From positions 26,956 through 90,955 of the IMG/VR virus record IMGVR_UViG_3300013104_000003: a stretch of DNA of 64,000 nucleotides; one strand, given 5' to 3'. Each line of letters starts with the position of its first letter. The first letter of the stretch is position 1. The notes below the pieces were generated by a model. That model did not search any database and was not told the DNA's origin. It saw only the letters and a program-made list of their open reading frames with translations. This DNA is from a virus. Its lineage: Duplodnaviria; Heunggongvirae; Uroviricota; Caudoviricetes. The translations under genes and the position numbers were made by a program. This document shows, piece by piece, positions 1-64,000 of this stretch.

Positions 1-339
1 AAGTACATCCTAAACTCTTCTGGAAAGGCAGGCATAGTGCATGGGCTGTAGCTATTGGCAACCAATACGAATATGGTGAAGATGTAGAGTTGTCTTAAAG
101 GGATTTTGAAAGTTCCACTTGTGCTCTGTAAGCCACGTATTCTGTGGTAGAGCAAATAGACATATATAATATAAGAGTAAGTTCTAGGTAATACAAATAT
201 CCCAATTCCCCTCCCAAAGACACTTAGCTTGTATTAGTAAGTGTCTATTTTTATGTCTGGAAAATATGTGAAAGCCTTTATCTGCAAGGGATGTAGGTGA
301 AGTCTACTTTCAAATAACCTGTCTCGATTGTTGAAGTGC

Positions 340-640
340 TTAACACCCTATAGGCCCGTCACCTATATGTCAACTATAATATTAAAATATCTATCAATTA
401 ATTGGCACGGCTTATGCTACTAGCAACCTTTATACCAACTAGGCTAACTGACCAGAATAAATAAACCACTTGACACTTACACCCACTGATGTTCTGACCA
501 TGTAATTGTAACAGGACTTCCGAGAATCTGTCTTATGTATAATCCTATAATGAAACTAGTTCTGAACACTGCTTATATGTCAACCATAATAATCTCTGTC
601 GCACAACTAGCACACTTCATCAGCTTATGTCAATGTATTA
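340..640. repeat. Non-coding leader with repeated motif TATATGTCAAC(T/C)ATAATA at about 365-385 and 572-593, plus a degenerate copy at about 622-638
   Basis: Direct reading. No ORF of 60 aa or more lies in 1-936. The motif carries a TATAAT-like hexamer on plus and TTGACA on minus. Confidence 0.5.
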
Positions 641-936
641 TGAGGATTGTTTGGAAGGATTGGCTAAGAGATGGCGGTTAGAGTAAGTGGAAAGGGATTG
701 GGACAGGGGAAAGTTGGAGGGAAATGACACCCAGCTTAGCCATCTCAGATGGCTTCGCCTATTGAATAGTGGTTACACTAGAGCTAATTAGTACACTTAA
801 TAGGTGTCTACAGACTAGGAAGGGTCTAGCTTACAGCGTTTGTTGGTATTACCGGAAACAATAGTATAACAGTGTTGTATTAAATATGTTGATAAGACTA
901 AGGCGTCCATTGGACGCCTAGAATAAACTACCTGCT

Positions 937-1596
937 TCAGATAGTTTTAGTCTCTACTCCGTTCATGTTGTCCTCAAGTAGTTGATAAGCTCTTTTACGC
1001 ATACTTTGATAGACGTCTTCCCTAAAGCAATCTTCCTGTAAGTACATGTCAAGGTACTCATTCAGTTGATTATACTTAGCAATCTGATAGGCTTTGTGTG
1101 CATCTTCAGGGTTGCTGAAATAACCTACGTGTTTACTCTTATCATTGTTGTCAACTCTAGCACACCTAACCAAGTAGGGCTTCTTAAGCTCGTTGATCAT
1201 GTAATCAAACTTCTTGAAGTAGTTAACGCCTAAAGGAAGCTCTACGTTAAAAACCTTTTGTGTTGACAAAATGATACATCCATTCAAGTAATCTGGTACA
1301 AAGGCACATCTTTCAGGCCCATATTCCCTGTTGCCTTTGTATAGAATGTCCTTATCCAATTGCAAACCCTTCCATTGTTGTGTTTGCATCCAATCTCTAA
1401 AGTTACTGAAGTAAAGCCAGTCAGGGTGTACAGAACAGTCCCAATAAGACTTATACTTATCTTTAGTGTCGTAGCAGCGTTTTATTACAGAAGACCATCT
1501 ACTATAATAGGGACACCAAACCTTCTTGCCATCTACATGCCAACTGACAGGTGTTTCTGAATCATTTATACCTACACCAAATACAATACTAACCAT
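937..1596 (-). CDS. Putative homing endonuclease-like protein with a C-terminal AP2-type DNA-binding motif
   Basis: 219 aa. C-terminal VGYFSNPEDAHKAYQIAK resembles AP2 domains of HNH-AP2 homing endonucleases. N-terminus is Cys/Trp-rich. Last gene of the leftward early block. Confidence 0.45.
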   Translation of the reverse strand: MVSIVFGVGINDSETPVSWHVDGKKVWCPYYSRWSSVIKRCYDTKDKYKSYWDCSVHPDWLYFSNFRDWMQTQQWKGLQLDKDILYKGNREYGPERCAFVPDYLNGCIILSTQKVFNVELPLGVNYFKKFDYMINELKKPYLVRCARVDNNDKSKHVGYFSNPEDAHKAYQIAKYNQLNEYLDMYLQEDCFREDVYQSMRKRAYQLLEDNMNGVETKTI

Positions 1597-1664
1597 TACT
1601 TCTCCTTCAATAGATAAAACTCACAGTCAAGTGAGTAAGTTTTGTTGCTCTTTTCTTACATCTT

Positions 1665-1829
1665 TCAAAGCTTCTCAAACCTAACAGGCACATATTCAGC
1701 ATACTCTTCACTCATCATAATAAACTGCTCATACATCTCAGCACGTTCTGAATAGTCCCACAGAATCAATTGAACGCCATTGATCACTTTAAGGAAGGGG
1801 ATGATGATGGGATTGTTTTCATAGTTCAT
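1665..1829 (-). CDS. Small hypothetical protein (54 aa)
   Basis: ATG at 1827-1829 to TGA. Lies in a gap between minus-strand genes. Below the ORF-track cutoff. Confidence 0.3.
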   Translation of the reverse strand: MNYENNPIIIPFLKVINGVQLILWDYSERAEMYEQFIMMSEEYAEYVPVRFEKL

Positions 1830-1961
1830 GGTGTCTGCTCTTGGTTTGTTTATAGATTATAGACTTTGAAAATTACCAGGTAAAGGGATTTCTTTTAATT
1901 TGTGACTTACCTGGATGGTCCTAAAGGGTTAAGTTACCTGGAATAAACATTCTCATACCAC

Positions 1962-1990
1962 ATAAACAACTAAAGCCCCGCAAGGGGCTA
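1962..1990 (-). terminator. Rho-independent terminator-like hairpin AGCCCC-gcaa-GGGGCT with a flanking A/T run
   Basis: Perfect 6-bp stem immediately downstream of the stop of minus gene 2011-2643. Confidence 0.45.
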
Positions 1991-2010
1991 CAGGACTCTT
2001 CAGGAAGCTT

Positions 2011-2643
2011 TTACACGCCTGGTTCGTTGTTGTATGCCTCCCAGGCGTTAACGAACTCTGGAAACTTAACCAGGAAGTCCATTGATGAGGTGATTGCATC
2101 TTGATCCTTGAAAGTGTTGACCAAGATACGTTCTACCATTTCAGTAGCCACCCCTTTAGCAAGCATTTCAGCTTTAACCAGGTTCTGAGCGATTGTGAGT
2201 GCATTATTGAATGCATCCTGGCGGGCTTGCCACTTAGCAACCGAAGCTTCTTGCAAAGCGATGTCACGAGCTTTAGAGGCTGCCTTAGCTTCCTGGTTTG
2301 CTTGGAATTGATCGTTAGTCAGACGTTCCCAGGTAGTGGTGGTTTTACCGGATTTAGGAAGGTATTTTTCAACCTTCACAACACCCTGGATGTCACAGAT
2401 ATAGAACATTGTGAAAGAGTTGTTGTAGACGTTGCCACTGCAAACAAAGGTGTTTTCTTCCTGGCATTGAGACAGAAGGAATTTAGCCTGAGCTTCAGAC
2501 TTGAACATACCGTTGTTGGACTTAACCAGGGAGGCGAAGGAAACGGCTACATTCGACATTTTGAATCTCCTGGAGAGGGTAGAGGAGGATTCCTCTGTTT
2601 CCCTTTCATGTCTGTAGTGTAGCATCCTGGTTTGTGAGGTCAA
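2011..2643 (-). CDS. Hypothetical early protein
   Basis: 210-aa minus ORF with a coiled-coil-like, A/Q-rich centre. The true start may be the internal Met (MSNVAVSF...). Confidence 0.5.
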   Translation of the reverse strand: MTSQTRMLHYRHERETEESSSTLSRRFKMSNVAVSFASLVKSNNGMFKSEAQAKFLLSQCQEENTFVCSGNVYNNSFTMFYICDIQGVVKVEKYLPKSGKTTTTWERLTNDQFQANQEAKAASKARDIALQEASVAKWQARQDAFNNALTIAQNLVKAEMLAKGVATEMVERILVNTFKDQDAITSSMDFLVKFPEFVNAWEAYNNEPGV

Positions 2644-2743
2644 GAGAATTTTCAGAAGAAAAGGAAAATAATTTAAACCTCCATCCTGGTGGGTTTATCC
2701 AGGTTATAGGTCATTGATAGCTAAACCAGGTTGGTGCAGACCA

Positions 2744-2977
2744 TCACTTCCCTTCAGCAATACAATTAATTTCCCAATCCACAGCTTCCCCATCCATATG
2801 TTCTGCTTTGAACAAGGTCATATACTCCTTGTAGGCTTCCTCTACAGGCTTGGACATCAAGAATTTACGTTCTTCTTTCAGCATTCGAATACATGTAGGC
2901 TTAGAGACAGCCTCTGTCAGTTGATACTCTTCACATGTGATGGCGGAGCAGAATATAGCAACAAGAAGCATTGACAT
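2744..2977 (-). CDS. Hypothetical early protein
   Basis: 77-aa minus ORF downstream of the predicted promoter at 3018-3046. Confidence 0.45.
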   Translation of the reverse strand: MSMLLVAIFCSAITCEEYQLTEAVSKPTCIRMLKEERKFLMSKPVEEAYKEYMTLFKAEHMDGEAVDWEINCIAEGK

Positions 2978-3017
2978 GTCCGTCTTCCTTCAAGTGGTTG
3001 TCTGTTTCAATGAGGTA

Positions 3018-3046
3018 AGTTTAATCTCCCCATCACCACCTGTCAA
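3018..3046 (-). promoter_or_regulatory. Sigma70-like promoter TTGACA-N17-TAAACT (minus strand)
   Basis: TTGACA is the reverse complement of 3041-3046. The -10 TAAACT is the reverse complement of 3018-3023, with a 17-nt spacer. Confidence 0.5.
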
Positions 3047-3098
3047 CACATTTTCGAAGAATTTATGTTATTTATTTTGAATGTTTTGTGTTTGTTAT

Positions 3099-3136
3099 GG
3101 GCAAAAGAAAAGAGCCTTCTGTGTTAGCAAGGCTCT
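3099..3136 (-). terminator. Rho-independent terminator: 8-bp stem AGAGCCTT/AAGGCTCT plus a U-run on the minus strand
   Basis: Hairpin 3111-3136 preceded on plus by aaaagaaa (a U-tract on minus). Sits just downstream of the stop of gene 3152-3538. Confidence 0.6.
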
Positions 3137-3151
3137 TTGAGGGGAGTTCTT

Positions 3152-3538
3152 TTAGTAGTCGTATGAATCTTCCATATCATCCCGGAGTGTTGTGCACCAT
3201 TCTTCGTGGTCAGCTTGTTGTTGAATAAAGCTTGGATGTGTTGCCCACTTCTTAGCCCATGCTTCTGCATGTTTCAGCTTGAAGAATGTACGACGACCAT
3301 TGTAGCTATTGCCATGAGTTACGCCCATGTCACGCAGGCTTTTGGTTGTTTCATAGTACCCTGTCGAAGAAAAAGAACTTTCAACCTTGAGTCGAATGAA
3401 AAGTGACTTTACACCTTTATCGAAGTAAGGCCTACTGACCACAAACGCCTTGTCAATACCATATACAGGGTGAGCAGTATACAAGGTTACACCGGCTTTA
3501 ACGTCTTTAACACGTACTTTAACATTTGCAGTTTTCAT
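3152..3538 (-). CDS. Hypothetical early protein
   Basis: 128-aa minus ORF flanked by a promoter upstream and a terminator downstream. Confidence 0.55.
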   Translation of the reverse strand: MKTANVKVRVKDVKAGVTLYTAHPVYGIDKAFVVSRPYFDKGVKSLFIRLKVESSFSSTGYYETTKSLRDMGVTHGNSYNGRRTFFKLKHAEAWAKKWATHPSFIQQQADHEEWCTTLRDDMEDSYDY

Positions 3539-3594
3539 TTCTGTATTCCTTCTGTTTCTGGTTTGTAGAAGCTGTTTTGCTTGTTGTTGTGGTA

Positions 3595-3623
3595 ATTATG
3601 GCCTCATCCCACAAGCCTGTCAA
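3595..3623 (-). promoter_or_regulatory. Sigma70-like promoter TTGACA-N17-CATAAT (minus strand)
   Basis: Reverse complement of 3618-3623 is TTGACA. Reverse complement of 3595-3600 is CATAAT. Confidence 0.5.
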
Positions 3624-3663
3624 CAAAAGATTTAAAGAATGTTAATTGAATAAATTTATTGGG

Positions 3664-3855
3664 TTACCAAAGCTTATAGTGCTTTCTTTCCTCCAAAATG
3701 CTCACGTGTCTCATTAGGTGTTTGTATTCCTTACCCTGCTGCCAAGCTTCTAACATCTGTCTTTCTTTTCCTACAATCTGTATACACTTTACCAAGTAAC
3801 AAACTGGAAGATATATTACAAAACAAATAAGGCCGATAGTTAGCATGAGTTGCAT
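3664..3855 (-). CDS. Small membrane protein (one TM helix)
   Basis: 63 aa with a hydrophobic stretch LMLTIGLICFVIYLPVCYLV. Stop/start abuts the neighbouring gene. Confidence 0.45.
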   Translation of the reverse strand: MQLMLTIGLICFVIYLPVCYLVKCIQIVGKERQMLEAWQQGKEYKHLMRHVSILEERKHYKLW

Positions 3856-4160
3856 TATTGCCCACTCCCATCATAACTCCACGTTTCATTCCCTATCCTC
3901 TTACTCCAGATATCGTCTGCTGTATAAGCAGACAAGGTGTTCTCTACAGAATCCCATGAGCTATAGGCTACATTGAGTTTATAGAGCTTACCAGTCTTCT
4001 TGTTCAACTTGTAGTAGGTCACATCTTTCATATCTGTATTTAGTGTGTTTACATTGTGTACAAACCAGATTGTATTATACTCGACATATGTGCATTCAAG
4101 GATGATATGTTCATAATAATCTTTTTCTAGCTTGTATTTGCTTCCCTCTGTGTATGTCAT
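3855..4160 (-). CDS. Hypothetical early protein
   Basis: 101-aa minus ORF in the packed early block. Confidence 0.5.
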   Translation of the reverse strand: MTYTEGSKYKLEKDYYEHIILECTYVEYNTIWFVHNVNTLNTDMKDVTYYKLNKKTGKLYKLNVAYSSWDSVENTLSAYTADDIWSKRIGNETWSYDGSGQ

Positions 4161-4166
4161 AACTGA

Positions 4167-4388
4167 TCACCATCCGCTATCGTTGTTCTTAACTTCATCA
4201 GCAATCTCAAACACATTTACTACAACAGCATCAACAGAATAGCTGTTATCATAGTAATGTGCTTTTGGGTCAATTCGGTATGTTTTGTGACGATTTTCCC
4301 AGTAACTTAGATTTGAGTTGCTAGGCTTCTCATCTTCCATTTCTCGATAATGTTCCCCATTAGCATCACGAATCACTATGCACCACAT
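4167..4388 (-). CDS. Hypothetical early protein
   Basis: 73-aa minus ORF in the packed early block. Confidence 0.5.
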   Translation of the reverse strand: MWCIVIRDANGEHYREMEDEKPSNSNLSYWENRHKTYRIDPKAHYYDNSYSVDAVVVNVFEIADEVKNNDSGW

Positions 4389-4560
4389 AATTATTTCTCC
4401 TTGTCAGCAAGCTTACGCAACAATTGGTTATTCTCGATTTGCAAATCCTTCATACTCTTCTTATGCTTATTACTAGCTGATACGGCACAGATGATCCAGA
4501 TAATCACCCATGGGAAGAATAAGATTGTGATGATAAAATGTACAAAGTGTGCAAAGCCGC

Positions 4561-4773
4561 TCATGATATAAGCTCCAATTCTTCCTCAGCAAAAGGCCAA
4601 TCAGTGTTGTCGCCACCAAACAATGGGAAGTCAACACTGTAGGGCCATTCGTGACCATCTTCGTAAATCCTACCAACAATTCCTTCAACACCTTTGAAAG
4701 TGCCGCCATAGGAGTTAGAAATTACAACCACTTTATCACCAACTTTAAATTTACTCATCACCACATCTCCCAA
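4561..4773 (-). CDS. Small protein of the MxKFKVGDKV paralog family
   Basis: N-terminal MSKFKVGDKVVV is shared with 9662-9859 and with the N-terminus of 35128-35568. Confidence 0.5.
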   Translation of the reverse strand: MGDVVMSKFKVGDKVVVISNSYGGTFKGVEGIVGRIYEDGHEWPYSVDFPLFGGDNTDWPFAEEELELIS

Positions 4774-4840
4774 TCAATATTCAATGTTTTCTATACAACA
4801 TGTGCTTACATTAGCTTATATTTGTGTTGTGTGTCAAGGG

Positions 4841-5305
4841 TTATTCAAAGAAAGATTGATAAATAGCTTCAACCTTTTTCTCTTCCTCTTCTTGAATTTG
4901 AACCTGTCGATAATACTCTGCTTGTTCCTTCAGCCTTGCAATAAGACGAGACTTAATGAAATCAAGCGATTCAGGAACAACTCTTACAATCCATTTACAA
5001 CGTTTTTGAGTTGGTGTCCCACGAAAAGACTCGCCATCCCACATAACAATTTTCAATGTACAGTCTTGAACATTAAAGCTCATATCAATACATTCAGAGA
5101 ATGTCGATTCTTCTTGAATGTCTGGTTTGCGGTCTTGTTCCCAAGAGTAAACACTGTAGAATTTACTGTCTACGACTTCAGCGCCTTTGTTGGCCACTAG
5201 CTTTCGGATAACAGTAAATTCACTCCATAGACCAAAGTGCCGAGAGATAATCACTTCTCCTATTCCAAGGTTTAGTAAAGCTTTAGAAATCTTGTTAGCA
5301 TCCAT
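4841..5305 (-). CDS. Hypothetical early protein
   Basis: 154-aa minus ORF with an acidic C-terminus. Confidence 0.55.
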   Translation of the reverse strand: MDANKISKALLNLGIGEVIISRHFGLWSEFTVIRKLVANKGAEVVDSKFYSVYSWEQDRKPDIQEESTFSECIDMSFNVQDCTLKIVMWDGESFRGTPTQKRCKWIVRVVPESLDFIKSRLIARLKEQAEYYRQVQIQEEEEKKVEAIYQSFFE

Positions 5306-5315
5306 CTCAATCTCC

Positions 5316-5966
5316 TCAAAAGATAATTTTCATTGCCACTAGAAACACTATAGACCCTGTACCAAAATAAATCAAGTCTTTTGGCACATTTATACGTAAT
5401 TTCACCCATGTATTCTTGCGTTCTACATCACTGCCTTTGTGGGATGTTGATGAGGGTCTTTCGTAGCTTTCTTGTGTGGATTCTTCGTGATATTCTTCAT
5501 TAGGTTCATATGATTTTGGTTTGACACTTGCAGCACGTTTATAGAGAATTTCCTGACGTTGAATCTTTGAAACGATGATGTCACGTAACTGACTGTATTC
5601 AGCTATTGACATGTCAGTTGTTTTGTATTCCTTTTCAAGCTCAATCATCTGTTCACGCAATACAGTTAAGCGTTTAGCCTGCGGTAAGATTTTGTCTTGA
5701 ATGCTGACTTTAGATTTAGGTTCAGGGTCCGCATAAGCATTGATATTTGCCTTACCATTTTTCAGTATATGCAAGGATTCTGGAATCTTTTCTGTAGGCC
5801 GATTTTGTTTGCGAAGGTGCCAATAATCTGCACCAGACAAATCCCGAGTTTCCATAGTGGCTTCGTTCTTGTACTGCCTGCCATTAGGGCTGATACCATC
5901 CCAGCTATCGTAATCACCACCGATTGTGCTATCACCGTAACCAGAACGACCTTTTGAAGTCCACAT
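5316..5966 (-). CDS. Hypothetical early protein with a C-terminal TM anchor
   Basis: 216 aa. The C-terminus IYFGTGSIVFLVAMKIIF is hydrophobic. Confidence 0.55.
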   Translation of the reverse strand: MWTSKGRSGYGDSTIGGDYDSWDGISPNGRQYKNEATMETRDLSGADYWHLRKQNRPTEKIPESLHILKNGKANINAYADPEPKSKVSIQDKILPQAKRLTVLREQMIELEKEYKTTDMSIAEYSQLRDIIVSKIQRQEILYKRAASVKPKSYEPNEEYHEESTQESYERPSSTSHKGSDVERKNTWVKLRINVPKDLIYFGTGSIVFLVAMKIIF

Positions 5967-6004
5967 AACAGAAAACTCCTAACCAAAACCAATTTCTTGA
6001 TCTC

Positions 6005-6033
6005 AGTGTAGGAGTTCTGTGTGTTGCTGTCAA
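6005..6033 (-). promoter_or_regulatory. Sigma70-like promoter TTGACA-N17-TACACT (minus strand)
   Basis: Reverse complement of 6028-6033 is TTGACA. Reverse complement of 6005-6010 is TACACT. Confidence 0.4.
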
Positions 6034-6037
6034 GCTT

Positions 6038-6448
6038 TTATTTCACCAATTCTTTCAAAGCTTCTGTGCTGCCTTTGAAATCTACATCAGGCAAAATCGT
6101 CTGTGGTTTAAACACAACCTTGTAATGATAGACGCTGACATCTGCCGAGTCAAGCTGTTCACTGAAGAATGAAACGTTATCACTCAAGCCAAGGGTGTGC
6201 TTTTTGTAAGCATTTGGACCAAGCTTGCAAGTGACTGCCACTTTCTGACCACCGGCTTCTACTTCAAACGAACACCGCCCTTCAATAGACAGCAAGTAAC
6301 TATCAGTGATTCCATTGAAGAATACGATACGTCGATTGATTTGGAAGTTATCAGCAGCTTGTGAGAGATTGCGTGAGGCTACGCTTGCATCATTCTCACA
6401 ACCAGTCAATATAGAAAACAAACTCATTAGTGCAATAATCTTTTTCAT
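6038..6448 (-). CDS. Early-expressed lipoprotein (signal peptide plus lipobox L-T-G-C)
   Basis: 136 aa. N-terminus MKKIIALMSLFSILTGC fits a type II signal peptide and lipobox. Confidence 0.6.
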   Translation of the reverse strand: MKKIIALMSLFSILTGCENDASVASRNLSQAADNFQINRRIVFFNGITDSYLLSIEGRCSFEVEAGGQKVAVTCKLGPNAYKKHTLGLSDNVSFFSEQLDSADVSVYHYKVVFKPQTILPDVDFKGSTEALKELVK

Positions 6449-6623
6449 TTCTTATCCTCTTTCTTCGGACTGCAAAGAATCGTAGAAGGCTTGTCAGCAG
6501 AATTTTTAAGCACAAGTTCAATGTTTTCATAGCAAAGCTCTTTGGTTGGATAGTCAACTATGATAATCCTGTCACAAAGTCCCCATGTCACCGCAGTGCA
6601 GATATAGAGTGTCCACATGATGT

Positions 6624-6827
6624 CTATTCCCAGTTCCTTTTAAGGTTACGCTGTTGTTTACGCTCATCTTGACGATTACGTTTGTTATCACCCCACTCAT
6701 CCTTACGCTTACTATTCATCTTAACAAACGATTCCTTGTAGCTGCATTGTTCATTATTCATTTCAGTAGGCTCGTCCGTAAAATCCGTGTAATACATGTC
6801 TTCTTGCTCAGTTGTTTGGGTTGTCAT
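6624..6827 (-). CDS. Hypothetical small acidic/basic protein
   Basis: 67-aa minus ORF. Confidence 0.4.
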   Translation of the reverse strand: MTTQTTEQEDMYYTDFTDEPTEMNNEQCSYKESFVKMNSKRKDEWGDNKRNRQDERKQQRNLKRNWE

Positions 6828-6829
6828 TA

Positions 6830-7198
6830 TTACTCTGCTTTGTCCTTGAACTTATACTTTTCTTTGGACCCGTCCACATAATGGAGAATGATTTCTTGTC
6901 GATAGTGGCTTTTCACGAATTCAGTATAAGGCGTTCCATACACTTCGGGAACTTCTGTACCGTCTTCTTCGTCTGCATAGTCTAGTGACCAACGTTCACC
7001 ACAGCAATCACAATATTCAGAATAACCACAGAAAATGTCTTCTGCACGAGCTTGAGCGTGTTTCACATCGACTGCTTGAATTGCTACATAGTGAGTGACA
7101 TCATCATTCTGGATAAAGTAGCCACCAGAGTTGTTTTGATCAAACACCCACCATTTAAAACTTACTTTAACGTCTCTCATTTCGCCTCCACATACCAT
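6830..7198 (-). CDS. Cys-rich small protein (putative metal-binding)
   Basis: 122 aa with the cluster CGYSEYCDCCGERW. Confidence 0.5.
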   Translation of the reverse strand: MVCGGEMRDVKVSFKWWVFDQNNSGGYFIQNDDVTHYVAIQAVDVKHAQARAEDIFCGYSEYCDCCGERWSLDYADEEDGTEVPEVYGTPYTEFVKSHYRQEIILHYVDGSKEKYKFKDKAE

Positions 7199-7304
7199 TG
7201 GCTATTCTGTTTGTAGCATTTAAAAGACACATATCCACTATTAGACAGTAATTCAATTTCTGCTATGGCTTCTGCTATGGTGAGGAATGCTGTGGTCATT
7301 TTAC

Positions 7305-7607
7305 TTAACCCATGCTGTTAAGAAGTTTAATGATAGCAACCAATTCAAACTCAGGCAACTTAAACAGTCCATTTGGTGGACCTTCAGCAAACACTTCGTC
7401 ACCAATTTTTAAGAACCACTGGTTATCTCGCAAGGAAAACTTACCAATCTGATGCCCACAGGTGTTTGTAAGATAGCCGCTGCTATCAACACGGTAAAGT
7501 GTTTCTCCTGTGTCCCGGCTCACAAAGCTGATCGAGTCATCTACGGTGTCCAAAACCTGATTGATAGTGCCACCTGTCCAGCGAGCTTGATCAATTACAA
7601 CTGTCAT
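7305..7607 (-). CDS. Hypothetical early protein
   Basis: 100-aa minus ORF. Confidence 0.5.
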   Translation of the reverse strand: MTVVIDQARWTGGTINQVLDTVDDSISFVSRDTGETLYRVDSSGYLTNTCGHQIGKFSLRDNQWFLKIGDEVFAEGPPNGLFKLPEFELVAIIKLLNSMG

Positions 7608-7668
7608 CTCAAATCTCCTTCAGCGCATCGGCTTGTCTTGTGTGTATGTATTTGTTGTCTACAACCAA

Positions 7669-7697
7669 ATTCTAGGCTGCTTGGATAGAGCTGTCAA
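7669..7697 (-). promoter_or_regulatory. Sigma70-like promoter TTGACA-N17-TAGAAT (minus strand)
   Basis: Reverse complement of 7692-7697 is TTGACA. Reverse complement of 7669-7674 is TAGAAT. Confidence 0.5.
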
Positions 7698-7723
7698 CGG
7701 TTATTTCAATTAAAGATTTCTAT

Positions 7724-7945
7724 CTAAGCCATGATGTCAATTAATTTAGAAATCAACGTAGCTTTCTCAGATTCCTCAAGATCACCACTTAACGTCTCGG
7801 CGAGCTTGAGAAGAAGACGTTCTGTAAACTCCACTTCAGCAATAATACTATCTGTCGCTAAGATCAACTCAACCAATTCTAGCTGATCGACACAGCTAAG
7901 ACCATAAGCCAACTCACCAGCTGGCACATTAATTTCTAGGTTCAT
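7724..7945 (-). CDS. Hypothetical small acidic protein
   Basis: 73 aa, very acidic. Stop/start overlaps the next gene. Confidence 0.45.
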   Translation of the reverse strand: MNLEINVPAGELAYGLSCVDQLELVELILATDSIIAEVEFTERLLLKLAETLSGDLEESEKATLISKLIDIMA

Positions 7946-8211
7946 TTGTAGCTCTCCAGAAGATAATTAATTTTCTTGATTCGGTCAATGTAGCCTTGTG
8001 TGTTACCATCCCATTCAACAGTATCTGCGTAGGTTAGATCCCAGTTACTCAAGTGAATCTTAGCTGCTGTCTCGCTCTGAAGGTCAATCGCATATGTCAA
8101 GTCAAATTCAACATCTGTCCAACCAGTCAAATACTCATCACCAAGATACTTGGTTGTGTCATCTGGCTGTGTTTGGGCAATAGCTTTTTGTAATGCTAGG
8201 AGGTAGGTCAT
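7942..8211 (-). CDS. Hypothetical early protein
   Basis: 89 aa. 4-nt overlap with neighbours, suggesting translational coupling. Confidence 0.5.
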   Translation of the reverse strand: MTYLLALQKAIAQTQPDDTTKYLGDEYLTGWTDVEFDLTYAIDLQSETAAKIHLSNWDLTYADTVEWDGNTQGYIDRIKKINYLLESYK

Positions 8212-8450
8212 TTTGACAACTTTTCAGACCAATAATCAAAATCGTGAAAGATGAATGGTCGAGGCTCATCTTCAACATATACGTCAGTGCCTTTAACAGT
8301 TACTGTATCAATTTCCAATCGATTGTATACAGGGGACAAGTTACCAGCAAGATAAACACCATCCTCAATTGGAAATTTTCCGTACATCAATCGTTTAGTC
8401 ATCTCAAACCCCTCCAATTTCATATTCAACTTTACGAATAAGCTCACCAC
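8208..8450 (-). CDS. Hypothetical early protein
   Basis: 80 aa with overlapping start/stop. Confidence 0.5.
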   Translation of the reverse strand: MVSLFVKLNMKLEGFEMTKRLMYGKFPIEDGVYLAGNLSPVYNRLEIDTVTVKGTDVYVEDEPRPFIFHDFDYWSEKLSK

Positions 8451-8586
8451 GATAGTGACTACTCGCTACAGGAATTCCATCCTCATCCAGACACAGCCAC
8501 ATATTCTTCTCAGACACTTTATCATGTGTCTTGCTGAATGTAAATCCTAGGCTGATGAGGATTTGCTCTGTTTGTGCTGTGTTCAT
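8404..8586 (-). CDS. Hypothetical early protein
   Basis: 60-aa minus ORF. Confidence 0.4.
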   Translation of the reverse strand: MNTAQTEQILISLGFTFSKTHDKVSEKNMWLCLDEDGIPVASSHYRGELIRKVEYEIGGV

Positions 8587-8780
8587 TTAATCTGCTCATA
8601 GCATTGTTCAAGAAAATCCACAATAACCTTAGCCCCAAACTTTGTAGGCTCATCTTTGAGGTTGTCCACTGCACGTCTAAGCTGATAAAGGCTTTCAGCA
8701 GTAAGAATAATACCCTTAGCTCGACGGTCATTTACAGATTTGAAGTTGACGTACATTACTTGTCCTCCTTGTACAACCAA
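8583..8780 (-). CDS. Hypothetical early protein
   Basis: 65 aa. Preferred over the overlapping 8522-8731 frame because of its protein-like composition. Confidence 0.4.
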   Translation of the reverse strand: MVVQGGQVMYVNFKSVNDRRAKGIILTAESLYQLRRAVDNLKDEPTKFGAKVIVDFLEQCYEQIK

Positions 8781-8953
8781 CCACTAGGAAGGCAATCGTT
8801 AGCCCATTCAAACATCTCGCCAATATCCAGCCCATAAGCAATACGCTTGTTAGTCCAGCCACAACAATCTTTGAAGGATTGAATAGTAGGATTGATCGTG
8901 TCTCGATATGACTGTTTGAATCGTTTAAAAGGTTTCATTCTGTCACCTCCCAA
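8756..8953 (-). CDS. Hypothetical early protein
   Basis: 65-aa minus ORF. Confidence 0.4.
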   Translation of the reverse strand: MGGDRMKPFKRFKQSYRDTINPTIQSFKDCCGWTNKRIAYGLDIGEMFEWANDCLPSGWLYKEDK

Positions 8954-9405
8954 TATACATTACCGCCGGTCCATGTACTAGAACCATCTCTTCGTGTAAT
9001 TTTAAGACTTTGCTTTACAATAGCACCTTTTCCGAGCTGTGTAGCACGATTCCACGCTTTCTTCAAGAAGCGATAATAGAAAGGTCCTTTCCCTGATGAT
9101 GGTGTGTAGTCTGGTGCATATACAACATAGGACTTAGTAATCTGGGCAGCTTTATTAGATTTAAAATGGCCTTTATCGTTCTTGACATACTGTGTATCAA
9201 TGATCAAGCCATCGACGTATGCAGTTTCCCAACGAGCAGACTGAGTGTAGAGATAGCCTGTTTTAATATACTCTGTAACGCCTTGAACAATCACCTTACA
9301 GCGTTTATCAGAATCGTATGAAATTACTTTAACTTCACGAATGGGTGCTTCCTCATTTGGGTTATCACCCAGTTCAAGGATTGGGTAGTCTGTGTACGCC
9401 CTCAT
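8935..9405 (-). CDS. Hypothetical early protein
   Basis: 156 aa. Its ATG overlaps the TGA of the upstream small ORF (ATGA). Confidence 0.55.
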   Translation of the reverse strand: MRAYTDYPILELGDNPNEEAPIREVKVISYDSDKRCKVIVQGVTEYIKTGYLYTQSARWETAYVDGLIIDTQYVKNDKGHFKSNKAAQITKSYVVYAPDYTPSSGKGPFYYRFLKKAWNRATQLGKGAIVKQSLKITRRDGSSTWTGGNVYWEVTE

Positions 9406-9578
9406 TCCGAATCACTCCAAATAACCTGTGCACTGTAACGATAGCAACCGTATTCCATCGACTTCTTGTCAGCAAACCGTCTTGCTACAGAGCCTTTATC
9501 AGCAGAATAGGTTTTCAACACTGCTCTGGTTTGATTGTCTACCACTTTGTAGCCTAAAATTTGGCGTTCAGTGTTCAT
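9402..9578 (-). CDS. Small hypothetical protein (58 aa)
   Basis: ATG at 9576-9578. Sits downstream of a predicted promoter. Below the ORF-track cutoff. Confidence 0.35.
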   Translation of the reverse strand: MNTERQILGYKVVDNQTRAVLKTYSADKGSVARRFADKKSMEYGCYRYSAQVIWSDSE

Positions 9579-9617
9579 GATGCTGATTCCTGTGTGTTGT
9601 TTGCTTCGTTATGAACA

Positions 9618-9646
9618 AGCTTAGTATAAAGCTCTCACGAATGCAA
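9618..9646 (-). promoter_or_regulatory. Sigma70-like promoter TTGCAT-N17-TAAGCT (minus strand)
   Basis: Reverse complement of 9641-9646 is TTGCAT. Reverse complement of 9618-9623 is TAAGCT. Confidence 0.4.
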
Positions 9647-9661
9647 GAGCTTTGTGTAAAA

Positions 9662-9859
9662 TTATTCAGAAATTACAGCTATTTCATCCTCACACACTGG
9701 CCAGCAACCCGCTTGTCCAGCGATTCCCTCTTGTTGAACATCGTAAGCCACTTGGTTTCCTTCATAACTTCCTGAAATAACCCCCAAAGAACCTAGTGGA
9801 AAGCTGTCAAAATAGGCCTTAACCACCTTCACTTTATCACCAACTTTAAATTTATTCAT
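9662..9859 (-). CDS. Small protein of the MxKFKVGDKV paralog family
   Basis: N-terminus MNKFKVGDKVKVV is paralogous to 4561-4773. Confidence 0.5.
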   Translation of the reverse strand: MNKFKVGDKVKVVKAYFDSFPLGSLGVISGSYEGNQVAYDVQQEGIAGQAGCWPVCEDEIAVISE

Positions 9860-9869
9860 TTTAAATTCC

Positions 9870-10109
9870 TCAGAGGTCGTTGTATTCTTTCAAAGATTCT
9901 TCAAGACTATAGAATCTTCCAACTACATCTTCTTTGTAATATAATTTAAAGAAGACAGAGGTTAGTGACGGATTAACAAAGGCTGTAAGCTTACGTGGAT
10001 AGTCTGCACAAACAATCTGTTCAAATGTCCAATCTTGCAGGTCTTTCAGTTCTACATATTGACGACGTGCCATCTCATCTCTCCTAGCTATTTGTGTGTT
10101 TGCTTTCAA
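9870..10109 (-). CDS. Hypothetical early protein
   Basis: 79 aa, directly downstream of the promoter at 10117-10145. Confidence 0.5.
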   Translation of the reverse strand: MKANTQIARRDEMARRQYVELKDLQDWTFEQIVCADYPRKLTAFVNPSLTSVFFKLYYKEDVVGRFYSLEESLKEYNDL

Positions 10110-10116
10110 TGACTAA

Positions 10117-10145
10117 ATCTTAGCTCTTGCACAAACCCATGTCAA
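10117..10145 (-). promoter_or_regulatory. Sigma70-like promoter TTGACA-N17-TAAGAT (minus strand)
   Basis: Reverse complement of 10140-10145 is TTGACA. Reverse complement of 10117-10122 is TAAGAT. Confidence 0.55.
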
Positions 10146-10215
10146 CCACTTTTCTTAAATTATTTTTCTACAGGCAAAGAAAAAGCCTCCGGGTTAGGAA
10201 GGCTTTGAGGGTAGA

Positions 10216-10422
10216 TCAATTTCGACGTTTTATTGTCTTAAAAGCTTCATCCAAATACTTTTTGACACGAATCTTCCCGTCACTAATACGAAACACTCGG
10301 TATTGTCCATCGTCAGTCTTAGTGATTGTCCCAAGGATCACTCCACGAGAATCAAACACCCTACGAACACGAGTTCCGGCTACATCTGAATATTTCCCGT
10401 ATACACCACTAGAAGTTTTCAT
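10216..10422 (-). CDS. Small basic protein (possible nucleic-acid binding)
   Basis: 68 aa, K/R-rich. Confidence 0.5.
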   Translation of the reverse strand: MKTSSGVYGKYSDVAGTRVRRVFDSRGVILGTITKTDDGQYRVFRISDGKIRVKKYLDEAFKTIKRRN

Positions 10423-10501
10423 AATGTATTCCTCTTGAGATTGTAAAGAAATAGTTTGCTATAGCCCCAGCAAGCTGCTCCAGTCTTTCCCCTTGAGAGA
10501 T

Positions 10502-10530
10502 AGCTTATGACACCTTATAGATCGTGTCAA
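10502..10530 (-). promoter_or_regulatory. Sigma70-like promoter TTGACA-N17-TAAGCT (minus strand)
   Basis: Reverse complement of 10525-10530 is TTGACA. Reverse complement of 10502-10507 is TAAGCT. Confidence 0.5.
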
Positions 10531-10544
10531 CACCTCATTTCAAA

Positions 10545-10823
10545 TTATTTCAATGTTGGAAGATTTTCGTTGTAAATCAAACCTTTACACACCAAATCTT
10601 CTTCAATTTTCCCACTATCCTGATAATATTTCTTGTCTTCATCGTTATCAAATGCCCAATCAGCAGGGACCCACAACACTGTATCCAAGAATTTCTCAAG
10701 TGTTTCCTTACTCTGTACCAAAGCTCCAAGACAATCGTTACGAGCCTCAGATTGAGGAAAAGATTCAATAGCTTGCTTGATTTGTAAAACGTTCAGATCA
10801 GTGTTGCTGATGGTTGCATTCAT
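10545..10823 (-). CDS. Hypothetical early protein
   Basis: 92-aa minus ORF. Confidence 0.5.
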   Translation of the reverse strand: MNATISNTDLNVLQIKQAIESFPQSEARNDCLGALVQSKETLEKFLDTVLWVPADWAFDNDEDKKYYQDSGKIEEDLVCKGLIYNENLPTLK

Positions 10824-10952
10824 TTTGTCTAGCTCCTGTTGTACCAGTTTTTTTGTTTACTCTGATATACAGTTTATCTGAGCAATTTTACAAATCAAGG
10901 TGTTTTAAATAATTATTTTTGTGTTATTTCCGATTCTGCCATTTCAAGATCA

Positions 10953-11468
10953 TCAGCGATGCTCATGACTTCCTGCCTCGGGTTTGGGGTTGAGGGCGGC
11001 GCGAATCGACTTCGAAAGTTTCGCCGTTGGATTGAGCGCTGCCAGTGTCTGTTCGAGCAATTTCCGAAGCTGCTGGTTATCGGCTGACAGCTCCGCAATG
11101 CGCTGCTCGGCGTCGGCAAGCTGGGCATTCTTGGCGCGGATTTTGTCGTGGATTGAATGCTCGTAATCCCAATCGACTCCGCTCAGCTCGTATGCAGGGT
11201 TTTCCAGCATAGTTTCAGCAAGCCCAACCGTCATTCGCCAAGCAGCATTCGATCCTTCTGAACTCGCACGCAAGCGTTTCTGCTCATCCCGTTCGGCCTC
11301 AGCCGTATCGGCGCGCATGCGTTGGGCGCCCCACAGTGGCGCCATGTTCTGTTCAATATCGGCGGCGACAGAATGTAGGCTGACCATCTGCTGGTTTGCC
11401 GGCTTTGTGCGAGCCATTGTGCGGTAGCTTTCTGCGTACGCCTGAACAGGATTTTTCACATCATCCAT
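10953..11468 (-). CDS. Hypothetical protein encoded by a GC-rich island (moron)
   Basis: 171 aa, A/R/Q-rich coiled-coil-like. The DNA is visibly far more GC-rich than the flanks. Confidence 0.55.
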   Translation of the reverse strand: MDDVKNPVQAYAESYRTMARTKPANQQMVSLHSVAADIEQNMAPLWGAQRMRADTAEAERDEQKRLRASSEGSNAAWRMTVGLAETMLENPAYELSGVDWDYEHSIHDKIRAKNAQLADAEQRIAELSADNQQLRKLLEQTLAALNPTAKLSKSIRAALNPKPEAGSHEHR

Positions 11469-11604
11469 TTTTCAATACCCCATTGAATAAGTTTAAATTT
11501 CATCGTCCTACATCCATATCAATATCATCTTCACTGTCACCACAACTACTGGCAACTCCTACAAGGAGGCAGAATACCACAATTACAAAGATTATCCACC
11601 ACAT

Positions 11605-11865
11605 TTAAAACATTCCTGTAATCTGGTGCCACTTTTCTTCTACGAATTGTACACCCTGCTGATACTCTTTGGAAAATTCTGAGCCATAGATATAATCTAC
11701 ATCTTGTCCACCATTCCAAGTAGACAGCCAAGTCTCAAGAGAAAGCACGCTGTCCAAGCCACAAGCGTAGACCCCATCTACCAGAGCTTCTTTAAAATCT
11801 TCTGTCTCACTTGTCTCATCCAAAGCTTTCTCTAGCTGTGTCTTTAGGATTTCTAGAGGGTTCAT
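11605..11865 (-). CDS. Hypothetical early protein
   Basis: 86 aa with overlapping stop/start. Confidence 0.5.
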   Translation of the reverse strand: MNPLEILKTQLEKALDETSETEDFKEALVDGVYACGLDSVLSLETWLSTWNGGQDVDYIYGSEFSKEYQQGVQFVEEKWHQITGMF

Positions 11866-12167
11866 AGAGGAACCTCAATCTTTGCCCAATGAGTGACATT
11901 AAGCTTTGTCATTTCATCAACTTCATCATAAAAATGCTCGTCATCAATACGGGCAACTAGATACAAAGGCCAACCACTCTTCACTAAGCTGATCGTAAGG
12001 TAGAGCAGAGGCCTTGATGAATGATGTCCACCGCTTTGCATCTTGAATCTGTTCAGCAGATGGACGTTTGGAAACAACAGCTTTTTCTTTACAGCGCTCA
12101 TAACATTCTCCTCATAAATATTGTCTTTCTGTGTTTGTATTGTGGATCGTTGTGGAGGGATTGTCAA
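11862..12167 (-). CDS. Hypothetical early protein
   Basis: 101-aa minus ORF. Confidence 0.5.
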   Translation of the reverse strand: MTIPPQRSTIQTQKDNIYEENVMSAVKKKLLFPNVHLLNRFKMQSGGHHSSRPLLYLTISLVKSGWPLYLVARIDDEHFYDEVDEMTKLNVTHWAKIEVPL

Positions 12168-12436
12168 GGATTGATTTCAATTATTTGAAAAGGAACGTGG
12201 ATAATCTCATCAACAAACTCAGATAAATAATGCGTTGAGCCATCTGCTTTAAAATGCAACCCTTTCGTATTCTCATATAGCTTTACAGAGTTGATATGTC
12301 CTGTGTATTGGTTTAGGACATCAACATATTTGTCAAGGCCTGATTGCTGATTGGGGTGTTGCTTCCTGTCATAAGGCTCTTTGACAATAGCAAACCATCC
12401 GTTGGATTTGAGGGTTTGTGTTTTGATTTCAGTCAT
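12164..12436 (-). CDS. Hypothetical early protein
   Basis: 90-aa minus ORF. Confidence 0.5.
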   Translation of the reverse strand: MTEIKTQTLKSNGWFAIVKEPYDRKQHPNQQSGLDKYVDVLNQYTGHINSVKLYENTKGLHFKADGSTHYLSEFVDEIIHVPFQIIEINP

Positions 12437-12767
12437 TTACTTTCACCACATCTTCATCATAAATAATATCTACAGAGTAAGCCTGCAACCAATCATCATA
12501 AGCTTCCTGCACAGTGTTGCCGTGACCAGAACACACAATTCGTTCGCAGTTTGAATATGGATTCTTTTCATCGCTGGTACAAATCCAACTCAGATTCCAC
12601 TTCTTGTTGCAGGTGATAACAGGCTTAGGGAAGTGTCCAATTCGCAAAGGATCTTGCCACATTTTGTCAATGAGCTTTTGGATTTCAGCCCATTTTTCAG
12701 GGCTGCCCTTTAGTTTGATTTCAGTCAAGAGCTTTCTCCTCATTAGAAATAAACCACTTACACCCAT
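12429..12767 (-). CDS. Hypothetical protein, GHGxTVQEA-motif paralog family
   Basis: 112 aa. CSGHGNTVQEAYDDWL matches IFGHGDTVQEAWKDYL in 13351-13584. Confidence 0.5.
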   Translation of the reverse strand: MGVSGLFLMRRKLLTEIKLKGSPEKWAEIQKLIDKMWQDPLRIGHFPKPVITCNKKWNLSWICTSDEKNPYSNCERIVCSGHGNTVQEAYDDWLQAYSVDIIYDEDVVKVND

Positions 12768-12874
12768 CGTTCGGATTCTTGCAAGCTACCACCATGCACA
12801 AGAATGCCTGATACTTTGGCAAAGGTGGACGTGTGTATCTCTCACAGGATTCTTTGGCGTTACAGCCTGTGCCT

Positions 12875-13063
12875 TCACATTTGATCGATGCGCTCATTTA
12901 TATTCTCCTCTAAATTACTAATAACGTCATGTAGAACTTTTAAAGCACTCTTAACACCTTCTTTATCATAGGTGACATACAGCCGACCAGACTTTATTGG
13001 ATGGTTCAGGAAAATGTGAACATCCTTCAAAGCGTTTTCTACAGATTTCTTAACTTCACTCAT
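12875..13063 (-). CDS. Hypothetical early protein
   Basis: 62-aa minus ORF. Confidence 0.45.
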   Translation of the reverse strand: MSEVKKSVENALKDVHIFLNHPIKSGRLYVTYDKEGVKSALKVLHDVISNLEENINERIDQM

Positions 13064-13385
13064 AAGATTCTCCCTCTACATAGCTAACCTTCTCCATCAC
13101 CACTTGTTCAACTTTACGTGTCAACGGGACTAATTCAATCTCACCCTCAAGCCAACCGTGGGCAAAACTGGTTTCGACAAACACCATCATATATTTTTCA
13201 CCTTCTAGAGATTTAATATAGAAAGTTTCGTAAATGTTTTGTTTATGCGGCTCTTGTGTCCGGTCGTGCTGTGCATCTGGATCATAACCATTCTCTTCGC
13301 ACCAATCACAGAATGCAGAGTAGCCATCGAAACTAAATATGTTGCTCATTTTATTTCTCCTCACATTCAGCCAAGAATTCATCAA
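13056..13385 (-). CDS. Hypothetical protein, FxFDGY..WCxxNGYDP paralog family
   Basis: 109 aa. FSFDGYSAFCDWCEENGYDP matches FHFDGYCEFEEWCSGNGYDP in 13581-13853. Confidence 0.5.
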   Translation of the reverse strand: MMNSWLNVRRNKMSNIFSFDGYSAFCDWCEENGYDPDAQHDRTQEPHKQNIYETFYIKSLEGEKYMMVFVETSFAHGWLEGEIELVPLTRKVEQVVMEKVSYVEGESYE

Positions 13386-13584
13386 ACTCTTTCACTTCGT
13401 TCAAATAATCCTTCCAAGCCTCTTGCACTGTATCGCCATGACCAAAGATACGTGGATCAGATTCTTTCTGATTAGGATCAAGCTTGTGTCTGTCTTCCAT
13501 GCTGGTTACACACCACTGCATAATGGGTCCGGGCCACTCATCGAAGGGTGAGAATACTCCGGCTCGTTTTATGTGAGGCTTCAT
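13351..13584 (-). CDS. Hypothetical protein, GHGxTVQEA-motif paralog family
   Basis: 77 aa. Paralog of 12429-12767. Confidence 0.5.
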   Translation of the reverse strand: MKPHIKRAGVFSPFDEWPGPIMQWCVTSMEDRHKLDPNQKESDPRIFGHGDTVQEAWKDYLNEVKEFDEFLAECEEK

Positions 13585-13853
13585 TTCTTAACCGTATAAA
13601 CATTTTTTGTAGTTACAATGGTCTTCTGCTCATATCCTTCTGTCACACAGATATCAGTCCAACCCCATTGATCAGAAACTACTACACTGACGCAAGCGAA
13701 GCTGCCGTCAATAGAATTTTCAAGATAAAAACTTTGAAGCATATCTATCTTGTGAACATCCGTGCAGACATCCAGCAATTTTTCTGGATCGTAGCCATTA
13801 CCTGAGCACCATTCCTCAAACTCACAGTACCCATCAAAATGAAATTCAGTCAT
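13581..13853 (-). CDS. Hypothetical protein, paralog of 13056-13385
   Basis: 90 aa. Shares the N-terminal motif with 13056-13385. Confidence 0.5.
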   Translation of the reverse strand: MTEFHFDGYCEFEEWCSGNGYDPEKLLDVCTDVHKIDMLQSFYLENSIDGSFACVSVVVSDQWGWTDICVTEGYEQKTIVTTKNVYTVKK

Positions 13854-13984
13854 TGTTTCTTATCCTCCAATAGTTTAATTATAATGCATTGAATCGTAGC
13901 CTTCAGTTGCCCATAAGGCATAGGCATGTCTAATAATTGCATGATTTCAGAAGCTGTGTCAAGAGCTTTTTGGTCTGTATTCAA

Positions 13985-14218
13985 TTAGTCGACTCCTTTT
14001 ACCATTTCAAAGTGAGCAGAGTTAAACCATTGGTTATCAACCTCCTCTAGTAAAACTGAGGTATGGAAACTGCCTACATTTGTCTTCTTAACGGTATAAA
14101 TTTCACCTACAATCAAATAATCATTGGCTTGGTGTAAATCACTGTCGTACCCATTCTTCCCAGTGTATCTTACTTTTGTACCTTTACTCGAATAAATATT
14201 CACACAAATCTCCTTCAT
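13985..14218 (-). CDS. Hypothetical early protein
   Basis: 77-aa minus ORF. Confidence 0.5.
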   Translation of the reverse strand: MKEICVNIYSSKGTKVRYTGKNGYDSDLHQANDYLIVGEIYTVKKTNVGSFHTSVLLEEVDNQWFNSAHFEMVKGVD

Positions 14219-14237
14219 ACCCCATTAATATCTTAGG

Positions 14238-14444
14238 TCAGGCTCCCAAGTATTCGCTCTCTTCCAAAGATGCATCACCTAACTCCTCAATATAGTTTTT
14301 AACAGCATCAATTGTGTCTTTTAATTCCCACCAAATGGCTGTCAACATTTCATCATCATTTTCTATGTCTGTAATCTCATTTAAAGCAGTTTCAAGAAGA
14401 TCTGCACATTCTACAAGAGCTGTATATTTTGTACATTTGTTCAT
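14238..14444 (-). CDS. Hypothetical small acidic protein
   Basis: 68 aa, acidic. Confidence 0.45.
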   Translation of the reverse strand: MNKCTKYTALVECADLLETALNEITDIENDDEMLTAIWWELKDTIDAVKNYIEELGDASLEESEYLGA

Positions 14445-14635
14445 TTCTGTTTACCCCTGTATTGAGTCTTCAAGTGTTCAAGTTGATCTATAGCAAACTC
14501 GCCACGATATTCATAACCAATATATTCAGCAAAGTTACCAACCCCGTACGAACGGATGGCGTTTTCAAATACGTCCATCATTGTGCCCGCCTCTACAAAG
14601 GGTAACGCGTTTGGACTGAACTCATCATTATTCAT
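14441..14635 (-). CDS. Hypothetical early protein
   Basis: 64 aa. 4-nt overlap with the downstream gene. Confidence 0.45.
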   Translation of the reverse strand: MNNDEFSPNALPFVEAGTMMDVFENAIRSYGVGNFAEYIGYEYRGEFAIDQLEHLKTQYRGKQK

Positions 14636-14723
14636 TAGTTTCTCCCTAAATTTCTATCATTTGTTGTACACATTATGCAAATAATCATAAGTGGGTAAAT
14701 CAGTAGACACCACAATATAAACA

Positions 14724-14978
14724 TTAGGGCTTCTCCGGCTTATCTAAAATGATAACTCTACAAGGTGCCCAGCTTAGGTTTAAAGATTCATTTCTCTCCA
14801 AATCCCAGCCTGTCCACCATTTTGTCTTACTTGTTTTGTGTGTCCAGATTCTACAGACCTTGGCATCCCACCAAGGCTTACCTTCTGAATATTCATTCTG
14901 AAAACATATCCAAGCATAGCCACTAAATGTTGGGTCAATATCTTCTAAGGTTTGCCAAGTCATAAAACCTCCTTCCAA
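14724..14978 (-). CDS. Hypothetical Trp-rich protein
   Basis: 84 aa, rich in W. Confidence 0.45.
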   Translation of the reverse strand: MEGGFMTWQTLEDIDPTFSGYAWICFQNEYSEGKPWWDAKVCRIWTHKTSKTKWWTGWDLERNESLNLSWAPCRVIILDKPEKP

Positions 14979-15244
14979 CCTGTCACACTCTCCATGTTAC
15001 CAAACTCTGTGTTCCACTCACCTTCTAGCTCATTGTCAACACCATTTTGATAATACCACCAACGATGTGTGTAGTCTTCATAGCAGCCAATATCATACAA
15101 AGTGTCACCCTTGTAATCAACTCCACACTTCAGGAATATTTTTGTTCCGTTGTTTGGTAACAGACTTGCTGGTCGCCATGGACGATTGTCTTTCTCCAAT
15201 CTCTCAAGAAGCTTTTCATATTCTGCACGATATTCCCAAGTCAT
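14960..15244 (-). CDS. Hypothetical Trp-rich protein
   Basis: 94-aa minus ORF. Confidence 0.5.
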   Translation of the reverse strand: MTWEYRAEYEKLLERLEKDNRPWRPASLLPNNGTKIFLKCGVDYKGDTLYDIGCYEDYTHRWWYYQNGVDNELEGEWNTEFGNMESVTGWKEVL

Positions 15245-15517
15245 TTATTCATCTCCCACAATCGGTCCATACTTACCCATCCCGATATATTCTGAATCAT
15301 CTTCACTAACCCAGAATTCATAGTAGCTTCCCTTAAACCCATGATTCAATCTCACTTTAGACAAATCAGCATTAGGATTTTGAAGCAACCAATGAGCAAT
15401 AAAACACTCTTGGTTTGAGTTTACCGCCTCCTTGATACGCTTAGTCAGCTCATCTCGAATGTCTGAAGCTGTTCGGTCTAGTGAGTCGTTGTAGTCGTTC
15501 ATTCCTCTTCTTCCCAT
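15245..15517 (-). CDS. Hypothetical early protein
   Basis: 90-aa minus ORF. Confidence 0.5.
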   Translation of the reverse strand: MGRRGMNDYNDSLDRTASDIRDELTKRIKEAVNSNQECFIAHWLLQNPNADLSKVRLNHGFKGSYYEFWVSEDDSEYIGMGKYGPIVGDE

Positions 15518-15684
15518 TTCCTATCTTCATAATCACTAAATTCACACAACAGATTCCAGTATGCATCAAAACTTACATATTGTCCAAATTCTGTTGTAAT
15601 TTTCTGTACAGATGCTTGACCGAAGTCGTGGTATTCTACTTTGAAATCATAGCGTCTTGGGGTCATGTGTTCAAGGCTGGACAT
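15499..15684 (-). CDS. Hypothetical early protein
   Basis: 61-aa minus ORF. Confidence 0.4.
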   Translation of the reverse strand: MSSLEHMTPRRYDFKVEYHDFGQASVQKITTEFGQYVSFDAYWNLLCEFSDYEDRKWEEEE

Positions 15685-15879
15685 TTAAATCTCTCCATCC
15701 ACAAACTGTGAAAGAAATCCTATCAGTTCAATAACATCTTCACGAAATAACACAGAAGGATTTGATGAGTTCACGTATAAAAGAATTTCATCTGAATCTT
15801 CATACAGAAACTTGATATCATCCCCAGAACCATCAAGCTCAATCATGTGTATGTCTGCGTTCATCTGCCAATTAGCCAT
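15685..15879 (-). CDS. Hypothetical small acidic protein
   Basis: 64-aa minus ORF. Confidence 0.4.
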   Translation of the reverse strand: MANWQMNADIHMIELDGSGDDIKFLYEDSDEILLYVNSSNPSVLFREDVIELIGFLSQFVDGEI

Positions 15880-16086
15880 TTAATCCTCCAGACTATCTGT
15901 TAGAAAGAGGATTTTCTCATCTTCTTCTGTGAATGTAAAGCAGTAATCGCCTTCATCTGTGCAATCTACAGTCCAGATGTCATTAATTTTAGTTGGCTCC
16001 ATCCACACTCTGAAGCTGTAGGGTTCACCGTCTGAGTCCATAGCATAGAACCGCTGACGGTTTTTCAAATCTTTAATTTTTAGCAT
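15880..16086 (-). CDS. Hypothetical early protein
   Basis: 68-aa minus ORF. Confidence 0.45.
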   Translation of the reverse strand: MLKIKDLKNRQRFYAMDSDGEPYSFRVWMEPTKINDIWTVDCTDEGDYCFTFTEEDEKILFLTDSLED

Positions 16087-16295
16087 TATTCACCCCACCC
16101 GTTGTAGTCTGTCCAATCCTCCACTAGCACTACATAGTCTTCATAGGGCCAGAATTCTTTTATCAAGGCGTACTTATTAGTTTCATAATTCTTAATAAAG
16201 TAGTGCAAATGCCCTTCAATTTCTTGCATGTTCCAATCATTAATATTTGAGTAGCCTGTCTCTGTCATCCAAGCTTGGAACTCTTTCTTATTCAT
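16086..16295 (-). CDS. Hypothetical protein, MNKxxF..W...GY...DWN paralog family
   Basis: 69 aa. N- and C-terminal motifs are shared with 16775-17035 (DWTDYNGWGE vs DWTDFNGWAE). Confidence 0.5.
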   Translation of the reverse strand: MNKKEFQAWMTETGYSNINDWNMQEIEGHLHYFIKNYETNKYALIKEFWPYEDYVVLVEDWTDYNGWGE

Positions 16296-16566
16296 TCTTG
16301 TTCACCCTATTATATTCTTGCCTAGCCCATTCCATAATTGTGTTGTATCCACCTCTAACGTTGGCTGGGATTTCCATTTCTGTATAGTCAGGTAAAGGCC
16401 AGCGGGTTACAATACTGTTGCCAGCTTTAGCTAGTGCTTCATACTTGCGGATTTCAAAGTTCCAACCACCGTTCTCCACAACACCAGACTTGAGATTACC
16501 CTCACTATCTCGTTTCACAGAGCTGAGGAGCAAAGAAGGTTCTCCATCTAGAAACAGACAAATCAT
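16288..16566 (-). CDS. Hypothetical early protein
   Basis: 92-aa minus ORF. Confidence 0.5.
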   Translation of the reverse strand: MICLFLDGEPSLLLSSVKRDSEGNLKSGVVENGGWNFEIRKYEALAKAGNSIVTRWPLPDYTEMEIPANVRGGYNTIMEWARQEYNRVNKNE

Positions 16567-16784
16567 TTCAATTCCTCAATTACAAAATCCTTTTGGCTGT
16601 CATACAAACCCTTTCCATCAGTAAAGTAGTCACGATATGTTGTGTGCATATGTAAAGCAAAAGCGTTTTTAGCTGCCCCAATTGTAGCCCATCCACACTT
16701 TGAACCAAACTTGATAAGCTTGCCTGTAGAAACTTGTCGAATCACATACACAGATGTTACTTCAAACGCACGACTCATTTCCAA
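16563..16784 (-). CDS. Hypothetical early protein
   Basis: 73-aa minus ORF. Confidence 0.45.
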   Translation of the reverse strand: MEMSRAFEVTSVYVIRQVSTGKLIKFGSKCGWATIGAAKNAFALHMHTTYRDYFTDGKGLYDSQKDFVIEELK

Positions 16785-17035
16785 ACTCCTTCTGTTTCTT
16801 TATGAAATTTCTCAGCCCAACCATTGAAATCTGTCCAATCCTGAACAACCACTTTGTACCAATCTTGCCAAGCTGTTCCTTTTATCTCAGGTCTGTATTC
16901 AATTAAAGCAAACTTATTTGTCTTAGGATTGATTATAAAATAATAGTGACTAGAGCCAATCACCTGATAATTCCAATCCGTTGCGGTTAGATACCCCCAC
17001 AAATTGCACCATTTTGAAAACTGTTCCTTATTCAT
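16775..17035 (-). CDS. Hypothetical protein, paralog of 16086-16295
   Basis: 86 aa. Shares motifs with 16086-16295. Confidence 0.5.
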   Translation of the reverse strand: MNKEQFSKWCNLWGYLTATDWNYQVIGSSHYYFIINPKTNKFALIEYRPEIKGTAWQDWYKVVVQDWTDFNGWAEKFHKETEGVWK

Positions 17036-17205
17036 TTAACATCTCCAGAGGAACCAATTTGTAAACCTTGCAGCAAAGAAACTCGGCTGTGTACTTTGCG
17101 GCTTCAAGATTCATAATCTCGTTTCCAGCACTATTAGGTGCCTCGTTCCAATAGATCCGGTCTGGATATTTCTTGTCATCAATTACTACATACATATCAG
17201 TCATG

Positions 17206-17388
17206 TCATTCTCCCTCTAAAACTTTTTCTGCATAGATCAGAAACTGCCTAGATAGTTCCTTGTGAGATTCCCAAAGCTCAGCTTGATCTTCTGGAAACA
17301 ATTCCTCAATGAGAATTTGGGCAGTTGTTTCTGACATCCGCACCACAAGAAATTCTGTGCAGTGCTTTACAAATTCTTGGTAGATCAT
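17206..17388 (-). CDS. Hypothetical early protein
   Basis: 60-aa minus ORF. Confidence 0.4.
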   Translation of the reverse strand: MIYQEFVKHCTEFLVVRMSETTAQILIEELFPEDQAELWESHKELSRQFLIYAEKVLEGE

Positions 17389-17603
17389 TCTACACCCTCC
17401 TCATAGTAAGCTTTAACCGAGTATGTAATTTGCATCAACATACCGAGACCAGAGTCAAACAAATGTGCTTGCTTTCGAGCATCATACATAGCCTTCCTGT
17501 ATGCTTGCAACTCTTCAACAGCTTCACAGATTTCTGAGTCGTAATGACGTAAAGAGTATTCATCTGCGTTTAGGATGTCGTTTAGTGCTTTGTCGGTGAT
17601 CAT
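17385..17603 (-). CDS. Hypothetical early protein
   Basis: 72 aa. 4-nt overlap with the downstream gene. Confidence 0.45.
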   Translation of the reverse strand: MITDKALNDILNADEYSLRHYDSEICEAVEELQAYRKAMYDARKQAHLFDSGLGMLMQITYSVKAYYEEGVE

Positions 17604-17613
17604 TTATTACTCC

Positions 17614-18936
17614 TTAAGCTAAGATTTTACTTTCTTGCAACACATTACCATCCTTCCAAGACATTTTCAAGGGAATTAGTGAAGTAATTCCGAATTCTTC
17701 TCGAAAAGAGTCACCCATTGCATTCTCCAGAAAGCCCACATCAGACATTTTAACCACAAAACTGTCATGAATTGGTAGAATAGGCTTCATTGCATCCACA
17801 AATTTCTCAATTACTCGCTGAGCAAGGTATGAGTCAGCATTCTGGAGAGCCAAACCGAATGAATCGTTGCGGCAATAACATGGAATGAAGTCAGGAGTCA
17901 TGCTGTAAATGTGTTCACGAACCTTTTTACCTGTGTTCAGACTCTTATCAATCACCCAACCCTGTGTCTTGAACTTTGTAATCTCTTTATTTATGGCACG
18001 ATCAGCGCTGTCGGTTGTTTTTGAATTAAACAGAATGTTAATTGACAGCTTAATCAGTTCACGATGGTCATCATTCTGCAAACGTTCTGGTAGAATATCC
18101 ATATACACATCAAGTGGAAGATTCTCCATACTGATCTGTTCCATCAGGCTTGTAATTCTGTAGTGTAGATTAGAAAAGTCGATTTCCACAACCTGCTCAC
18201 CATTGATTGTGATATCAAGACGAGCTTTAGTTTTCTTATGTTTGATCTTCAGAGCGTCTGAATGGAAGTAACGACCACCATGTTCAAAGTCTTTATTGAA
18301 GATACGAGAATATATGTTGGTCATTACATTACCTTCACCATCTCGTATATTATGCAACTCATTAATCTTATTAAGCTTCTCTACAATCTTACGTGCATTC
18401 TTGATGTTCTTATTATCTTGATAGTCAATAGCTTTACCGTATTCATTACGAAGGATGATAGTTTGAAGGCTAGCATTGTAAGCCGCAATAGCACTCTGTA
18501 CTTCTTCATCCTTAGAGCAGAATTCAGCAATGAATAGTTCTGATGGTGTAATATAAGACATGATCCTCTTTTCCTTATCTACGTGACCTTTACCCACGAA
18601 GTTCTCAATGTAACCCAAGGCTTCTAAGGTGTCAATGCATTTCAACAGTCTTTGTGTTTGGATACCACGTCTGTTGTACTTTGTCTTGTTGGTACTATGA
18701 TTACCCTTATGTCTTGAGTACAGAAGCTTCTCTTGTCTCTTAACACAAGCAATAAGGTTCATAATCACTACACCACTAAGTTCCTTATCCTCTATCTTAG
18801 TGATAGGTCTAAGCTTATTAACAACAGATGTAGATAGATTAATGTTATATGTTAATAACCTACTCTTAAGGCTATACTCTTCTACTTCTTCTATCACTAT
18901 TCCACTCCTAGTCCCTCTTCTGTTCATATGGGGCAA
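17614..18936 (-). CDS. Minimal family-A (Pol I-like) polymerase-domain protein with no exonuclease domain
   Basis: 440 aa with the Pol-A motif set in the correct order and spacing. The pre-motif-A GRYFHSD (residues 221-227) matches TGRLSSSD. Motif A DFSNLHYRI (253-261) matches DYSQIELRI. The motif-B-like RAINKEITKF (312-322) matches the O-helix R...K...F. Motif C PIHDSFVV (388-395) matches VHDE of Pol I or HDSF of T7 RNAP. Confidence 0.7.
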   Translation of the reverse strand: MPHMNRRGTRSGIVIEEVEEYSLKSRLLTYNINLSTSVVNKLRPITKIEDKELSGVVIMNLIACVKRQEKLLYSRHKGNHSTNKTKYNRRGIQTQRLLKCIDTLEALGYIENFVGKGHVDKEKRIMSYITPSELFIAEFCSKDEEVQSAIAAYNASLQTIILRNEYGKAIDYQDNKNIKNARKIVEKLNKINELHNIRDGEGNVMTNIYSRIFNKDFEHGGRYFHSDALKIKHKKTKARLDITINGEQVVEIDFSNLHYRITSLMEQISMENLPLDVYMDILPERLQNDDHRELIKLSINILFNSKTTDSADRAINKEITKFKTQGWVIDKSLNTGKKVREHIYSMTPDFIPCYCRNDSFGLALQNADSYLAQRVIEKFVDAMKPILPIHDSFVVKMSDVGFLENAMGDSFREEFGITSLIPLKMSWKDGNVLQESKILA

Positions 18937-19215
18937 GATTTAACAAGAAAGTCAAGGAATACGCGGCCTGTAGCCCGATCCCATGACCAATTCTTTTGCA
19001 CTTAGCATCATAGAACCATAATCTCACACTTACCCTTCCAAACACAAGGTTGATTTCACTGTTTATTGAGTGGTTTCAGGAGATTTCACTACCTCATCTT
19101 CCAGTGCTTCCAGCACAAACTGTTCAACCTGTTTCCAAGCCTCATAGAAGTAGACGTCTTCTTGATCAACCACTTCTTTCATGTAAGCTAACATGTGTTT
19201 CTGTAATTCGTTCAT

Positions 19216-19244
19216 TTCTTACTCCAAATATAACGTTGTGTCAA
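19216..19244 (-). promoter_or_regulatory. Sigma70-like promoter TTGACA-N17-TAAGAA (minus strand)
   Basis: Reverse complement of 19239-19244 is TTGACA. Reverse complement of 19216-19221 is TAAGAA. Confidence 0.45.
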
Positions 19245-19362
19245 CCACAAACAGATAACACCAGAAATAAATCCTGCATAAAAGTCAATGTTCATTCTGC
19301 CTCTCCCTCTTTTAGCTTAATCTTCTGTCCCGTAGATGTGTCGATTATTTTGAATTTCTTTT

Positions 19363-19671
19363 TCATGCGATCCACTCCAGAAATATTTTCACAAAGTCTA
19401 GCACAACAAATTCGTCCCGATTTTTAGTGTAGACGTGTTCAATCAAATATACCCTTCCACTAGATTCTCCCGGCAAGCATACAATATCACCATTCAGTGG
19501 AATAACATCGCTCTGTGTGAAACAATAGAAATTTTCACTGACCATATCAGTATACATAATTTTATACATCTCTCTTCTCCCTAAATTTAATTGCACATTC
19601 TGCATGTTGCACACGAAATTTCCCGTTGTGTCTCTCGAAATGTCCAGCCCCTTTTTCACAGAAAAGACCAC
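19363..19671 (-). CDS. Hypothetical early protein
   Basis: 102-aa minus ORF. Confidence 0.45.
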   Translation of the reverse strand: MVFSVKKGLDISRDTTGNFVCNMQNVQLNLGRREMYKIMYTDMVSENFYCFTQSDVIPLNGDIVCLPGESSGRVYLIEHVYTKNRDEFVVLDFVKIFLEWIA

Positions 19672-19701
19672 AACGATAGCATATTCCGGGGTATTTGTTT
19701 C

Positions 19702-19890
19702 TCATTTTAACACAGTCTCAATAGTTACAATCTGCTTGACCTGATATCGTGTAATCCTCCAATCAGGATGCTCTTTCTCATTAGCATTTTCCCATGCTAG
19801 AACCGTTTCCCAGTCATTACACAACTTGAGTACACGCCCACCCGGATTGGAAATTTGATAAGTGATTTTTGTTTCAGTTTTCATGTCCAT
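19702..19890 (-). CDS. Hypothetical early protein (first gene of the leftward block)
   Basis: 62 aa, adjacent to the divergent control region. Confidence 0.45.
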   Translation of the reverse strand: MDMKTETKITYQISNPGGRVLKLCNDWETVLAWENANEKEHPDWRITRYQVKQIVTIETVLK

Positions 19891-19954
19891 CTCCTCATTG
19901 ATTTATTGACTATGTGCCCAAATCATAACCCACCCTCCAAAACAATGCAAACTA

Positions 19955-20000
19955 TTTTCTAGAAATTTTGTTAGCACGAGGGGAGAAATTTTGCAGAGAT
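19955..20000. repeat. Direct repeats AGAAATTTTG in the divergent intergenic region
   Basis: tagaaattttgtta at about 19960-19973 and gagaaattttgcag at about 19988-20001, between the divergent early and middle blocks. Confidence 0.4.
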
Positions 20001-20038
20001 TTTCTGAAGAGGGGGGTGATTATTTTTCAAATAATGTC

Positions 20039-20067
20039 TTGACGTGTTGGGATGAAGGGTGTATCGT
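20039..20067 (+). promoter_or_regulatory. Sigma70-like promoter TTGACG-N17-TATCGT (plus strand)
   Basis: TTGACG at 20039-20044 and TATCGT at 20062-20067, upstream of the first plus-strand gene. Confidence 0.45.
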
Positions 20068-20364
20068 TCACTTCATCGGAGACACAACGTCTCTATTTTC
20101 AACGTAAATGAGGATCTAGAGATGGCTGATTTATTGAGAATGGATTTTATCAACAACCTTCCACAGCCTTTGTGGGTGAGGTTGTGGGGACGAACATCTT
20201 TCGATTGGCCTTTGTATGAGATTTGTGTTGAGACAGGATTGATGAGAATTGATGTTTGTGGTAAGTTGGATAATCTACATATCAGCGATGTTGCACAATT
20301 TAAAGATGATCACGGAAACATCTACGATAGAGATGTTTTCTACTCGGATTATGAAGAAGCTTGA
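20059..20364 (+). CDS. Hypothetical protein
   Basis: 101 aa, first gene of the rightward block. Confidence 0.5.
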   Translation: MYRSLHRRHNVSIFNVNEDLEMADLLRMDFINNLPQPLWVRLWGRTSFDWPLYEICVETGLMRIDVCGKLDNLHISDVAQFKDDHGNIYDRDVFYSDYEEA

Positions 20365-20472
20365 CAACCCCACATATCTGACATATTCTCTGACACAGAT
20401 GTATAGAGAGATGTGTGTATAAATACACCACATAAATGTGCTGCGTAGATGGATAATTGATAGGAGATTGAG

Positions 20473-20742
20473 ATGAATTTGCACAACAAGATTATGAACA
20501 TTCCCATTGCGAATGATTTTGATTATGCTGACTTTCCTAATAAAGTCTATGCATACAAATCTGGTCACAGAGACGCACGACATGCCGCTGCTGAATTGTC
20601 TCTGAAATCTGAAGCTCGGATTGAGGAGCTTGAAGATGCTCTGCGTAAAGCTCAAGAAGATATTCGTTGGATGCTGAATTCTCAGCAATTTTTGAATGGA
20701 TTTGTTTTTGATTACATTGATAAAGTATTGGAGAATAAGTGA
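20473..20742 (+). CDS. Hypothetical protein
   Basis: 89 aa. RBS-like aggagattgag lies upstream. Confidence 0.5.
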   Translation: MNLHNKIMNIPIANDFDYADFPNKVYAYKSGHRDARHAAAELSLKSEARIEELEDALRKAQEDIRWMLNSQQFLNGFVFDYIDKVLENK

Positions 20743-21191
20743 TGAAAGACGGAACCAAAGTAAAAGTTGTTAGCTACCTCACAGGTCATGATTTTCGTAT
20801 TGGTCAAATTGTAACAAGAGAATCTTCGGAGTGGGATTATGAATATAAAGATTCTCTTGGCTTTGCTGGAGATGATGGACAAGTGTGGTACATGCAGCCG
20901 GATGAGTATGAGATTGTTGACGCTGAACCAAAATTAGGTCGCATTGAAGAGCTAGAAGCTGAAGTTGACAAACTCAAACGGGACATAAAAGATATCGAAC
21001 GTGAATATCTGAATGCTGACATCTGCTGGAACGCTGTGCTAGATTATGTCTTGAACAAAGGCTACATGGAATCTCCAATGGAATTCCTACGCTGCTGGAA
21101 TCAAGGAAACTTTGAAGCATTGCGTGAAGAATGGCCGGATGCACCAGAAGAGATTTATTTGGCTGATCCATTGTATAAGGGGAAGAAATAA
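20739..21191 (+). CDS. Hypothetical protein (KOW/SH3-like N-terminus, coiled-coil)
   Basis: 150 aa with ATGA overlap upstream. Confidence 0.5.
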   Translation: MMKDGTKVKVVSYLTGHDFRIGQIVTRESSEWDYEYKDSLGFAGDDGQVWYMQPDEYEIVDAEPKLGRIEELEAEVDKLKRDIKDIEREYLNADICWNAVLDYVLNKGYMESPMEFLRCWNQGNFEALREEWPDAPEEIYLADPLYKGKK

Positions 21192-21598
21192 TGGCTAATC
21201 TAGGAGGCTGGAAACCAAAGCTTGAATGGAAGAAAGAGGGTAAAAACTTTCTTGTGTCCGTGACTAAACACATTGGATATGATGGTGAGAACAAATGGTG
21301 TGTCTATTTGTATGTCTACCCAAAACATCCAGCTTTTGCACGATTCAATCGAGATGGCTCGATGTGGGATCAACCTCACTTTGACTGTCACAGTTATGTA
21401 AGTTATTTCAATGCTCATATTGCTTTTAAGACAGGTGAAGTGTGCAGCTATCAGCTTGGTTGGGATTACAACCACGATGGTGACCATTATTATTCAACGA
21501 TTGATAGCGCAGAGGATGCTGGTAGTATCTTTTGGGATGCAGAGAATCTATTTAAGCAAGCGCAAGAATGGGCTGAAGAAGTAGAAAATGCTGACTAA
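21191..21598 (+). CDS. Hypothetical protein
   Basis: 135 aa, His/Trp-rich. Confidence 0.5.
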   Translation: MANLGGWKPKLEWKKEGKNFLVSVTKHIGYDGENKWCVYLYVYPKHPAFARFNRDGSMWDQPHFDCHSYVSYFNAHIAFKTGEVCSYQLGWDYNHDGDHYYSTIDSAEDAGSIFWDAENLFKQAQEWAEEVENAD

Positions 21599-21812
21599 TT
21601 TACAATTTGAGCAATATTCCCTTGACATTCTCTACGATCTAGTTGAAGGTGATTTCTACGCCTCTGACAGACTAGATTGGGAATGTATTGGAGGTCAGTG
21701 GACAGATTCTGACGATTTAGTTCTTGACATGAGCAGTGAAGAAGTGGAGAATGAGAGTGGGCTTTTTGAGAAATACATAAATGAATTGATAAAGAAGGAG
21801 TTGTTGAAATGA
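21588..21812 (+). CDS. Small highly acidic protein
   Basis: 74 aa, D/E-rich. Confidence 0.45.
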   Translation: MLTNLQFEQYSLDILYDLVEGDFYASDRLDWECIGGQWTDSDDLVLDMSSEEVENESGLFEKYINELIKKELLK

Positions 21813-22909
21813 CACAATACAAATCAGAAATTAAAAAGCTGCAAAATCTTGTATCAGATTCTGTTTGGGAAATCCTCAAAGAATGTAATGCGATTATTGC
21901 TGGTGGTGCCATCACTTCTGTATTTTGTAATCGGGAAGTGAATGATGTGGATGTTTATCTTCGTAATGAAGATGACTTTGCACTCTTCATTGATTTGGTA
22001 TTTGAAGGCGACTTCTGTTTGATCGCCAACAACCTCACCAATCGTTCTGTACTCTTTAGAGACAAAGAGACAGGACAACATGTACAATTGATTGTTTATA
22101 AATTCTTTCAAGATATTCCAAGTCTCTTCAAAGATTACGACTTCACCTGTAATATGGGTGCGCTTGAGTTTGTTGAAAACGATCAAGGCGAAAAGCAACC
22201 TAACCTTGTACTGCACGAAAAGTTTATGAAGCATAACAGCCAACGTTATCTTGAATTCAACGAAGGAACAGCTTATCCTTTGATTAGTGCTTTGCGTGTT
22301 CAGAAGTATGTTGATAAAGGTTACATGTGCCCTAAAGCTCAGTTCCTGCGTATTCTTCTGGCAGTAAACAAGAAGAATATTGATTCTTGGGAAAAGCTTA
22401 AAGATGAAATTGGTGGTATGTATGGTCTGAACATGGATGAAATCTTTAATGAAAAGGAAGAGTTTAGTCTAGAATCTGCACTTGACACCTTGAACGAGAT
22501 TGAGTCTGATAATGCCTTTGTGACATTTGACAAGACGATTACTAAAGATATGATCCTTGATCAAATTGCCCTCAAGGGCTGTGACACATCTTCCCGTATC
22601 TCTTGTGAAGGTAAGAACTTCAAGTGGGTTCATGAAAATGAGGATGGAACTCTTGAAAGTATTTACCGGGGAGAGTTTAAATATGTAGTGGGAGAAACTG
22701 TCAACGGTGGGAAGAATGGTATTTATTTCTCGTCTGGTTGGGATATTCTGACTTCTTGTTATGCGGGAGAAGGTGGTATTATTGAACTAGAAGGTGGGCA
22801 TGCAACTAAACTTCATGGGTATTCTTGGGAAGACACCACACTGAAGGGTGATGTGAAAGTTGTTGATAAATATAGTCGAATTGAATTTATCAGGAAGTAC
22901 ACTAAATGA
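21809..22909 (+). CDS. Nucleotidyltransferase-fold (Pol-beta-like minimal NTase) protein of unknown function
   Basis: 366 aa. The N-terminal IIAGGAITSVFCNREVNDVDVYL fits the hG[GS]-x(9-13)-[DE]h[DE]h NTase signature. Confidence 0.5.
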   Translation: MTQYKSEIKKLQNLVSDSVWEILKECNAIIAGGAITSVFCNREVNDVDVYLRNEDDFALFIDLVFEGDFCLIANNLTNRSVLFRDKETGQHVQLIVYKFFQDIPSLFKDYDFTCNMGALEFVENDQGEKQPNLVLHEKFMKHNSQRYLEFNEGTAYPLISALRVQKYVDKGYMCPKAQFLRILLAVNKKNIDSWEKLKDEIGGMYGLNMDEIFNEKEEFSLESALDTLNEIESDNAFVTFDKTITKDMILDQIALKGCDTSSRISCEGKNFKWVHENEDGTLESIYRGEFKYVVGETVNGGKNGIYFSSGWDILTSCYAGEGGIIELEGGHATKLHGYSWEDTTLKGDVKVVDKYSRIEFIRKYTK

Positions 22910-23118
22910 ACAACCATTCCATGGAAATCTACAAAGGCATTATTCAATCCTACGCCGATCTTTCTTTGCTGGCTTTGTACACGTTGCAAGAGCTACTAGA
23001 GGGAGAGATTAAGATGAGGCAAGAGAGTTTTGTTAAAGTTGCAGATAAATCTGCTGATGAGGAAATTGTTGGGAAAGGAATTGAGAAGAAATCACATTTG
23101 AGTTTGGTGAAGGGATGA
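22906..23118 (+). CDS. Hypothetical protein
   Basis: 70 aa with ATGA overlap. Confidence 0.45.
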   Translation: MNNHSMEIYKGIIQSYADLSLLALYTLQELLEGEIKMRQESFVKVADKSADEEIVGKGIEKKSHLSLVKG

Positions 23119-23121
23119 GGT

Positions 23122-23316
23122 ATGGAAGACTGCATTGTGAAATATTATCTCAAACATGAGCTTCTTGGTGAGAAAGAAGTATCTAAAGAGGAGTTCATCA
23201 AAGCTGAGCGTGCAGTGGGGTTTCGCCCTAAATCTGGTAATCCCGATGATTGTGCAACAGGCGGATTTAGCGGAAATGGCTTGAATGGAAAGGTGAGGTA
23301 TATTGATAATGAATGA
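23122..23316 (+). CDS. Hypothetical protein
   Basis: 64 aa. Confidence 0.45.
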   Translation: MEDCIVKYYLKHELLGEKEVSKEEFIKAERAVGFRPKSGNPDDCATGGFSGNGLNGKVRYIDNE

Positions 23317-23464
23317 CGAATTACCAAGTTTTGATATGCAATTCAACAAAGATGGCACTTACGGTGTATATCGAATTCTTTACGCATCCGAACTAGATTT
23401 TCACTGGGTTGCAACATTTAAGTGGAAAGAAGATGCCGAGGAATACATGGAGAATAATAAATGA
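23309..23464 (+). CDS. Small hypothetical protein (51 aa)
   Basis: ATG at 23309. Its stop overlaps the start of the next gene. Below the ORF-track cutoff. Confidence 0.35.
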   Translation: MNDELPSFDMQFNKDGTYGVYRILYASELDFHWVATFKWKEDAEEYMENNK

Positions 23465-23667
23465 GCACTCTTAAGAATGGACTAAAAGAAACCAAGGTTA
23501 TTTATGAACTTGTTCCAGATCAGATTAAAGTGCTGATTGCAAATGATTTGGATGTACCTGTTGAGAAAGTCAGTGTACACTACGTTATTCAAGAAGTTGG
23601 TGGTGATCCTTTGGACCGTTACCGTGGAACTGATACTGTGACTAAAATTATGGTGACTGTGAAATGA
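23461..23667 (+). CDS. Hypothetical protein
   Basis: 68 aa. Confidence 0.45.
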   Translation: MSTLKNGLKETKVIYELVPDQIKVLIANDLDVPVEKVSVHYVIQEVGGDPLDRYRGTDTVTKIMVTVK

Positions 23668-23885
23668 GTACAATCAATATCTGTAAAAACTTTCGTATGT
23701 ACAGCCCTGAAGAGTTGCGTTCTAAAGCGTACTCTGGTATTATTGAGGCGAACGGCTATGACTTAACTGATTTTCTTGAGTATATCTTCACGGGATATGA
23801 AGAACAATTTGAACGTAATTTGAAAGAAAAGCTTAGTCAGGCGAGAGAAGATTGGGAAAGCAATTGGGATGATGATTTTAAGTAG
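23664..23885 (+). CDS. Hypothetical protein
   Basis: 73 aa. Confidence 0.45.
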   Translation: MSTINICKNFRMYSPEELRSKAYSGIIEANGYDLTDFLEYIFTGYEEQFERNLKEKLSQAREDWESNWDDDFK

Positions 23886-23888
23886 GAG

Positions 23889-25766
23889 TTGGGGATGAGT
23901 AATATTCGGACAGTAATTGAACATTATGCTGGTGAGTCACAAGGTGATAAAGTATGCTGTCCTATTCATGGGGAATCTACACCGAGCCTCCACATTTATG
24001 ATGAAGGACAAAGTTGGCATTGCTTCGGAAGTTGTGGAGAAGGCGGGGATGCTATTGAATTCATCCGTAAAATAGACGAATGTTCTTTTAAAGAAGCTGT
24101 TTCTAAGATGGCTGAGATTCTAGATATTCAGGAGGGAGAGGTTAGGAAAATGCTAGAAGAGAAGAAAGAAAAGACAACAGATAAACCGGTTGTTGGTAAC
24201 GCTGCACCTATGGATATGAATGAAGTAAAAGAACTTATTCAATCTACTGGATATGCGAGCAATGGATATCGTGGTATTCGTGATGAAATTAATAAGTTCT
24301 TTGGTCATTTGTCCAAATTGGATGAATACGGAAATGTTATTGCTCGATACTACCCAGAAACTAATAATGATGGTAAGTTGACAGGTTATAAATGTCGCAA
24401 CCATCCTAAAGACTTTAGCTTTGGTAAAGTTGGATCAACTGGCAATAAAAGTCAGTTGAGTGGTCAGGTTAAATTCAAATCACCTTCCAAATATGTTCTC
24501 TATGTTGGTGGTGAAGAGGATAAAGCAGCAGCCTATCAAATGCTTAAGGATAACCGTAAGGATCAGGAATTTGATTCTATTCCTGTCGTAAGTCCAACAT
24601 CTGGTGAAGGCAGTGCTGCAAAACAGGCTGCTATGCAATATGACTGGTTTGACCAATACGATATTATTGTTATTGGGATGGATCAAGATGAGGCTGGTAT
24701 TAAGGCAGCTAAAGAAATTGCAAACGTATTACCTAAAGAAAAGATTCGAATCGCTACATGGTCGGGCAAAGATCCAAATGATATGTTGATGGATGGTAAA
24801 GAAAAACAATTTGTGCGTGATTTCTACAATGCTAAAGAATTCATCAGTAGCGGTATTTCGTCTTCTGGTGATGCTGAAGCTGGTTTGGCTGAGTTCTTGA
24901 CAGCACCAAAGATTGGTCTACCTCCTCAACTGAGTAAACTTGAAGCTGCAATGCGTGGTGGTATTAAATCTACTGGCTCTGTTGTGAATATCATCGGTGA
25001 CACGAGTATTGGTAAGAGCTTTCTTTCTGACACTTTGATCTATCACTGGTTGTTTAATAGTCCTCGTGTTCCAACTATTGTGAGTCTTGAACGTACCAAA
25101 GAAGAGTTGACAATTGATTTGCTGTCTATGCATCTTAAGAAAAACCTGATGTGGTTCACAGATGGTCATGATGCTGTTGATTATTTGAACCAGCCTGAAG
25201 TACAGATATTGAAAAATAATCTTCTCTACAATGAAGCTGGTGAACCTCGCTTCTTTATCATTGATGAGCGAGAAGGGGAGATTGAACTTCTCAAGCGTCA
25301 GATGGAGAAAAGTGGTAAAGTAAATGATTCAAGGTTGATGGTGATTGATCCACTCACTGACTTCTTGCGCTCTCTTGGTACAGAGGTTCAAGAAAACTTT
25401 ATGATGTGGCAGAAGCTGCAAAAGAAGAATGGTTTTGTTTTCATTAATATTCTTCACACCCGTAAGCCACCAACTGATAAAGATGGTAATGTACGTAAAG
25501 TAACCGAATATGATGCGTTAGGATCCGGGACATTTATTCAGTCAGCAGACGTGAACATTGTGATCAATCGTGATAAGATGGCTTCAGATCCAATTGAGAA
25601 GAATACCACCTACGTTGACATGCCTAAGTGTCGTGGAGGTATCACTGGTGAAATTTGTGCGTTATACTATGACGCTGAAACTCGTCAGCAGTATGATCGT
25701 GATGAATATTTTGACCGTAAAGTAGAAGATCCACCGCAACACCACATAGATGAAATTGATTTTTAG
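23889..25766 (+). CDS. Bifunctional DNA primase-helicase (T7 gp4-like)
   Basis: 625 aa. The N-terminal zinc-binding primase motif is CPIHGESTPSLHIY...HCFGSCGEGGD. A TOPRIM-like middle is followed by a RecA/DnaB-like helicase C-terminal half. Confidence 0.8.
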   Translation: MGMSNIRTVIEHYAGESQGDKVCCPIHGESTPSLHIYDEGQSWHCFGSCGEGGDAIEFIRKIDECSFKEAVSKMAEILDIQEGEVRKMLEEKKEKTTDKPVVGNAAPMDMNEVKELIQSTGYASNGYRGIRDEINKFFGHLSKLDEYGNVIARYYPETNNDGKLTGYKCRNHPKDFSFGKVGSTGNKSQLSGQVKFKSPSKYVLYVGGEEDKAAAYQMLKDNRKDQEFDSIPVVSPTSGEGSAAKQAAMQYDWFDQYDIIVIGMDQDEAGIKAAKEIANVLPKEKIRIATWSGKDPNDMLMDGKEKQFVRDFYNAKEFISSGISSSGDAEAGLAEFLTAPKIGLPPQLSKLEAAMRGGIKSTGSVVNIIGDTSIGKSFLSDTLIYHWLFNSPRVPTIVSLERTKEELTIDLLSMHLKKNLMWFTDGHDAVDYLNQPEVQILKNNLLYNEAGEPRFFIIDEREGEIELLKRQMEKSGKVNDSRLMVIDPLTDFLRSLGTEVQENFMMWQKLQKKNGFVFINILHTRKPPTDKDGNVRKVTEYDALGSGTFIQSADVNIVINRDKMASDPIEKNTTYVDMPKCRGGITGEICALYYDAETRQQYDRDEYFDRKVEDPPQHHIDEIDF

Positions 25767-25776
25767 GAGATAATTT

Positions 25777-27951
25777 GTGGCAGATTTGAAATTTATTGAA
25801 GGACAATGGATTTTTGACATTGAAACGTATCCAAACTGCTACACTTTTTGTGCTGTATATTCAAATGGTAAGGGGATTCGTACCTTTGAGATTAGTGATC
25901 GTAAAAACGAAGTAGAAGAGATGCTTGATTTTCTTCGCAAAGTAGCTACGTCCAAACACAAGTTGGTAGGTTTTAACAATGTCGGCTTTGACTATCCCGT
26001 CATTCATTACATTTTGGAGAAGTCAAAGAAAGCAAAAGTAGCCGGTAAACCTTTGGTGATTAATGCTAAAGAGATTTATGATGTAGCTATGAAACTTATT
26101 CGTAGTCAGAATGATGAGAAGTTTGGTAATGCAATTCGGGATAAAGAAGTAAAGATCCCTCAAGTTGATCTGTTTAAGATTCATCACTTCGATAACAAGG
26201 CTCGTGCCACGTCTTTGAAGATGCTTGAATTCAATATGCAGTCAGACAACATTGAGGATCTTCCTTATCCTGTTGGTACGATGTTAAAGGATCATGAGAT
26301 TGATGAACTAATTAAGTACAACAAACACGATGTCCTTCAAACATTGAAGTTCTATAAAGAATCTATTGAGGCTATTCGTTTTCGTGAGAAACTAACTGAG
26401 AAGTACGGATTTGATTGTACAAACTATAATGACACGAAGATTGGTAAACAGTATTTTATCAATCGTCTTGAAAAAGCTATGCCGGGATCTTGTTATACAA
26501 AGAATCCTCATGGTGGACGTACAATTAATCAAACGAAACGTCCTATCATTTATTTGAAAGATGCAATTCTTCCTTACATCAAGTACGAACGTGAGGAATT
26601 TAAAGCTCTTTTGAAGTGGTTTAAGACGCGGAGCATTATAGAAACAAAAGGTGTGTTCATTGATGTACTTGAAAAAGATTTGGGAGAGCTTGCTAAATAC
26701 TCTCAACTGACAACCAAGAAACGAAAGCTGAAGACCAAACCAACCGATGAGGAATTAGTAGCACTCAAGGAAGAAAACCCATTGTCTTGGGTTGAAGAAA
26801 TTGAGTTGAAAGGTAAAGAAACTAAAGCTAATGGCGGTGGTCAGAAGAAAGCCTATTGGTTGAACTGGAAAGTTGCTGAAACATTGAACGTAGTTGTTGA
26901 TGGGTTTCGCCTTGACTTCGGTACAGGCGGTATCCATGGTAGCGTAGAATCAACAATTGTTCGCTCTGATGAGGATGAAGTAATCGACGACCGAGATGTC
27001 GCCAGCTACTATCCAAATTTAGCGATCTCTAATAACGTCTATCCAAAACATCTTGGACAGAACTTTTGCCGTATCTATAAAGATGTTTATGTAGAGCGTA
27101 AATCACACCCTAAAGGTAGCCCAGAAAACGCTGTAATGAAGCTTGCTTTGAACGGGGTGTATGGTGATTCAAATAGTGAGTTTAGTCCGTTTTATGACCC
27201 ACTTTATACCATGACAATCACCATTTCGGGCCAGCTTTCACTGTGTATGTTAGTAGAGGATTTGCTGAAGGTTGAAGGTTTGAAAATGGTACAGGCTAAC
27301 ACCGATGGCATCACTTTCAAACACAAACGTTCTGATGATCCTTTGGTTGATAAAATTGTCAGTGATTGGGAAGTGACAACAAAGCTGGAGATGGAGCGTA
27401 ACGATTATTCTATGATGGCAATTCGTGACGTTAACAATTACATCGCTATCTATGAAAAAGGTGGAAGTGTAAAACGTAAAGGAGCATACGAATATGCTGA
27501 TTTGGATTGGAATAAAAACTTCTCATCGTTGGTGATTCCTAAAGCTGCTGAGCATGAGATTCTTGGACGTGGAACTGTTGAGGAATTTATTGAGAACCAT
27601 AAAGACAAATGGGACTTTATGTTGCGTACGAAAGTACCTCGTAGCTCTCGCTTGATCATGGTGATGCCTGACGGGACGGAAGTACCGCAGCAGAATATCT
27701 GCCGGTATTACCCTGCAAAAGAAGGTGGTAAGCTTGTAAAGATTATGCCAGCACTAGAAGGTAAGGAAGCTGATGGTGATCGTCGTTTGAGTATTGATAA
27801 AGAGTGGAATGTCAATACTTGTAATGATATTAAAGATTTTAAATGGGGCGTGGACTATGAATATTATATTTCTGAAGCACGTAAATTGGTTGATCCGTTA
27901 ATGGGTAAAGGTGAAGTAATTGAAAGAAGTGTGGAAACCGATTATTCTTGA
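25777..27951 (+). CDS. Family B DNA polymerase with 3'-5' exonuclease domain
   Basis: 724 aa, GTG start with RBS. Exo I is FDIETYPN, Exo II GFNNVGFDYPVI and Exo III YNKHD. Pol motif A is DVASYYPNLAI, motif B KLALNGVYGDSN and motif C QANTDGITF. Confidence 0.8.
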   Translation: MADLKFIEGQWIFDIETYPNCYTFCAVYSNGKGIRTFEISDRKNEVEEMLDFLRKVATSKHKLVGFNNVGFDYPVIHYILEKSKKAKVAGKPLVINAKEIYDVAMKLIRSQNDEKFGNAIRDKEVKIPQVDLFKIHHFDNKARATSLKMLEFNMQSDNIEDLPYPVGTMLKDHEIDELIKYNKHDVLQTLKFYKESIEAIRFREKLTEKYGFDCTNYNDTKIGKQYFINRLEKAMPGSCYTKNPHGGRTINQTKRPIIYLKDAILPYIKYEREEFKALLKWFKTRSIIETKGVFIDVLEKDLGELAKYSQLTTKKRKLKTKPTDEELVALKEENPLSWVEEIELKGKETKANGGGQKKAYWLNWKVAETLNVVVDGFRLDFGTGGIHGSVESTIVRSDEDEVIDDRDVASYYPNLAISNNVYPKHLGQNFCRIYKDVYVERKSHPKGSPENAVMKLALNGVYGDSNSEFSPFYDPLYTMTITISGQLSLCMLVEDLLKVEGLKMVQANTDGITFKHKRSDDPLVDKIVSDWEVTTKLEMERNDYSMMAIRDVNNYIAIYEKGGSVKRKGAYEYADLDWNKNFSSLVIPKAAEHEILGRGTVEEFIENHKDKWDFMLRTKVPRSSRLIMVMPDGTEVPQQNICRYYPAKEGGKLVKIMPALEGKEADGDRRLSIDKEWNVNTCNDIKDFKWGVDYEYYISEARKLVDPLMGKGEVIERSVETDYS

Positions 27952-28480
27952 TGATATTCAAGAGCGATATGCAATTAGTAATTTTGGAAAAGTGATTGAC
28001 TTGAAGAACCAAAAGTATATGAATTGGCACGACAATGGTGCTGGTTATATGACAGTTGGTCTTCAGGGACCAAAATCAAAAGTACGAGTTCGTTATGTTC
28101 ATCGTTTGATTGCTATTGCATTCCTTGATAATCCTGATAAACTACCTCAAGTTGGACACAAGGATCATACACGAGCTAACAATTTCGTTGATAATTTGTA
28201 CTGGACAACACAGAAACAAAACACGGCAGATGGTATTGAGGCTGGGCGGATTAATGCAAATCGCCCCAAGGCTAACAGAAAAGTTACAAAAGAAATTATT
28301 TGTAAGATTGCATTGTTAGAAAGTTTAGGGTATGGTGTGAACGAGATTGCAATGAAAATGGACTTTCCGCGTACAACGATTTCTAGTGTGTTCAACGGGC
28401 GGAGTAACAGCGAGTTGTTTGAGTTCGTGCGAAAAGAAATTAGAGATTCGACTTGCATACCCCAACCAAACTTGCTATAA
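27920..28480 (+). CDS. HNH homing endonuclease (NUMOD4 plus HNH_3-type)
   Basis: 186 aa with YAISNFGKV and VGHKDHTRANNFVDNLYWTTQKQN. Overlaps the 3' end of the polymerase gene. Confidence 0.75.
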   Translation: MKEVWKPIILDDIQERYAISNFGKVIDLKNQKYMNWHDNGAGYMTVGLQGPKSKVRVRYVHRLIAIAFLDNPDKLPQVGHKDHTRANNFVDNLYWTTQKQNTADGIEAGRINANRPKANRKVTKEIICKIALLESLGYGVNEIAMKMDFPRTTISSVFNGRSNSELFEFVRKEIRDSTCIPQPNLL

Positions 28481-28528
28481 TCCTAAAGCCGCTGTAGAAA
28501 ATGTTGTTAAATTAACCAGGAGAGAAAG

Positions 28529-28657
28529 ATGAAAGCAAGTGAAAAGGTTGATCTTGTAGATAAGTTTGATTATTATGAACGACTACTGGAATTCCTTGAT
28601 GACATGATTCCTTGTTTAGACGAACTGATTCAACAATTTGATGAGGATGAAGGATGA
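28529..28657 (+). CDS. Small acidic protein (42 aa)
   Basis: RBS aggagagaaag precedes the ATG. Its stop overlaps the next start. Confidence 0.4.
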   Translation: MKASEKVDLVDKFDYYERLLEFLDDMIPCLDELIQQFDEDEG

Positions 28658-28830
28658 GTTGTGAAGATGACTGTGGATATTGTGGTCAGTGTGCAAAAGA
28701 TTTAGAGTGGGAAAGATATAACGAAGAGTTGTCCAGACGTTGGGGGCACGACCAAGATAACAAACCTGTCTATTCAAATTCTGTAGATGATTATGCAGAA
28801 TGGACAGAAGAGCTTTATAAAACTTTGTAA
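28654..28830 (+). CDS. Small zinc-ribbon-like protein (58 aa)
   Basis: Contains CEDDCGYCGQC. ATGA overlap with the upstream ORF. Confidence 0.45.
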   Translation: MSCEDDCGYCGQCAKDLEWERYNEELSRRWGHDQDNKPVYSNSVDDYAEWTEELYKTL

Positions 28831-28848
28831 ATAAACTGGAGAATAAAC

Positions 28849-29019
28849 ATGTACAAATTTAATTACACCGTAGTATCGTCTGATTACACTTTCGCAACTG
28901 ATCTTCCTACTCGCGAATTGGCCCGTAATGAGCTTCGTGAAGTGAAAGCGCTGGGCTATAAAGATGCGAAGATTATCCGTGAAGAATTCCTGCTGATCAA
29001 CTCTAAACAGGTGCGATAA
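28849..29019 (+). CDS. Small hypothetical protein (56 aa)
   Basis: ATG preceded by ggagaataaac. Confidence 0.4.
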   Translation: MYKFNYTVVSSDYTFATDLPTRELARNELREVKALGYKDAKIIREEFLLINSKQVR

Positions 29020-29020
29020 T

Positions 29021-29179
29021 ATGGCGCTGGATATTGATGACGCAAAAAGAATGGTCTCTGAAATAGTTCAACACATTGACTACGATATTTGGAAAGAGTT
29101 TGAAGATCCGGATGTAGAAGATCTGGACTATTATGACCTAGTTATGATTGTAGAAAAATACATTAAAGTGAATCCATAA
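29021..29179 (+). CDS. Small acidic protein (52 aa)
   Basis: Starts 2 nt after the upstream stop. Confidence 0.4.
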   Translation: MALDIDDAKRMVSEIVQHIDYDIWKEFEDPDVEDLDYYDLVMIVEKYIKVNP

Positions 29180-29189
29180 GGAGAAACAC

Positions 29190-29348
29190 ATGCGTGGTAG
29201 TAAAGCTAAAGCACTTCGTAAAATTGCTAAAGAAAATGCAACTGTAAAAGAAACTTCGTACATTCATCCACATCGTACTCCTACGCTGTATCTGGAGCCT
29301 AATTGTGAACGTGCTTTGTATCAGGCTTTGAAACAGGAGAGTAAATAA
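29190..29348 (+). CDS. Small basic protein (52 aa)
   Basis: RBS aaggagaaac. Its stop overlaps the next ATG (TAATG). Confidence 0.4.
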   Translation: MRGSKAKALRKIAKENATVKETSYIHPHRTPTLYLEPNCERALYQALKQESK

Positions 29349-29647
29349 TGAAAGCTCTAGCAATTATCTGCTGTATCATTGGTGGTGTTTTAGCAGTTGC
29401 AGGCATGGCTGTTTGGTGGGCATATGCATTGTCTGTACTTTGGACTTGGTTTATTGTACCACTCGGTGTAAAATCCCTCACTGTTGCACATGCCTATGGC
29501 GTATCTGTTGTAATGGGAATGTTCCTCGGTACTCGTGGAATCAAAGAAAATAAAAACCAAGACGATTGGATTAGTGCAGTAATTACTTGGATTATTTATC
29601 CAGCATGTGCACTGTTCTTTGGTTGGATTGCTCTTGGGTTTATGTAA
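29348..29647 (+). CDS. Integral membrane protein (3-4 TM helices)
   Basis: 99 aa, almost entirely hydrophobic. Confidence 0.55.
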   Translation: MKALAIICCIIGGVLAVAGMAVWWAYALSVLWTWFIVPLGVKSLTVAHAYGVSVVMGMFLGTRGIKENKNQDDWISAVITWIIYPACALFFGWIALGFM

Positions 29648-29724
29648 AGAATTTGTCGGAAGGCAGATATACCCTCACAATAATGTGAACAAAACTATAC
29701 ACAACTTAATAGAGAAAATTAAAT

Positions 29725-30465
29725 ATGACTAACAAAACCGAAGTGATCGTTCGTGACCTGCCTAAATCGGGTACTCTGGAAACAGCAAATGTTTACATCA
29801 AAAACGCTGTAGTTTACTACGCAGCCGTACACGACCCGAAACTTAAATACCAGTCGCAGGAGAAAGAGTTTAGTGCAACTGTCTTTGTGGATGAGGAAGC
29901 TAAGGATCGGCTGCTTGATGAAGTGATGGTTAACAAATCCTTCTCCCAAGTGGGCATCACCAAAACTTCTAAGCCACCTCGAAAAATTAAATTCGCATTG
30001 TCTTCGCAAGTTGAAGAAGGTAAAGCTAATTATGATCTGGTAGATGGTTTGTGGGGCTTCAACATTGCCAAGCCTGAGTTTAGCAAGAAGGGTCTGCCAA
30101 TGTCTGTTAACGTGATTGATGCAGAAGGTAATGCATTCACTGAGAACGTCGGTAATGGTAGTGTTGTTAACCTGAAGTTGTTTGGCTATAAGAATCAGGA
30201 CGGTCAACTTACTGTTACTCTGGACACTATTCAAGTGATTGAGCACGTAGCTTATGAGGGTAAAGGTTCGTCTGATTCGGTTGATGATGATGTATTGGGT
30301 GTAAGTTATAAGGTGAAAAAGACTGAGGCTAAGCCTGCTGAAGAGGAAGCTACTGTAGCGCCTAAGAAAGCAAACCCAGTTCCACAGAAAAATGATGTAG
30401 ATACTTCTTTCGAGGAAGATTTGCCTTTCAATCGTATCAGTGATCGTCTGTTGATGATTATTTAA
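29725..30465 (+). CDS. Single-stranded DNA-binding protein (T7 gp2.5-like)
   Basis: 246 aa. The N-terminal OB-like region resembles gp2.5. The acidic C-terminal region carries an SSB-type DLPF motif. Confidence 0.6.
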   Translation: MTNKTEVIVRDLPKSGTLETANVYIKNAVVYYAAVHDPKLKYQSQEKEFSATVFVDEEAKDRLLDEVMVNKSFSQVGITKTSKPPRKIKFALSSQVEEGKANYDLVDGLWGFNIAKPEFSKKGLPMSVNVIDAEGNAFTENVGNGSVVNLKLFGYKNQDGQLTVTLDTIQVIEHVAYEGKGSSDSVDDDVLGVSYKVKKTEAKPAEEEATVAPKKANPVPQKNDVDTSFEEDLPFNRISDRLLMII

Positions 30466-30527
30466 GGAAATTAAGAGCAAGGATGCTCATCCATTTAAAA
30501 CAAATTAATTTACTAGGAGAGACAAAT

Positions 30528-30743
30528 ATGAACGAACAAGAATTTTTCACTAACATGGTACGCCTGCTGACTGAAGCTGAAAACACCCGACTGAGTGTCA
30601 AGGCTTTGCAAGATAATGGTAAAGAAGCTGAGTTGGATGTTAAGACTCTCAAAACTGCTGCGGCCCTTTATGTGAAGAACATCTTCGAGGAGAAGTCTGA
30701 AGAATTTCATAAAGTAAAAGTTGCTTATGAAACTTATGCTTAA
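30528..30743 (+). CDS. Hypothetical protein
   Basis: 71 aa from the ATG with RBS aggagagac. The track ORF 30483-30743 starts at an upstream Met. Confidence 0.45.
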   Translation: MNEQEFFTNMVRLLTEAENTRLSVKALQDNGKEAELDVKTLKTAAALYVKNIFEEKSEEFHKVKVAYETYA

Positions 30744-30756
30744 TTGATTTGAATAG

Positions 30757-30786
30757 AGCCGGTGAAATATCCGGCTTTCTTTTACC
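30757..30786 (+). terminator. Rho-independent terminator AGCCGG-tgaaatat-CCGGCT plus a T-run
   Basis: 6-bp stem followed by ttcttttacc. Confidence 0.5.
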
Positions 30787-30799
30787 AAGGAGAATTAAA

Positions 30800-31111
30800 A
30801 TGGGTGTAGATGTTAGTGCAATGACTTATGTTGGTGTTTATGCTGATGATGCAGAGGCTTACCTGATTGAAAAAGGTTTTCTGAAAGAAGATCAACTCCA
30901 CGAAGAATTTGATGGTGATTTTGAATACGCACTTGAACAAATTAAGTGCCCACTGGAAGTTCAAGCTATCAGTTATTATTCTGATCAAGGGTACTATATA
31001 GGTTTTGAAACTTATCCATCTAACTATAAAGACTTTGACGGACTGATTGCAAAGTTTAAAGAAATTACTGGGGGTGATGCTGAAGTTCATTCTTTTGAAC
31101 AATGGCATTGA
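30800..31111 (+). CDS. Hypothetical protein
   Basis: 103 aa from the Met with RBS aaggagaatt. Confidence 0.5.
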   Translation: MGVDVSAMTYVGVYADDAEAYLIEKGFLKEDQLHEEFDGDFEYALEQIKCPLEVQAISYYSDQGYYIGFETYPSNYKDFDGLIAKFKEITGGDAEVHSFEQWH

Positions 31112-31122
31112 GGAGAACTCTT

Positions 31123-31335
31123 ATGGGTTGGGGCGGTGGAACATACATTTTTGATGCTGTTGTAGGTGCTCTACGTGATGCTAAAGTCACAAAGGAGCAA
31201 TTTGAAACCATCATTATTGATTTGAATGAAGAGCTTGAATCACAGGATTGGGATAATCTTTGCGAATCAGATTATTATGATGACCCTCAAATTAAGGACA
31301 TCTTTGATCTTTGGGAGGAGGAAGATGACGAGTAA
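31123..31335 (+). CDS. Small protein with a highly acidic C-terminus
   Basis: 70 aa from the ATG with RBS gaggagaa. The C-terminus is DLWEEEDDE. Confidence 0.45.
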   Translation: MGWGGGTYIFDAVVGALRDAKVTKEQFETIIIDLNEELESQDWDNLCESDYYDDPQIKDIFDLWEEEDDE

Positions 31336-32326
31336 AATAACTTCAATTATAGACCTAGATTACGTAAAGTATTCCTCTGCATCAGTTGGTGAGAAACGTT
31401 CTATTATCGTGACACATAAAACTTCAGGGCGTGAAAAGGAGTTCAACACACGAACAGAATTCTACGGACGAGATAAGGCAAAGTCTGGAGGTTGGCTTGG
31501 TGAATTGAATGCAAAACGTGCCAGCCCTTTTGCTGTAGATGAGTTTGATATTGTTGATCGTCAAGTTGCTGAACCAATTGATCATGTGTTGCAGATTGCA
31601 AAGACTCAAGTTGAAGGTGATCTAAAACGACTTGGTACAACTAAGTACAAAGCTTTCTTGGGTAAAGGTGATAGTTTCCGAGTAGAGTTGTCCACACTAA
31701 AGAAGTACAAAGACAATCGAAAGGATATGCTTCGGCCCTTGCATATGGATGCAGTTACAGAGTATCTTGAACGTAAGTTTAAAGCTGAGATTGTCACAGG
31801 TATTGAAGCTGATGATCGTTGTGTAATTGAGGCTTACAATAATCCTAATGCTATAATTCAGGGTCTGGATAAAGACTACTATGGACAACCAGTAAAGTTC
31901 TTCAACGTCAACCGACCAGAAGAAGGTATTCAAGACTGCAATCAGTTTGGTAGCTTGTGGTTAGATGATAAAGGAGATGTTCGTGGTATTGGACGTATGC
32001 ACCTTTATTGGCAAGTAGCTTCAAATGATACATCAGACAACTATGCTGCAAACTGTTTCTCAGACATTAAGTGGGCGGGGAAATCAGCCTACAAAAGCTT
32101 AGTAGAGGCTAAGACTGACACTGAGGCATGGGAGAAGCTTAAAGGGATTTTCCAGTACCTTTATCCCGAAGAAAAGACTGTTTTAGGCTGGAGAAACGAC
32201 CCTATCAACATCACTTGGAATTATGTCTTGAATGAGATGTTTATGATGGCTAGGATGCTTAAGGTTGAGGGTGAGAGTATTAATGCTTATGATGTTATGG
32301 ATAAATTGGGAGTAAGTTATGATTAG
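31325..32326 (+). CDS. 5'-3' exonuclease / flap endonuclease (T4 RNase H / T5 D15-like)
   Basis: 333 aa from the ATG with strong RBS gggaggaggaag. FEN signature GIEADDRCVIEAY (G-x-EADD). DKDYYG aligns with the SxDKD motif. Confidence 0.65.
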   Translation: MTSKITSIIDLDYVKYSSASVGEKRSIIVTHKTSGREKEFNTRTEFYGRDKAKSGGWLGELNAKRASPFAVDEFDIVDRQVAEPIDHVLQIAKTQVEGDLKRLGTTKYKAFLGKGDSFRVELSTLKKYKDNRKDMLRPLHMDAVTEYLERKFKAEIVTGIEADDRCVIEAYNNPNAIIQGLDKDYYGQPVKFFNVNRPEEGIQDCNQFGSLWLDDKGDVRGIGRMHLYWQVASNDTSDNYAANCFSDIKWAGKSAYKSLVEAKTDTEAWEKLKGIFQYLYPEEKTVLGWRNDPINITWNYVLNEMFMMARMLKVEGESINAYDVMDKLGVSYD

Positions 32327-32495
32327 TCAAACAGCAGAAAAGATGCATGACGGCATCATGAACAACATTGAAAGTATTATTGATCTAGGTTACTTGGAGT
32401 ATTCTTCCACTAAAGAATACCTTGATATGTGCAATGCAATCTACATCTTTTGTGAAGCTTATAAACAAGGTATCTGGACCGAAGATGAAGAGTGA
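32319..32495 (+). CDS. Small hypothetical protein (58 aa)
   Basis: ATG at 32319. Overlaps both neighbours by a few nt. Confidence 0.35.
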   Translation: MISQTAEKMHDGIMNNIESIIDLGYLEYSSTKEYLDMCNAIYIFCEAYKQGIWTEDEE

Positions 32496-33021
32496 GCCAT
32501 GGATTGAAGCACCGCATATCTGGCCTACTAAATCAAGTTTCTTTGTATTCTTAAGGGGTGCGTTACGTCGAGCAATTTGGGAACGTTGGCCTTTGAAGAT
32601 CGAATTCAAGAATGAAGCTTGTAGCCCACCACCAGAAGATTATAAAGGACGTGCAAAGAGTGGGGCATATTGTGCTCTATCTGGTGAGTGGGTTGGCAAA
32701 TCAGCCAGTGAGATTGATCACGTAATTGGGAATGCAAGCTTAAAAGATTGGGAAGATGTGTTACCATTCATTCTGCATCTGTGTGCTTCCAAGGATAATA
32801 TGCAAATCGTGTCCAAGGAAGCACACAAAATTAAGAGCTACGCTGAAAAGATGGGAATTACTTTCGAGGAGGCTTCATACACCAAAGAGGCAATCGCCAT
32901 TTGTAAGGCTAAAGCTGATGTTAAGTGGTTGCAGGATAAAGGTATTCGACCAGATAATAATGGGTTGAAGCGACGTGGACAGATTATTAATCAATTGAGG
33001 AAAGAGAATGAGCACAGTTGA
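32485..33021 (+). CDS. Putative HNH-motif nuclease
   Basis: 178 aa. CALSGEWVGKSASEIDHVIGN...N...EAHK fits a C..G...DH..N..H HNH-like arrangement. Confidence 0.4.
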   Translation: MKSEPWIEAPHIWPTKSSFFVFLRGALRRAIWERWPLKIEFKNEACSPPPEDYKGRAKSGAYCALSGEWVGKSASEIDHVIGNASLKDWEDVLPFILHLCASKDNMQIVSKEAHKIKSYAEKMGITFEEASYTKEAIAICKAKADVKWLQDKGIRPDNNGLKRRGQIINQLRKENEHS

Positions 33022-33127
33022 AAATGATGGAATAGACCATTTTTGGTCGTACCACTACACAGCTTCCCTAGTCGAACTTGTGATGATGGCTGAATGCTGG
33101 GCAATGTTGTTTTGGAGGGTTTGAGAT

Positions 33128-33379
33128 ATGACTAATATTGAATTTAGTGAAATCATGATCGCAATTGAGAAATTGTCTGCGAAAATTGACAAGTTTGAAG
33201 CTCAACTGAAAGGGGTTAACTATACAGACGAAGACTGGGAAAACCTTAACCATTTTGTCAACAGATTGACTTCCAACACAATGGACAAAACAGATAAGGG
33301 TGAAGGTCTTACTCGTTTTGAAGATAGCAAAAGTCTCTTTGAACATTTGCACATTGGAATTAAAGACACTTGTAATTAA
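33128..33379 (+). CDS. Hypothetical protein
   Basis: 83 aa with RBS ggagggtttgag. Confidence 0.5.
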   Translation: MTNIEFSEIMIAIEKLSAKIDKFEAQLKGVNYTDEDWENLNHFVNRLTSNTMDKTDKGEGLTRFEDSKSLFEHLHIGIKDTCN

Positions 33380-33404
33380 TTTATTAGAATATTTGGAGGG
33401 TGGG

Positions 33405-33584
33405 ATGAAAGCTTATGTTGTGACACATGTTGAACATGACTGGGATAATATCTTGGCAGTGTTCACACAGCAACAAGACGCTAAAGATTGGATTGACTGG
33501 TACTGTGATTATTGTGAAACACCAAAAGATTGTCTAATTTTGCATTCACGTAATTTGCGAGATAAATTTGAAGAGGAACTTTAA
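33405..33584 (+). CDS. Small hypothetical protein
   Basis: 59 aa from the ATG with RBS ggagggtggg. The track ORF starts at an upstream Met. Confidence 0.4.
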   Translation: MKAYVVTHVEHDWDNILAVFTQQQDAKDWIDWYCDYCETPKDCLILHSRNLRDKFEEEL

Positions 33585-34502
33585 GTGATCACAAAAGAAT
33601 GGCACAATGAAGCACTGAGTTTGCGAGATAGTGGTTTTAGTGGTCGAGCTATTGCAAATATTATTGGTAAATCTAAATCTCAAGTAAATGATTTCTTTAA
33701 GTTTGTATTTGGTAGTAAACAAGAGGCTAAACTTGAAGGTCCAAAGATTCTCTTTATCGACATTGAGCTTAAGCCGATTCTTGCACAAGTGTGGGCACTG
33801 TGGGATCAGAATGTTGGGTTGAACCAAATCCAAGAAGATTGGTCTATCTTGTCCTACTGTGCTAAATGGAAAGGATCGGATGAGATTATCTATGAAGACC
33901 TTCAAGGCTCAGATGACTTTGAAGATGATAGCAGCCTTCTCGGTAATCTGTGGTCCCTGTTGAATGAAGCTGATGTAGTTGTTGGGCAGAATAGCAAGCG
34001 ATTTGATGTCAAGAAGATTAATGCACGTCTTGTATTGAATGGTTATCCAAAACCAAGTACATTTCGTCAGATAGACACGCTGCTTATTGCTAAAGCTCAG
34101 TTTGGATTCACTAGCAACAAGCTTCAGTATATGACAGATCGTTTGTGCACTAAATATAAAAAGCTTGAGCATGGTAAATTTGCTGGACATCTTCTTTGGT
34201 CGGAGTGTATGCGTAACAATCCCGAAGCTTGGGAAGAAATGCGTAAATATAACATCAATGATGTGTTGAGTTTGGAAGAGCTTTACGATACACTCAGTTC
34301 GTGGGATTCAACACTTCCTAACTTTGATGTTTATGTTGATGAGATTCTTGATATGAGTGAATGGACAAAAGACGGATTCCACTATACAAATCTTGGTAAA
34401 TATCAACGCTATCGTAACAAAGTAACAGGTGTTCAACGTCGTAGTCGTGTGAATTTGTTGAGCAAAGAGAAACGAGAAAGCTTGCTAAGTAATATCGTTT
34501 AG
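33585..34502 (+). CDS. DnaQ/RNase H-fold 3'-5' exonuclease-like protein with an N-terminal HTH
   Basis: 305 aa, GTG start with RBS. HTH-like SGFSGRAIANIIGKSKSQV. ILFIDIE matches a DxE exonuclease motif I. Confidence 0.5.
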   Translation: MITKEWHNEALSLRDSGFSGRAIANIIGKSKSQVNDFFKFVFGSKQEAKLEGPKILFIDIELKPILAQVWALWDQNVGLNQIQEDWSILSYCAKWKGSDEIIYEDLQGSDDFEDDSSLLGNLWSLLNEADVVVGQNSKRFDVKKINARLVLNGYPKPSTFRQIDTLLIAKAQFGFTSNKLQYMTDRLCTKYKKLEHGKFAGHLLWSECMRNNPEAWEEMRKYNINDVLSLEELYDTLSSWDSTLPNFDVYVDEILDMSEWTKDGFHYTNLGKYQRYRNKVTGVQRRSRVNLLSKEKRESLLSNIV

Positions 34503-34560
34503 TCTAGAATGTGAGGGACAAACAGCACAATGTGGATGTGCAAAGAAAGAGGAGAGAAAC

Positions 34561-35124
34561 TTGAACAAAAGAATTATTGGAGTGGATGTTGATCTAACAG
34601 TTTGTCCAAGTGATAAAGCTTGGTGGGAGCAGCTTAAGAAAACAAGTTGTGCATTTCCCAAAACATCATTAGAATTGCTTTCAATGAATGGTGAAGTAGA
34701 TTACGATCTTTCTAATTATTTCGTCGCACCAAAAGATCGTTATGCATATTGGCGAGAACTAGATTACAATCAGTTTCAACCAATTGAAGGTAGTGTTGAA
34801 AAACTTAAAGCCTTGAGTAAATACTTTAGCATTGTATTCATCTCAGCTTGCAAAGGAAACCATCATCGTAGTAAAGTGTACTGGCTTAAAGAACACTTCC
34901 CGTTCATGACCGGATTCATGGCAACTAAGGAGAAGTTCCTTATGAATTCATCTGTTGTAGCAATGATTGATGATAGATTGGATAACCTTCAAGGATTTGA
35001 TCAACACAAGCGAATCTTGTATAAAACACCGTATAAACAATCTGTAGATGTGCGTGTTGACAGTGTGATTGAAAGTTGGGATAGTTTTTCAGTAAAAGAA
35101 TTTTGTGATAATTATTTGGAGTGA
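34561..35124 (+). CDS. HAD-superfamily 5'(3')-deoxyribonucleotidase-like (NT5C-like)
   Basis: 187 aa, TTG start with RBS gaggagag. The N-terminal IIGVDVDLTV resembles the HAD motif I DxDxT. Confidence 0.5.
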   Translation: MNKRIIGVDVDLTVCPSDKAWWEQLKKTSCAFPKTSLELLSMNGEVDYDLSNYFVAPKDRYAYWRELDYNQFQPIEGSVEKLKALSKYFSIVFISACKGNHHRSKVYWLKEHFPFMTGFMATKEKFLMNSSVVAMIDDRLDNLQGFDQHKRILYKTPYKQSVDVRVDSVIESWDSFSVKEFCDNYLE

Positions 35125-35127
35125 GAT

Positions 35128-35568
35128 ATGAGTAAATTTAAAATTGGTGACAAAGTAATTACTATCTGTAATACACCAACAACTCAAGAGGGTTGGATTG
35201 GTTTTATTACTGACACTTCAGACGGATTTGATTGGATTGCAGAAAACGATAAGGGTGAATCGGAAGCGTTTCTTGAATCTGAACTTGGATTACTTGAACG
35301 ACGTGTTGAAGGCGTAATGCACAGTGTGAATGTTAGGGTTGATGTAATCAATTCCCCGAAACACTATTCCGTATTTGAACAAGTTGAGGCTATCCAAGTA
35401 ATCGCTTCTTCAATGACACAAGATCAATTCTATGGGTACTGTTTCGGCAATATTCTCAAGTACCGTCTTCGTGCTGGTGGCAAAGATGATGTGATGCAAG
35501 AGCTTGGTAAGGCTGATCGTTATCAAGGGCTTTATAACGAGAATAAACATTTGTGTAAGGTGAAGTGA
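35128..35568 (+). CDS. Phage protein with a KOW-like N-terminus and a DUF3310-like C-terminus
   Basis: 146 aa. The C-terminus SPKHYSVFEQVEAIQVIASSM..FYGYCFGNILKYRLRAGGKDD resembles the DUF3310 SPxHY family. The N-terminus is paralogous to 4561-4773. Confidence 0.5.
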   Translation: MSKFKIGDKVITICNTPTTQEGWIGFITDTSDGFDWIAENDKGESEAFLESELGLLERRVEGVMHSVNVRVDVINSPKHYSVFEQVEAIQVIASSMTQDQFYGYCFGNILKYRLRAGGKDDVMQELGKADRYQGLYNENKHLCKVK

Positions 35569-35569
35569 G

Positions 35570-35755
35570 ATGTTACATTGCACAATAGAATCAAGCAGAC
35601 CAAAAGCAAGATGGGAAGATTACATTAAAACAGAAGAAGATTATGACTTGATTATGTCTTCAGGGATGGCGTATGTTTACTTCCCAACGATCCCTAATTG
35701 GGTTGAGTTTAAAGAGTATTTGAATAGCAAGGAGAAAGAAGTTGTCGCAGATTAA
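35570..35755 (+). CDS. Hypothetical protein
   Basis: 61 aa. Confidence 0.45.
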   Translation: MLHCTIESSRPKARWEDYIKTEEDYDLIMSSGMAYVYFPTIPNWVEFKEYLNSKEKEVVAD

Positions 35756-36641
35756 AGCTAAAATCATTGCTGACAGTGTAAGTGCTGTAAATGGGAAACG
35801 AATCACCACCTTTGAATTGGAATACCCGAGATTCATTCATAGTGAATTGATGACACATCGGTTGTTTAGTCGTAACGCGATGAGTAGTCGTGCTGTACCA
35901 ATTGAAAAGATGTTGAGTTTTGTACGTTACGAGCCAGCACTTCCTGTGCATTGGGGGATCAATCAACCGGGTATGCAAGCTAAGGATCAGCTACAAAGTG
36001 ATGAACAAAAAATTGTAGCTGATCTGTGGCAAGAAGCTGCCCAAGCTGCTGCATACTTTGCAAGTCTGCTGTCTGATAAGGGTTTGCATAAACAAGTAGT
36101 CAATCGTATCCTTGAACCGTTCCAACTGATGAAGACAGTCCTTACTTCAACTGAGTATGACAATTTCTTTTGGTTGCGTAAGCATGAAGATGCACAACCT
36201 GAGATTAAAGAGCTTGCTGAACGGATGTACGAACAGCTTGAATGGAATAAATTGCTCACTGTAGAGCTTGATGCTGATGATTGGCACACACCTTACTATC
36301 AAGCTGGATATTGGCTTAAAGAGTCAGAAACTCCACTAGAAGATGCACTTGCAATTAGTTCTAGTTGTTGTGCCCAAGTGAGTTATCGGGTGCTTGATGA
36401 TAGTATTGAAAAGGCTCGTAAAGTTTATCAACGTTTGGTAGAATCAACGCCAGTTCATGCAAGTCCTTTCGAGCACCAAGCAACACCAATGAACTTCCCA
36501 GTTGAAAATAATGGCTGTGGTTGGGAAGAAGGTGTAACTCATATGACTATGAATGGAGAAATGTGGTCAGGTAATTTCAAATCGTGGATTCAATATCGCC
36601 AACTTATTGATGGTAATGTTTGTAATAAGTTTGAGGAGTAA
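35742..36641 (+). CDS. thyX: Flavin-dependent thymidylate synthase
   Basis: 299 aa carrying the ThyX signature RHRLFSRNAMSSR (RHRx7-8S). Confidence 0.8.
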   Translation: MSQIKAKIIADSVSAVNGKRITTFELEYPRFIHSELMTHRLFSRNAMSSRAVPIEKMLSFVRYEPALPVHWGINQPGMQAKDQLQSDEQKIVADLWQEAAQAAAYFASLLSDKGLHKQVVNRILEPFQLMKTVLTSTEYDNFFWLRKHEDAQPEIKELAERMYEQLEWNKLLTVELDADDWHTPYYQAGYWLKESETPLEDALAISSSCCAQVSYRVLDDSIEKARKVYQRLVESTPVHASPFEHQATPMNFPVENNGCGWEEGVTHMTMNGEMWSGNFKSWIQYRQLIDGNVCNKFEE

Positions 36642-36644
36642 GTT

Positions 36645-36845
36645 ATGTCATTCGTTAATGTTGAAGAATCACCAATCGAATATTTTATTCTTGAAGTAGC
36701 AGAACTTATGGCAGTGAGGGAGGGGATTCAACGTCGAGGTGCTCATTTGCGAATCCTTGAAACTCTTGGTGAGTGGGTTATGTATTATGAGGCTGGTCTA
36801 AGCCCTAAGAAGGCATATAATAAATTCTGGGGAGAAAGTGTATGA
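36645..36845 (+). CDS. Hypothetical protein
   Basis: 66 aa. Confidence 0.45.
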   Translation: MSFVNVEESPIEYFILEVAELMAVREGIQRRGAHLRILETLGEWVMYYEAGLSPKKAYNKFWGESV

Positions 36846-37237
36846 GTTATCTTGCAGCTTACTCACTCTCAATGAGTGACCTTGTTCTAGACAAGAATTT
36901 TGTTAAAGCTTATGGTGAAAATGATATTCCAAAGATTAAAGAAATTCTTTATAGTTATGGAATGGATGTAAAAAATAAACCATTTGAAGAAGTGTATTGT
37001 ACACATCGTAATCTTCAGAATCAGATTCATACTTGCATTCGTTATGAAGGATTTGAGCGTACCGATAAACAATATTTGAATAGTGGTATTGCTAGCGTTT
37101 ATGCTAAGATTGAGGCTTCAGACCACGGAGCACACATGAAAGGGGAGTTGTTGGGCATGCTTCACCAAGGAAGTACATCAAGCTCTTGGGAAGAAGAAGA
37201 ACTCTATAATGGGGAAAAGGAAATTAAGGAGCAATAA
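36842..37237 (+). CDS. Hypothetical protein
   Basis: 131 aa between thyX and the RNR genes. Confidence 0.5.
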   Translation: MSYLAAYSLSMSDLVLDKNFVKAYGENDIPKIKEILYSYGMDVKNKPFEEVYCTHRNLQNQIHTCIRYEGFERTDKQYLNSGIASVYAKIEASDHGAHMKGELLGMLHQGSTSSSWEEEELYNGEKEIKEQ

Positions 37238-38221
37238 TTGAAAACACGAATTCAAACACCGAAGTCTGAATTCACTGTGGATTATCCAGAAGCCTGTGCT
37301 TTTACAGACCAACAGGCAGCAGTCTTCTGGCCCCACTTTGAAGTTAAAGTTGCAAAAGATAAACAAGATATTCTTGTGAATATGACTGAAGCTGAGAGTC
37401 ATGGCACAGTTACTACACTCAAACTATTCTCTAAATATGAAGCTATCATCGGTAATGAATTCTGGATTAACTTTGTAATGCAAAAGTTTCCACGCCCTGC
37501 GGATATTCAACCAATGGCGGCAATGTTTGGCGCGATGGAGCTTGCGGTACATCAAAAGTTTTATAGTACATTGAATGAAGAGCTTGGTCTGGCAACAGAT
37601 GCTTTCTATAATGAATATTTGAATGACCCTGATTTGACAGCACGAGTAGAATTCTTGGAAGATATACTTTCAACTAAAGATGATCTTCGTGCATTGGGTT
37701 GCTTTACTTTTGGTGAAGGGGCTATTCTCTACTCAAGCTTTGCATTCTTGAAGCACTTTCAAAGTCAAGGTAAGAACAAGCTATTGAATGTGGTAAGTGG
37801 TATTAATTTTTCAGCCCGAGATGAGAACCTCCATTCTGAAGCGGCAGCTTGGTTGTTCCGAACTCTGCTGAAAGAAAAGAAAGATGCTGACCTTGTTGAC
37901 GAAGAATACGAACAAGAACTGAAAGCTGATATCATTCAAGCAGCAGAGACTGTTCTTTTACACGAGAAGGCTATTATTAAGAAGATTTTTGAAAAGGGTA
38001 AAATTGATGGAATCACAGATACGCAGTTAGAGTATTTTGCTCAAAGCCGAATCAATCTTTGCTTGAGGAATCTTGGGTACGAGAATATTTATAAAGTAGA
38101 CTATAACCCTGTTGCGGATTGGTTTTATAAAGGGATTAATGGGTTTAGTTCAATTGACTTCTTCAATAGTCAAGGCAACCAGTACCAACGAGACTGGGAT
38201 GCTCAAGGGTTTAAATTTTAA
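37238..38221 (+). CDS. nrdB: Ribonucleotide reductase small (beta) subunit, ferritin-like
   Basis: 327 aa, TTG start 5 nt after AAGGAG. Di-iron EXXH motifs ELAVHQKFY and DENLHSE. Confidence 0.7.
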   Translation: MKTRIQTPKSEFTVDYPEACAFTDQQAAVFWPHFEVKVAKDKQDILVNMTEAESHGTVTTLKLFSKYEAIIGNEFWINFVMQKFPRPADIQPMAAMFGAMELAVHQKFYSTLNEELGLATDAFYNEYLNDPDLTARVEFLEDILSTKDDLRALGCFTFGEGAILYSSFAFLKHFQSQGKNKLLNVVSGINFSARDENLHSEAAAWLFRTLLKEKKDADLVDEEYEQELKADIIQAAETVLLHEKAIIKKIFEKGKIDGITDTQLEYFAQSRINLCLRNLGYENIYKVDYNPVADWFYKGINGFSSIDFFNSQGNQYQRDWDAQGFKF

Positions 38222-38231
38222 GGGGAATTAA

Positions 38232-39920
38232 GTGACAAATAGTTATCGTGTTTTGAGTGATGAACGTAAGAAAATGCAAGAAGATGGTTTGATGCCACTT
38301 CACTGGTCTACAGGCTCATGGCAGTTGTTCAAGAATAAATATCTATATCAAGCAGCTAATCCTAAAGAGCAATATCAACGTATTGCGGCAACACTCGCTG
38401 CACATACTCCAGATCCCTCTGAGTGGAAGGAAAAGTTCTTTGATATTATGTGGAAAGGTTGGCTGAGTCCTAGCACACCAATCCTAGCTAATACAGGAAC
38501 TAACCGGGGCCTTCCTGTAAGCTGTGCAGGTAGTTACATTCCTGACAGTATTGATGGTATCTACAAAGCAAAGCATGAAACAGCAATGCTTACTAAGATG
38601 GGCTTTGGTACAGCTGGCTATCTTGGTGATGTCCGTGCTCGCGGTACGCCAATTAGCGTTGGCGGCACTTCTACCGGCGTTATGCAAGTGATTGAAGGCT
38701 TCCAAACTGATATGGAGTATGTTGCTCAAGGAACTGCTCGGCGAGGTTCTTGGGCTGGATATCTCCCTATTGATCACGGAGATTTTAATGAAGTTTGTAC
38801 CTACTTGGAACAACATCCAGATGGTAACAACATTGGCTGGAATGTTAGTGATGAATTCATTGAGCGTTTGAAGTCTGGAGATGAAGATGCCATTGCTCGT
38901 TACGGGAAAGCACTGAAGACAAAGATGGTTACAGGGAAAGGTTATTTTTTCTTTCCTCAAAAAGCAGAACGTAAACGTCCCAAATGGTATGTAGAACAAA
39001 ATCTTGACGTCAAAGCTCCCCAGTTGTGCAATGAGATACTTTTGCATTCAAGTAAAGATTACACTTACACTTGTGTTCTAGCTTCGATGAACGTTGAGTT
39101 GTTTGATGAATGGCACAGTACTGATGCTGTTCAAACAGCTATTGTTTTCTTGGATGCTGTTTGCCAAGAATTCATTGAACGTGCCAAGAATATTCCGGGG
39201 TTAGAAAAGGCTGTAGCTTTTACTAAAGCAAGTCGGGCGCTGGGGTTGGGTCAATGTGGTCTTGTTTCTTACTTTCAAAAGAAGATGGTAGCCTTTGAAA
39301 GTTTTGATGCACACATGCTGAACAATAAGATTGCGAAGTACATTCAAGATGAAGCTATTAAAGCATCTGAATGGCTTGCAAGTGTTTGGGGTGAGCCTAA
39401 GTTTATGAAGGGCTATGGTCGAGCTAATACGCACCTTCTAGCTATCGCACCTACTAAGTCTACCGCCTTGATTATGGGTGGCGTAAGTGAAGGGATTAAT
39501 CCAGATACTGCCATGGTTTACACACAAAAAAGTGCTGGTGGGGAAGTTGATCGAGTTAATCCCTATTTACTCAAGTTGATGAAGGAAAAAGGAGTTTTTA
39601 ACAAACAGAACGTTGAAGACATTCGGGATAAAATGGGAAGCGTGCAGCATGTTGGTTGGCTAACTGACGAAGAGAAGTTGGTATTCCGTACAGCTTTTGA
39701 AATCAGTCAGCACGCAATCATTCGTCTGGCTGCTGCTCGGGGTAAGTTCTTAGATCAATGGCAGTCCCTAAACTTGTTTTTCGCAGCGGGTGAGGATGAA
39801 GCTTACATTAATGAAGTACACAAGGAGGCATTTTTGAACGAAGATATCATTGGATTGTACTATGTGTATTCCAAAGCGGGTATTCAGGCTTCTCGTGATG
39901 AGTGTATGGCATGTATGTAG
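38232..39920 (+). CDS. nrdA: Ribonucleotide reductase large (alpha) subunit, no ATP-cone
   Basis: 562 aa, GTG start with RBS. PVSCAGSY active-site Cys region and a C-terminal redox pair ECMAC. Confidence 0.7.
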   Translation: MTNSYRVLSDERKKMQEDGLMPLHWSTGSWQLFKNKYLYQAANPKEQYQRIAATLAAHTPDPSEWKEKFFDIMWKGWLSPSTPILANTGTNRGLPVSCAGSYIPDSIDGIYKAKHETAMLTKMGFGTAGYLGDVRARGTPISVGGTSTGVMQVIEGFQTDMEYVAQGTARRGSWAGYLPIDHGDFNEVCTYLEQHPDGNNIGWNVSDEFIERLKSGDEDAIARYGKALKTKMVTGKGYFFFPQKAERKRPKWYVEQNLDVKAPQLCNEILLHSSKDYTYTCVLASMNVELFDEWHSTDAVQTAIVFLDAVCQEFIERAKNIPGLEKAVAFTKASRALGLGQCGLVSYFQKKMVAFESFDAHMLNNKIAKYIQDEAIKASEWLASVWGEPKFMKGYGRANTHLLAIAPTKSTALIMGGVSEGINPDTAMVYTQKSAGGEVDRVNPYLLKLMKEKGVFNKQNVEDIRDKMGSVQHVGWLTDEEKLVFRTAFEISQHAIIRLAAARGKFLDQWQSLNLFFAAGEDEAYINEVHKEAFLNEDIIGLYYVYSKAGIQASRDECMACM

Positions 39921-40357
39921 ATGTTGAAATACGACCTCTACCAGATGAAGCAAGGATGCTTTGTTTGTGTGCTAGTGAAGGATGTGAGAATACTGTACAG
40001 CAGCCCGTTTGGCGACCAAAGAAAAACCATTGGAGCTATTATAGGTTCTGTTGTGCTTGTACCCATCTAAAACACCAATATGGGATTACAGTTCCTGATA
40101 GACAAAAGATGTTGGATGGTCAAGATGGTAAATGCGCTATCTGCCACTATGACATTTTCTTTTCTGGTGTAAAACACTACTCTTCAGATAGAAAACATGC
40201 TGTATTAGATCATTGTCACGACTCATCAGGGATGAGAGAAATACTTTGCGGCAATTGTAATATTATGCTAGGTAAGGCAATGGATGACCCGGTAATTCTA
40301 CAAAGCGCGATTGATTACCTAGAAAAACACAAAATCTTGTTGACAACCCTTTCTTGA
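39902..40357 (+). CDS. Endonuclease VII-like (T4 gp49 family) junction-resolving nuclease
   Basis: 151 aa. CAICHYD...DHCHDSSGMREILCGNCNIMLG matches the Endonuclease_7 zinc/HNH-like motif. Confidence 0.6.
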   Translation: MYGMYVDVEIRPLPDEARMLCLCASEGCENTVQQPVWRPKKNHWSYYRFCCACTHLKHQYGITVPDRQKMLDGQDGKCAICHYDIFFSGVKHYSSDRKHAVLDHCHDSSGMREILCGNCNIMLGKAMDDPVILQSAIDYLEKHKILLTTLS

Positions 40358-40369
40358 TCAAACATAATT

Positions 40370-40403
40370 GCCCCTAGTGAAAGCTTAGGGGCTTTCTTTT
40401 TAT
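40370..40403 (+). terminator. Rho-independent terminator GCCCCTA-N9-TAGGGGC plus tttctttttat
   Basis: 7-bp stem followed by a strong T-run, after 39902-40357. Confidence 0.65.
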
Positions 40404-40416
40404 CAGGAGAGAATAA

Positions 40417-40806
40417 ATGCCTAAAGAATTTTCAGAAGAGTTCGAGTTGTGGGTTGCAAACTACTATAAATCTAAGGTAGAATCTTGTCGTGACCGCGAG
40501 ATTGAGTTCAAACTTAGTTTAATTTCTGTGCGAAACCTATTATCAGCTAAGTATTGTGGGTATACGGGTATAGAGCTTACTCGGAATAAGGTAGGTGCTA
40601 AATCTGCAATTCAATCTGATGTCACAATTGATCGTATTGATAATTCTCGTGGTTATGTGAAAGGAAATGTTATTGCGGTAAGTAATGTTGCCAACAACTT
40701 CAAATCTATTTTTGAAAATCCTGTGTACAAAATGGATATGCAGATGGCCGAAAAAGCTTTGAATAAAATGCAGAAGAAATTAAAAAGTGTAAAGGACAAA
40801 CAATAA
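40417..40806 (+). CDS. Hypothetical protein with a degenerate HNH-like motif
   Basis: 129 aa. TIDRIDNSRGYVKGNVIAVSNVANNFK resembles the HNH_3 core with His replaced. Confidence 0.35.
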   Translation: MPKEFSEEFELWVANYYKSKVESCRDREIEFKLSLISVRNLLSAKYCGYTGIELTRNKVGAKSAIQSDVTIDRIDNSRGYVKGNVIAVSNVANNFKSIFENPVYKMDMQMAEKALNKMQKKLKSVKDKQ

Positions 40807-41456
40807 TGCGATTTCTAGCCTACCGATCACGCTACAGCTACTGGTCATCCAGTAAACTATCCAAAGCTATCCGTAAACACTTTGGGCTAACGAACCCTAA
40901 ATGGAACACAATGGAAGGGTGGGATTCACATGAAGAATTCTGCAAGAAAACCTCTCCAAAGATTCATTGGATAACAGACAAAGGGCTTGACAAACTTCAG
41001 AATATTTGGTTGTTTATTCCCGACGTTATCTATACAATTAAAGTGGCAACAATTTGGAAATATTTCAGGAATCTGTATGTCTTCCACAAAACTCTCTGGA
41101 ATTATCGTAGTTGGGATTACACAGGCTTGCTTCGTCTGATGGAAACTGCTACAAAGGATATGCATGAATGTCATAAGAATCACGGGCACTTGATACGAAG
41201 TGACCAGACAGCTAAAGAGTTGCTGATTGTATCTTCACTGTGTAAACGTATTCGTGAAGATAATTACACGTATGAAGTGCAAGGATTTAAACGTGAAGAG
41301 GGTAGCCTGTTTGGTGGAAAGTTTTATCAGAAGCCTAATACACTCCCTAGCATTCAATATAAAAAGTTTTATCGTATGCGAGAGAATGTGAAAAAGAACG
41401 ATCTTGAGTTGTTGACTAAACTCATGAAAACTAAACTATTAAGCTGGTGGGACTGA
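40806..41456 (+). CDS. Hypothetical Trp-rich protein
   Basis: 216 aa. Confidence 0.5.
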   Translation: MRFLAYRSRYSYWSSSKLSKAIRKHFGLTNPKWNTMEGWDSHEEFCKKTSPKIHWITDKGLDKLQNIWLFIPDVIYTIKVATIWKYFRNLYVFHKTLWNYRSWDYTGLLRLMETATKDMHECHKNHGHLIRSDQTAKELLIVSSLCKRIREDNYTYEVQGFKREEGSLFGGKFYQKPNTLPSIQYKKFYRMRENVKKNDLELLTKLMKTKLLSWWD

Positions 41457-41647
41457 TTATGACTGATTCAGAAATTGTTATTGGTGGTGTAGTAAGACTT
41501 CAAAGTGGAGGTCCCATACTCACCCTTGTTAGTCAAACGCCCTACATTAACATCTTTGGTTATTTTGATAATTTAGGTGTCTACCGTACTTTAGAAATTC
41601 CTAACCGCAAAGAATGTGATAACGCATTTAAGAGTATCTGCGAATGA
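41447..41647 (+). CDS. Small hypothetical protein
   Basis: 66 aa. Confidence 0.4.
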   Translation: MGLIMTDSEIVIGGVVRLQSGGPILTLVSQTPYINIFGYFDNLGVYRTLEIPNRKECDNAFKSICE

Positions 41648-41838
41648 AACTAACAGACATCTTATCCATCATCTTTCTCCTCATCACAATCTTTGTTGGT
41701 GGCTATGCTTGGACAGAATATCAGAAAAGTGTTACAGGGCAGCAGGATATTCGTAAGAACGTTGTACAGAAAGATTTGACAGAGAAAGAAAGGAAGTGTA
41801 AGCTTATTTTTGAGTGTGCTAATAAGAGGACGGAATGA
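41644..41838 (+). CDS. Small membrane protein (1 TM)
   Basis: 64 aa with LSIIFLLITIFVGGYAW. Confidence 0.45.
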   Translation: MKLTDILSIIFLLITIFVGGYAWTEYQKSVTGQQDIRKNVVQKDLTEKERKCKLIFECANKRTE

Positions 41839-42020
41839 TGTTATATTTGATTTGGTTGATAGAGATAGTAGCACTTGTTGGTGTTGTCTGGTGGAAGAGT
41901 AAACAGCCACCTATGACAAAAGAGGGGCAAGAGTTTGAACTGAGTGTTGTTAGTCAACGAGCTAATAGCTTCTTGATGAATACAACTAAACATGAATCAT
42001 ATAATGGGGTGGAAGGATGA
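41835..42020 (+). CDS. Small membrane protein (1 TM)
   Basis: 61 aa with MMLYLIWLIEIVALVGVVWW. Confidence 0.45.
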   Translation: MMLYLIWLIEIVALVGVVWWKSKQPPMTKEGQEFELSVVSQRANSFLMNTTKHESYNGVEG

Positions 42021-42337
42021 GCGTTTACTTGGCATGGAGTTTGTATAAGCTTACTGGCGTTTTGCTGTTTATCACAGCAGTAACATTGATCTTGTTGTAC
42101 ACAGGAAAGAAACAAGACAGCATCAAAAACTATAAAAAGGTCACTTTTACATTGACGGGTGTAATGCTTCTGTTTACAATTCTGGCAGCATTCAATATTG
42201 GGGACAGACAACAAGAGCTTGGTCGATCTTCTTTCAATACTTCACAACCAGAAGAAGTTAGTAAAGTAACTAGCAATGCACCTGATGTTGAAAGTGTAAA
42301 TAAAACCTTCGAGTCCGTTGTAAAGAAAACTCAATAA
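42017..42337 (+). CDS. Membrane protein (2 TM) with a polar C-terminal tail
   Basis: 106 aa. Confidence 0.5.
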   Translation: MSVYLAWSLYKLTGVLLFITAVTLILLYTGKKQDSIKNYKKVTFTLTGVMLLFTILAAFNIGDRQQELGRSSFNTSQPEEVSKVTSNAPDVESVNKTFESVVKKTQ

Positions 42338-42352
42338 CCTAGGAGATGTAAA

Positions 42353-43204
42353 ATGATGAAAACTAAAATGTTGTTTGTAGCTGGTCTGATGTCTAGTTTG
42401 GTTGGTTGTGGTTTTTACACAGTTCCACCAGCAGCTAAAGGTAAAGTGTTGAGTACAAGCGGTTATTCAGCAGATGTAAAAGAAACTGGTAAGTATCTGC
42501 TGTGGGGTCGAGATGAGATGGTGATTCTTGATACCAGCACTCAAACTTACGGCGAGCCGATCAGTGTGAAAATGACTGACAATCTTGATCTTAAGTTCAC
42601 TGTTAAATTCCGTACTCGGATTGCTGGTGACGATAAAGTAATCAATGCTATGTTCAATGACATTAAGCATGAGAATTATCAAGTAACCCTTCCAATGGTT
42701 TACAAAGTGTATGGTCAGGATGTTGTTCAGTCTGTAGCCCGTTCTGTTGTTGGTAAATATTCTACAGAAGAAGTTGCAGCCAACTTTGATAAGATTACTG
42801 CTGACCTTTACACACAACTTGCAACCAAGATGAAAGGTAGTCCTCTGGAAATGTCCAATATTACATTGGCTAACCTTGACTATCCTGACACTGTAGACCA
42901 AGCGTACAATGCACAAGCCGAACGTAAGCTTGAGATTGAAACTGAAGCAAACCGTCAAGCTGTGGCAATGGTTAAGAAAACCAACGAACTGAAACTTGCT
43001 CAAGCAAACTACGCAATTGAGATGAAGAAAGCTGAAACTCTTCGTGACACCAACGCAACAACTGGTGCTGGTTTGAGTGATAAACTCTTGGCTTACCGTG
43101 CTCTTGAGGTACAGGAAAAGATGGCTGAGAACAAAGCTGCTGTTTTTGTCCCTTATGATGCAATTGGTTCTAGTGGTCTGAGTAATCGAGTGTTTAGTAA
43201 ATAA
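42353..43204 (+). CDS. SPFH/band-7 (prohibitin/HflKC-like) domain lipoprotein
   Basis: 283 aa. Signal plus lipobox LVGC at the N-terminus. Central beta/alpha SPFH-like region and an A/E-rich coiled-coil C-terminus. Confidence 0.55.
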   Translation: MMKTKMLFVAGLMSSLVGCGFYTVPPAAKGKVLSTSGYSADVKETGKYLLWGRDEMVILDTSTQTYGEPISVKMTDNLDLKFTVKFRTRIAGDDKVINAMFNDIKHENYQVTLPMVYKVYGQDVVQSVARSVVGKYSTEEVAANFDKITADLYTQLATKMKGSPLEMSNITLANLDYPDTVDQAYNAQAERKLEIETEANRQAVAMVKKTNELKLAQANYAIEMKKAETLRDTNATTGAGLSDKLLAYRALEVQEKMAENKAAVFVPYDAIGSSGLSNRVFSK

Positions 43205-43216
43205 CTTTTCTCTAGG

Positions 43217-43258
43217 CAAAACAAAGCCCCGACTCCTTGTGAGAGCGGGGCTTTTTAA
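43217..43258. terminator. Bidirectional rho-independent terminator between convergent operons
   Basis: AAAGCCCCG...CGGGGCTTT stem flanked by caaaacaaa on one side and ttttt on the other. Confidence 0.6.
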
Positions 43259-43297
43259 GGTCTTATTATAAGCTATTATTTTTATAATCCATTAAAA

Positions 43298-43669
43298 TCA
43301 ATTAGGAGACACAGGCAAACCATTTATAGTGGCGTTGGAAATATTATTGTTGATAATCTTGTTGTTAGACTTGTTACCCTGTTCTAACTTTTCCACTCTT
43401 TTTTCTATCAGGTAAATTCTTGTACTTGTTGTGTTCTGATAGTTATCCTGATTCTCAGCTAGTCGATTAATTCTTCCTTCGATGTAGCTTATATTATTAG
43501 CTGTAACTTTAGCATTATCCTGTTTAAATTCTTCAAGTTTCAAACTAAAGTTATTTCTATCTTCCCCAGACTTATTATTTGTGAAGATAATCGTAATCAT
43601 CAGCACCAAAAGCACCAGTGTGGTTAGATGTATAACACGTTCAATGATCGTCCACACCATGATCGCCAC
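43298..43669 (-). CDS. Membrane-anchored coiled-coil protein (N-terminal TM)
   Basis: 123 aa. Last gene of the late operon. Confidence 0.5.
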   Translation of the reverse strand: MAIMVWTIIERVIHLTTLVLLVLMITIIFTNNKSGEDRNNFSLKLEEFKQDNAKVTANNISYIEGRINRLAENQDNYQNTTSTRIYLIEKRVEKLEQGNKSNNKIINNNISNATINGLPVSPN

Positions 43670-43672
43670 TCC

Positions 43673-43999
43673 CTAGCGCTTTTTAATAGACCCGAAGTAC
43701 ATATCAAGTCGCTGAATAAGATCTACTTTATTAGCCTCACCACGTGCTGCCAAGCTATTAAAAGCAGCATCAATCTTGGTGTTAAGTCGTGTTTCAGTTT
43801 CCCGAAGATCTTCTTTGTTTACTTTGTTCATTTGCATCTGAGTAACTTGAGCTTGGAGATCTTTAGTGTCCCTGACCACACCTTGATATGCGTAGACGAC
43901 CATACTCAAAACAATGCTGAGAAGACCAATAGCAACACGTTCTGTGAAGTTTGTAATCCTTTGGTTAGCACTGTCATTAGGCGCACTATTATTTGACAT
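43673..43999 (-). CDS. Membrane-anchored coiled-coil protein (N-terminal TM)
   Basis: 108 aa. Confidence 0.5.
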   Translation of the reverse strand: MSNNSAPNDSANQRITNFTERVAIGLLSIVLSMVVYAYQGVVRDTKDLQAQVTQMQMNKVNKEDLRETETRLNTKIDAAFNSLAARGEANKVDLIQRLDMYFGSIKKR

Positions 44000-44294
44000 T
44001 ATAAATCCTCATCTGCTCCCTCTTATTCTTTCTCAAGGCTTCCATCTGCCTTTCCCAAAGCCCTATACACCCAACGTTCTTATTCTGTGCGAGAGCCAGA
44101 TCAATCAAACTTTCTCCTGCTGGGGTAGCCTTACAAGGATTAACTAGTAATGCATCACTTGGAAACACAGCTACTGTCTGTTGGATAGACGGCACAATAT
44201 CCTTGTGAGAGCAAGCTTGTAATGTTAGGACTAAGAAGACCATCATCAGGGAGATAGTTCCCTTTCGAAGGCTGAATGACTTTAGAAGATTCAT
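43989..44294 (-). CDS. o-spanin (outer-membrane lipoprotein spanin subunit)
   Basis: 101 aa. Signal plus lipobox LTLQAC. Overlaps the 3' end of the i-spanin in another frame. Confidence 0.6.
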   Translation of the reverse strand: MNLLKSFSLRKGTISLMMVFLVLTLQACSHKDIVPSIQQTVAVFPSDALLVNPCKATPAGESLIDLALAQNKNVGCIGLWERQMEALRKNKREQMRIYNVK

Positions 44295-44631
44295 TAGAGG
44301 TTTCTCTTGTTAGTTTATCCTTACTCTTAGGAGTACGAAGGGTGTTTAGTTTCTCATTAACAGTATTTGTAGCTTCTCTCAAAGATGCTTTCTGAGCTTC
44401 AACTTCAACCACAGACTTAGCATCTTCTTTGCAGGATAAACCTGCCGTTTCTAGCTGTTTTTGACTAGATTTTAGCGCTAAAACATAAGATGCTTGTGCT
44501 GTCTTGAGTGAGCCAATCTCTTCAATTTTACCTTGTAAAAACCAGAGAGAAAAGGATAGACTACCAGCTAAAAATAGAATGATATACCAAGTAATTGGAA
44601 TCCCTGAAAGAAAACTATTTAGGAACTTCAT
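44155..44631 (-). CDS. i-spanin (inner-membrane spanin subunit)
   Basis: 158 aa from the internal ATG at 44629-44631. N-terminal TM IPITWYIILFLAGSLSFSLWFL followed by coiled-coil. Confidence 0.55.
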   Translation of the reverse strand: MKFLNSFLSGIPITWYIILFLAGSLSFSLWFLQGKIEEIGSLKTAQASYVLALKSSQKQLETAGLSCKEDAKSVVEVEAQKASLREATNTVNEKLNTLRTPKSKDKLTRETSNESSKVIQPSKGNYLPDDGLLSPNITSLLSQGYCAVYPTDSSCVSK

Positions 44632-44962
44632 CGTTACTTCCACTCTCGTCTGTAGACCACAGTTTATGTTGCTTAATAAGCCTGAACAATGCAGCAGACA
44701 CGTTAAGCACAAACATACAGATACCATATGTAGCTACAGACATTGTTGGTTCAAGAAGAGAAAAGAATGGTAGGATAATCTCGACTAAACTAAGCAATGC
44801 AGAGGCAACTGTTGTCCAAAAAGAGTAAGTTTTAAGAACCTTTCTCCAATTTGGGACGATTGTTAGTTTAGTTGGAGTGGATGACAGAGTGGAAGTAATA
44901 GTTGCTTCAACAGCTGTATCTTTTGTGATGGGTGTTGCAGGCTTTACTTCTTCATCTGCCAT
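44615..44962 (-). CDS. Holin (two TM helices)
   Basis: 115 aa, immediately downstream of the endolysin. Confidence 0.55.
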   Translation of the reverse strand: MADEEVKPATPITKDTAVEATITSTLSSTPTKLTIVPNWRKVLKTYSFWTTVASALLSLVEIILPFFSLLEPTMSVATYGICMFVLNVSAALFRLIKQHKLWSTDESGSNDEVPK

Positions 44963-44967
44963 ATTGT

Positions 44968-45537
44968 TTACCTAAATTTTTCGTATGCTTCTTTCATCTT
45001 TTTATCATAAGAATTTTGAGCATAGTTAGGCCCATTAAATACACGGGCAAAGGTAGCCCAATCTTTTTCTTTCAAAGCTTTTACCAGACGATTATCTGCT
45101 TGGATGAACTTAATGAAAGCGTTCAATTGACCTTGCTCAGTGTACATATCGTTTACAAATGCTTGAACCGATACATAACCCAGCGCCTTCCAATGATAAG
45201 CCATAATTTGAAATTGACCCCACGAAGCACTTTCAAGGGCTGTATTCCTATCAATCTTCACAGCTCTATCAAGACGCTCATGTTCAGCCAATCCACCTTT
45301 GTAGCCACCAGCAACTGGATTAACAATGTCAGGATATTTGGCAGCCATGTTGGCAGATTTGATTGGAGTAAAGTCCCTGAGACGCTCGAACATGATATGA
45401 CGCTCAAATAGAATTTTAGGGATTTTATCCCCTTGAGAGTTCTTAATGAAGCCATTTCCAGAGCTTTCAACCGAGGAAATGGCTTTCACAGCGGCTACTT
45501 CGACACCTAAGAGTTGTGCTGCTTTAGAGTAATCCAT
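44968..45537 (-). CDS. Endolysin, N-acetylmuramidase family (DUF3380/Muramidase-like)
   Basis: 189 aa. Sequence resembles the phage muramidase family (SVESSGNGF, FERHIMFERL, WGQFQIMAYHW). Confidence 0.6.
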   Translation of the reverse strand: MDYSKAAQLLGVEVAAVKAISSVESSGNGFIKNSQGDKIPKILFERHIMFERLRDFTPIKSANMAAKYPDIVNPVAGGYKGGLAEHERLDRAVKIDRNTALESASWGQFQIMAYHWKALGYVSVQAFVNDMYTEQGQLNAFIKFIQADNRLVKALKEKDWATFARVFNGPNYAQNSYDKKMKEAYEKFR

Positions 45538-45575
45538 AATTATAATACTCGGTTGAAAGTGGAGGTAAGTATTAA

Positions 45576-46064
45576 TTAAACATTTGATGGTGCTGTTGCT
45601 GAAACGCTCAGATCCATACCCTCACTAGGCTGGACAGGCCATTCTACATCAGGAGGCCACCCAGCTTGAGAAGTGACACGGCCCAGAAGCACCGCATAAG
45701 TTTTCCAAGCTTTAAGTTGTAGAACTCTTTTAGGCAGTTCAATTTCTTCTTCAGGTGTGGCCATCTCTAACTCAATAGCATCATTGAGTGTACTAATTCT
45801 ATTAGTTAAGGCTACCTTCTGAGAGTTAGCCAGTTGGGTTAGACTTTGTAGTTTAAAGCTTTGACTAATCAGAATTTCTTCTGGCGTTGGCGCTGCAACT
45901 GGAGGTGGGTGAAATTCTCCGTCAATGTAGCTCCAACCTTTACCTGCCACAGAAGATTCTACAGCTATACAGCCATCAGGAGGCGTCCAGTCTGAGATAC
46001 CATCCCAAGCAATTGTATTGATTACCAAGTTTGTTTGTAAATCAATAACACAATAAGTGCTCAT
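45576..46064 (-). CDS. Tail fiber-associated protein (assembly or distal fiber)
   Basis: 162 aa, directly downstream of the fiber gene. Confidence 0.4.
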   Translation of the reverse strand: MSTYCVIDLQTNLVINTIAWDGISDWTPPDGCIAVESSVAGKGWSYIDGEFHPPPVAAPTPEEILISQSFKLQSLTQLANSQKVALTNRISTLNDAIELEMATPEEEIELPKRVLQLKAWKTYAVLLGRVTSQAGWPPDVEWPVQPSEGMDLSVSATAPSNV

Positions 46065-47050
46065 TATACGTATTCCTCCACAATCCAGCCACCTTTAGTC
46101 CCGTTACCGCCCTGCTGAGAAGCCGCGGTGTTGGATGGTGAATTAGACCCAGATCCTGCACCACCCATACCCGTTCCGTCCCTACCCCCCGTAGCTACTG
46201 GTGCATTACCTCCTGTTCCTAGTGGGTTACTGCCACCTGCACCAGCTTGAGAACTGTTCAAGACTATCCCATTATCCCCTGCTTGGCCGGGAACTGAAGC
46301 AATGTTAGTGCCAGTTGGAGCATTACCAGTACCACTGTTAGCAGCAGAAATACGTGCTGCAATCGCGGCTTGAGCAGATCCAACTCCACCAAAACCACCG
46401 GGGCATGTCATAATAACTCCAAAAACAGAGTCACCACCATTAGTGCCCGATAGTGTACCAACTCCTCCTGTGCCCGCTGAACCAACAGTTACGGCAACAC
46501 TCACCGGGGGACTAGTATAAATACCTTCACCATAGCTTCCTGCTGTCCCTCCGCTTCCTGCTGCTGCGTTACCAACAGAGGTCGCAGCAGATCCACCACC
46601 ACCACCACCTCCACCAACGCCTCTTAAGCGGTATTTAGTGGTGCGGGTATCGAATGTGAATGTTCCAGAAGTATTGATAACTGTAGTTTTTATAAGTGTA
46701 CCACCAGCAGGTACGAAGGGTTTCCAGTATGTAAATGTAACATCGGTAACTGGGTTCTGATTTATACTATTTTGGACTCCAACATAGATAACTCCATTAC
46801 TTCCTTGTACATAACTTTTTGTACCATTTGTTGTTGAGTAGTAATTCTCAGTTGCTGACCAAACACTGACGCCTTTCTGGAACAAGTGGAGAATTGCATT
46901 ATCTTGACGGTTCTGTAGGAAGTTTTCCCACTGAAAAGGAGGAACTTCAGCAGTCCACCCAGTTTGAATCTTAACATTACTAGGAGCTACAATTGCTCCG
47001 CCAGATGCCCATTGAAAAGAGAAATCCGGTTTGTTTACCTCAGTAGCCAT
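46064..47050 (-). CDS. Tail fiber protein with a Gly-rich collagen-like segment
   Basis: 328 aa containing a G10 run and GTGG/SGG repeats. Confidence 0.55.
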   Translation of the reverse strand: MATEVNKPDFSFQWASGGAIVAPSNVKIQTGWTAEVPPFQWENFLQNRQDNAILHLFQKGVSVWSATENYYSTTNGTKSYVQGSNGVIYVGVQNSINQNPVTDVTFTYWKPFVPAGGTLIKTTVINTSGTFTFDTRTTKYRLRGVGGGGGGGGSAATSVGNAAAGSGGTAGSYGEGIYTSPPVSVAVTVGSAGTGGVGTLSGTNGGDSVFGVIMTCPGGFGGVGSAQAAIAARISAANSGTGNAPTGTNIASVPGQAGDNGIVLNSSQAGAGGSNPLGTGGNAPVATGGRDGTGMGGAGSGSNSPSNTAASQQGGNGTKGGWIVEEYV

Positions 47051-47066
47051 TTAGTTTGTTTCCTTA

Positions 47067-47831
47067 TTAAAGTAGCTCGCCATACTGACCACCTACTGAT
47101 AAATCACTCAAATCTCCATAACCCTTAGCGTTAGGAGCGCCTTGAAATCCAAAATAATCTTCAGCAATAAACTGACCAAAATTAACTTTTACACCAATTG
47201 GCTTGGGAATAAACCTTGATGGATATCCTGCTGAATAAGACGTATACGTCAAAAGAACTTTCTCAAAGGAAGTAAGCTCTCTTCCCATCATCACAGTAAA
47301 TTCAGCATTACCCTCTGCCACTACCAAGTTAAGATCAATACCAAACACGAACTGCATGAAATGGATAAATTGATCTGGTGTAGCATTTGTACTATTCTTA
47401 AGAATCTTAGCTTTAATGAATAATCGATATTGTTCGTCTGTAAGAAGAGTATTGCCGGCTAAAGGATTATTAATATTCCAGTAAGGACCACCAAGAGATG
47501 AATTATTCAAGTCACCATAGGACTGAGCATCTGGATAACCTTGAAATGCAAAGAACACGAGAAGTGCTGAATCAATGATTTCTCTTGGTTGGCCAACAAT
47601 CTCGCCAATGATATCTAACTGAGCACCAGTAGCAGTGTCAATTGAGCGTTCTTGCATGAGCTGACGGAATATTTCTTGGAGTTCAATCTTTCCACCAAGA
47701 AGGAGTTGGAGATACTTGTCAAATATGAGCGCTCCAGACTGATCTTCGGTGTTGAACTTGAATTGTTCTGTCACTCTAGAGCGAGCAACTTCTAAATACT
47801 GTTCAATAAAAAAATTATTCACTTCTGACAT
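47067..47831 (-). CDS. Baseplate protein (P2 gpI / Mu gp48-like position)
   Basis: 254 aa. Assigned by position after the J-like gene. Confidence 0.45.
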   Translation of the reverse strand: MSEVNNFFIEQYLEVARSRVTEQFKFNTEDQSGALIFDKYLQLLLGGKIELQEIFRQLMQERSIDTATGAQLDIIGEIVGQPREIIDSALLVFFAFQGYPDAQSYGDLNNSSLGGPYWNINNPLAGNTLLTDEQYRLFIKAKILKNSTNATPDQFIHFMQFVFGIDLNLVVAEGNAEFTVMMGRELTSFEKVLLTYTSYSAGYPSRFIPKPIGVKVNFGQFIAEDYFGFQGAPNAKGYGDLSDLSVGGQYGELL

Positions 47832-47842
47832 AAATAATTCCT

Positions 47843-49282
47843 TTATGTGATCACTATATTGATAGCACTAATGCTCGCAATTTGGTTGAAAGCTACAGGG
47901 ATATTAATAACTCCAGTAGGACTTGGAGCAGTACCAATTTTCAATGATACAACTTCGTGACCCTGTACGGCGTTGATCGGAGTATACAAACGACTATAGA
48001 TAACATCATCACCTGTACCAAGATTGTCTTCAAAGTATTGGATAATATTAGACTTGATAAGATCATTACCATTCGCGGGGAAGTTTGCATCTGTTGTAAT
48101 GTCCATGCTGATGTAAATAACCAAAGCATTTGGGCGGGAGAAACTTACAACGTGTGTCCCACCCTGAATATCAGAGACGTTTACACTTGTATTTCCATAA
48201 CTTAGAATACCAATTGGTTTATTTTCCCAAATTGCATCACCAATACTTTGAGATAGTCCACCAACTACGATAGGAAGAAAGCTATGTCCGGGAACACCGT
48301 TACCATCTGTAATATTAGTTTCATTCTCGTAAATGGTAACTTCTGTTACGCCATCAAGATTGATCAATGCCGAATAGATAGAGTCATAAGTGTTAGTAGC
48401 TCTTTCAAACTTAGCATTACGAAACCTTAACCGAAGTTCTTCATCAGTTTCTCTATCTTCACCAGAAGATGCTGCAAGAGGATTGATAACACTATCCCAA
48501 CCAAGCATCGGGGTAAGAATTGTATCAATTGTGTTTGCAGGCTGATCAATAGGACCGGCATTAACGGCAACTACTTCACCGATAGTGCGTACTTTGTTAA
48601 TACCAAGATTAACAGAGGTGGTGAATGCTACTGTCTGAAAGATATCTACACGATCAATTACAAGTGTAGTCCCAACTACAGACGATGTAAGACTTGGATG
48701 GCCGCCTGCAATCACCAATTGCAAGCCTGCAAGAATTTCAGGAACTGTTGCAGATGAATCGGAAGTGAAAGTGATTGTATTTGAACCAGTTGTATTGGTG
48801 TATGTGATCGTGTAGGCTGTGCTATTCTGCAATGTAACAACAGAAACAGTGATTCCACTGGCATTACTAGCTGCAAGGGAGATTGCACCAGCAGTTGTGA
48901 ATTGCTCGCCAGTAGTAGAGCTAGATACAGTTTGACCAACAGGGATCAAAGTGTTAGTATCACCAGCAATAAGAATAGAAGCTGTGGTGAAAGTTTGTTC
49001 TTTACGGGTAAGACCACCAAGAGCTACAAGGTTATCGAGAGCAATACCTGTAGCGGAGTTTGGGTCAAATGCTGAGTAGACTTCTTGAGCCGCTTCCCAT
49101 AGATCTGCTTCGGATGGAGATTCAAGTGAGATCAATCGACCAAGAGCACTTGAGTCAGAAGTGTCTACAATATCCCCCGGCTGTACAAGATCTTGGAAAA
49201 GTTGTACAGCCAGTGCTCGATTATCGGCAAGGATGTCAGCTAACCTTTTGATGACGAACCCTTGATCAGTAACGCCTGCCAT
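47843..49282 (-). CDS. Baseplate J-like protein (P2 gpJ / Mu gp47 / T4 gp6-like)
   Basis: 479 aa. Assigned by size and position. Confidence 0.5.
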   Translation of the reverse strand: MAGVTDQGFVIKRLADILADNRALAVQLFQDLVQPGDIVDTSDSSALGRLISLESPSEADLWEAAQEVYSAFDPNSATGIALDNLVALGGLTRKEQTFTTASILIAGDTNTLIPVGQTVSSSTTGEQFTTAGAISLAASNASGITVSVVTLQNSTAYTITYTNTTGSNTITFTSDSSATVPEILAGLQLVIAGGHPSLTSSVVGTTLVIDRVDIFQTVAFTTSVNLGINKVRTIGEVVAVNAGPIDQPANTIDTILTPMLGWDSVINPLAASSGEDRETDEELRLRFRNAKFERATNTYDSIYSALINLDGVTEVTIYENETNITDGNGVPGHSFLPIVVGGLSQSIGDAIWENKPIGILSYGNTSVNVSDIQGGTHVVSFSRPNALVIYISMDITTDANFPANGNDLIKSNIIQYFEDNLGTGDDVIYSRLYTPINAVQGHEVVSLKIGTAPSPTGVINIPVAFNQIASISAINIVIT

Positions 49283-49306
49283 ATATGTTCCTTCTAAATA
49301 GTGTTA

Positions 49307-49678
49307 TCAGTTCAAGGGTTGAACTACAATAGGTGCTGTAACCTCTCCTGTAACAACTCTTACGGAGAAAACAAGAGAGTATTTACGATTTACAAAAGTG
49401 GAGTTAAAAGTTACAATCTCTTTAACGCCTTCTTCTGCAAGAATCTGTTGTTGGAATATAAGATCAGCGGCGGCTTTAGAGGTTTGCTTGATCGCAAGGA
49501 TACGTTGCCAGTAGGGTACGCCGTAGACTGTATTGAATGCCCATTCACCGAGGAAAGTCTGAAGTCTGATCTTAAGTCTTTGCCCAACAGTTTCTGTAAG
49601 TGGTTGTGTAGTCTCTTCTTTACGTAGAGGACCATTCCGCCAAATTATGTCCCAGTCTGGACCGAGTTTAAAATCCAA
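49307..49678 (-). CDS. Baseplate wedge protein (gpW/gp25-like)
   Basis: A TTG start at 49676-49678 sits 7 nt after AAGGAG and right after the spike stop. The track ORF 49307-49762 would overlap the spike gene by 74 nt. Confidence 0.45.
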   Translation of the reverse strand: MDFKLGPDWDIIWRNGPLRKEETTQPLTETVGQRLKIRLQTFLGEWAFNTVYGVPYWQRILAIKQTSKAAADLIFQQQILAEEGVKEIVTFNSTFVNRKYSLVFSVRVVTGEVTAPIVVQPLN

Positions 49679-49688
49679 AACAATCTCC

Positions 49689-50456
49689 TTAGTTACTTGG
49701 CGGGGATGTAGACGGTGGGTGTTTATGTGTGCTGAACACAACACCATTAAATGTTTGTACACCAGTAGCTGTGTAATTACCTGTCTGAATAATATTTCCT
49801 TGATAAGTCATATTACCAATCCATGTAGTGTTATCAGCATCAACTACCAAACTTGGTGTGTTGAAATTCAAACTAGTAGCAGCATTAACCGTTACATCAG
49901 AGCCTTCAATAATGATTGGCATATTACTAGTTGTAATCCCAATACTTCCATCTGCCTTAATCCTAATCTCTGCCTCAGCACCACCCAAGTTGCCAAAAAG
50001 AACGGTGTCTTTAGTATTGTGAGGAAGGACATGTTTTGCCGGATTGTTTACTGCAACTCCCGGAGGTTGAATTCCGGGAAGAAAGATTGCATCAGATTTA
50101 TCCATCTTTGCAAAATTTCTAGGGGTTGATGGTCTACCATTTCCACCCTTCCATGCATCCATATTTCTCATGGAAAACATGGCTGTTCCAGTATCACCAA
50201 CTTCTACAGGAAATGTGAACCCTGCCTTATTTGATACTTGAAAAGATACAGGAACACCACCAATGGTAGGACGTTCTTTAACTGTTCCGTCTTGCTGAAG
50301 ATCATTAATAGCAGGCTGTATGTCCACCATTTGACCATTCAACCCATCCCTTACTGCCACAACAATACAAGGCATAATGGTGTATTTGTTGTTCATTAAA
50401 CTATCAAAGGAGCTAGTGAGCGTACTTTGAATAGCTGCTACAGCTTCTGCACTCAT
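49689..50456 (-). CDS. Baseplate central spike (gpV/gp45-like)
   Basis: 255 aa. OB-like N-terminus, beta-helix-like repeats and a C-terminal HKH apex motif (FSTHKHPP). Confidence 0.5.
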   Translation of the reverse strand: MSAEAVAAIQSTLTSSFDSLMNNKYTIMPCIVVAVRDGLNGQMVDIQPAINDLQQDGTVKERPTIGGVPVSFQVSNKAGFTFPVEVGDTGTAMFSMRNMDAWKGGNGRPSTPRNFAKMDKSDAIFLPGIQPPGVAVNNPAKHVLPHNTKDTVLFGNLGGAEAEIRIKADGSIGITTSNMPIIIEGSDVTVNAATSLNFNTPSLVVDADNTTWIGNMTYQGNIIQTGNYTATGVQTFNGVVFSTHKHPPSTSPPSN

Positions 50457-51355
50457 TTAGTCTTAGCTCCTTGTTGAACAACTTTCTCAAGACTTGTTGC
50501 CTTGATTTCTGTGTACCATCCTGAACTTCTCCAACCACCAGAATGACGAAGTGATTCCACTTTAAACCATCCGGTAATTAGTGTGTCTTCAAGACGGATA
50601 ATATCTCCGGCTCGAATATCTGGATTCAACAGAATCTTCATCTGAATGCCGGGCTTTTTAACTTTATCCTTTTTGGATCGTTGTCTGTCGCCGGATACTC
50701 TATAGGCTGTATCAATCAAACCTGTGTACTTTGAAATCACATAGGCTTGTTGAAAGTTTTCCGTATTACCCCGATCATTGTCATGGATGTACACAACGCC
50801 GTCGTCAAGTTGCCAATTACAGGCATATTTCTCACACAATTCATCCAACATCTCTTTAGGAGTACCACTGAGAGGGTATCCATAGATTAGAGGATTATTG
50901 AGGTTTGTTCCGTTGAAAACACCCCTATCAGCACCAATGGCTTTAATGAGGCGGTTAGCTGCATCTTTAGGGGTCAGACCCTCTGGAACAAATTCAGACA
51001 ACACTTGATGGTTTAACTCAGTGTAACCTGTACCCATCTGAATCTGTGTAACTCTATCAGTTCCAGATTTTCTAGTTGACACATGTGTAACCTGTCCTGA
51101 GAAAAGACGTTTAGGGCCACCAGTATCCAGATAACCAGCAGAAAACACAGCAGCAGGATAGTCGGTGTCAAGAAGTTTTATATGATCTTCAGAAAGATTA
51201 TAAATCTCAATTGATGCGCTATTTGTTCTTTTCTTATTATCAGAACTTTTACTAATGTCAAAAGTTACTTGGAGTTCTGTGATTTGTAAACCTTGTCCAG
51301 TCTGATAATCCCCAATGATTAATTCGTACTGGCGATTTTTCTGGATTAAGTCCAT
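50453..51355 (-). CDS. Baseplate hub protein (P2 gpD / Mu gpP-like)
   Basis: 300 aa. Assigned by position and size. Confidence 0.45.
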   Translation of the reverse strand: MDLIQKNRQYELIIGDYQTGQGLQITELQVTFDISKSSDNKKRTNSASIEIYNLSEDHIKLLDTDYPAAVFSAGYLDTGGPKRLFSGQVTHVSTRKSGTDRVTQIQMGTGYTELNHQVLSEFVPEGLTPKDAANRLIKAIGADRGVFNGTNLNNPLIYGYPLSGTPKEMLDELCEKYACNWQLDDGVVYIHDNDRGNTENFQQAYVISKYTGLIDTAYRVSGDRQRSKKDKVKKPGIQMKILLNPDIRAGDIIRLEDTLITGWFKVESLRHSGGWRSSGWYTEIKATSLEKVVQQGAKTK

Positions 51356-51690
51356 TAATCTTCCTCTGTGTAAATAAAGAACATGTTGTAATATTGATCA
51401 ATAGAATCAGGATAAACTTTATAAGGCTCACTAATAATATCTGCTTTCTCTTCCATCCAGATAAAGCCAGTGAGAGGGAAGATTGCATAATCCAAGAACA
51501 AAGGGTAGTTAGGAACCAGAGCTTCACCTAAGACAATAGGATTATTGTCAGCATCATACAAATTAATGAAATACAACTGTGCCCTTTCGTTGTAGATAAA
51601 CTCAAAAATATAGGAGTCACCTTGAAGAGCAATTGTATAAGTGTAATAAGGATCACTAAACAAGGGCATTGCTATGTATTTATCAGCCAT
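51355..51690 (-). CDS. Small tail/baseplate protein
   Basis: 111 aa. Confidence 0.45.
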   Translation of the reverse strand: MADKYIAMPLFSDPYYTYTIALQGDSYIFEFIYNERAQLYFINLYDADNNPIVLGEALVPNYPLFLDYAIFPLTGFIWMEEKADIISEPYKVYPDSIDQYYNMFFIYTEED

Positions 51691-52468
51691 TTGCTCTCGC
51701 CTGTCTTAGTGGATCAGTATCTTTAGGGGAATCACCTGATCCAATATCCTGTGGTGTACTGTCTTGCTTACCCTTAGAATTCTTACTAGAAGCCTTCTTT
51801 TTAAGAGAATCCTGAACATCCTTTGGAATGGCGGTTTTCTTCAAGAAAGCAAAAGTAACTTGTTCAAAAGTGATATCACAGTACAACCCATAGCCCGTAT
51901 TAGCATCTTCTTTAAAAGTAATCTTAGTCATAACAAGATTATTGATTACCTTACGAAGTTTTGTGTCATCATATTCAAACAAACGGACCAACTGAATACT
52001 TGGGTCAAATTGGCCAGTCTTCTCATTGAAGACAACACCAGAAGTTAAATCAATCAGTGCCTGCCTAATCTGTTCAATCAAATCAACACGTCTTGAATCT
52101 ACAACCACTTCTGGTGTACTGTCTGAAAGAAATTGTCCAATACTATCGGGAATAAACTTTTTAAGGACACTTTGATCTGTAGAATTTACACTAACAGCAT
52201 TGGGGGCTTCATTGCTATTGTAGGGAGAATTACCATCCAAGTCTTGAATCAGGTAAGTTCCAGTGGAAATGTCCACCCCGGTAATTACAGCACCAACTGT
52301 GAATGTTGGATTATTTTTAATGAAATGGTCTGTGATATTGCCTCCCGTGTCTACGGGATGTTTTGTCACTTGTCCGCTGTAGTTTTGTGTATATGCTTGT
52401 ACGGCATCACAGTAGATGAAGCCCCCATCCTGTACGGAAGAGTCTCCCCATTCGATGGCTAAGCTCAT
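51683..52468 (-). CDS. Tail protein (Mu gp43 DNA-circulation-like position)
   Basis: 261 aa, immediately after the tape measure. Confidence 0.4.
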   Translation of the reverse strand: MSLAIEWGDSSVQDGGFIYCDAVQAYTQNYSGQVTKHPVDTGGNITDHFIKNNPTFTVGAVITGVDISTGTYLIQDLDGNSPYNSNEAPNAVSVNSTDQSVLKKFIPDSIGQFLSDSTPEVVVDSRRVDLIEQIRQALIDLTSGVVFNEKTGQFDPSIQLVRLFEYDDTKLRKVINNLVMTKITFKEDANTGYGLYCDITFEQVTFAFLKKTAIPKDVQDSLKKKASSKNSKGKQDSTPQDIGSGDSPKDTDPLRQARANG

Positions 52469-52477
52469 AGAGGCTCC

Positions 52478-53554
52478 TTATTGTTTTACTGGGAATTGAA
52501 CATTCACCTGATCAAAAGATTGTACAAACATATTTGCAACAGCTTCGCCAATTGCTTGAGCTTGTGCATTAGCATCCATACCTTGTAGAGTTGAACCGTC
52601 AACGTTTACAGTAATGTCAATCTGGTTACTGTTGTTGGTCACAATACCCATCGCTTTATCTTCAGCAGCAGCCTTGGCCATTTCAGCTTGTTGATCATCA
52701 TAACCAGCAGCATCGTGGTAATACATTGATGTGGGATCGTCGTATACAGCTCTTCCACGCTCACGAGCTTTAGCTAAGTTAAAGCCAGTGTTGTTAATAA
52801 TATCGCCAACAATCGCCGCAGGGGAGGCATATTCAAGACCAAACAGATTTGCTTTTTCAGTAGAGCTATTATTTGTAGCTTCTGTAGGCAGAGAACCACT
52901 TTTCCACCTTTGGAACTCACCGATAGCATTAAGTATTGCAGCAAGTTCTTTAGTCGTGGCCTGAAGAGTTGGTAGAAATTCACTGAATAGATTAGTAGGA
53001 TTCAGTGCAGACATTTGCTCCCAGAGAGTCTTAATGTCTTGCCAATCTTTTACCAACTGAGATGTTTTACCTATGCCCAACCAATCAGCTACAAGACTAT
53101 CCTTTCCCTCAAGTGCTCTGATAAAAGACTGAGGAAACAGAAGAAGATCATCTGCCCACTTAGTGGCATCATTGAACCCTTCAGCCAGCGTACGGATAAG
53201 GCTACCACTCTCACTCAAGCCAGCATTCAAAGTTCTGAAGATTCTTGCAAAGCCTTCCTCTACGCCGGAATTAGATGCTAGAACAGCCATGTCATTTACA
53301 GAATTCTGATAGCGAGCTTGTTCAGCCTGAGAGGCTTGGCTTGCAGAGGCCAAGGCACCCCCAGCATTAGCTCTTTGAGAAGCAGCAGCACCGGCATAAG
53401 TTAAAATATCACTGGTTACTTTACCTTTCTTCATATCAGCTAAAAGCTGTTGAATAGCATCTGCACCAGTTTTGTTTCCGCCGATTTTAGCTTGATAAGC
53501 CTGCGCAAAGAGTGCTGTGCCGCCCGGCAGCGCCTCTGCGATTTGACCTGTACT
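52478..53554 (-). CDS. Tape measure protein, C-terminal part (exon 2 candidate)
   Basis: The 318-aa ORF runs from the ATG at 53434. The same frame stays open a further 40 codons upstream to a stop at 53555-53557, encoding STGQIAEALPGGTALFAQAYQAKIGGNKTGADAIQQLLAD. The protein is A/Q-rich and TMP-like. Confidence 0.5.
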   Translation of the reverse strand, partial: STGQIAEALPGGTALFAQAYQAKIGGNKTGADAIQQLLADMKKGKVTSDILTYAGAAASQRANAGGALASASQASQAEQARYQNSVNDMAVLASNSGVEEGFARIFRTLNAGLSESGSLIRTLAEGFNDATKWADDLLLFPQSFIRALEGKDSLVADWLGIGKTSQLVKDWQDIKTLWEQMSALNPTNLFSEFLPTLQATTKELAAILNAIGEFQRWKSGSLPTEATNNSSTEKANLFGLEYASPAAIVGDIINNTGFNLAKARERGRAVYDDPTSMYYHDAAGYDDQQAEMAKAAAEDKAMGIVTNNSNQIDITVNVDGSTLQGMDANAQAQAIGEAVANMFVQSFDQVNVQFPVKQ

Positions 53555-54631
53555 TTATATTCAAGCAGAGGCGTTACTCTCTGCTCCGTTCTCTTATGAA
53601 CTGCTATAACTCTCGCTATAGAATAGACCATATCTTACACTTCAACTTTACTTGTTCAGTGTCTTCCCATTTCCACTCACTTGAGTGTACGTCTTTCGAC
53701 TGGCCGTTGAACTTTAAACCTTAGAAGTATTCATCAGATATGTGTACATATCTGATTTTATTGCGTATTCTTTTGATTTCAATTATTACCAAATCTTTGT
53801 TGGTAGACTCTTCTGAAATTGCTTTATCAGAATAACCTTTAATAATTTTATCACAGACCCACCTTACTGTAGATTCAGAGAAGTCTTTTCTGTAGTTATG
53901 ATCCATAGGGTACAAAGACCTAATGTGAAAATAAGTACTTCCATCTTTAATTTTTCTTATAATATCAACAGAGCATTCATACTTATCAGCAAGGTCTTTA
54001 GGTCTTGCACCGTTTTGAAGTTCTTGACAAATAATATGAACTTGAGTATTTGTTAACTGAGAATTGTAAAGATCCTCACCTTTTTGTTTCAGGCCAGTTT
54101 CAACAGCATGAAGTTGATTCTGAGACTTTGTTACCCATTCAAGATTGGAAACTGAGTAGTTAAGCTTATTACCATCAATATGATTAACTTCTATTTTCAA
54201 CTCGGGGTCATCATTAGGAATCCAGCACTCAGCCACCATTACGTGTACATTAGCCCATGAAGCTTTACAATCGTGACTTACTCTCACACAAGGGTAGTTC
54301 TTTACATCTTCACCGCGAAGCATTCCCACTTTCATCTCTTTTTCCCACTCCCAGCGGAAGACCCTTCCTTTAATAGAGCAACCGTAGTTAGGCCAAAGAG
54401 ATGATTTTCTTACCAAAACACCTTGTATATATTTCTCTTGCATTTGTTGCTCCTTACTGATATTCGGGATTTTCTAAGGCTTCTTAGCTGCTGATTGTCC
54501 CTATGGTTGATATTGTCACTATCCCTCATTCCGTTACAAATGAGTTCATCCAATATATCACTATATGGAGAAGTAATCAACCCCTGACGGGAGTTTCCAG
54601 CAATTAGAGAAGTAAATTTTTCTACATATTT
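53555..54631 (-). other. Intervening sequence in the tape measure gene carrying an HNH homing endonuclease. Candidate group I intron.
   Basis: The HEG has its own RBS. Non-coding flanks of about 190 nt and about 165-285 nt separate it from the two TMP halves. Confidence 0.45.
53721..54443 (-). CDS. HNH homing endonuclease (HNH_3 plus C-terminal HTH)
   Basis: 240 aa with NHIDGNKLNYSVSNLEWVTKSQNQLHA. RBS AAGGAG precedes the start. Confidence 0.75.
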   Translation of the reverse strand: MQEKYIQGVLVRKSSLWPNYGCSIKGRVFRWEWEKEMKVGMLRGEDVKNYPCVRVSHDCKASWANVHVMVAECWIPNDDPELKIEVNHIDGNKLNYSVSNLEWVTKSQNQLHAVETGLKQKGEDLYNSQLTNTQVHIICQELQNGARPKDLADKYECSVDIIRKIKDGSTYFHIRSLYPMDHNYRKDFSESTVRWVCDKIIKGYSDKAISEESTNKDLVIIEIKRIRNKIRYVHISDEYF

Positions 54632-55459
54632 CTATGCAGCGAGCCTAACATTAAGCTCTTCGCTCATCAACTTGCCTTTACCAGCTACTTGGGAGAGCGC
54701 CCTAAATAACCTATTTTGAGTCGTCTTATCCAACTTGTTGACTCGTGCCAATTCAGCGAAACCAGAGAATACTTTCTGACTTTGTTTAAGTCCTATACCC
54801 GAACCTGTAAGGCCAGAAATTAATTTGTTGTAATCTCCTGATGCATCAAGATAGTTAAAACCGATACGCTGTCCTTCACTTCGAAGGTACTGAAACGATG
54901 CGGCCCCCTGTTCCGGTGTACCACCAGCCTGTTGAACAACAGCAGATGTTTGGAGTTGGGAACTAACCACTTGTTGGTTTCTTTGGTTCAAAGCACTCAG
55001 TCCATATCCACCCAAACCTAATGCCAGGGCCGGACCATACAGACCTGAAACACCCCTGCCAATTAGACCACCACCCACAGCACCAGCAACATGAGAAGTT
55101 CTCCCACCAACACCATTTACATGAACGTTAGGTCGAATCGTTGCACTTTGCCCAGCAACACGGGATGCTTGTATGGTAGCTGCTGTCATAACGCGATTCA
55201 GATGCATTTGATCTACAGCAAACCTACTAATCTCGAATACTAGCCTAGAGGAAGCCATGTCTAAGGCGTTACCTAAGGTCGTATTCAACCTTCGTTGATC
55301 TACGTCAAATCTTCCAAGAGATAAAGTTATTGGTGTGTTTGCAAACTTACCTAACTTCTTTAATCTATTCTCAACATGGTCGAGTGATTTGTCAACTTTT
55401 TTAATTGATGACTTATCAACTTCTATACCCATGGAGGCGAAGTACTTACTAATCTGCAA
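54632..55459 (-). CDS. Tape measure protein, N-terminal part (exon 1 candidate)
   Basis: 275 aa. Gly-rich hydrophobic segment. Ends in the TMP-type motif LSQVAGKGKLMSEELNVRLAA. Confidence 0.55.
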   Translation of the reverse strand: MQISKYFASMGIEVDKSSIKKVDKSLDHVENRLKKLGKFANTPITLSLGRFDVDQRRLNTTLGNALDMASSRLVFEISRFAVDQMHLNRVMTAATIQASRVAGQSATIRPNVHVNGVGGRTSHVAGAVGGGLIGRGVSGLYGPALALGLGGYGLSALNQRNQQVVSSQLQTSAVVQQAGGTPEQGAASFQYLRSEGQRIGFNYLDASGDYNKLISGLTGSGIGLKQSQKVFSGFAELARVNKLDKTTQNRLFRALSQVAGKGKLMSEELNVRLAA

Positions 55460-55474
55460 TGTTCACTACTCCGT

Positions 55475-56045
55475 CATTTCGGTTTATTTTTAGCAGCTTT
55501 AGCTTTTTCAATAGCTTGTTGGGTAAGGGAGTCATGGACATCAAGAAGCTCAATTAACTTAAGCATTTGTCTTGTAGAATATTTCCAATCCATTTCAGAT
55601 GCCAGCTCTAAACCACCCTTCTCATGCATAGCTATACGATAGATACTCCAATGTTGGGAGAATGTTTTATCTATCTCTTGCTCTAATCCTGTCTTCCCCG
55701 ATCCAGATTGACTTTTATTGTCAATTACTCTTCTGTATCGGGTGCCTGAAAAAGTTCTTCGAAGTTAAAGTTCAACACTTCTTTATAGAGCTTATTCAAG
55801 TGAGCGTATTTACGTGCAAACTGAATGTCGAAAGATTTCTCAGTGATTTGCATATTATCTTTAGAGACATAGTTGCAGATGATTTGCTTCATTTGACTGA
55901 GGTCAGCTTTACCTTCATCAATTGCCGCTTGATGTTTTTCAATGAACATCAAACCTTTTGTGGCAGGCATAGCGGTTACCAAATAATCTTGATCATCAAC
56001 TGTAACAGTTGTTTGCTCCAATACTTCAAACTTTGGTGTAGCCAT
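55475..56045 (-). CDS. Tail assembly chaperone with a predicted -1 frameshift extension (G/GT-like)
   Basis: The 106-aa ORF is 55725-56045. Its -1 frame is open from about 55760 to a TGA at 55475-55477, about 87 codons past the chaperone stop, ending 16 nt before the TMP start. A U5 run (cttttc) in the overlap is a possible slip site. Confidence 0.5.
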
Positions 56046-56065
56046 TATTAAATCCTCTTACAAAA

Positions 56066-56563
56066 TTAAAAAACATTGTCAATAAAATTCCCTACTTCAC
56101 TGACGGCTCTGTCAAGAAGATCTGTTGCAGGCTTAGCATTACCACCAACAGTGTAGGTTGCAGTTGTCTGTGCAAACAGTTCCCAATTTCGGTATTCAAA
56201 TTGTCCAGAAAAAGAAGCAGTTGGATAGCCGGTGATAAACGCTTCATTAGAAGAGAATACACTTCGCCCAGACCTGTCTTTAAGCATTAAAGCAATTCTT
56301 GCTGTCCCTTCCTCTAGATCCAGCTCATGGATGTAAGAGAGAACATCATTACCTTGAGATGTTTGCAGTAAAGAGATAGTTATTGTTGCTGATGTATCAA
56401 CGTTTGCAACTCGTGTATTTTTACCACGAATACCACGAATCACATTAAAACCTTTTACAGTTCTAGATACTGTAATTGACTGCCAACCAGTAACTTGATA
56501 ACCACCAATTGTTAGAATCACATCTTTTGGGCTGTACGTGTTTACAGTAAAGGAGTTAGCCAA
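56066..56563 (-). CDS. Tail tube-like protein, paralog 3
   Basis: 165 aa. Shares a motif with the other two copies. Confidence 0.5.
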   Translation of the reverse strand: MANSFTVNTYSPKDVILTIGGYQVTGWQSITVSRTVKGFNVIRGIRGKNTRVANVDTSATITISLLQTSQGNDVLSYIHELDLEEGTARIALMLKDRSGRSVFSSNEAFITGYPTASFSGQFEYRNWELFAQTTATYTVGGNAKPATDLLDRAVSEVGNFIDNVF

Positions 56564-57061
56564 TTATAAAACTCCCTCTACAATAGATGCAGCACCGGAA
56601 GCAAGGTTAACAAGATCTTGCAGAATTCCGCTAGCGTCTTGGTTGCTACCAATATTGATAACCGCTTGAGATGATCTAAGTACCCATGTACGAGTGTCAA
56701 AGTTTGTACTCTGCACCATACTTGGAATCCCTTCAATCCACGTGTTAGTTGAAAAGAAGATGTCCGTTCCTGACAAATCTTTGATCAACAGTGGGAATTT
56801 TCCAACTTGACTAATTTCATCGAGTTGCCATAACTTTGTTAGAACATCGTTGGATGTTGATCCCCGGTGAAAAGTCAAAGAGATGGTATATGTTTGGCTA
56901 TTGGTGTACAACCTAGAAATTGTACCATCTGGCATTTCAGTTGAGCTGAATGGAATTCTATCTTTATTGATAGAAATAAAAGTACCATCAGCAAATCCGT
57001 TTAGTGGAATACCAAAAGCAAGGCAATTTACATCTTCTGGGCAATAGTTAGCTAATTCCAT
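56564..57061 (-). CDS. Tail tube-like protein, paralog 2
   Basis: 165 aa with GFADGTF and SNDVL motifs. Confidence 0.5.
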   Translation of the reverse strand: MELANYCPEDVNCLAFGIPLNGFADGTFISINKDRIPFSSTEMPDGTISRLYTNSQTYTISLTFHRGSTSNDVLTKLWQLDEISQVGKFPLLIKDLSGTDIFFSTNTWIEGIPSMVQSTNFDTRTWVLRSSQAVINIGSNQDASGILQDLVNLASGAASIVEGVL

Positions 57062-57065
57062 ATTA

Positions 57066-57100
57066 TTTACTCCTTAAATACAAGGGGCCTTTCAGCCCCT
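57066..57100 (-). terminator. Terminator/attenuator hairpin AGGGGC-ctttca-GCCCCT after the tube gene
   Basis: Stem 57083-57100. U-rich ttgtattt follows on the minus strand. Shares a core with the hairpin at 61126-61141. Confidence 0.5.
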
Positions 57101-57108
57101 ATTAGGCA

Positions 57109-57642
57109 TTAAGGATTCAAACGCCAGCGATCTTCAACTGTACCACCAGCAGCTTCAACAGCAGCAACTTCAGCAGGAGCCAGAGGAATATTACCACCGA
57201 TGAACAAGTCACTACCAAACAGATAGATTTGCCAATCGCGGGTAGAAGTGTCTGAACTGAACTCTACAGCAGGTGGCGCAGCAATAATAGCGCTGTTAGA
57301 AGAAACTACAGTTTGACCACTGATGTCTTTAATCGTGACAGAGAAAACCCAAGTATTGTCGCTAGTTTGAGCATCAGCAATTTGCAGTTGTTGCAGAACT
57401 GTGTTTGATGGAGAATATTGATGCAAAGTTACATCAACAGTCATACCAGTTACTTTACGTTTCACACGACCAAAAGAGTTGGAAGTGCCCACACCCTGAT
57501 AAGGTGTAGAGCTAGGCACTAACCGATTCATCGAAACGAAAGTCCCGTCAGCAAATCCGCTGACGGTGTGAACGAAGTCCCCTTTCGAAATAACAATCGT
57601 GAAATCATCAGGAGAGTAATTACCAATATAATTTGAAGCCAT
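57109..57642 (-). CDS. Major tail tube protein
   Basis: 177 aa, directly downstream of the sheath. Followed by a hairpin. Confidence 0.55.
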   Translation of the reverse strand: MASNYIGNYSPDDFTIVISKGDFVHTVSGFADGTFVSMNRLVPSSTPYQGVGTSNSFGRVKRKVTGMTVDVTLHQYSPSNTVLQQLQIADAQTSDNTWVFSVTIKDISGQTVVSSNSAIIAAPPAVEFSSDTSTRDWQIYLFGSDLFIGGNIPLAPAEVAAVEAAGGTVEDRWRLNP

Positions 57643-57657
57643 TGTTAATCTCCTAGA

Positions 57658-58941
57658 TTACACGGAAAGGTAGAATTGAATGCTGACACTGCGAATCGCG
57701 CCAGCAAGACGTGCGCGGATTACGAATACACCGGCAGCACGCTGAGCACGAAGAGTCGCAGGAATGGAAAGCACCGGTGGCGTCTGTACAGTCCAGCCAG
57801 AATCGATCATACCATTACTTTCAGCCAAACTAAGGACCGAACGGATTTCATTTTCTACAATCAAGAGGCCCGGATCAGTCATAGGGATCTTCAGGCTGTT
57901 AATAATTCGGAAATAGATACCTTCTTGCAGACGAGCTTTTAACCAGTCCTTAGAAATTTGAATGTCGATTGGCTTACCATCAAACATGTTACCGTCTTGG
58001 AATACATCAACACCGCCTTTACGACGGAAAAAGTTCCACGATTTAGCACGCAAGTTAACAATCTGAGTCGAGCTAAGGATACTACGGGTAACACCGTTAG
58101 CACGCTTGAAATCCCAGTCATTAGAACCCGGAGTAACAGCCAATTGGCTACCCATCCAAGCCGCAGCAGGGAACTCAGTAGCCGAAGTTGCAGAGTAGAC
58201 GCCAAAAGTACGTCCAGCATTCTTAGCATTCAGTTTATAACCAACATCCGTAACACCGGTAGTTGGAGCTACTGCGTCAGCCGAAGACAGACCATAGATC
58301 TTATCCATAGCTTGGATAGTGTCGGACAAAGCCTCTTGTTCAGCAGCTACTTGAGTTTCAGCAGTCAGGGCATACCAAACGTCGTTCTCTGCATCTACTG
58401 CTATCAGCGCAGCAGGCCAAGTTTCAGTGGCAGTATTCACACCAACAAGGTTTGTAGAGGCAGTAACGCTCCAAGGGTTGCCCGAAGTAGTCACAGCTAG
58501 TGTCAAGGTAGTTGTACCACCAACTGTGATACCAGCAGGAGTACCAATAGCTGCCTTTAAGCCGGTTACGATAGTAGTTGCAGTTGCACTTGTACCAGAA
58601 GTGAAGCTATATGGAGTACCGTTTAGGGTAACAGTGTAGACAGTATTATCAGCAACAGTTGGAGTAAATACAACGCTGTCAACTTGACGACGACCAACTA
58701 CGATAGATGGAGGAGTGGCGCCAATAACCGAAGATTGACCAAACAGTTGACTGGCCATTTTGTAAACATTGGAAGTAGTGGGGAAATCTCCGCCCACTTC
58801 AGTAATGCTCAAATAAGTTCGTGCACGTTCAGCAAAATTGGTAAACGTAGCAAGGATAAGGGGAATAGCAAAAGAAGCTGTGGCAATAGCGGTAGTCTGA
58901 TCGGTAATTACGACGGAGACTACATCATCCAAGTCGGACAT
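57658..58941 (-). CDS. Tail sheath protein (putative)
   Basis: 427 aa. Assigned by position upstream of the tube/TMP/baseplate genes. Confidence 0.5.
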   Translation of the reverse strand: MSDLDDVVSVVITDQTTAIATASFAIPLILATFTNFAERARTYLSITEVGGDFPTTSNVYKMASQLFGQSSVIGATPPSIVVGRRQVDSVVFTPTVADNTVYTVTLNGTPYSFTSGTSATATTIVTGLKAAIGTPAGITVGGTTTLTLAVTTSGNPWSVTASTNLVGVNTATETWPAALIAVDAENDVWYALTAETQVAAEQEALSDTIQAMDKIYGLSSADAVAPTTGVTDVGYKLNAKNAGRTFGVYSATSATEFPAAAWMGSQLAVTPGSNDWDFKRANGVTRSILSSTQIVNLRAKSWNFFRRKGGVDVFQDGNMFDGKPIDIQISKDWLKARLQEGIYFRIINSLKIPMTDPGLLIVENEIRSVLSLAESNGMIDSGWTVQTPPVLSIPATLRAQRAAGVFVIRARLAGAIRSVSIQFYLSV

Positions 58942-58971
58942 ATAATGTGATCCTTTGTTATGTAGCCATTG

Positions 58972-59511
58972 CTACGGATAAATGATACTTTCTGGAATTT
59001 TTATAATTACTGGAATCTCTGAAGTCTCATCAGCAATGACTACGCCTTCAACAGCATCAATGAGTTGGTCAGTGATAACAACATAACTAAAAGTTACATC
59101 GATGTTGTGGTATTCAACCCATTTTGTATCTCGTTTCTGAGGTGCCCTTCGAATCTGGCTTTTCCTCATAAAACCTAATTTGTTTCTATTCAACTCCAAT
59201 CTTGTAAGGGGATTGTTATTGATATTGTTGTTAAAACCCTGTGCCATGTCGCCGCTTGAACTTCCAACGAAACTAACTTGTGCCATAATTTCATAGGCAA
59301 CTTGAAAAGTTAGTGTTCCGTTGCCATTTACTAATGTTGATGTACTGTGGTGTCCTTGTTGAACAATGTTCAGAATGTTAATTACCACATAAGGGCTTGA
59401 TATTTCATCACCATTGTCGTGACTAAATTTTACAAGTGTTGTAGGATAATCAACTAAAGCTGCTATAACACCTTTGCGGATGGCTTGTCTGACATCAGAA
59501 TAAATTGGCAT
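58972..59511 (-). CDS. Neck/tail terminator-like protein
   Basis: 179 aa. Assigned by position between head and sheath. Confidence 0.4.
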   Translation of the reverse strand: MPIYSDVRQAIRKGVIAALVDYPTTLVKFSHDNGDEISSPYVVINILNIVQQGHHSTSTLVNGNGTLTFQVAYEIMAQVSFVGSSSGDMAQGFNNNINNNPLTRLELNRNKLGFMRKSQIRRAPQKRDTKWVEYHNIDVTFSYVVITDQLIDAVEGVVIADETSEIPVIIKIPESIIYP

Positions 59512-59520
59512 ATGATGTCC

Positions 59521-59901
59521 TCAATTTGGTGTCAACTCAATTCTTGCAGCTTGTACTTTGACGTGCTCAAGAATTCCCATTCCGTTGGTCCAATCATCCA
59601 CTTTCATAATTTTATAGCGAGAGTCTTTCCAAATGAATTCATCCGCTGACCAACCTCCCGTACCTTCCTTAAGAGTTCGTGCATAATCTGCTGAATAAAA
59701 CTTAACCCAATTGCGAGTCCTGTCAGATTCAGGCAACATCATAATCTCATAAGGTTTAAGGGGCTGAATATTCACTTGTAACACTACTTCGGTGGTTGAT
59801 CCTTCAATCCATTCACCGGTATCTTCATCATACGTCCCAGCAACTTGCCTATAGATAGTCAGAGGAATTTTATGTGTAAGTAGAAATTGAGGCTTTAACA
59901 T
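59521..59901 (-). CDS. Head-tail joining protein
   Basis: 126 aa. Confidence 0.4.
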   Translation of the reverse strand: MLKPQFLLTHKIPLTIYRQVAGTYDEDTGEWIEGSTTEVVLQVNIQPLKPYEIMMLPESDRTRNWVKFYSADYARTLKEGTGGWSADEFIWKDSRYKIMKVDDWTNGMGILEHVKVQAARIELTPN

Positions 59902-60383
59902 TAATCACTTCCTCTATTAGCTACTTTTGAATCGATAGAGTCGTACAGAAGACCGCTATCAATAAGTGGGTTATCAAAGCCCTTCAGTTCAACAGTCAGG
60001 GGTGCATTTCGTGGGCTATCCCAATCAGCAACAGCCTTCTTCAAATCAACCTTGGCCTGTACACCAATCTTCGTATATTCTTGTTTGAATGTACTATTTC
60101 CCGAAGCAATCCTTTGCATACTTTCTACAAATAGTTTGTCGTACGATCCCTTCTTGATAGGAGTCATAAAACCCACACGAATTGCTGGACGAGTTGGGAT
60201 GTTTTGAGCAGGAAGGCCTTCCTCTTGCCATTGCCAGACTTGAGCTACGGATAGGTTGTCATTATCAGAACCATAATATGTTGGCTCAACAATACCAACT
60301 TGAACTTCTAGATTTGATCCTTTTAGAAGCTCTTTCTTAAGTTTGTTCCAGCCGGATTTGTCTACTTTTAGTTTGAAACTCAT
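59901..60383 (-). CDS. Head closure / tail completion-like protein
   Basis: 160 aa. Confidence 0.4.
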   Translation of the reverse strand: MSFKLKVDKSGWNKLKKELLKGSNLEVQVGIVEPTYYGSDNDNLSVAQVWQWQEEGLPAQNIPTRPAIRVGFMTPIKKGSYDKLFVESMQRIASGNSTFKQEYTKIGVQAKVDLKKAVADWDSPRNAPLTVELKGFDNPLIDSGLLYDSIDSKVANRGSD

Positions 60384-60384
60384 A

Positions 60385-60837
60385 TTAAATTACCGAGTAT
60401 TCAAAAGTAGTACCAGCAGCATGACAATCAGAGCAACCACATCCAGAAGATCCGCCGCAACAAGCTTGTGCTTCCCTGCAATTGTCACCATCACAAACTT
60501 CAATATTCATAAGCTTACTTGGGCAACTGTTAGCAGACCAAGGCATCAAGCCATTAGGGATTAGTGTTCCAGGATTGCTAATAAGATAATCGAGGGCTTT
60601 TAAATATTGAGTCGAAAGACTAGACCAAACTTCGATGTCACCAGTTCTTTCGCGGGTGCTCCATCCAGCCAACTGAAAAGATGCTGCAATAGCTGCTAGT
60701 CTTGCTGCTGCAAAAACATTCTGGTTAGTCATATCCAAGAAAGCTTGTAACTCTTCGTCCGTAAAGAGTTGGTAAAACGGACTATTAGGCACGTCGCCAA
60801 TAAGAAGACGAACCTGTTCTACTGGGGTAAGAGCCAT
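60385..60837 (-). CDS. Head-tail adaptor-like protein with a Cys-rich C-terminus
   Basis: 150 aa. The C-terminus CPSKLMNIEVCDGDNCREAQACCGGSSGCGCSDCH carries 10 Cys. Confidence 0.4.
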   Translation of the reverse strand: MALTPVEQVRLLIGDVPNSPFYQLFTDEELQAFLDMTNQNVFAAARLAAIAASFQLAGWSTRERTGDIEVWSSLSTQYLKALDYLISNPGTLIPNGLMPWSANSCPSKLMNIEVCDGDNCREAQACCGGSSGCGCSDCHAAGTTFEYSVI

Positions 60838-60877
60838 AGCCTCTCCTTAAAGGAGGGCAGACAAGCTGCCCAGTTTT

Positions 60878-61105
60878 TTAGCTTGCAGGCATAATACCGG
60901 CAGCGATCAATTTAGTAAGCAGAGCATTATAAGCAGCCGTAGCCGCTGCAAGGTCTGCAAAGGTAGCTGCCTGAGCAGTAAAAGTAATTTGTTTCACGCT
61001 GCCCCTAACTGCTGTGGTAGCAGCAGGAACAGCAGTACCATTAGCAAGTTGAGTATTAAGCTGATTCACAAGGTCAAAATGACCAGTGATTGCAGTAAAA
61101 GCCAT
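60878..61105 (-). CDS. Small Ala-rich structural protein
   Basis: 75 aa, downstream of the MCP terminator. Confidence 0.4.
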   Translation of the reverse strand: MAFTAITGHFDLVNQLNTQLANGTAVPAATTAVRGSVKQITFTAQAATFADLAAATAAYNALLTKLIAAGIMPAS

Positions 61106-61106
61106 A

Positions 61107-61141
61107 TTTTTATTCTCCAGAATAAGGGGCCTTTCGGCCCC
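61107..61141 (-). terminator. Terminator hairpin GGGGCC-tttc-GGCCCC after the major capsid gene
   Basis: Stem 61126-61141. ttattctgg follows on minus. Confidence 0.5.
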
Positions 61142-61148
61142 AATTCAA

Positions 61149-62225
61149 TTAGGCGAGGTACAGACGTACAACAGCTTGTGGATGGAGCAGAGCGTTCAGG
61201 AAGTTCTGTTCTGTCATGATTTCGATGATGTCATCTTTCTCATTCAGATATTCGAACCAGTAGCTACCTTGGGCAGTACGGTTGATAGAACCAAAACGGT
61301 TAGCCGGAGCGTAGTAAGTTTCGAACAGATCATCAGTGCCCATTGGGAATGCATAAGCATCGCCTGCTGGAATGTAAGGAACGAAAGTACCACCTTGACC
61401 ACCAATGGTGTAACCACCACGATATTCAACGAAGGTCATACCCCACAGAGTCAGCGAGCGATAACGAGCATCCAAACCAGCTGCTTGTGGACGACCAGTC
61501 AGAATCGACAGAGATTGCGATTGTTGGAAGTATTTAACAGCATCAGTTACGAATGGGTTGGTCCACAGTGCGGAGAAGAAGGTTGGCGAGCACAGTACCA
61601 TGAAACCAGTCATGATAGAACCGGAACGATAACCGTCTTGGATGCCAGCAATTACTGCTTCAAACTGAGCACGGGGGTCAGTTGCACCTACCAGAGTGAT
61701 TGGCAGCTCAGTACGAGTAACACCAAACTCGGTGTAATAGTTGGTAGTAGCTACGGCACCTGCACGAAGAGTACCAGTTGGTGCATATACAGTACCAGTG
61801 GTAATCAGTTGAGCACGAGCTGCTTCAAGAGTCAGAGCGTGGGTTTTACGCAGACGCTCCATCTTACGCAGACGGATACCAGCTACAGTCTCAAGGTTGA
61901 TAGCATCGCTAACGTTGTCAACAGCAATGATACCGTCAATGTCGTTAGGGGTGATTGCATCATCCATTGGGAAGTGAGGGATTTTCAACAGAAGACTGTC
62001 ACGGGTCAGAGGACCAACAGTGCTGTTACGTTCATCCCAGTTGCGGTCTACGGCGATAGATTGCTGGTCGAATTCACGAACAATTTCAATACGCTTTTGA
62101 GACGAGTAGCGATCACGGAAGATACCCATGTCATTGATCAGACCCCATTGGTTGGGGATTACTTCAAGAACGTCGGTACGGTCTACTACGCGGTTAAGAT
62201 TACTACGATCAAATACAATTGCCAT
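61149..62225 (-). CDS. Major capsid protein (HK97-fold presumed)
   Basis: 358 aa. Lies downstream of the protease/scaffold and decoration-like genes and is followed by a terminator. Confidence 0.65.
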   Translation of the reverse strand: MAIVFDRSNLNRVVDRTDVLEVIPNQWGLINDMGIFRDRYSSQKRIEIVREFDQQSIAVDRNWDERNSTVGPLTRDSLLLKIPHFPMDDAITPNDIDGIIAVDNVSDAINLETVAGIRLRKMERLRKTHALTLEAARAQLITTGTVYAPTGTLRAGAVATTNYYTEFGVTRTELPITLVGATDPRAQFEAVIAGIQDGYRSGSIMTGFMVLCSPTFFSALWTNPFVTDAVKYFQQSQSLSILTGRPQAAGLDARYRSLTLWGMTFVEYRGGYTIGGQGGTFVPYIPAGDAYAFPMGTDDLFETYYAPANRFGSINRTAQGSYWFEYLNEKDDIIEIMTEQNFLNALLHPQAVVRLYLA

Positions 62226-62239
62226 TTATTTTATATTCC

Positions 62240-62683
62240 TTAAGCTACAGTGAGTTCGACAATTACGCCTTGCTTCTTCAGCACTTCTTTCAGGCTGGCG
62301 AACTGGGTGGCGTTAAGGTTTGCGTGACGCAGTTTGATGTAATAGTCTTTCAGTTGAACAGGACCACGTTTGAAAGACACGGAGTTGAATACACCGGCAG
62401 TAATAGCGTTTGGTACATAGGAAGCGTTAAAACCAAAAGCATCACCAAAAACAACCGCGAATTCGTTAGTTGCAACGATATCCGAAGCGTTTACCAGAAC
62501 AGCATAAGCAGCGGCTGGATCAGTGCTAGCTGCACGGAAAACAACAGTACCCATCAGAACTGGAGCAGATGCAGCAGGTGGGGTTACGTTAATGCATTCA
62601 CGAGCATAACCTACAGATGGGTCCAGTTCATGAAATACGAGGTCAGAGAAGAGTGGTTCAAGAGGACGCGCTACTACAGGCAT
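62240..62683 (-). CDS. Capsid decoration-like / head accessory protein
   Basis: 147 aa between the protease-scaffold and the MCP. Confidence 0.35.
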   Translation of the reverse strand: MPVVARPLEPLFSDLVFHELDPSVGYARECINVTPPAASAPVLMGTVVFRAASTDPAAAYAVLVNASDIVATNEFAVVFGDAFGFNASYVPNAITAGVFNSVSFKRGPVQLKDYYIKLRHANLNATQFASLKEVLKKQGVIVELTVA

Positions 62684-64000
62684 TATTTACCTTCCTTATT
62701 ATATTTAGCTTTAGCTGCTTTCAGAGTGAGGTCTTCACTGGAAGCTTGGGTGGTTTGTTCAACTTCGGAACCTTGATCGCCAAGCTCTGTGAACAGATCG
62801 CTAGCTTCAAGTTGTTGCTTCTGAAGGCCATAACCTGCCAGAACAACGGAGAAAGCTTCATCATCAAGAGAAGCCAAGGCAGCACTAACGCTGTCCACTT
62901 TATCGGCTGCCATTACACCAGCCAATTTTTCTTTACGAGCATTCAGTTTGGTAACTTCAGCTTCTTGTTTCATCTGAGCAATTTGACCGAGAGCTTCAGT
63001 CAGAGCAGTTTCTTTTTCAGAAAACTGACCTTGCAATGCAGCAAATGCTTCTTTAACAGAGGAGAACTCTGCAAGTTGCTCTTGAGCAGCAGCCAGTTGA
63101 GTTTGCATTTCAGCAAGTTGAGACATCTCTAGAGTTTCCTCGTTAGCGGTTTTACTAAATTTAAAAATACGATTACTCATCGAACTTCCTTCTTTATTGT
63201 TTTGGGCTTCACCCGATAGGTAAGAATAGAATTCTTCTTGTGTCATTACCTGATCAGCTAGGCCCAAGGCAATTGCATCTTCTGCAAGGAAGGTGTTTGC
63301 TTGAGTGTTCCTAACTGCTTCCACTGAAATGTTACGGTGTTCAGCAACATACTCTGTGAAATCTTTGTAGAGAGCATCTACTTTATATTGAAGATCATCC
63401 AAGAACTCTTTACGGAAAGATCCATCTTCTGCAAATGGGATTTTCTCAGTACCCGCTGAGATGAAGCTACGTTCATAGCCTTCCATTTCCAACGCTTTGG
63501 AATCATTCATCAACCGAATCAATACACCAATAGAACCAATTTCAGAATTCTTGTTGGTAATGATTTCATCGGAGATTGCAGTAAGGCCATAAGCAGCAGA
63601 GGCGGACAAACCATCAACGTAAGAGATGATCTTTACACCATTCTCATCCGCCAACTTACGCAGATAATTACCCGTGTCCATCATCCCATACGCTTCACCA
63701 CCACCAGACTCAACCATAAAGGCTACAGTCTTGACACCTTCTTCAAGGAGGGCTTCAAAGTCTTCTTTGATACTTTCGTAAGAAGTTCCACCACAAAATG
63801 CTTCCCATCCAGTGGACTTATTGGTAAGTGGTCCCGAGATGTGGATAACACCAAGATTTGATTCTTGATAGTGGAGGGTGCTGTACATTGAGAATTCATT
63901 GTCAGCTTTTGGTGTTACATCAACAGTACCTTCACAACGCTTATCTACATAGTTAAGAATAGATTCAAAACTTTTAGAGTCCACTAGCAAAGGAGTGTCG
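62683..64000 (-). CDS. Prohead protease (S49/ClpP-like) fused to a scaffold-like coiled-coil domain. Possibly truncated at the window edge.
   Basis: S49 motif ESGGGEAYGMMDTGNYLRK..YVDGLSASAAYGLTAI. The C-terminal A/E/Q-rich coiled-coil is scaffold-like. The listed start is a TTG at 63988-63990 with no RBS. The frame is still open at 64000. Confidence 0.6.
   Translation of the reverse strand, partial: DTPLLVDSKSFESILNYVDKRCEGTVDVTPKADNEFSMYSTLHYQESNLGVIHISGPLTNKSTGWEAFCGGTSYESIKEDFEALLEEGVKTVAFMVESGGGEAYGMMDTGNYLRKLADENGVKIISYVDGLSASAAYGLTAISDEIITNKNSEIGSIGVLIRLMNDSKALEMEGYERSFISAGTEKIPFAEDGSFRKEFLDDLQYKVDALYKDFTEYVAEHRNISVEAVRNTQANTFLAEDAIALGLADQVMTQEEFYSYLSGEAQNNKEGSSMSNRIFKFSKTANEETLEMSQLAEMQTQLAAAQEQLAEFSSVKEAFAALQGQFSEKETALTEALGQIAQMKQEAEVTKLNARKEKLAGVMAADKVDSVSAALASLDDEAFSVVLAGYGLQKQQLEASDLFTELGDQGSEVEQTTQASSEDLTLKAAKAKYNKEGK

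Follow-up and report, generated by a model that had tools for sequence, protein, structure and literature searches.

How did a sharply GC-rich gene come to lie in the early region of an AT-rich phage, and does it reflect a single acquisition or repeated exchange? The phage is an AT-rich (40% GC) myovirus of roughly 125 kb, of which a stretch of 64,000 nucleotides (the window) was analyzed. The gene, designated CC1, is an intact ORF that runs from ATG to TGA at positions 10953-11468; an earlier, sequence-only reading had singled out this 171-aa ORF, which is real and lies on the minus strand, as do all segments and genes of the locus described below. The ORF, the family alignment and the AlphaFold2 model jointly describe a predicted all-helical protein that belongs to an unannotated mosaic family.

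Composition and borders of the GC-rich segment

The GC content of CC1 is 0.564, compared to a window mean of 0.402 (SD 0.031 for 516-bp windows; z = 5.3), and the stretch 10931-11446, at 0.566, has the highest GC content of all 516-bp windows in the entire 64 kb. Compared to 47 native ORFs from the minus strand of this gene array, CC1 is elevated both in overall GC (0.564 vs 0.397, +6.9 SD) and in GC3 (0.593 vs 0.388, +3.6 SD). When measured in 200-bp windows, GC content is 0.37-0.39 up to ~10.9 kb, 0.49-0.57 inside the island, and 0.39-0.42 from 11.4 kb. The trinucleotide profile of CC1 has a correlation of 0.87 with GC-rich donor-type phages and of -0.10 with the rest of the window; for native 541-bp windows, the averages are 0.82 and -0.28. 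Thus, the trinucleotide signature of CC1 resembles that of GC-rich Pseudomonas phages and not that of its own genome, and in donor genomes the GC content of the CC1-family gene equals the genome background. The claim that a GC-rich island of ~0.5 kb stands apart from its flanks is borne out by the sharp step and 64-kb maximum of the sliding-window GC profile, and by the foreign k-mer composition.

The foreign segment is a little longer than the CC1 ORF. The GC profile and the limits of homology place the imported segment at ~10931-11493 (~563 bp), between AT-rich native flanks: similarity to GC-rich phages begins at 11493, and the alignment to a sister phage (L030) ends at 11455 on the left, excepting the shared block A described below, and picks up at 10930 on the right.

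The window derives from a short-read metagenome assembly, and the CC1 protein has many Ala, Arg and Glu residues, so that the island could be attributed to mis-assembly or to a GC content that merely follows from an Ala/Arg/Gln-rich protein. The other GC-rich patch of the window (46.1-46.6 kb) does stem from Gly/Ala codons and was rejected as a case of horizontal transfer, because Gly/Ala-rich coding accounts for its GC content. However, protein composition does not predict the GC3 excess of CC1 over native genes, and the CC1-family allele of another relative (L031) is encoded at a GC content of 0.44; therefore, a CC1-type protein need not be GC-rich in its DNA. An assembly chimera is unlikely because the identical CC1 protein occurs in both a JGI and an ENA record, and because the sister phage L030, on an independent IMG/VR contig, carries a GC-rich insert bounded by the same two junctions. 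We consider an artefact of assembly or of protein composition to be extremely improbable.

The CC1 protein and its family

The AlphaFold2 model of CC1 consists of helices only (H7-21, H31-89 and H100-159; mean pLDDT 81), with the long helices 31-89 and 100-159 modeled at pLDDT 80-97, and with a C-terminal tail of 12 residues that is disordered. This all-helical model is in line with the earlier description of CC1 as a coiled-coil protein; the profile searches returned weak scores to generic coiled-coil families only. The earlier statement that the protein has no obvious motif was sustained by Pfam, NCBIfam, PHROGs, PADLOC, PDB sequence and Foldseek searches. A search of CC1 and 24 relatives against Pfam, PHROGs, NCBIfam and PADLOC yielded no family, with sub-threshold coiled-coil noise only, and a PDB sequence profile search with CC1 yielded only tropomyosin- or bZIP-like noise (E > 0.03). 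Foldseek comparison of the AlphaFold2 model to PDB and BFVD gave no match at E < 1, which is expected because the model is extended and helical. The earlier reading had raised host takeover or anti-defence as functions that such genes often have. CC1, the small neighbor genes and CC2, the second mosaic coiled-coil gene of the donor module, had no match to PADLOC models at E <= 0.01, and no connection of CC1 to known anti-defence genes was found with these models.

The CC1 family comprises 281 representatives of 50%-identity clusters (193 at E <= 1e-10). Among 160 relatives, motif B was found in 157, and motifs C and D in 127 each; CC1 of the window has all three motifs in order, namely, DAQRLRADTAEAE, AAEQRIAEL and the C-terminal AALNP[KN]PEA[GE]SHE. 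The shared CC1 modules are subject to purifying selection (omega 0.08-0.12), and an omega of ~0.1 marks CC1 as a working protein. CC1, with CC2 as its companion, represents a sizeable unannotated protein family in Pseudomonas phages, under purifying selection. With regard to function, we tentatively suggest that CC1 may be an elongated helical, probably oligomeric coiled-coil adaptor, in which the N module gives target specificity early in infection. The conserved heptad regions of B, C and M2 would keep the oligomer together, whereas the swappable N-terminal module would direct specificity to a component of the host or of a rival phage.

Mosaic structure of the imported segment

In the donors, which are unrelated GC-rich (50-60%) Pseudomonas phages and prophages, a widespread module was found that consists of a small hydrophobic-peptide ORF, followed by CC1, a variable small gene and CC2. 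This module is punctuated by blocks A-H of 30-60 bp that are near-identical between phages that are otherwise unalignable; blocks E-H and CC2 are common to 8-17 loci. DNA alignments allowed us to divide the imported segment of the window into these blocks and the variable modules between them.

The segment starts with block A' (11450-11493), which includes the 3' end of the small hydrophobic-peptide ORF of the donors, a Shine-Dalgarno sequence and the first 6 codons of CC1. Over 40 bp, block A' matches the prophage L009 of P. koreensis with 100% identity; its identity to L005, an unrelated phage with 55.5% GC, is 97.7%. The left import junction, at 11493/11494, is identical in L030; upstream of block A', the donors have ~45 bp of further common sequence that is missing from the window. 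Next is the variable N module (11329-11449), assigned to type N2 by module typing. In the alignments, its kin are P0005 and P0019/L007, with 79% DNA identity to L007 over nt 85-191 of the gene; BLASTP and tblastn also relate it, distantly, to a module that lies inside proteins of Klebsiella and Vibrio phages that end in DUF551.

Block B (11288-11328) encodes the DAQRLRADTAEAE motif and shows 90-97% identity to L005, L009, L011 and L030 despite non-homologous flanks; its 18-nt core, TGCGCGCCGATACGGCTG, is identical in 16/16 loci. The variable M1 module (11131-11287; type M1_1, omega 0.08) has ~33% amino acid identity to gp21 of Pseudomonas phage pf16, and the B-M1-C stretch is 85.9% identical to L002 and 76% identical to L004. 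Block C (11088-11130), which encodes the AAEQRIAEL motif, is the site where homology to L002 stops and homology to L005 starts. The M2 module (11004-11087) is of type M2_1, the commonest M2 type. Over 158 bp that take in M2, block D and most of block C (10963-11120, gene nt 349-506), the window shares 99.4% identity with L005/L006 and 91% with L011, and there is no synonymous change between the window and L005 in the M2-D stretch (dS = 0). This near-identity to an unrelated 55.5%-GC phage strongly supports the earlier suggestion of a recent acquisition from a GC-richer donor.

Block D (10963-11003), defined by DNA and junction alignments, encodes the disordered tail AALNPKPEAGSHE and includes AGGAAGTC-ATG-A, that is, the Shine-Dalgarno sequence and start codon that the unrelated genes further downstream use in every donor. 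It is 100% identical over 41 bp to the P. koreensis prophage L009. Block D was found in 17 further loci, in one of which an HNH endonuclease bears the same tail; it should be noted that most DNA loci were retrieved by the exact block-D pattern, so that they represent one recombining pool and the conservation of block D is inflated. Block D was considered as a multi-copy repeat of the PeSL type (see below), and this was rejected, as it occurs once per locus and just once in the window. From the block-D ATG, a remnant ORF of 17 codons can be read (MSIADDLEMAESEITQK before the stop; 10913-10966). The 32 nt that separate block D from native DNA (10931-10962) align locally to block H of L005 with z = 5.9 against shuffles and several indels; they may be the decayed trace of block H, which forms the 3' end of CC2 in the donors.

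The segments of CC1 differ in age, with 79%, 86% and 99.4% identity to three donors, and the partner changes fall inside blocks B and C. These alignments show that CC1 of the window is a recombinant, with N, M1 and M2-D each from a different lineage, and the dS of 0 compared to an unrelated GC-rich phage shows that the M2-D segment was swapped very recently. The mosaic is joined at four blocks of 30-45 bp that are near-identical across otherwise unrelated phages. Among 39 distinct CC1 members, we detected ~20 N, 28 M1 and 15 M2 types in 37 combinations, and every segment of the window CC1 was also found with other partner segments.

A donor with the whole allele of the window was not found. 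Positions 9500-13000 matched none of 50,697 phage records in a nucleotide search, and a search of metagenome contigs for the direct donor or a closer allele returned 5 loci, none of them closer. The genome matches are to P. koreensis and P. baetica only, and, judged by DNA polymerase, the closest isolate is a Pseudomonas phage (54%); these sequence matches suggest that the host is most probably a fluorescens-group Pseudomonas.

Gene neighborhood and the slot in related phages

CC1 is located within a ~19-kb array of small minus-strand ORFs that is divergent from the replication module, and some ORFs of this array match T4 early-ORF Pfam families, which makes the early-region location assigned previously plausible. 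The slot is bounded by a native small membrane-peptide ORF and a conserved 92-aa gene. The former, on the left flank just upstream, is an AT-rich 34-aa hydrophobic ORF (11500-11604) that is lipoprotein-signal-like and conserved in L030. Beyond it is a native 86-aa gene (11605-11865), a conserved left flank that was used as bait for relatives (99% amino acid identity in L030, 67% in L031 and 64% in L032). The conserved right flank is the native 92-aa gene (10545-10823; 95% in L033, 68% in L034 and 67% in L035). Between the 34-aa ORF and CC1, a chimeric mini-ORF of 15 codons is predicted from the sequence (MKFKLIQWGIEKWMM before the stop; 11456-11503); its ATG overlaps the stop of the 34-aa ORF (ATGA), and its stop overlaps the start of CC1.

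Three relatives were found via the flank genes, and none of the three has an empty site: each has different cargo in the slot, with 520-1286 bp between the flank genes. In L030, the same two junctions enclose a different GC-rich interior of 1.05 kb, with a CC1 allele of 131 aa, a gene of 74 aa and a truncated CC2. The GC-rich insert of L032 starts from a block-D-type ATG and is without CC1; it carries a gene that is 92% identical to the one that follows block D in P. baetica. The CC1 allele of L031, mentioned above, is AT-adapted (GC 0.44) and 70% identical over 73 aa to CC1 of L028. CC1 in the same composition is not core to the phage family. The import/native junctions are old because both are shared with L030 (native flanks dS 0.27-0.52), and this comparison indicates that the slot itself is long-standing in this phage lineage.

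The sequence-only reading had proposed that CC1 is a moron. Morons, as described by Hendrix and co-workers, are reportedly additional genes with an atypical composition that sit between conserved genes of a phage; a classical moron would be one autonomous gene that has a promoter and a terminator to itself, brought in by one illegitimate insertion and not yet ameliorated. CC1 has the atypical GC content, the sharp borders, the site between conserved genes and the early accessory region that this account requires. In addition, native and donor sequences have no obvious homology to each other at the left junction, so that the original insertion may well have been illegitimate. However, a sigma-70 consensus scan of 10953-11560 detected no minus-strand promoter-like site, nor a terminator-like site after CC1, and the start and stop of CC1 overlap the adjacent ORFs (ATGA overlaps), which indicates translational chaining. 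Expression of CC1 would accordingly proceed by read-through and translational coupling in an early operon, without a promoter of its own. Furthermore, L030 has identical junctions with another interior, all three relatives hold other pieces of the donor module, the allele of L031 is AT-adapted, and CC1 is a three-way mosaic of segments that differ in age. These data argue against single-event acquisition, and a one-off moron is an improbable account of the island. The likeness is in CC1 being an accessory gene, with GC content foreign to the genome and sharp borders, between genes conserved in relatives; the difference is in the lack of a detectable promoter and terminator, in a slot that was never seen empty in the three relatives and is re-used with different cargo, and in the mosaicism of the gene itself. 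Instead, it is likely that the slot is a long-standing site of gene exchange in the early region of this AT-rich Pseudomonas-type phage, and that the island is what occupies it at present.

Probable mechanism of exchange

Given the positions of the breakpoints, recombination at the blocks is inferred. We find it fairly likely that the exchange occurs at co-infection or upon infection of a lysogen, by short-homology recombination of the single-strand-annealing type, with the blocks serving as homology arms. Co-infection, or infection of lysogens, would bring the exchange partners together, and the blocks of 30-60 bp would act as homology arms for annealing. The window phage encodes a Gp2.5-like annealing protein and an exonuclease, and the donors encode RecT/YqaJ, or an Enc34-type SSB with a DUF2800 nuclease; the recombination machinery of both partners would suit such exchange.

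The conservation of the blocks could also result from selection and not from recombination: blocks A, D, E and H would be conserved as initiation regions, and blocks B, C, F and G as essential motifs, whereas the mosaic would consist of rare illegitimate exchanges sieved by selection, without a mechanistic role for the blocks. Each junction block indeed has a Shine-Dalgarno-like purine run and an ATG that overlaps the upstream stop, and within the CC1 family no protein motifs are more conserved than B and C. Moreover, between the window and L002, conservation of B and C does not exceed that of the homologous neighbor module (mismatches of 14.6%, 14.6% and 11.6%). The proposition that blocks are always less diverged than the adjacent homologous modules was therefore rejected, as it is true for block D and not for B/C; the blocks are not universally frozen. 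A known RNA is ruled out as the cause of block conservation, since Rfam had no match over 10500-12000. Constraint on the protein or on the ribosome-binding site does not, however, explain the identity of synonymous codons: blocks B and C, which were not used for ascertainment, have core codons without synonymous variation across 16 loci, and the codons CGC GCC GAT ACG GCT are identical in 16/16 loci among proteins that are just 30-45% identical. Partner switches inside blocks of 33-41 bp are also left unexplained, and so is the occurrence of the same 13-codon tail on an unrelated HNH endonuclease. Annealing-type phage recombinases can use homology of 30-60 bp (PMC3945230), and the blocks fit these usable lengths. 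We regard selection alone, including the sieving of rare illegitimate exchanges, as unlikely.

Another pathway is homing, in which breaks made by a free-standing HNH endonuclease would spread the locus among co-infecting phages, and the blocks would be co-converted flanks or targets. In L015, a HNH_3+NUMOD4 protein is found in place of CC1, between the start of the cassette (MSE...) and block D; HNH genes are close to the module in L002, and the window phage has two HNH genes. Conversely, an endonuclease is in the slot in just one of ~20 loci and none adjoins CC1 of the window, and the case of L015 is an in-frame A-to-D replacement, as expected from cassette exchange, and not a typical intergenic homing insertion. 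With no known target site, homing is a highly improbable explanation.

Returning to exchange by short-homology recombination, a further step, which we consider doubtful, is that the blocks are maintained "linkers" that make the peptide-CC1-x-CC2 module a community-wide cassette-shuffling locus for arms-race proteins. Virulent AT-rich and temperate GC-rich Pseudomonas phages would then keep reassorting the target-specificity segments of two coiled-coil proteins, in an arms race that would involve anti-defence, superinfection exclusion or host takeover.

Comparison with known systems

The closest analogue of CC1, without homology, is Ea22. The lambda Ea22/P22 Ead proteins of the exo-xis region (Pfam PF13935, Ead_Ea22) are characterized by a tetrameric state and pro-lysogenic activity (PMC7093339, PMC10834534). 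Both cases involve a non-essential early gene that encodes a coiled-coil-dominated protein with marked block mosaicism between phages. In the P. koreensis prophage L009, CC1 is at the exo-xis position (RecT/YqaJ ... CC1 ... AlpA-integrase), and the N module of CC1 is also found in mosaic proteins that end in DUF551, a domain that one Ea22 variant has at its C-terminus. Several CC1 carriers, like the window phage, are not lambdoid, and an integrase is absent nearby. Homology to Ea22, suggested by position and mosaicism, was rejected: PF13935 matched 0/24 members at E <= 0.1, compared to 1.1e-28 for lambda Ea22 as a positive control, and hhalign of the CC1 family profile A1 to lambda Ea22 gave a probability of 0.4%. 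The polarity is reversed as well, with a variable N-terminus and a conserved C-terminal coiled coil in CC1, compared to a conserved N-terminus and coiled coil and a variable C-terminal domain in Ea22. Unlike Ea22, CC1 is without an alpha/beta C-terminal domain and is carried by virulent as well as temperate phages. As an adaptor of the kind tentatively suggested above, CC1 would be a functional analogue, not a homologue, of mosaic exo-xis proteins.

PeSL-mediated modular shuffling in the hyperplastic regions of T4-type phages is similar in that short conserved sequences flank variable ORFs in early/accessory regions of large virulent myoviruses; PeSLs were proposed as preferred homologous-recombination sites that allow cassettes to be swapped without operon disruption (PMC2839356, PMC4122927). 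However, PeSLs are intergenic, consist of a promoter and a stem-loop, and are present in many copies per genome, whereas the CC1 blocks are coding or overlap starts and stops, with one copy each. Blocks B, C, F and G of the CC1 module are intragenic, and the blocks are common to unrelated phages of differing GC content and lifestyle, unlike PeSLs. A sequence scan found neither a sigma-70-like early promoter nor a stem-loop terminator of the PeSL type at either border of CC1.

Besides PeSL shuffling, the concept of such exchange has precedents in the relaxed homologous recombination that phage recombinases carry out (PMC3945230) and in gene flow between phages of different lifestyle (PMC8136500), and homeologous phage-prophage recombination by Rad52-like/SSAP recombinases has been discussed along with the "linker" idea of Susskind and Botstein (PMC3945230, PMC5499656, PMC8136500). 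The CC1 locus shares with these cases mosaic junctions with short similar flanks, phage-prophage exchange and recombinase genes in both partners. It differs in that one set of blocks recurs in dozens of phages and splits single genes into reassorting segments, and in that the exchange is deduced here from comparison of genomes.

Significance

A foreign GC-rich gene in a phage is ordinary by itself, and the part worth keeping is the anatomy of the exchange. The locus represents a clean and datable flow of DNA from GC-rich temperate-type phages to a 40%-GC virulent-type phage, at a fixed slot, in which short near-identical blocks split single genes into freely reassorting segments. It also provides an indirect host assignment, to fluorescens-group Pseudomonas, for an uncultured 125-kb phage. 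If the linker proposal is true, the blocks would constitute a natural, recombineering-like diversity generator that operates within genes, and a concrete example of the linkers of Susskind and Botstein, which have long been debated. The CC1/CC2 locus is a testable system for whether short conserved linkers or random illegitimate joins drive phage mosaicism.

Results

GC-rich island and the window phage

The ORF at 10953-11468 on the minus strand (CC1) is real, running from ATG to TGA and encoding 171 aa, and the GC-rich island that the sequence-only reading had noticed there is borne out by computation: GC content is 0.564 for the ORF vs. 0.402 for the window, with sharp borders. Among 516-bp windows across all 64 kb, the highest GC (0.566) was found at 10931-11446, 5.3 SD over the mean of these windows. 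Compared to 47 native ORFs on the minus strand of the array of small genes to which it belongs, CC1 is 6.9 SD higher in GC and 3.6 SD higher in GC3 (0.593 vs. 0.388). Its trinucleotide profile has a correlation of 0.87 with GC-rich phages carrying relatives of the gene and of -0.10 with its own genome; for native 541-bp windows, the two correlations are 0.82 and -0.28.

The second-highest 516-bp window (46101-46616, GC 0.543) lies inside the ORF 46064-47050 (minus strand) and encodes the C-terminal two-thirds, rich in Gly and Ala, of a tail-fibre-like protein of 328 aa (Pfam Gly_rich_2); its high GC is due to Gly (GGN) and Ala (GCN) codons.

The window is part of a 124,983-bp metagenomic contig and comprises an array (~19 kb) of small minus-strand ORFs, a plus-strand replication/nucleotide-metabolism block (primase-helicase, DNA polymerase, ribonucleotide reductase, thymidylate synthase), and structural genes on the minus strand (baseplate J, DUF3383 sheath-like protein, major capsid protein E). 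No close isolate relative of this phage was found; its DNA polymerase is 54% identical to the enzymes of Pseudomonas phage vB_PpS_SYP and Nitrincola phage 1M3-16. A fluorescens-group Pseudomonas is indirectly suggested as the host.

CC1 protein family

The CC1 protein had no match among the curated families, solved structures or folds searched. The AlphaFold2 model (pLDDT 81) predicts helices at residues 7-21, 31-89 and 100-159, followed by a disordered tail. We detected 28 relatives by word-indexed search and 281 representatives of 50%-identity clusters by exhaustive profile search, 193 of them with E <= 1e-10. In the word-indexed search, all source names were "hypothetical protein" except that of P0026, "conjugal transfer/entry exclusion protein", which was dismissed as coiled-coil noise; 10 further relatives looked up had no informative name. 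CC1 thus named defines a new, unannotated gene family, in which a variable N-terminus (N) is followed by the DAQRLRADTAEAE motif (157/160 relatives), variable M1, AAEQRIAEL (127/160), variable M2, and the tail AALNP[KN]PEA[GE]SHE (also 127/160). The shared modules are under strong purifying selection, with omega of 0.08 (dS 0.66) and 0.077 (dS 1.66) for M1 and 0.10 for M2; therefore, CC1 is a working protein.

In eight relatives (P0059, P0070, P0079, P0091, P0096, P0107, P0111, P0136), the peptide of the tail-encoding block D is internal: the reading frame stays open into a small Cys-rich (zinc-ribbon-like) protein (...SHEVAREALKMENQRITPARFKCLACG...), which makes CC1 a fusion with the downstream gene. 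Another locus (L027, ~160-280) has a 39-codon ORF with the block-D tail and block C sequence just upstream, out of frame; it looks like a CC1 allele that has been frameshifted or has decayed.

Mosaic structure of the gene

The window gene contains four short blocks that are near-identical to those of phages with non-alignable intervening DNA: A' (11450-11493; 100% identity with the P. koreensis prophage across 40 bp), B (11288-11328; 90-97% identity), C (11088-11130; 88-94%), and D (10963-11003; 100% identity with this prophage across 41 bp). Despite the identical block D, the CC1 protein of this prophage is only 33% identical overall to that of the window. The best relative differs for each inter-block segment: N is closest to L007 (79% identity), B-M1-C to L002 (85.9%, vs. 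76% to L004), and C-M2-D to L005/L006 (99.4%, vs. 91% to L011). The N/M1 change of partner falls in block B, and homology to L002 stops and homology to L005 starts within the 33-bp core of block C. In 39 distinct proteins, we found ~20 N, 28 M1 and 15 M2 types in 37 combinations, and each of the three window segments occurs elsewhere with different partners.

The window N module (NPVQAYAESYRTMA...DIEQNMAPLW) also recurs, at 26-50% identity, within larger hypothetical proteins ending in DUF551, such as ORF23 of Klebsiella phage vB_Kpn_RAH1 (L037, 3671-4801; nin-type region of a lambdoid genome) and a protein of Vibrio phage pYD38-A (L039, 2674-3363).

Blocks as cassette boundaries

Block D, which encodes the disordered tail, has AGGAAGTC-ATG-A at its end. 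This ATG is the start codon of the downstream gene, a different and unrelated one in every donor, which shares 8-11 nt with the stop region of CC1. Block A corresponds to the 3' end of a conserved hydrophobic ORF of 25-30 codons (...LIALACHGLPQLIQW... or MIPQTLFAILGLAMTGWPQLIQGCMS and stop), the stop of which overlaps the CC1 start. At L015 (6250-6813, minus strand), the CC1 position is taken by a 187-aa HNH_3+NUMOD4 endonuclease-type protein, fused in frame to the first three codons of the cassette (MSE...) and to a 13-codon block-D tail; therefore, the blocks delimit an exchangeable cassette.

In all-against-all comparison, the block pattern continues past CC1 through a variable small gene to a second mosaic coiled-coil gene, CC2 (150-304 aa, starting MTNNPTIDGVSR...), which in most donors is separated from CC1 by a single gene and has no Pfam or PADLOC match. 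Its region holds four more near-identical blocks, E-H, common to 8-17 of 20 loci. Copies are located at L005 10670-11410, L009 9034-9942 and L002 10578-11363, and truncated copies are found in the slot of L030 (4998-5450) and of L032 (4581-5072), both of which are related to the window phage.

Most DNA loci were gathered by the block-D pattern. None were gathered via blocks B and C, yet their codons CGC GCC GAT ACG GCT are identical in 16/16 loci, a synonymous-codon identity that exceeds what protein constraint predicts. Between the window and L002, which carry homologous modules, B and C are as diverged as M1. It is safe to state that the blocks are common to alleles with non-homologous inter-block DNA; we do not claim that they are frozen.

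Donors, relatives and age of the junctions

All CC1 relatives sit in early/accessory gene arrays of phages that are related neither to each other nor to the window phage. Among these carriers are a phage of 41.5 kb encoding a Cro/YdaS-like repressor, one of 95 kb that has ThyX and RNR, phages of 43-48 kb that have DUF2800, Enc34-type SSB and PolA, and prophages of Pseudomonas koreensis and P. baetica, the sole cellular genomes matched. Carrier GC is 0.475-0.61 and the gene matches that background (0.55 vs. 0.56 in L005), CC1 forming a GC island solely in the window among the carriers compared; import from GC-richer Pseudomonas phages is therefore established. That it was recent, as originally proposed, is upheld by a dS of 0 between the window M2-D segment and L005.

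The P. koreensis prophage (L009) has two tandem cassettes: a 103-aa ORF (8130-8441) that starts with block A (MDDVKPVHRYKAQTM...) and lacks blocks B-D, and a 143-aa CC1 member (8434-8865), the start of which overlaps the preceding ORF.

Three relatives of the window phage were located through the flanking 86-aa and 92-aa genes, and none of them has an empty slot. L030, with flank proteins 95-99% identical to those of the window, has exactly the same left junction (TGAAATTTAA joined to ACTTATTCAATGGGG...ATGGATGATGTGAA) and rejoins native DNA at the same point (GAAATAACACAAAAATAATT, near window position 10930). In between lies a GC-rich segment of 1.05 kb that differs from that of the window, consisting of a 131-aa CC1 allele that has only blocks A-D in common with the window (94-97%), a 74-aa gene, and CC2 truncated in block H. 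L032 (~65% identical) has a GC-rich insert without CC1 that begins at a block-D-type ATG; its first gene is 92% identical to the gene after block D in P. baetica and is followed by two CC2-type ORFs, of which the second terminates in block F. The L031 slot encodes, at GC 0.44, a 135-aa coiled-coil protein without the block-D tail; its 73-aa match to the C-terminal half of L028 CC1 shows 70% identity, and it is an AT-adapted and presumably older allele.

Between the window and L030, dS in the native flanks is 0.27-0.52, compared to 0 for M2-D vs. L005; therefore, the junctions are old and at least M2-D was replaced recently. A single acquisition is not supported by these shared old junctions with different interiors. 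The 32 nt from block D to native DNA resemble, with indels, the L005-type block H tail (z = 5.9) and may be a decayed remnant of it.

Expression context

We found no promoter-like or terminator-like site belonging to CC1 on its own strand. The native 34-aa ORF has a stop that overlaps (ATGA) with the start codon of a chimeric 15-codon ORF, composed of native sequence and block A', whose own stop overlaps the CC1 start; the block-D ATG opens a 17-codon remnant ORF. Thus, CC1 is embedded in the early operon and is not an autonomous moron; the "moron" label of the sequence-only reading is not supported.

The native 34-aa ORF (MWWIIFVIVVFCLLVGVASSCGDSEDDIDMDVGR, 11500-11604, minus strand) has a hydrophobic start resembling a lipoprotein signal and occupies the exact place of the donors' own small hydrophobic peptide ORF upstream of CC1, which could be coincidence or functional replacement.

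Discussion

The nearest analogue of CC1 is lambda Ea22, an early, coiled-coil, block-mosaic protein of the exo-xis region (PMC7093339, PMC10834534). CC1 of the P. koreensis prophage sits at the exo-xis position of Ea22, and one Ea22 variant has as its C-terminal domain DUF551, which also ends the Klebsiella and Vibrio phage proteins with the N module. Homology of CC1 to Ea22 was excluded as far as the tools reach. As to function, a tentative and rather doubtful reading is that CC1 might form coiled-coil oligomers and serve as an adaptor acting on a host or rival-phage target, the exchangeable N-terminal module giving specificity.

Exchange probably would proceed by short-homology recombination at the blocks, in co-infection or when lysogens become infected. 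The window phage has genes for an SSB/annealing protein of Gp2.5-like type (29725-30465) and for an exonuclease (31226-32326), both located between the genes of two HNH endonucleases in the replication module (plus strand; 27920-28480, overlapping the 3' end of the DNA polymerase ORF at 25777-27951, and 32422-33021); the donors have RecT/YqaJ, or Enc34-type SSB with DUF2800 nuclease. There are two precedents: the relaxed recombination that phage recombinases carry out (PMC3945230, PMC5499656) and, in T4-type phages, shuffling mediated by PeSLs (PMC2839356), which are intergenic promoter/stem-loop repeats, unlike the blocks of the CC1/CC2 module.

The feature is a well-resolved variant of known phage mosaicism, in which the blocks reach inside genes and cross phage lifestyles. 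It would be of greater significance if the blocks were maintained linkers of a hypervariable arms-race locus.

Follow-up and report, generated by a model that had tools for sequence, protein, structure and literature searches.

A divPolA2-family polymerase with a putative winged-helix domain in an uncultured phage encoding its own family-B replicase

The gene discussed here lies on the minus strand of a 64,000-nucleotide stretch of phage DNA (the window) and almost certainly encodes a member of the phage divPolA2 family. The protein has about 430 aa and is built of four parts, a winged helix, a short helical thumb-like element and the minimal palm and fingers of a family-A polymerase, with no exonuclease. 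The divPolA2 proteins were described in a paper entitled "DNA polymerase swapping in Caudoviricetes bacteriophages" as an extra PolA beside a regular PolB, with 2-3 paralogs per genome in variable neighbourhoods (Virol J 2024, PMC11348598), and the same paper asks "repair DNAP or RNAP?" (PMC11348598). We tentatively propose that the enzyme may be an accessory DNA-targeted primase-polymerase, distinct from the replicase, which starts synthesis at particular sites.

The original prediction, made from the sequence of the window, regarded the presence of such an enzyme as unexpected. This novelty has to be given up, as the divPolA2 publication of 2024 already describes the family, which is probably the same as the TV-Pol of 2008. 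The options then considered (a special DNA polymerase, a miniature RNA polymerase and an unusual nucleotidyltransferase) match those in the literature, and the first two are also those of the 2024 paper (PMC11348598).

The gene and the leftward operon

The ORF listing confirms an ORF at 17614..18936 on the minus strand, with its stop codon at 17614-17616. A mechanical call starts it at TTG 18936 and gives 440 aa, the size first stated; other possible starts are ATG 18927 and GTG 18897. The ORF is real, but the start is likely GTG 18897, which is preceded by AGGAG 7 nt upstream and gives a product of 427 aa; homologs have 426-430 aa and the nearest ones 427 aa. Residues are numbered throughout in the 440-aa (TTG-start) version. 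The gene and its candidate promoter are:

17614..18897, minus strand: divPolA2 / TV-Pol-like polymerase CDS, preferred start GTG 18897, 427 aa
19922..19951, minus strand: sigma70-like promoter candidate TTTGCA-18 nt-TATGAT in the divergent intergenic region, matching the consensus at only 9 of 12 positions

The coding strand switches at about 20,000, as seen in the GC skew. The candidate at 19951-19922 would drive the leftward operon including the polymerase gene; the number of sigma70-like matches in the region is not above that in shuffled sequence. Between the candidate and the polymerase gene lie about 5-6 small ORFs, so that the gene is indeed the first long gene of the operon but not its first gene. 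The ORFs adjoining it encode short helical or acidic proteins. No convincing iterons or origin signature were found beside the polymerase gene (a 10-nt repeat occurs twice, at 19961 and 19984), and no terminal repeats or cassette boundaries were identified around it. Megablast of the 10 kb surrounding the gene gave no match in the phage collection, and the phage therefore has no close cultured relative.

The divPolA2 family

The polymerase protein matches phrog_4756 with E=6e-56. The family HMM matches the founding divPolA2, gp034 of Rheinheimera phage Barba18A, over its full length (E=8.6e-33), and in BFVD full-length matches with TM 0.6-0.9 are found to proteins of Aeromonas and Rheinheimera phages. 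In an exhaustive search the family came to at least 10,804 representatives of clusters formed at 50% identity. Pfam holds no model for the family, and the 2023 reclassification of PolA does not cover it.

Like the published members, the window protein has about 430 aa, an active-type palm, an N-terminal globular domain and no 3' exonuclease, and it occurs together with PolB; the variable neighbourhoods and the 2-3 paralogs per genome are shared features as well. It differs in being distant (26% identity to the Barba protein) and in coming from an uncultured phage of ~90 kb. The window itself holds one copy only. Two paralogs were found on each of three viral contigs, and Vibrio phage records have up to 3 matching places each. 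The paralogs lie at variable positions, some in islands among structural genes or beside HNH homing endonucleases, and one in a sister phage is located directly 5' of the tail-fibre genes. No neighbour is conserved (MP/SSB-like partner, helicase or OB-fold); the most frequent neighbour family is present at 7 of 39 loci. Conserved repair genes near the family loci, and recombinases or transposases beside the phage copies, were likewise not found. Contigs of ~4-5 kb were considered as possible small replicons and rejected, since the two inspected (L013, 4.3 kb; L041, 3.0 kb) look like assembly fragments.

Domain architecture

The protein was at first described as consisting of thumb, palm and fingers only. 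This overlooked the N-terminal domain, which in the structure model is a winged-helix fold; the sole Pfam match of the protein at E<=10 is a weak one to HTH_34. The parts are:

18532..18864, minus strand: N-terminal winged-helix (wHTH) domain, residues ~25-135, a putative DNA-targeting module
18322..18531, minus strand: thumb-like element, long helices 143-156 and 176-193 flanking the L162-R163 strand (secondary structure of the AF2 model)
18151..18321, minus strand: beta-hairpin with G220-G221-R222 (R222 codon 18271-18273), then the palm strand with motif A (codons of D253, 18178-18180, and H258, 18163-18165)
17788..18150, minus strand: fingers with D276-x-Y278, the O-helix 289-304 (codons of R292, 18061-18063, K296, 18049-18051, and N304, 18025-18027) and the helix G361-L-x-L-Q-x-x-D368-S369
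17617..17787, minus strand: palm motif C hairpin L387-P-I-H390-D391-S392-F393 (D391 codon 17764-17766), followed by a C-terminal helix and beta-hairpin

L162 of the thumb-like element does not vary, and conservation of R163 and N189 is 90% or more. The AF2 model contains neither an exonuclease domain nor a remnant of one, in agreement with the claim that the enzyme lacks exonuclease. The relation to PolA is visible by structure comparison only, in which the palm superposes on PolA palms; neither Pfam DNA_pol_A nor the PDB sequence and profile searches detect it. The 2024 paper describes the N-terminal globular domain as being without detectable similarity and finds no homologous thumb (PMC11348598). 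Our assignments differ from it on both points, as we call the N-terminal domain a winged helix and read the helices within 143-193 as a thumb of the TV-Pol type.

Catalytic and substrate-selecting residues

Conservation was counted over 194 members of the family. R222 of the GGR hairpin, D253 of motif A, K296 of the fingers and D391 of motif C are present in all of them and R292 in 190, so the Pol I catalytic set is intact, as had been claimed. Almost as constant are N304 (193/194), D276 (192/194), E251 and H390 (190/194 each) and H258 and S392 (187/194 each), while F393 is found in 163 of the 194. The O-helix had been placed at RAINKEITKF, the lysine of which (K317) is conserved in just 49 of the 194 sequences; the true O-helix is 289-304. 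That both Asp, the RxxxK and the hairpin Arg are kept among these members and in more than 10,000 clusters argues for retained catalysis. This makes it very improbable that the protein is a catalytically dead PolA fold acting as a DNA-binding regulator, a reading for which the N-terminal winged helix and the failure of the Pfam PolA and RNAP models to recognize the protein could be quoted.

Compared with the canonical family-A enzymes (Klenow, Taq, T7 gp5, Pol theta and the apicoplast polymerase) the protein lacks the exonuclease or any vestige of it, and it has H258 for the steric-gate Glu, N300/N304 for the Phe/Tyr of the O-helix, and HDS for HDE. Motif A nevertheless follows the pattern D-[YF]-S-x-[LIM]-H-x-R of DNA polymerases (compare DYSQIELR), here D253-F-S-N-L-H258-Y-R. 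The predicted change of the steric-gate Glu to His is borne out by hhalign of the family against the single T7 DNAP sequence, where only motif A aligned and D253/H258 matched D475/E480. It should be noted that hhalign against single T7 RNAP and T7 DNAP sequences is too insensitive as a method, and that the RNAP alignment was spurious. The residue at the steric-gate position is bulky, His or, in the Barba protein, Trp. Single-subunit RNA polymerases have Gly at this position. In T7 RNAP the small residue is G542 and the discriminator Tyr is Y639 according to the established literature, with H258 and N304 as their putative counterparts. DNA and RNA polymerases have in common a Tyr in the O-helix where the family has an invariant Asn, and the chemistry of the family may thus differ from both. 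What we say of its sugar specificity we infer.

Motif C, on the other hand, is HDS, resembling RNA polymerases as the original prediction held. The sole profile match outside the family is a weak one to phrog_414 (T7-type RNAP) across residues 367-411 (E=0.088), and thus at motif C. The GGR[FY]Y hairpin resembles the T/DxxGR motif. These similarities, together with the position of the gene early in its operon, the early expression of a homolog and the paralog directly 5' of tail-fibre genes in the sister phage, are what speaks for a miniature single-subunit DNA-dependent RNA polymerase, in which the winged helix would read a promoter, the core would transcribe phage genes, and the paralogs would serve different gene classes. 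Such an enzyme is among the options put forward in the 2024 paper (PMC11348598).

The comparison with the T7-like RNAPs (including mitochondrial RNAP, N4 vRNAP and N4 RNAPII) is divided. Shared are the HDS[F] of motif C, the G-R-x-Y of the hairpin and the early-type position of the gene. The window protein is however at most half their size, has an unrelated N-terminal domain in place of a T7-like promoter-binding domain, lacks the specificity loop and the intercalating hairpin, carries His (or Trp in the family) for the Gly and Asn for the Tyr that senses the 2'-OH, and has no match to Pfam RNA_pol. Nor does the window offer a cognate promoter family of the T7 or N4 type: no conserved intergenic motif recurs in multiple copies, the 4 copies of the largest repeat family lie in coding sequence, and no 11-12-mer exceeds 4 occurrences, which leaves room for degenerate promoters or promoters outside the window. 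The promoter candidates 5' of the operon are instead sigma70-like. A dedicated RNA polymerase also makes little sense for the cellular homologs treated below, which are single genes beside integrases or resolvases in small islands. We therefore consider a miniature RNA polymerase unlikely, although it is the chief rival of the reading that we favour.

The replication module and early expression

The phage was predicted to have a complete family-B replicase at 25777-27951, and this holds: the protein matches phrog_1252 with E=3e-188 and has an N-terminal PolB-exo Pfam match. The gene adjoins those for a DnaG-DnaB primase-helicase, a gp2.5-like SSB, an exonuclease, ThyX and RNR. Since the primase-helicase, PolB and SSB form a complete module at 23.9-30.5 kb, the divPolA2 protein is not the replicase. 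Barba18A has both enzymes as well (gp034, divPolA2; gp022, PolB).

Counted on ORFs of at least 100 aa and with a control set, the genes of the family are found at a median distance of 1.1 kb 3' of a strand switch, and other long genes at 3.6 kb (p about 3e-7). In published transcriptomes the expression maximum of Barba18A gp034 falls, like those of PolB and primase, at the first time point, at a level about 16-fold below the replication genes. This timing of the Barba18A homolog, and the location of the window gene close to the beginning of its operon, make early expression of the window gene plausible.

This co-expression at a low level, the absence of a proofreading domain in a phage with a proofreading PolB, and the DNA-polymerase-like motif A with its bulky steric-gate residue would suit a repair, translesion or gap-filling DNA polymerase. 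An enzyme of this kind, proposed in the 2024 paper (PMC11348598), would extend existing primers, for instance in recombination-dependent replication or on damaged or modified templates; CCPol, discussed below, is by itself a primer-dependent DNA polymerase (PMC7581432; PMC10061031). We regard this as rather improbable, as lesion bypass would not lead one to expect a winged helix of the sequence-reader type, the surroundings contain no conserved repair genes, and both the multiple fast-diverging paralogs and the cellular context with integrases and resolvases are atypical.

Relation to TV-Pol and the cellular homologs

The family probably belongs to the TV-Pol ("transposon-virus polymerase") group, as its branch with an N-terminal domain. 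TV-Pols have 400-600 aa, never occur with a nuclease, and in a subset carry an N-terminal "TV-PolN" domain (PMC2579912). They are characterized by a bi-helical thumb, a hairpin with an invariant Arg, two Asp, and fingers with a conserved Asp and RxxxK (PMC2579912). These features are present here, the thumb with less certainty than the others. The helices 143-156 and 176-193 probably correspond to the bi-helical thumb; the hairpin is formed by strands 210-214 and 220-224 of the AF2 model and contains the invariant R222; D253 and D391 are the two Asp of an RRM-like palm; and the fingers are inserted after the first palm strand, with D276 and, within helix 289-304, R292/K296.

The direct sequence link is marginal. 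We take gp030 of phage Ma-LMM01, which lies beside transposases, to be the probable TV-Pol of that phage. Alignment of our family with the gp030 family by hhalign gave E=0.0087 at a probability of 4.6% over 83 columns, with the R, D, H, K and N residues in register. The family HMMs (A1 and 194-sequence) found nothing significant in positions 1-150,000 of the 162,109 bp of Ma-LMM01, and bridging sequences were not found in a large search with the gp030 profile. The 2024 paper mentions TV-Pol in passing and draws no link to divPolA2 (PMC11348598).

Cellular homologs are present in Rhodobacteraceae, Loktanella, Methylobacterium and Rhizobiales. Of 76 cellular loci, 35 have a tyrosine integrase next to the gene, mostly just upstream on the same strand, and 19 have a serine resolvase; HsdM, type III Mod and C5-MTase genes recur nearby (all confirmed by Pfam). 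The loci are integration hot spots with R-M, SIR2 and AbiEii-like genes. In this the family resembles the TV-Pols, which occur in phages and in bacterial mobile islands beside lambda-type integrases, resolvases and R-M hot spots, and the taxa overlap (Rhodobacterales, Loktanella, Methylobacterium, Paracoccus and Vibrio). Two features differ: a D5-like helicase, fused or as a neighbour, was not seen in the loci examined, and the phage copies have no recombinase nearby. Iyer et al. predicted a prim-pol function for TV-Pol from the integrase, resolvase and R-M context (PMC2579912), and the same linkage supports such a function here.

The hot spots could also be taken to indicate a selfish or conflict polymerase, either the replicative enzyme of a mobile cassette invading phages or an early counter-defence enzyme making decoy or modified nucleic acid. 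The 2-3 divergent paralogs at variable positions, some beside HNH homing endonucleases, and the size of the family agree with this, as does its evolution, which is much faster than that of the core replisome (identity to Barba18A is 26% for divPolA2, 49% for PolB and 55% for the primase). Against it, the phage copies have neither recombinase nor transposase, and no terminal repeats or boundaries were identified at the window copy; the PADLOC defence models match neither the phage protein nor the cellular homologs. We find this reading improbable.

A model for the function

The model that we favour, though with reservation, is the accessory primase-polymerase. It proposes that the divPolA2 gene would be transcribed early from a host-type promoter in the divergent region, and that the winged helix would bring the enzyme to a specific site or structure in the DNA. 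The minimal PolA core would then begin a nucleic-acid chain de novo and extend it for a short distance, after which the 3' end would be passed to the PolB and DnaG-DnaB replisome of the phage and serve origin firing or restart. In the mobile islands of cells, replication of the element after its excision would fall to this enzyme, encoded beside the integrase or resolvase.

De novo initiation by a DNA polymerase of the PolA fold has a single biochemical precedent, CCPol of SCCmec, which primes DNA synthesis de novo together with its partner MP (PMC7581432; PMC10061031). CCPol is different in being a true Pol I derivative near the CHEAP subfamily, with a remnant of the exonuclease domain, and in needing the OB-fold protein MP, its neighbour in an operon that also contains a helicase. 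All of these are lacking in the window protein, which bears the winged-helix domain instead.

Several observations go against a primase-polymerase. With a DnaG-type primase encoded by the phage, the need for another is not evident. There is no conserved helicase or OB-fold partner and no iteron or origin signature beside the gene. Divergent paralogs, 2-3 in number and at variable positions, are unusual for a replication initiator. The HDS motif C and the GGR[FY]Y hairpin are nearer to T7-type RNAPs than to DNA polymerases, and only a weak sequence similarity (HH probability 4.6%) connects the family directly with a named TV-Pol.

A more far-reaching and doubtful version hypothesizes that divPolA2/TV-Pol is a self-contained sequence-targeted initiator. 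The winged helix would bind the duplex and open it, the chain would be started de novo with a His/Asn pair for sugar selection that both DNA and RNA polymerases lack, and each paralog would set its own origin or promoter. If true, this would be the smallest known PolA-fold primer synthase or RNA polymerase.

Significance

A single further instance adds little, since the 2024 paper, and essentially that of 2008 before it, had already presented the family and raised the same questions. What is added to the published family is the winged-helix assignment, the family size, the His/Asn signature, the placement shortly 3' of strand switches, the early expression of a homolog and the absence of a multi-copy promoter motif from the window. 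The link between divPolA2 and TV-Pol joins two literatures.

The family represents a minimal core of the PolA / T7-RNAP superfamily with its own DNA-binding domain, and the distinctive conserved pair H258/N304 occupies the positions which decide between dNTPs and rNTPs; this makes it an attractive target for biochemistry. Should the enzyme be self-initiating, it could provide biotechnology with a polymerase of very small size. An answer as to whether it primes, transcribes or repairs would bear on how DNA and RNA polymerase activities diverged within this fold.

The polymerase gene and its family

The gene at 17614-18936 (-) had been put forward as an extra, exonuclease-less family-A polymerase whose presence beside the family-B replicase (PolB) was unexpected. 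That surprise was already reported in 2024, when the Koonin group described divPolA2, a diverged PolA alongside a regular PolB, in 110 barbaviruses (section "Two novel phage PolAs", PMC11348598). The palm was described as active, the 3' exonuclease as absent and the affinity of an N-terminal globular domain as unknown; some phages have two or three paralogs per genome, the neighbourhood is variable, and a role as repair DNA polymerase or RNA polymerase was proposed (PMC11348598). A literature search for later characterisation of the family found no such paper.

Using tblastn, the window polymerase matched 165 phage records, all labelled hypothetical; 114 belong to Rheinheimera phages (exclusively Barba phages among the matches listed) and the remainder to Vibrio, Aeromonas and other aquatic phages. 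The founder of the family, Barba18A gp034, matches the profile built here (the family HMM) over its full length (E=8.6e-33). The window polymerase is thus a distant new member of a published family, not a discovery. Identity between window and Barba18A is 49% for PolB and 55% for primase-helicase but 26% for divPolA2, whose evolution or exchange therefore outpaces that of the core replisome by far.

The ORF listing confirms the gene as real. Its mechanical start is a TTG, giving 440 aa, but we take GTG 18897 as the start, with AGGAG 7 nt before it and a product of 427 aa, which matches the closest homologs in length. Residues follow the 440-aa numbering throughout.

Predicted fold and active site

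Pfam gave nothing beyond one sub-threshold winged-helix match, NCBIfam no meaningful match, and PDB sequence and profile searches no related entry; PHROGs gave phrog_4756 (label "function unknown", E=6e-56). The AlphaFold2 model, calculated from an alignment of 32 homologs, is confident (pLDDT 87.7, pTM 0.82), and Foldseek against PDB concurs with it on the family-A fold. Together they predict this architecture:

Residues ~25-135, winged helix (AlphaFold2 model)
Residues 143-193, two long helices (AlphaFold2 model)

After the helices come a beta-hairpin, the palm with the fingers inserted, and the motif C hairpin; an exonuclease domain is absent from the model, as had been proposed. The original prediction was correct overall, but it overlooked the winged-helix domain and misplaced the O-helix, which is 289-304 and not RAINKEITKF. 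Among close orthologs the winged-helix region is the fastest to diverge (74% versus 91-96%), which fits a specificity domain.

Conservation of polymerase residues across 194 family members
R222 (GGR hairpin), 194/194
D253 (motif A), 194/194
H258, 187/194
D276, 192/194
Y278, 194/194
R292, 190/194
K296, 194/194
N304, 193/194
K317 (O-helix Lys of the original prediction), just 49/194
H390, 190/194
D391, 194/194
S392, 187/194

That divPolA2 is an inactive protein is hardly credible. H258 is five residues past the motif A Asp, and in hhalign D253/H258 register with D475/E480 of T7 DNA polymerase; H258 therefore lies at the steric-gate position, where a His had been claimed. In Barba18A gp034 (L122:7863-9170; EIDYSQLWPRI) the residue is Trp instead of His; both are bulky. 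The sugar-selection positions are Gly in RNA polymerases or Glu in DNA polymerases, and Tyr; here they are His (Trp in Barba) and Asn, and so appear to resemble neither class.

PHROGs also gave a weak T7-type RNA polymerase match across the motif C region (E=0.088), and a mini RNA polymerase is conceivable but unlikely. Against a T7-style promoter-specific enzyme stand the sugar-selection residues, a window without any multi-copy conserved intergenic motif, and the cellular homologs, which are single genes adjoining recombinases. A repair or gap-filling DNA polymerase is improbable.

Relation to TV-Pol

The "transposon-virus polymerase" group, TV-Pol, was defined as a minimal PolA/T7-RNAP-like core whose thumb is bi-helical, whose hairpin carries an invariant Arg, and which has two catalytic Asp and, in the fingers, a conserved Asp plus RxxxK (Iyer, Abhiman and Aravind 2008, PMC2579912). 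Its members have 400-600 aa, never a nuclease and often an extra N-terminal domain; they were found in phages as well as in mobile islands of bacteria, in hot spots rich in R-M genes, where a resolvase, lambda-type integrase or transposase adjoins them (PMC2579912). The invariant residues of divPolA2 agree with this definition point by point.

An exhaustive profile search (E<=1e-3) found 10,804 representatives, and a species-genome scan detected relatives among Rhodobacteraceae (Loktanella and HTCC2083 included), Methylobacterium, Rhizobiales, Desulfobacterales and further taxa. Among 76 cellular loci the commonest neighbour is a tyrosine integrase (35, mostly immediately upstream in the same orientation), followed by a serine resolvase (19) and then by R-M genes of types I and III and C5-methylase genes. 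A selfish or conflict-related polymerase is a long shot. Two homologs lie within defence or R-M islands: that of Rhodobacteraceae HTCC2083 (L059) with a type I specificity subunit, DUF4145/DUF5655, an AbiEii-like AAA_21 ATPase and SIR2_2, and that of Loktanella sp. (L081) with a C5-methylase, an integrase and a second, more distant polymerase copy (L081:2978-4285).

Only one part of this case is weak, the direct connection with a TV-Pol that Iyer and colleagues listed by name. Ma-LMM01 gp030, which adjoins two transposases and which we take to be the TV-Pol of that phage, was not detected by HMM search with the family, and a profile search for bridging sequences found none; hhalign gives a weak match (E=0.009) in which R, D, H, K and N all register. 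In our view divPolA2 is, very probably, the TV-Pol branch that bears the N-domain. This connection is made here and is absent from the 2024 paper (PMC11348598).

Gene position, expression and paralogs

The gene lies in the leftward arm, preceded by ~5 or 6 small ORFs, and the GC-skew sign flips in the divergent region at ~19.9-20.06 kb. Features of this arm and of the replication module are:

19951-19922 (-), candidate sigma70-like hexamer pair by consensus match, in a region no richer in such matches than shuffled sequence
19562-19705 (-), 47-aa Cys/His-rich ORF (CYRCG...C...H...H..C) upstream in the same operon, which may encode a zinc-ribbon protein
16086-16295 and 16775-17035 (-), paralogous small genes (MNKKEFQAWMTETGY..., MNKEQFSKWCNLWGY...) downstream of the polymerase, with DNA 77% identical across 47 nt (repeat family D4), a local duplication inside a block of small early genes
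21809-22909 (+), 366-aa early-operon protein (phrog_18122, E=5e-80; no Pfam match) whose N-terminus weakly matches a nucleotidyltransferase family (phrog_1614, E=6e-8), a second NTase-like candidate near the replication module
27920-28480 (+), HNH/NUMOD4 ORF overlapping the final 32 nt of the PolB gene (25777-27951), probably a free-standing homing endonuclease at the replicase gene end (phrog_59, E=1e-40; Pfam NUMOD4 and HNH_3)

A strand switch precedes the divPolA2 gene by a median of 1.1 kb and other long genes of the same loci by 3.6 kb (p about 3e-7, indicative only since the loci are mutually related). Published transcriptomes of Barba18A put the maximum of gp034 at the earliest time point, along with those of PolB and primase, with a transcript level ~16-fold below. 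Gene position and homolog expression point to an early role.

Three ~90-kb viral contigs carry two divPolA2 copies apiece, 38-45% identical to the window protein, and thereby reproduce the published paralogy; one additionally has a copy that shares 98% identity with the window gene. The 64-kb window holds a single copy. The sister phage IMGVR_UViG_3300042147_000025 (L014) has a first copy at 98% identity to the window gene. About 60 kb from that copy, directly past a strand switch, is a second paralog (L014:7995-9242), which shares 41% identity with the window protein; upstream of it are PhoH, a protease and two HNH endonucleases, and downstream is a tail-fibre gene. The corresponding position would be beyond the window.

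Possible function

Our tentative preference is that divPolA2 would act as a site-targeted primase-polymerase, a reading that is quite possible but on which we would not insist. De novo priming has been shown for just one A-family polymerase, CCPol of the SCCmec CCPol-MP-helicase operon (PMC7581432, PMC10061031). Whereas CCPol shares its operon with the partner MP and a helicase, the phage divPolA2 copies have no conserved partner gene beside them. Against a simple replication initiator, the phage already encodes a DnaG-type primase, iterons adjoining the polymerase gene were not found, and paralogs sit at odd places: Vibrio phages 1.121.O and HNL01 have them amid structural genes, and the sister phage has one between HNH endonucleases and tail-fibre genes. 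The divPolA2 family is large and of mechanistic interest, yet its surprise is published.

Follow-up and report, generated by a model that had tools for sequence, protein, structure and literature searches.

The window, the 64,000-nt stretch of viral DNA that was analysed as a whole, carries on its minus strand three open reading frames that the first-pass annotation had called as the two parts of a tape measure protein (TMP) gene with an HNH endonuclease gene between them. All three were found as described, at 54632-55459 (275 amino acids), 53721-54443 (240 amino acids) and 52478-53434 (318 amino acids). The first ends in ...QVAGKGKLMSEELNVRLAA followed by a stop codon, and is matched by the Pfam TMP_3 profile with 38.5 bits against a threshold of 41, the match stopping at profile position 115 of 192. 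The frame of 52478-53434 is indeed open for a further 40 codons upstream, up to a TAA, and encodes ...STGQIAEALPGGTALFAQAYQAKIGG. The AAGGAG ribosome binding site proposed for the HNH gene is present (54455-54450, 6 nt upstream of the ATG), as are its non-coding flanks, which measure 188 nt and 166-286 nt. Neighbouring genes form a contractile-tail module with a sheath, a tail assembly chaperone and a Dit-like protein; the sheath gene product is 51.7% identical to a Pseudomonas phage sheath. The intron described below is hosted by a roughly 90-kb contractile-tailed phage that is known from metagenomes only and whose nearest cultured relatives, according to TMP and sheath comparisons, infect Pseudomonas. 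A megablast search of the whole locus against cultured phages returned only Staphylococcus phage matches of 50-91 nt and no close relative among isolates.

Alignment to the uninterrupted TMP genes of related phages, proposed earlier as a check, showed that the two outer reading frames are collinear with single proteins in 120 of the 120 best metagenomic homologs. These homologs are all uninterrupted and 604-778 amino acids long, with up to 86% identity and 77-100% coverage (100% in 112 of the 120). Uninterrupted Pseudomonas phage TMPs likewise aligned across the junction in one piece by tblastn, and the N-terminus of the first part, MQISKYFASMGIEV, matches the uninterrupted homolog P0002. The pattern G.G.L..EEL-[TSV][GS]QI[AS]EALP spans the junction in 102 of the 120 best homologs, and because they read GKGKL..EEL-TGQIAEALP there, the splice sites were placed at GAGCU/U and AAAG/UACAGG. 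The junction suggested in the first-pass annotation, between LNVRLAA and STGQIAEAL, was not borne out: the first exon stops at ...EEL (GAG CU, 54654) and the second restarts with TGQIAEAL (U ACA GGU, 53552). NVRLAA and its stop codon are intron-encoded read-through and the S codon is also intron sequence, so that the intron measures 1,101 nt (54653-53553) and does not coincide with the inter-ORF gap 53435-54631. The ATG at 53434, the listed start of the third reading frame, is internal to exon 2. In the intron-less allele L001, GAGGAACT is followed directly by TACTGGTCAAATT.

When the exons were joined in silico, the frame remained intact and the product, ...GKGKLMSEELTGQIAEALPGG..., was identical at the junction to 67 of the 120 uninterrupted homologs. 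The joined protein has 626 amino acids, in keeping with the total of about 630 estimated earlier, and one of its predicted tryptic peptides is LMSEELTGQIAEALPGGTALFAQAYQAK. Joining also extended the TMP_3 match from positions 13-115 (38.5 bits, sub-threshold) to positions 13-175 (44.9 bits, above threshold). Judged from these alignments, the break point falls after the ...GKGKLMSEE-L codons, within the most conserved TMP motif and within the Pfam TMP_3 domain. A 5' splice site after AAUGU (...EELNV/QIAE or ...EELNV/TGQIAE) and a 3' splice site after ACAGG (...EEL/QIAE) were ruled out by the orthologs and by the U·G pair of P1, and ...EEL/TGQ was selected; the TMP_3 profile was unable to separate the four junction options (47.1, 43.5, 44.9 and 42.2 bits). 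The features of the locus, with the predicted elements of the intron RNA, are as follows.

54654..55459, minus strand: TMP exon 1; TTG start at 55459; ends AGC GAA GAG CU, that is ...GKGKLMSEE plus the first two bases of Leu
53553..54653, minus strand: predicted group I intron of 1,101 nt, starting UAAUGUUAGGCUC... and ending ...GAAUAUAAAG with a terminal G; placed by protein junction and structure
54641..54658, minus strand: P1 hairpin; exon GAGCU and intron UA pair with the internal guide sequence UAGGCUC; loop AUGU
54622..54639, minus strand: P2 hairpin CUGCAUA-GAAA-UAUGUAG, holding the in-frame UAG (54634-54632) that ends the exon 1 read-through ...L NVRLAA
54472..54612, minus strand: ribozyme core, 5' half (sub-threshold Rfam Intron_gpI match, consensus pairs, covariation)
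54612-54607, minus strand: P3, 5' strand (consensus pairs)
54602-54597 with 54494-54489, minus strand: P4 (consensus pairs)
54592-54589 with 54501-54498, minus strand: P5 (consensus pairs)
54582-54576 with 54511-54505, minus strand: P5a of the P5a-c extension
54488-54486, minus strand: P6, 5' strand
54479-54472, minus strand: P6a, 5' strand CCUUAGAA
54450..54455, minus strand: Shine-Dalgarno sequence AAGGAG of the endonuclease gene, kept as UAAGGA(G/C) in L019, L027 and L030
53721..54443, minus strand: HNH homing endonuclease gene (240 amino acids) within the P6a terminal loop; the P6a 3' strand contains its UAA stop
53564..53726, minus strand: ribozyme, 3' half (sub-threshold Rfam Intron_gpI match, Staphylococcus phage similarity, pair counts)
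53726-53719, minus strand: P6a, 3' strand UUCUAAGG
53713-53711, minus strand: P6, 3' strand
53707-53702, minus strand: P7, 5' strand A[C]GGCC
53700-53691, minus strand: P7.1, GUC-GAAA-GAC
53687-53674, minus strand: P7.2, CACUC-AAGU-GAGUG
53668-53663, minus strand: P3, 3' strand GGGAAG
53662-53637, minus strand: P8
53636-53625, minus strand: J8/7 and P7, 3' strand AAGAUAUGGUCU
53621-53604, minus strand: P9
53601-53588, minus strand: P9.1
53585-53564, minus strand: P9.2
53553..53553, minus strand: terminal G (ωG) of the intron, placed at the 3' splice site by the protein junction
52478..53552, minus strand: TMP exon 2; begins U ACA GGU CAA, that is (L)TGQ...; stop codon 52480-52478

The U·G wobble of P1 at the 5' splice site (U54654·G54645) was obtained with RNAalifold on two and on six introns from this TMP site, and P1 independently predicts the 5' splice site given by the protein junction. 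P1 lacks covariation support because it is invariant among the TMP-site introns, partly owing to their retrieval with a P1-P2 probe. An in-frame stop codon lies within the first 27 nt of the intron, in P1/P2, and an early stop at this place is the pattern of phage and prophage group I introns (PMC2504315). At the other end, the intron closes with ...AUAAAG at G53553, the tail GAAnAUnnnG/UA is kept in L019, L027, L030, L034 and L029, and P10 is weak, with 2 bp (UA/UA). After deletion of the ORF the intron forms 55 of 55 consensus pairs (P2, P3, P4, P5, P6, P6a, P7, P7.1, P7.2, P8 and P9). It was aligned with 12 introns having Rfam Intron_gpI scores of 50-110 bits; 97.3% of the cells in this alignment are paired, against 32-44% with the partners slid, and 36 pairs show compensatory change, values that were reached by none of 500 shuffles. 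P7 (A[C]GGCC/GGUCU, with a bulged C) keeps its five pairs in all 13 aligned sequences. The same intron lies at the same TMP site in a second phage (L019), despite a TMP identity of just 58%, and these two sequences alone differ by compensatory change in 18 pairs, among others in P7.1 (GAUC-GAAA-GAUC in L019) and P7.2 (GGAUC-AAGU-GAUCC); over six TMP-site introns together the count is 47 of 109 pairs. P7.1 and P7.2 are the extra helices that define subgroup IA2, located between the P7 5' strand and the P3 3' strand. With these helices and the extended P5, the modelled architecture is IA2-like.

The scan with Rfam intron models that had been suggested earlier looks negative at the normal threshold when run naively, and the intron goes undetected: there was no intron match in the window sequence at the gathering threshold, nor in the whole window at a permissive E-value. 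Restricted to 1.5 kb, the scan gave two weak partial matches to Intron_gpI, at 53604-53810 (17.9 bits, E=0.1) and at 54440-54602 (13.0 bits, P4-P6 positions). The gathering threshold of this model (RF00028) is 50 bits, and we attribute the lower score of the intact intron to the 745-nt ORF-bearing loop in P6a, which splits the model match. ORF-less introns at the same TMP site pass RF00028, with 85.3 bits for L034 and 68.4 bits for L029. A standard Rfam scan misses ORF-bearing group I introns, and the present one was recovered through ORF-less orthologs and covariation.

The ORF in the P6a loop was assigned to the HNH endonucleases by Pfam HNH_3 (PF13392; 35.5 bits against a cut-off of 24.8, residues 84-110) and by PHROG 59 'HNH endonuclease' (E=1e-38). 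Among solved structures, a four-sequence profile of the endonuclease best matched I-HmuI (PDB 1U3E; E=2.7e-5, residues 20-118 of 240) across the N-terminal domain and the HNH motif. All four orthologs have VNHxxGxK...NLEW.TKSQN unchanged, and this motif aligns to I-HmuI VDHKDGNKDNNLSTNLRWVTQKIN. Comparison with the L019 ortholog gave a pN of 0.11 and a pS of 0.76, so that the gene is under purifying selection. In ORF-less relatives a short P6a hairpin is found where the HNH ORF sits. Masking of the endonuclease Shine-Dalgarno sequence by the P6a 5' strand was considered, but local folding lends it no support, a different hairpin being preferred at minimum energy (z-score -0.78).

It is therefore highly probable that a mobile group I intron with an HNH homing endonuclease gene splits a single TMP gene, as the first-pass annotation had proposed, because the exons are continuous in uninterrupted orthologs, the RNA fold is complete and supported by covariation, homologous introns pass Rfam, the ORF in the peripheral loop is I-HmuI-like and under purifying selection, and the distribution is patchy. 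An intron that has decayed and no longer splices would leave a tape measure of two polypeptides (275 and about 318-358 amino acids) in non-covalent assembly, a situation compatible with the stop codon of the 5' ORF, the internal ATG at 53434 of the 3' ORF and the sub-threshold Rfam score of the intact sequence. We regard this as improbable: every consensus core pair is intact, and where this copy and that of L019 differ, the great majority of the changes are compensatory, so the fold is still under selection. Also intact are the ωG, the U·G pair and the J8/7 element AAGAUAUGGUCU. The break splits the most conserved TMP motif at its centre and falls within the TMP_3 domain, and none of the 120 best homologs, all full-length, has a naturally split TMP.

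Homing endonuclease genes commonly stand alone between phage genes, and the HNH gene here is preceded by a ribosome binding site of its own; nevertheless, the insertion of such a gene between two distinct tail genes, with no intron, is extremely unlikely given that the flanking ORFs are collinear with single proteins in all 120 best homologs and that the DNA on either side of the HNH gene forms a complete group I core with homology to Rfam-passing introns. That the homologs are mis-called fusions is argued against by the one continuous ORF on each of their 85-93 kb contigs. The window does come from assembled metagenomic data, and one matching contig is 125 kb long against 85-93 kb in relatives. 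However, the same 1,101-nt insertion occurs in identical or near-identical sequence in two further independent assemblies from different samples (Logan SRR6956985 and ENA ERZ27252462), and orthologous introns that have diverged are located at this site in further contigs and in the genome of a cultured Aeromonas phage; the chance of an assembly chimera or sequencing artefact is therefore negligible. A group II intron, an intein and a programmed frameshift were rejected: a reverse transcriptase is absent, Rfam gave no group II match, and the insertion is of 1.1 kb, with in-frame stop codons and a separately initiated ORF.

For the intron we infer the following course of catalysis, timing, cleavage specificity and homing. 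The late transcript would fold into the ribozyme, in which P1 (GAGCU·GGCUC, with its U·G wobble) presents the 5' splice site. A guanosine bound in P7 would attack after U54654, the freed exon 1 would attack after the terminal G53553, and ...GAAGAGCU would be joined to UACAGGUCAA... to yield the mRNA for the 626-residue TMP. Ribosomes entering the unspliced intron would halt at the UAG in P2, and one may speculate that the balance between full-length TMP and the 275-residue N-terminal fragment is set by how efficiently the intron splices. In co-infection, by analogy with characterised phage intron endonucleases, the enzyme would nick or cut intron-less TMP alleles, and repair would copy the intron into them.

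Group I introns in TMP genes, one with an H-N-H gene, are already known, and the present intron is a well-known kind of selfish element and no new system. TMP genes of Bacillus cereus-group prophages contain TMP-IVS1/2 (IA2) and TMP-IVS3a, the latter with an H-N-H endonuclease gene (Tourasse & Kolstø 2008, PMC2504315), and the same paper lists a TMP gene intron in Lactobacillus delbrueckii phage JCL1032. Several other publications that name group I introns as well as tape measures have other subjects than TMP introns. The Bacillus introns share with ours the host gene, the group I class (IA2 for IVS1/2), in-frame insertion, the early stop in P1/P2, an endonuclease gene in a peripheral loop, ORF-less derivatives and a patchy distribution among related phages. 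They reside, however, in siphovirus-type prophages of Gram-positive hosts, whereas the intron studied here resides in a ~90-kb contractile-tailed phage with Pseudomonas-infecting nearest cultured relatives, and their TMPs exceed 1,200 amino acids against about 620 here; this likeness is drawn from the published description. The closest sequence relatives among cultured phages are introns of Staphylococcus Twortvirinae (Twort, K, CF5, vB_SscM-1), which share the P7.1/P7.2 architecture and all 55 consensus pairs but differ in P1/IGS and in the P5 extension; the copies in CF5 and vB_SscM-1 are mostly ORF-less and follow the tail sheath and tube genes instead of lying in the TMP gene.

The T4 td intron is of IA2 type, loops its endonuclease ORF out of P6a and homes in co-infection. 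The type and the ORF position are shared, but its enzyme I-TevI is a GIY-YIG enzyme, unlike the HNH enzyme here; the RB3 nrdB intron does carry an HNH enzyme, I-TevIII, and both host genes serve nucleotide metabolism as opposed to virion structure. In the DNA polymerase introns of Bacillus phages SPO1 and SP82 (I-HmuI/I-HmuII) the intron-encoded HNH enzyme is shared, whereas host gene, intron sequence and probably ORF position differ. I-HmuI is a nickase and cuts intron-containing DNA as well. Cluster J mycobacteriophages, some members only, have group I introns in late structural genes that are spliced during late expression (PMC3706429); by description they resemble the present case, but the hosts are different and the genes are capsid and minor tail genes, not TMP.

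The locus leaves the current understanding of group I introns unchanged and adds a well-supported mobile intron case, in which the interrupted gene encodes a virion structural protein and the phage belongs to a Pseudomonas-phage-like myovirus lineage. Automatic gene callers break the essential TMP gene up, listing an HNH gene and two ORFs labelled 'hypothetical' or TMP fragment, as seen in the near-identical ENA contig (L002) and at the equivalent locus of the cultured Aeromonas phage PhAER-4, and a tail length predicted from TMP length will be wrong unless the exons are joined (626 amino acids).

None of the 120 nearest TMP homologs has the intron. At the DNA level, the window and L019 are 74-87% identical over the intron parts but only 58-62% over the exons, and some of this excess may stem from constraint on the structure and not from recent transfer. 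The patchy distribution and the closer similarity of intron than of exons suggest mobility and, together with the purifying selection on the endonuclease ORF, lend indirect support to homing. The same P1-P2 sequence was found at the homologous ...EEL/ site in at least three TMP families, and PhAER-4 has an equivalent locus in a fourth, its pieces annotated only as hypothetical proteins. The 3' half of the intron is 85-90% identical over 50-91 nt (P7-P7.2) to unannotated Staphylococcus phage DNA, and the two examples examined, CF5 and vB_SscM-1, score 96.9 and 89.8 bits for Intron_gpI. A 28-nt stretch within this similarity is unchanged in 13 IMG/VR loci. The intron of the TMP gene studied here may, as we tentatively propose with somewhat less than even confidence, represent a widespread and so far undescribed lineage of IA2-type introns whose endonucleases are I-HmuI-like, a lineage specialised on the near-universal TMP motif ...G-K-G-x-[LV]-x-x-E-E-L/ and moving via the conserved target GA(A/G)GAGCU/UA between otherwise unrelated TMP families in phages of Gram-negative hosts. 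The use of one insertion point in several TMP families bears on the choice of conserved targets by homing elements. Searches of the window for the P7.2 and P7/J8-7 motifs returned the present copy alone, and some loci of the proposed lineage contain twin introns with a micro-exon of about 30 nt between them.

The tape measure protein (TMP) locus comprises three open reading frames on the minus strand of the window, placed as the first-pass annotation had stated:

54632-55459, minus strand: ORF 1, 5' part of the TMP, 275 aa, TTG start, C-terminal end ...QVAGKGKLMSEELNVRLAA followed by the stop
53721-54443, minus strand: ORF 2, HNH ORF, 240 aa
52478-53434, minus strand: ORF 3, 3' part of the TMP, 318 aa

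The frame of ORF 3, again in agreement with that annotation, is open for 40 further codons upstream, up to a TAA, and this extension encodes STGQIAEALPGGTALFAQAYQAKIGG. ORF 1 matched Pfam TMP_3 over profile positions 13-115 of 192 only, at 38.5 bits (threshold 41), and ORF 2 matched HNH_3 at 35.5 bits (threshold 24.8); no Pfam match was found for ORF 3. The surrounding genes form a contractile-tail module that encodes a sheath (51.7% identity to the Pseudomonas phage vB_PsaM_M1 sheath), a Dit-like protein and a tail assembly chaperone. Two ORFs directly precede the TMP on the minus strand within 55474-56045: one of 51 aa (55474-55629) and the chaperone gene itself (55725-56045, Pfam Phage_TAC_15). 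Programmed-frameshift chaperone pairs usually occupy this position.

The two TMP ORFs are exons of one gene. When the two parts were joined in silico and used as a tblastn query, uninterrupted TMPs of PAK_P3-like Pseudomonas phages aligned as a single piece over the junction (query residues 79-479). A search of a large protein collection returned 592 homologs. The alignment to uninterrupted TMPs proposed in the first-pass annotation supported a single gene: all of the best 120 were full-length proteins continuous over the junction (604-778 aa, 61-86% identity, 77-100% coverage, with 100% coverage in 112), many of them encoded on contigs of 85-93 kb. The coding junction is therefore fixed by the motif G.G.L..EEL-[TSV][GS]QI[AS]EALP, which was present in 102 of these 120 homologs; in 67 the junction was exactly GKGKLMSEELTGQIAEALP. 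Pfam alone did not separate four candidate junctions, and the choice among them was based on the orthologs. The resulting boundaries are as follows:

54654, minus strand: 3' end of exon 1, ...GAA GAG CU
54653-53553, minus strand: intervening sequence, 1,101 nt
53552, minus strand: 5' end of exon 2, U ACA GGU CAA

The NVRLAA and stop that end ORF 1, and the S codon before TGQ, are intron sequence, so the junction peptide expected in the first-pass annotation, spanning LNVRLAA and STGQIAEAL, was wrong in that detail. In the intron-less relative L001, GAGGAACT is followed by TACTGGTCAAATT with nothing between, and the putative endonuclease target there reads ...ATGTCTGAGGAACTTACTGGTCAAATTGCAGAAGCC.... 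The predicted ligated-exon sequence of the window phage is ...GAAGAGCU-UACAGGUCAAAUC..., and the predicted junction tryptic peptide is LMSEELTGQIAEALPGGTALFAQAYQAK. This predicted ligation restores the conserved TMP motif; the in-silico spliced TMP has 626 aa and an expected mass of about 66 kDa, and its TMP_3 match now extends over positions 13-175 at 44.9 bits, above threshold.

The intervening sequence has a complete, covarying group I fold and is homologous to introns that score above the Rfam threshold. The Rfam search suggested by the first-pass annotation was negative at the gathering threshold, with no match anywhere in the window. A permissive scan limited to 1.5 kb gave two partial minus-strand Intron_gpI matches that flank the HNH ORF, one at 54440-54602 over P4-P6 positions (13 bits) and one at 53604-53810 from P7 to P9 (17.9 bits, E=0.1), which contains the AAGAUAUGGUCUA element. 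By megablast, window positions 53625-53715 matched DNA that lacks annotation in Staphylococcus Twortvirinae phages, at 85-90% identity. Two of these phages, CF5 and vB_SscM-1, were examined, and their matching DNA scored 96.9 and 89.8 bits against Intron_gpI. A 28-nt P7.1-P7.2 stretch was unchanged in 13 IMG/VR loci, with nearly all copies inside Intron_gpI matches of 52-110 bits. The window intron, with its ORF-bearing loop replaced by GAAA, was aligned with 12 Intron_gpI-matching introns; RNAalifold recovered P2, P3, P4, P5, P6, P6a, P7.2, P8 and P9 from this alignment, and P7 (a pseudoknot with P3) and P7.1 were placed by hand. All 55 of 55 pairs form in the window intron. Over the 13 introns, 97.3% of alignment cells were paired, compared with 32-44% when the 3' partners were slid by 1-3 columns; 36 pairs carried compensatory changes, and none of 500 shuffles reached the observed pairing values. 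The group I interpretation of the first-pass annotation is supported by pairing, covariation and homology.

Several details of the fold were also observed. P1 is formed by GAGCU/UA with UAGGCUC, placing a U·G wobble exactly at the protein-defined splice site, and the 3' terminal nucleotide of the intron is G. As in introns of subgroup IA2 (T4 td, Twort), P7.1 and P7.2 are placed between P7 and the 3' strand of P3. P10 is short, at about 2 bp (UA/UA), and every copy observed has a 3' exon beginning with UA. ORF 1 terminates at an in-frame UAG in P2; such an early stop in the P1/P2 region has been described in group I introns of phages and prophages (PMC2504315). RNAalifold on the window intron and its L019 ortholog also paired UACUU (54611-54615, just 5' of P3) with AAG/UA over the 3' splice site (53548-53555, minus strand) through five invariant pairs; this may reflect an alternative interaction, a transient one or coincidence.

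Searching with the HNH protein retrieved this orthologous intron in a second phage (L019/L036, a 90.6-kb IMG/VR contig). Its HNH ORF is 84% identical to that of the window and lies within an intron of 1,098 nt, inserted in the TMP gene exactly where the window intron is; the in-silico spliced product reads ...GKDQLMAEELTGQIAEALPGG..., in frame. Identity between the two loci is 62% and 58% for exon DNA, 58.5% for the TMP protein, 87% for the 5' ribozyme part of the intron, 76% for HNH ORF DNA and 74% for the 3' ribozyme part. The RNA differences are largely compensatory, involving 18 pairs (two sequences) in P4, P5c, P7.1, P7.2, P8, P9 and P9.2. A 24-nt P1-P2 probe identified six metagenome loci and five IMG/VR loci, and at each of them the codons for ...EEL in the same TMP motif precede the intron. 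These loci represent at least three TMP families (the slash marks the intron site):

Family 1: ...GKGKLMSEEL/TGQIAEALPGG
Family 2: ...LGKGT[VI]xMEEL/RRQMAESMPG
Family 3: ...LSKGSVMAEEL/KSQLSESLPS

The 120 nearest TMP homologs lack the element, yet diverged phages carry it at the same site. Two TMP-site introns without an ORF, L034 (IMGVR_UViG_3300011561_000001, 362 nt) and L029 (OBIY01001114.1, 365 nt), exceed the Rfam RF00028 threshold with scores of 85.3 and 68.4 bits. Six TMP-site introns together have 109 predicted pairs, 47 of them with compensatory change, including P5a-c, P9.1 and P9.2. L034 looks like an L027-type intron minus the endonuclease gene from P6a, in keeping with the cycle by which homing endonuclease genes are gained and lost. 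At a further locus, L032 (IMGVR_UViG_3300048912_000059, from position 825), the P1-P2 sequence recurs after a window-type TMP exon (VAGKGKLMSEEL). There P6a is a short hairpin, the 3' part has diverged and no long ORF was found within 936 nt of the locus; the site may hold another intron variant here, or one with the endonuclease gene placed elsewhere.

The HNH endonuclease gene is intact and conserved. The 240-aa ORF occupies the P6a terminal loop (CCUUAGAA ... UUCUAAGG), where ORF-less relatives have a short hairpin; its ATG is preceded at 6 nt by AAGGAG, and its UAA stop falls within the P6a 3' strand. The product matched PHROG 59 'HNH endonuclease' (E=1e-38), and a profile of four orthologs matched I-HmuI (PDB 1U3E; E=2.7e-5) along residues 20-118, a span that includes the N-terminal domain and the HNH motif. 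Comparison with the L019 ortholog gave pN 0.11 and pS 0.76, and the ORF is therefore under purifying selection. Within 54452-54479 (minus strand), the P6a 5' strand CCUUAGAA is complementary both to the P6a 3' strand and to the HNH Shine-Dalgarno sequence (UAAGG). Translational masking of the latter was unsupported, as the local minimum-energy fold was another hairpin (z-score -0.78).

These observations bear on other explanations of the locus. The uninterrupted orthologous TMPs rule out a free-standing endonuclease gene lying between two separate genes. A remnant that no longer splices, leaving the TMP in two pieces, is unlikely: the ribozyme core is intact, the base changes are compensatory and the break falls inside a conserved TMP motif. 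Nor is the locus an assembly accident, because it is matched by a Logan contig (SRR6956985), identical to the window locus, and a 125-kb ENA contig (ERZ27252462) with one base different in 6.7 kb; these independent assemblies, and the orthologous copies, one of them in a cultured Aeromonas phage, exclude an artefact. From established knowledge of group I introns, the late transcript would self-splice in a two-step reaction initiated by guanosine. The HNH endonuclease would be translated from its own ribosome binding site and, by analogy with known intron endonucleases, may mediate homing into intron-less TMP alleles at co-infection, either through a nick, as made by I-HmuI, or through a double-strand break.

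A group I intron in a TMP gene is not a new kind of element. TMP group I introns have been described in Bacillus cereus-group prophages, where IA2 and IA1 introns occupy three sites, one with an H-N-H endonuclease gene (Tourasse & Kolstø, PMC2504315); the TMP gene intron of Lactobacillus phage JCL1032 is in the comparison table of the same paper, and introns in other phage structural genes are known (PMC3706429). The new aspects are the hosts, a lineage of uncultured, roughly 90-kb myoviruses with Pseudomonas phages as relatives, and the finding that a single intron lineage recurs at the same motif across several TMP families.

Further observations concern individual contigs. The ENA contig of the near-identical phage L002 (ERZ27252462, k141_2452358) is 124,983 bp, against 85-93 kb for the cluster of related phage contigs; the genome could be larger, the assembly concatemeric, or other DNA joined on. 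L030 (Ga0209300_1000353) and L035 (IMGVR_UViG_3300009194_000050) have twin introns, with a second group-I-like sequence (...UAACAUAAG...CUAAUUGCGGGAAAGCCC...) about 31 nt past the 3' splice site of the first intron, starting directly after a micro-exon encoding RRQMAESMPG. In Aeromonas phage PhAER-4 (L037, PQ495741.1; 2492-3866), likewise a case of twin introns, the TMP is interrupted after ...VMAEEL by an HNH-bearing intron; downstream of it, before the 3' TMP ORF, is an ORF-less sequence (3587-3866) scoring 90.5 bits against RF00028. All the pieces are labelled 'hypothetical protein' in the GenBank record. Two IMG/VR contigs, 3300031555_002387 (247 kb; L008, L010, L013) and 3300029705_000091 (86 kb; L011, L015, L016), each carry at least four closely related ORF-less group I introns, which have the invariant 28-nt P7.1-P7.2 stretch in common.
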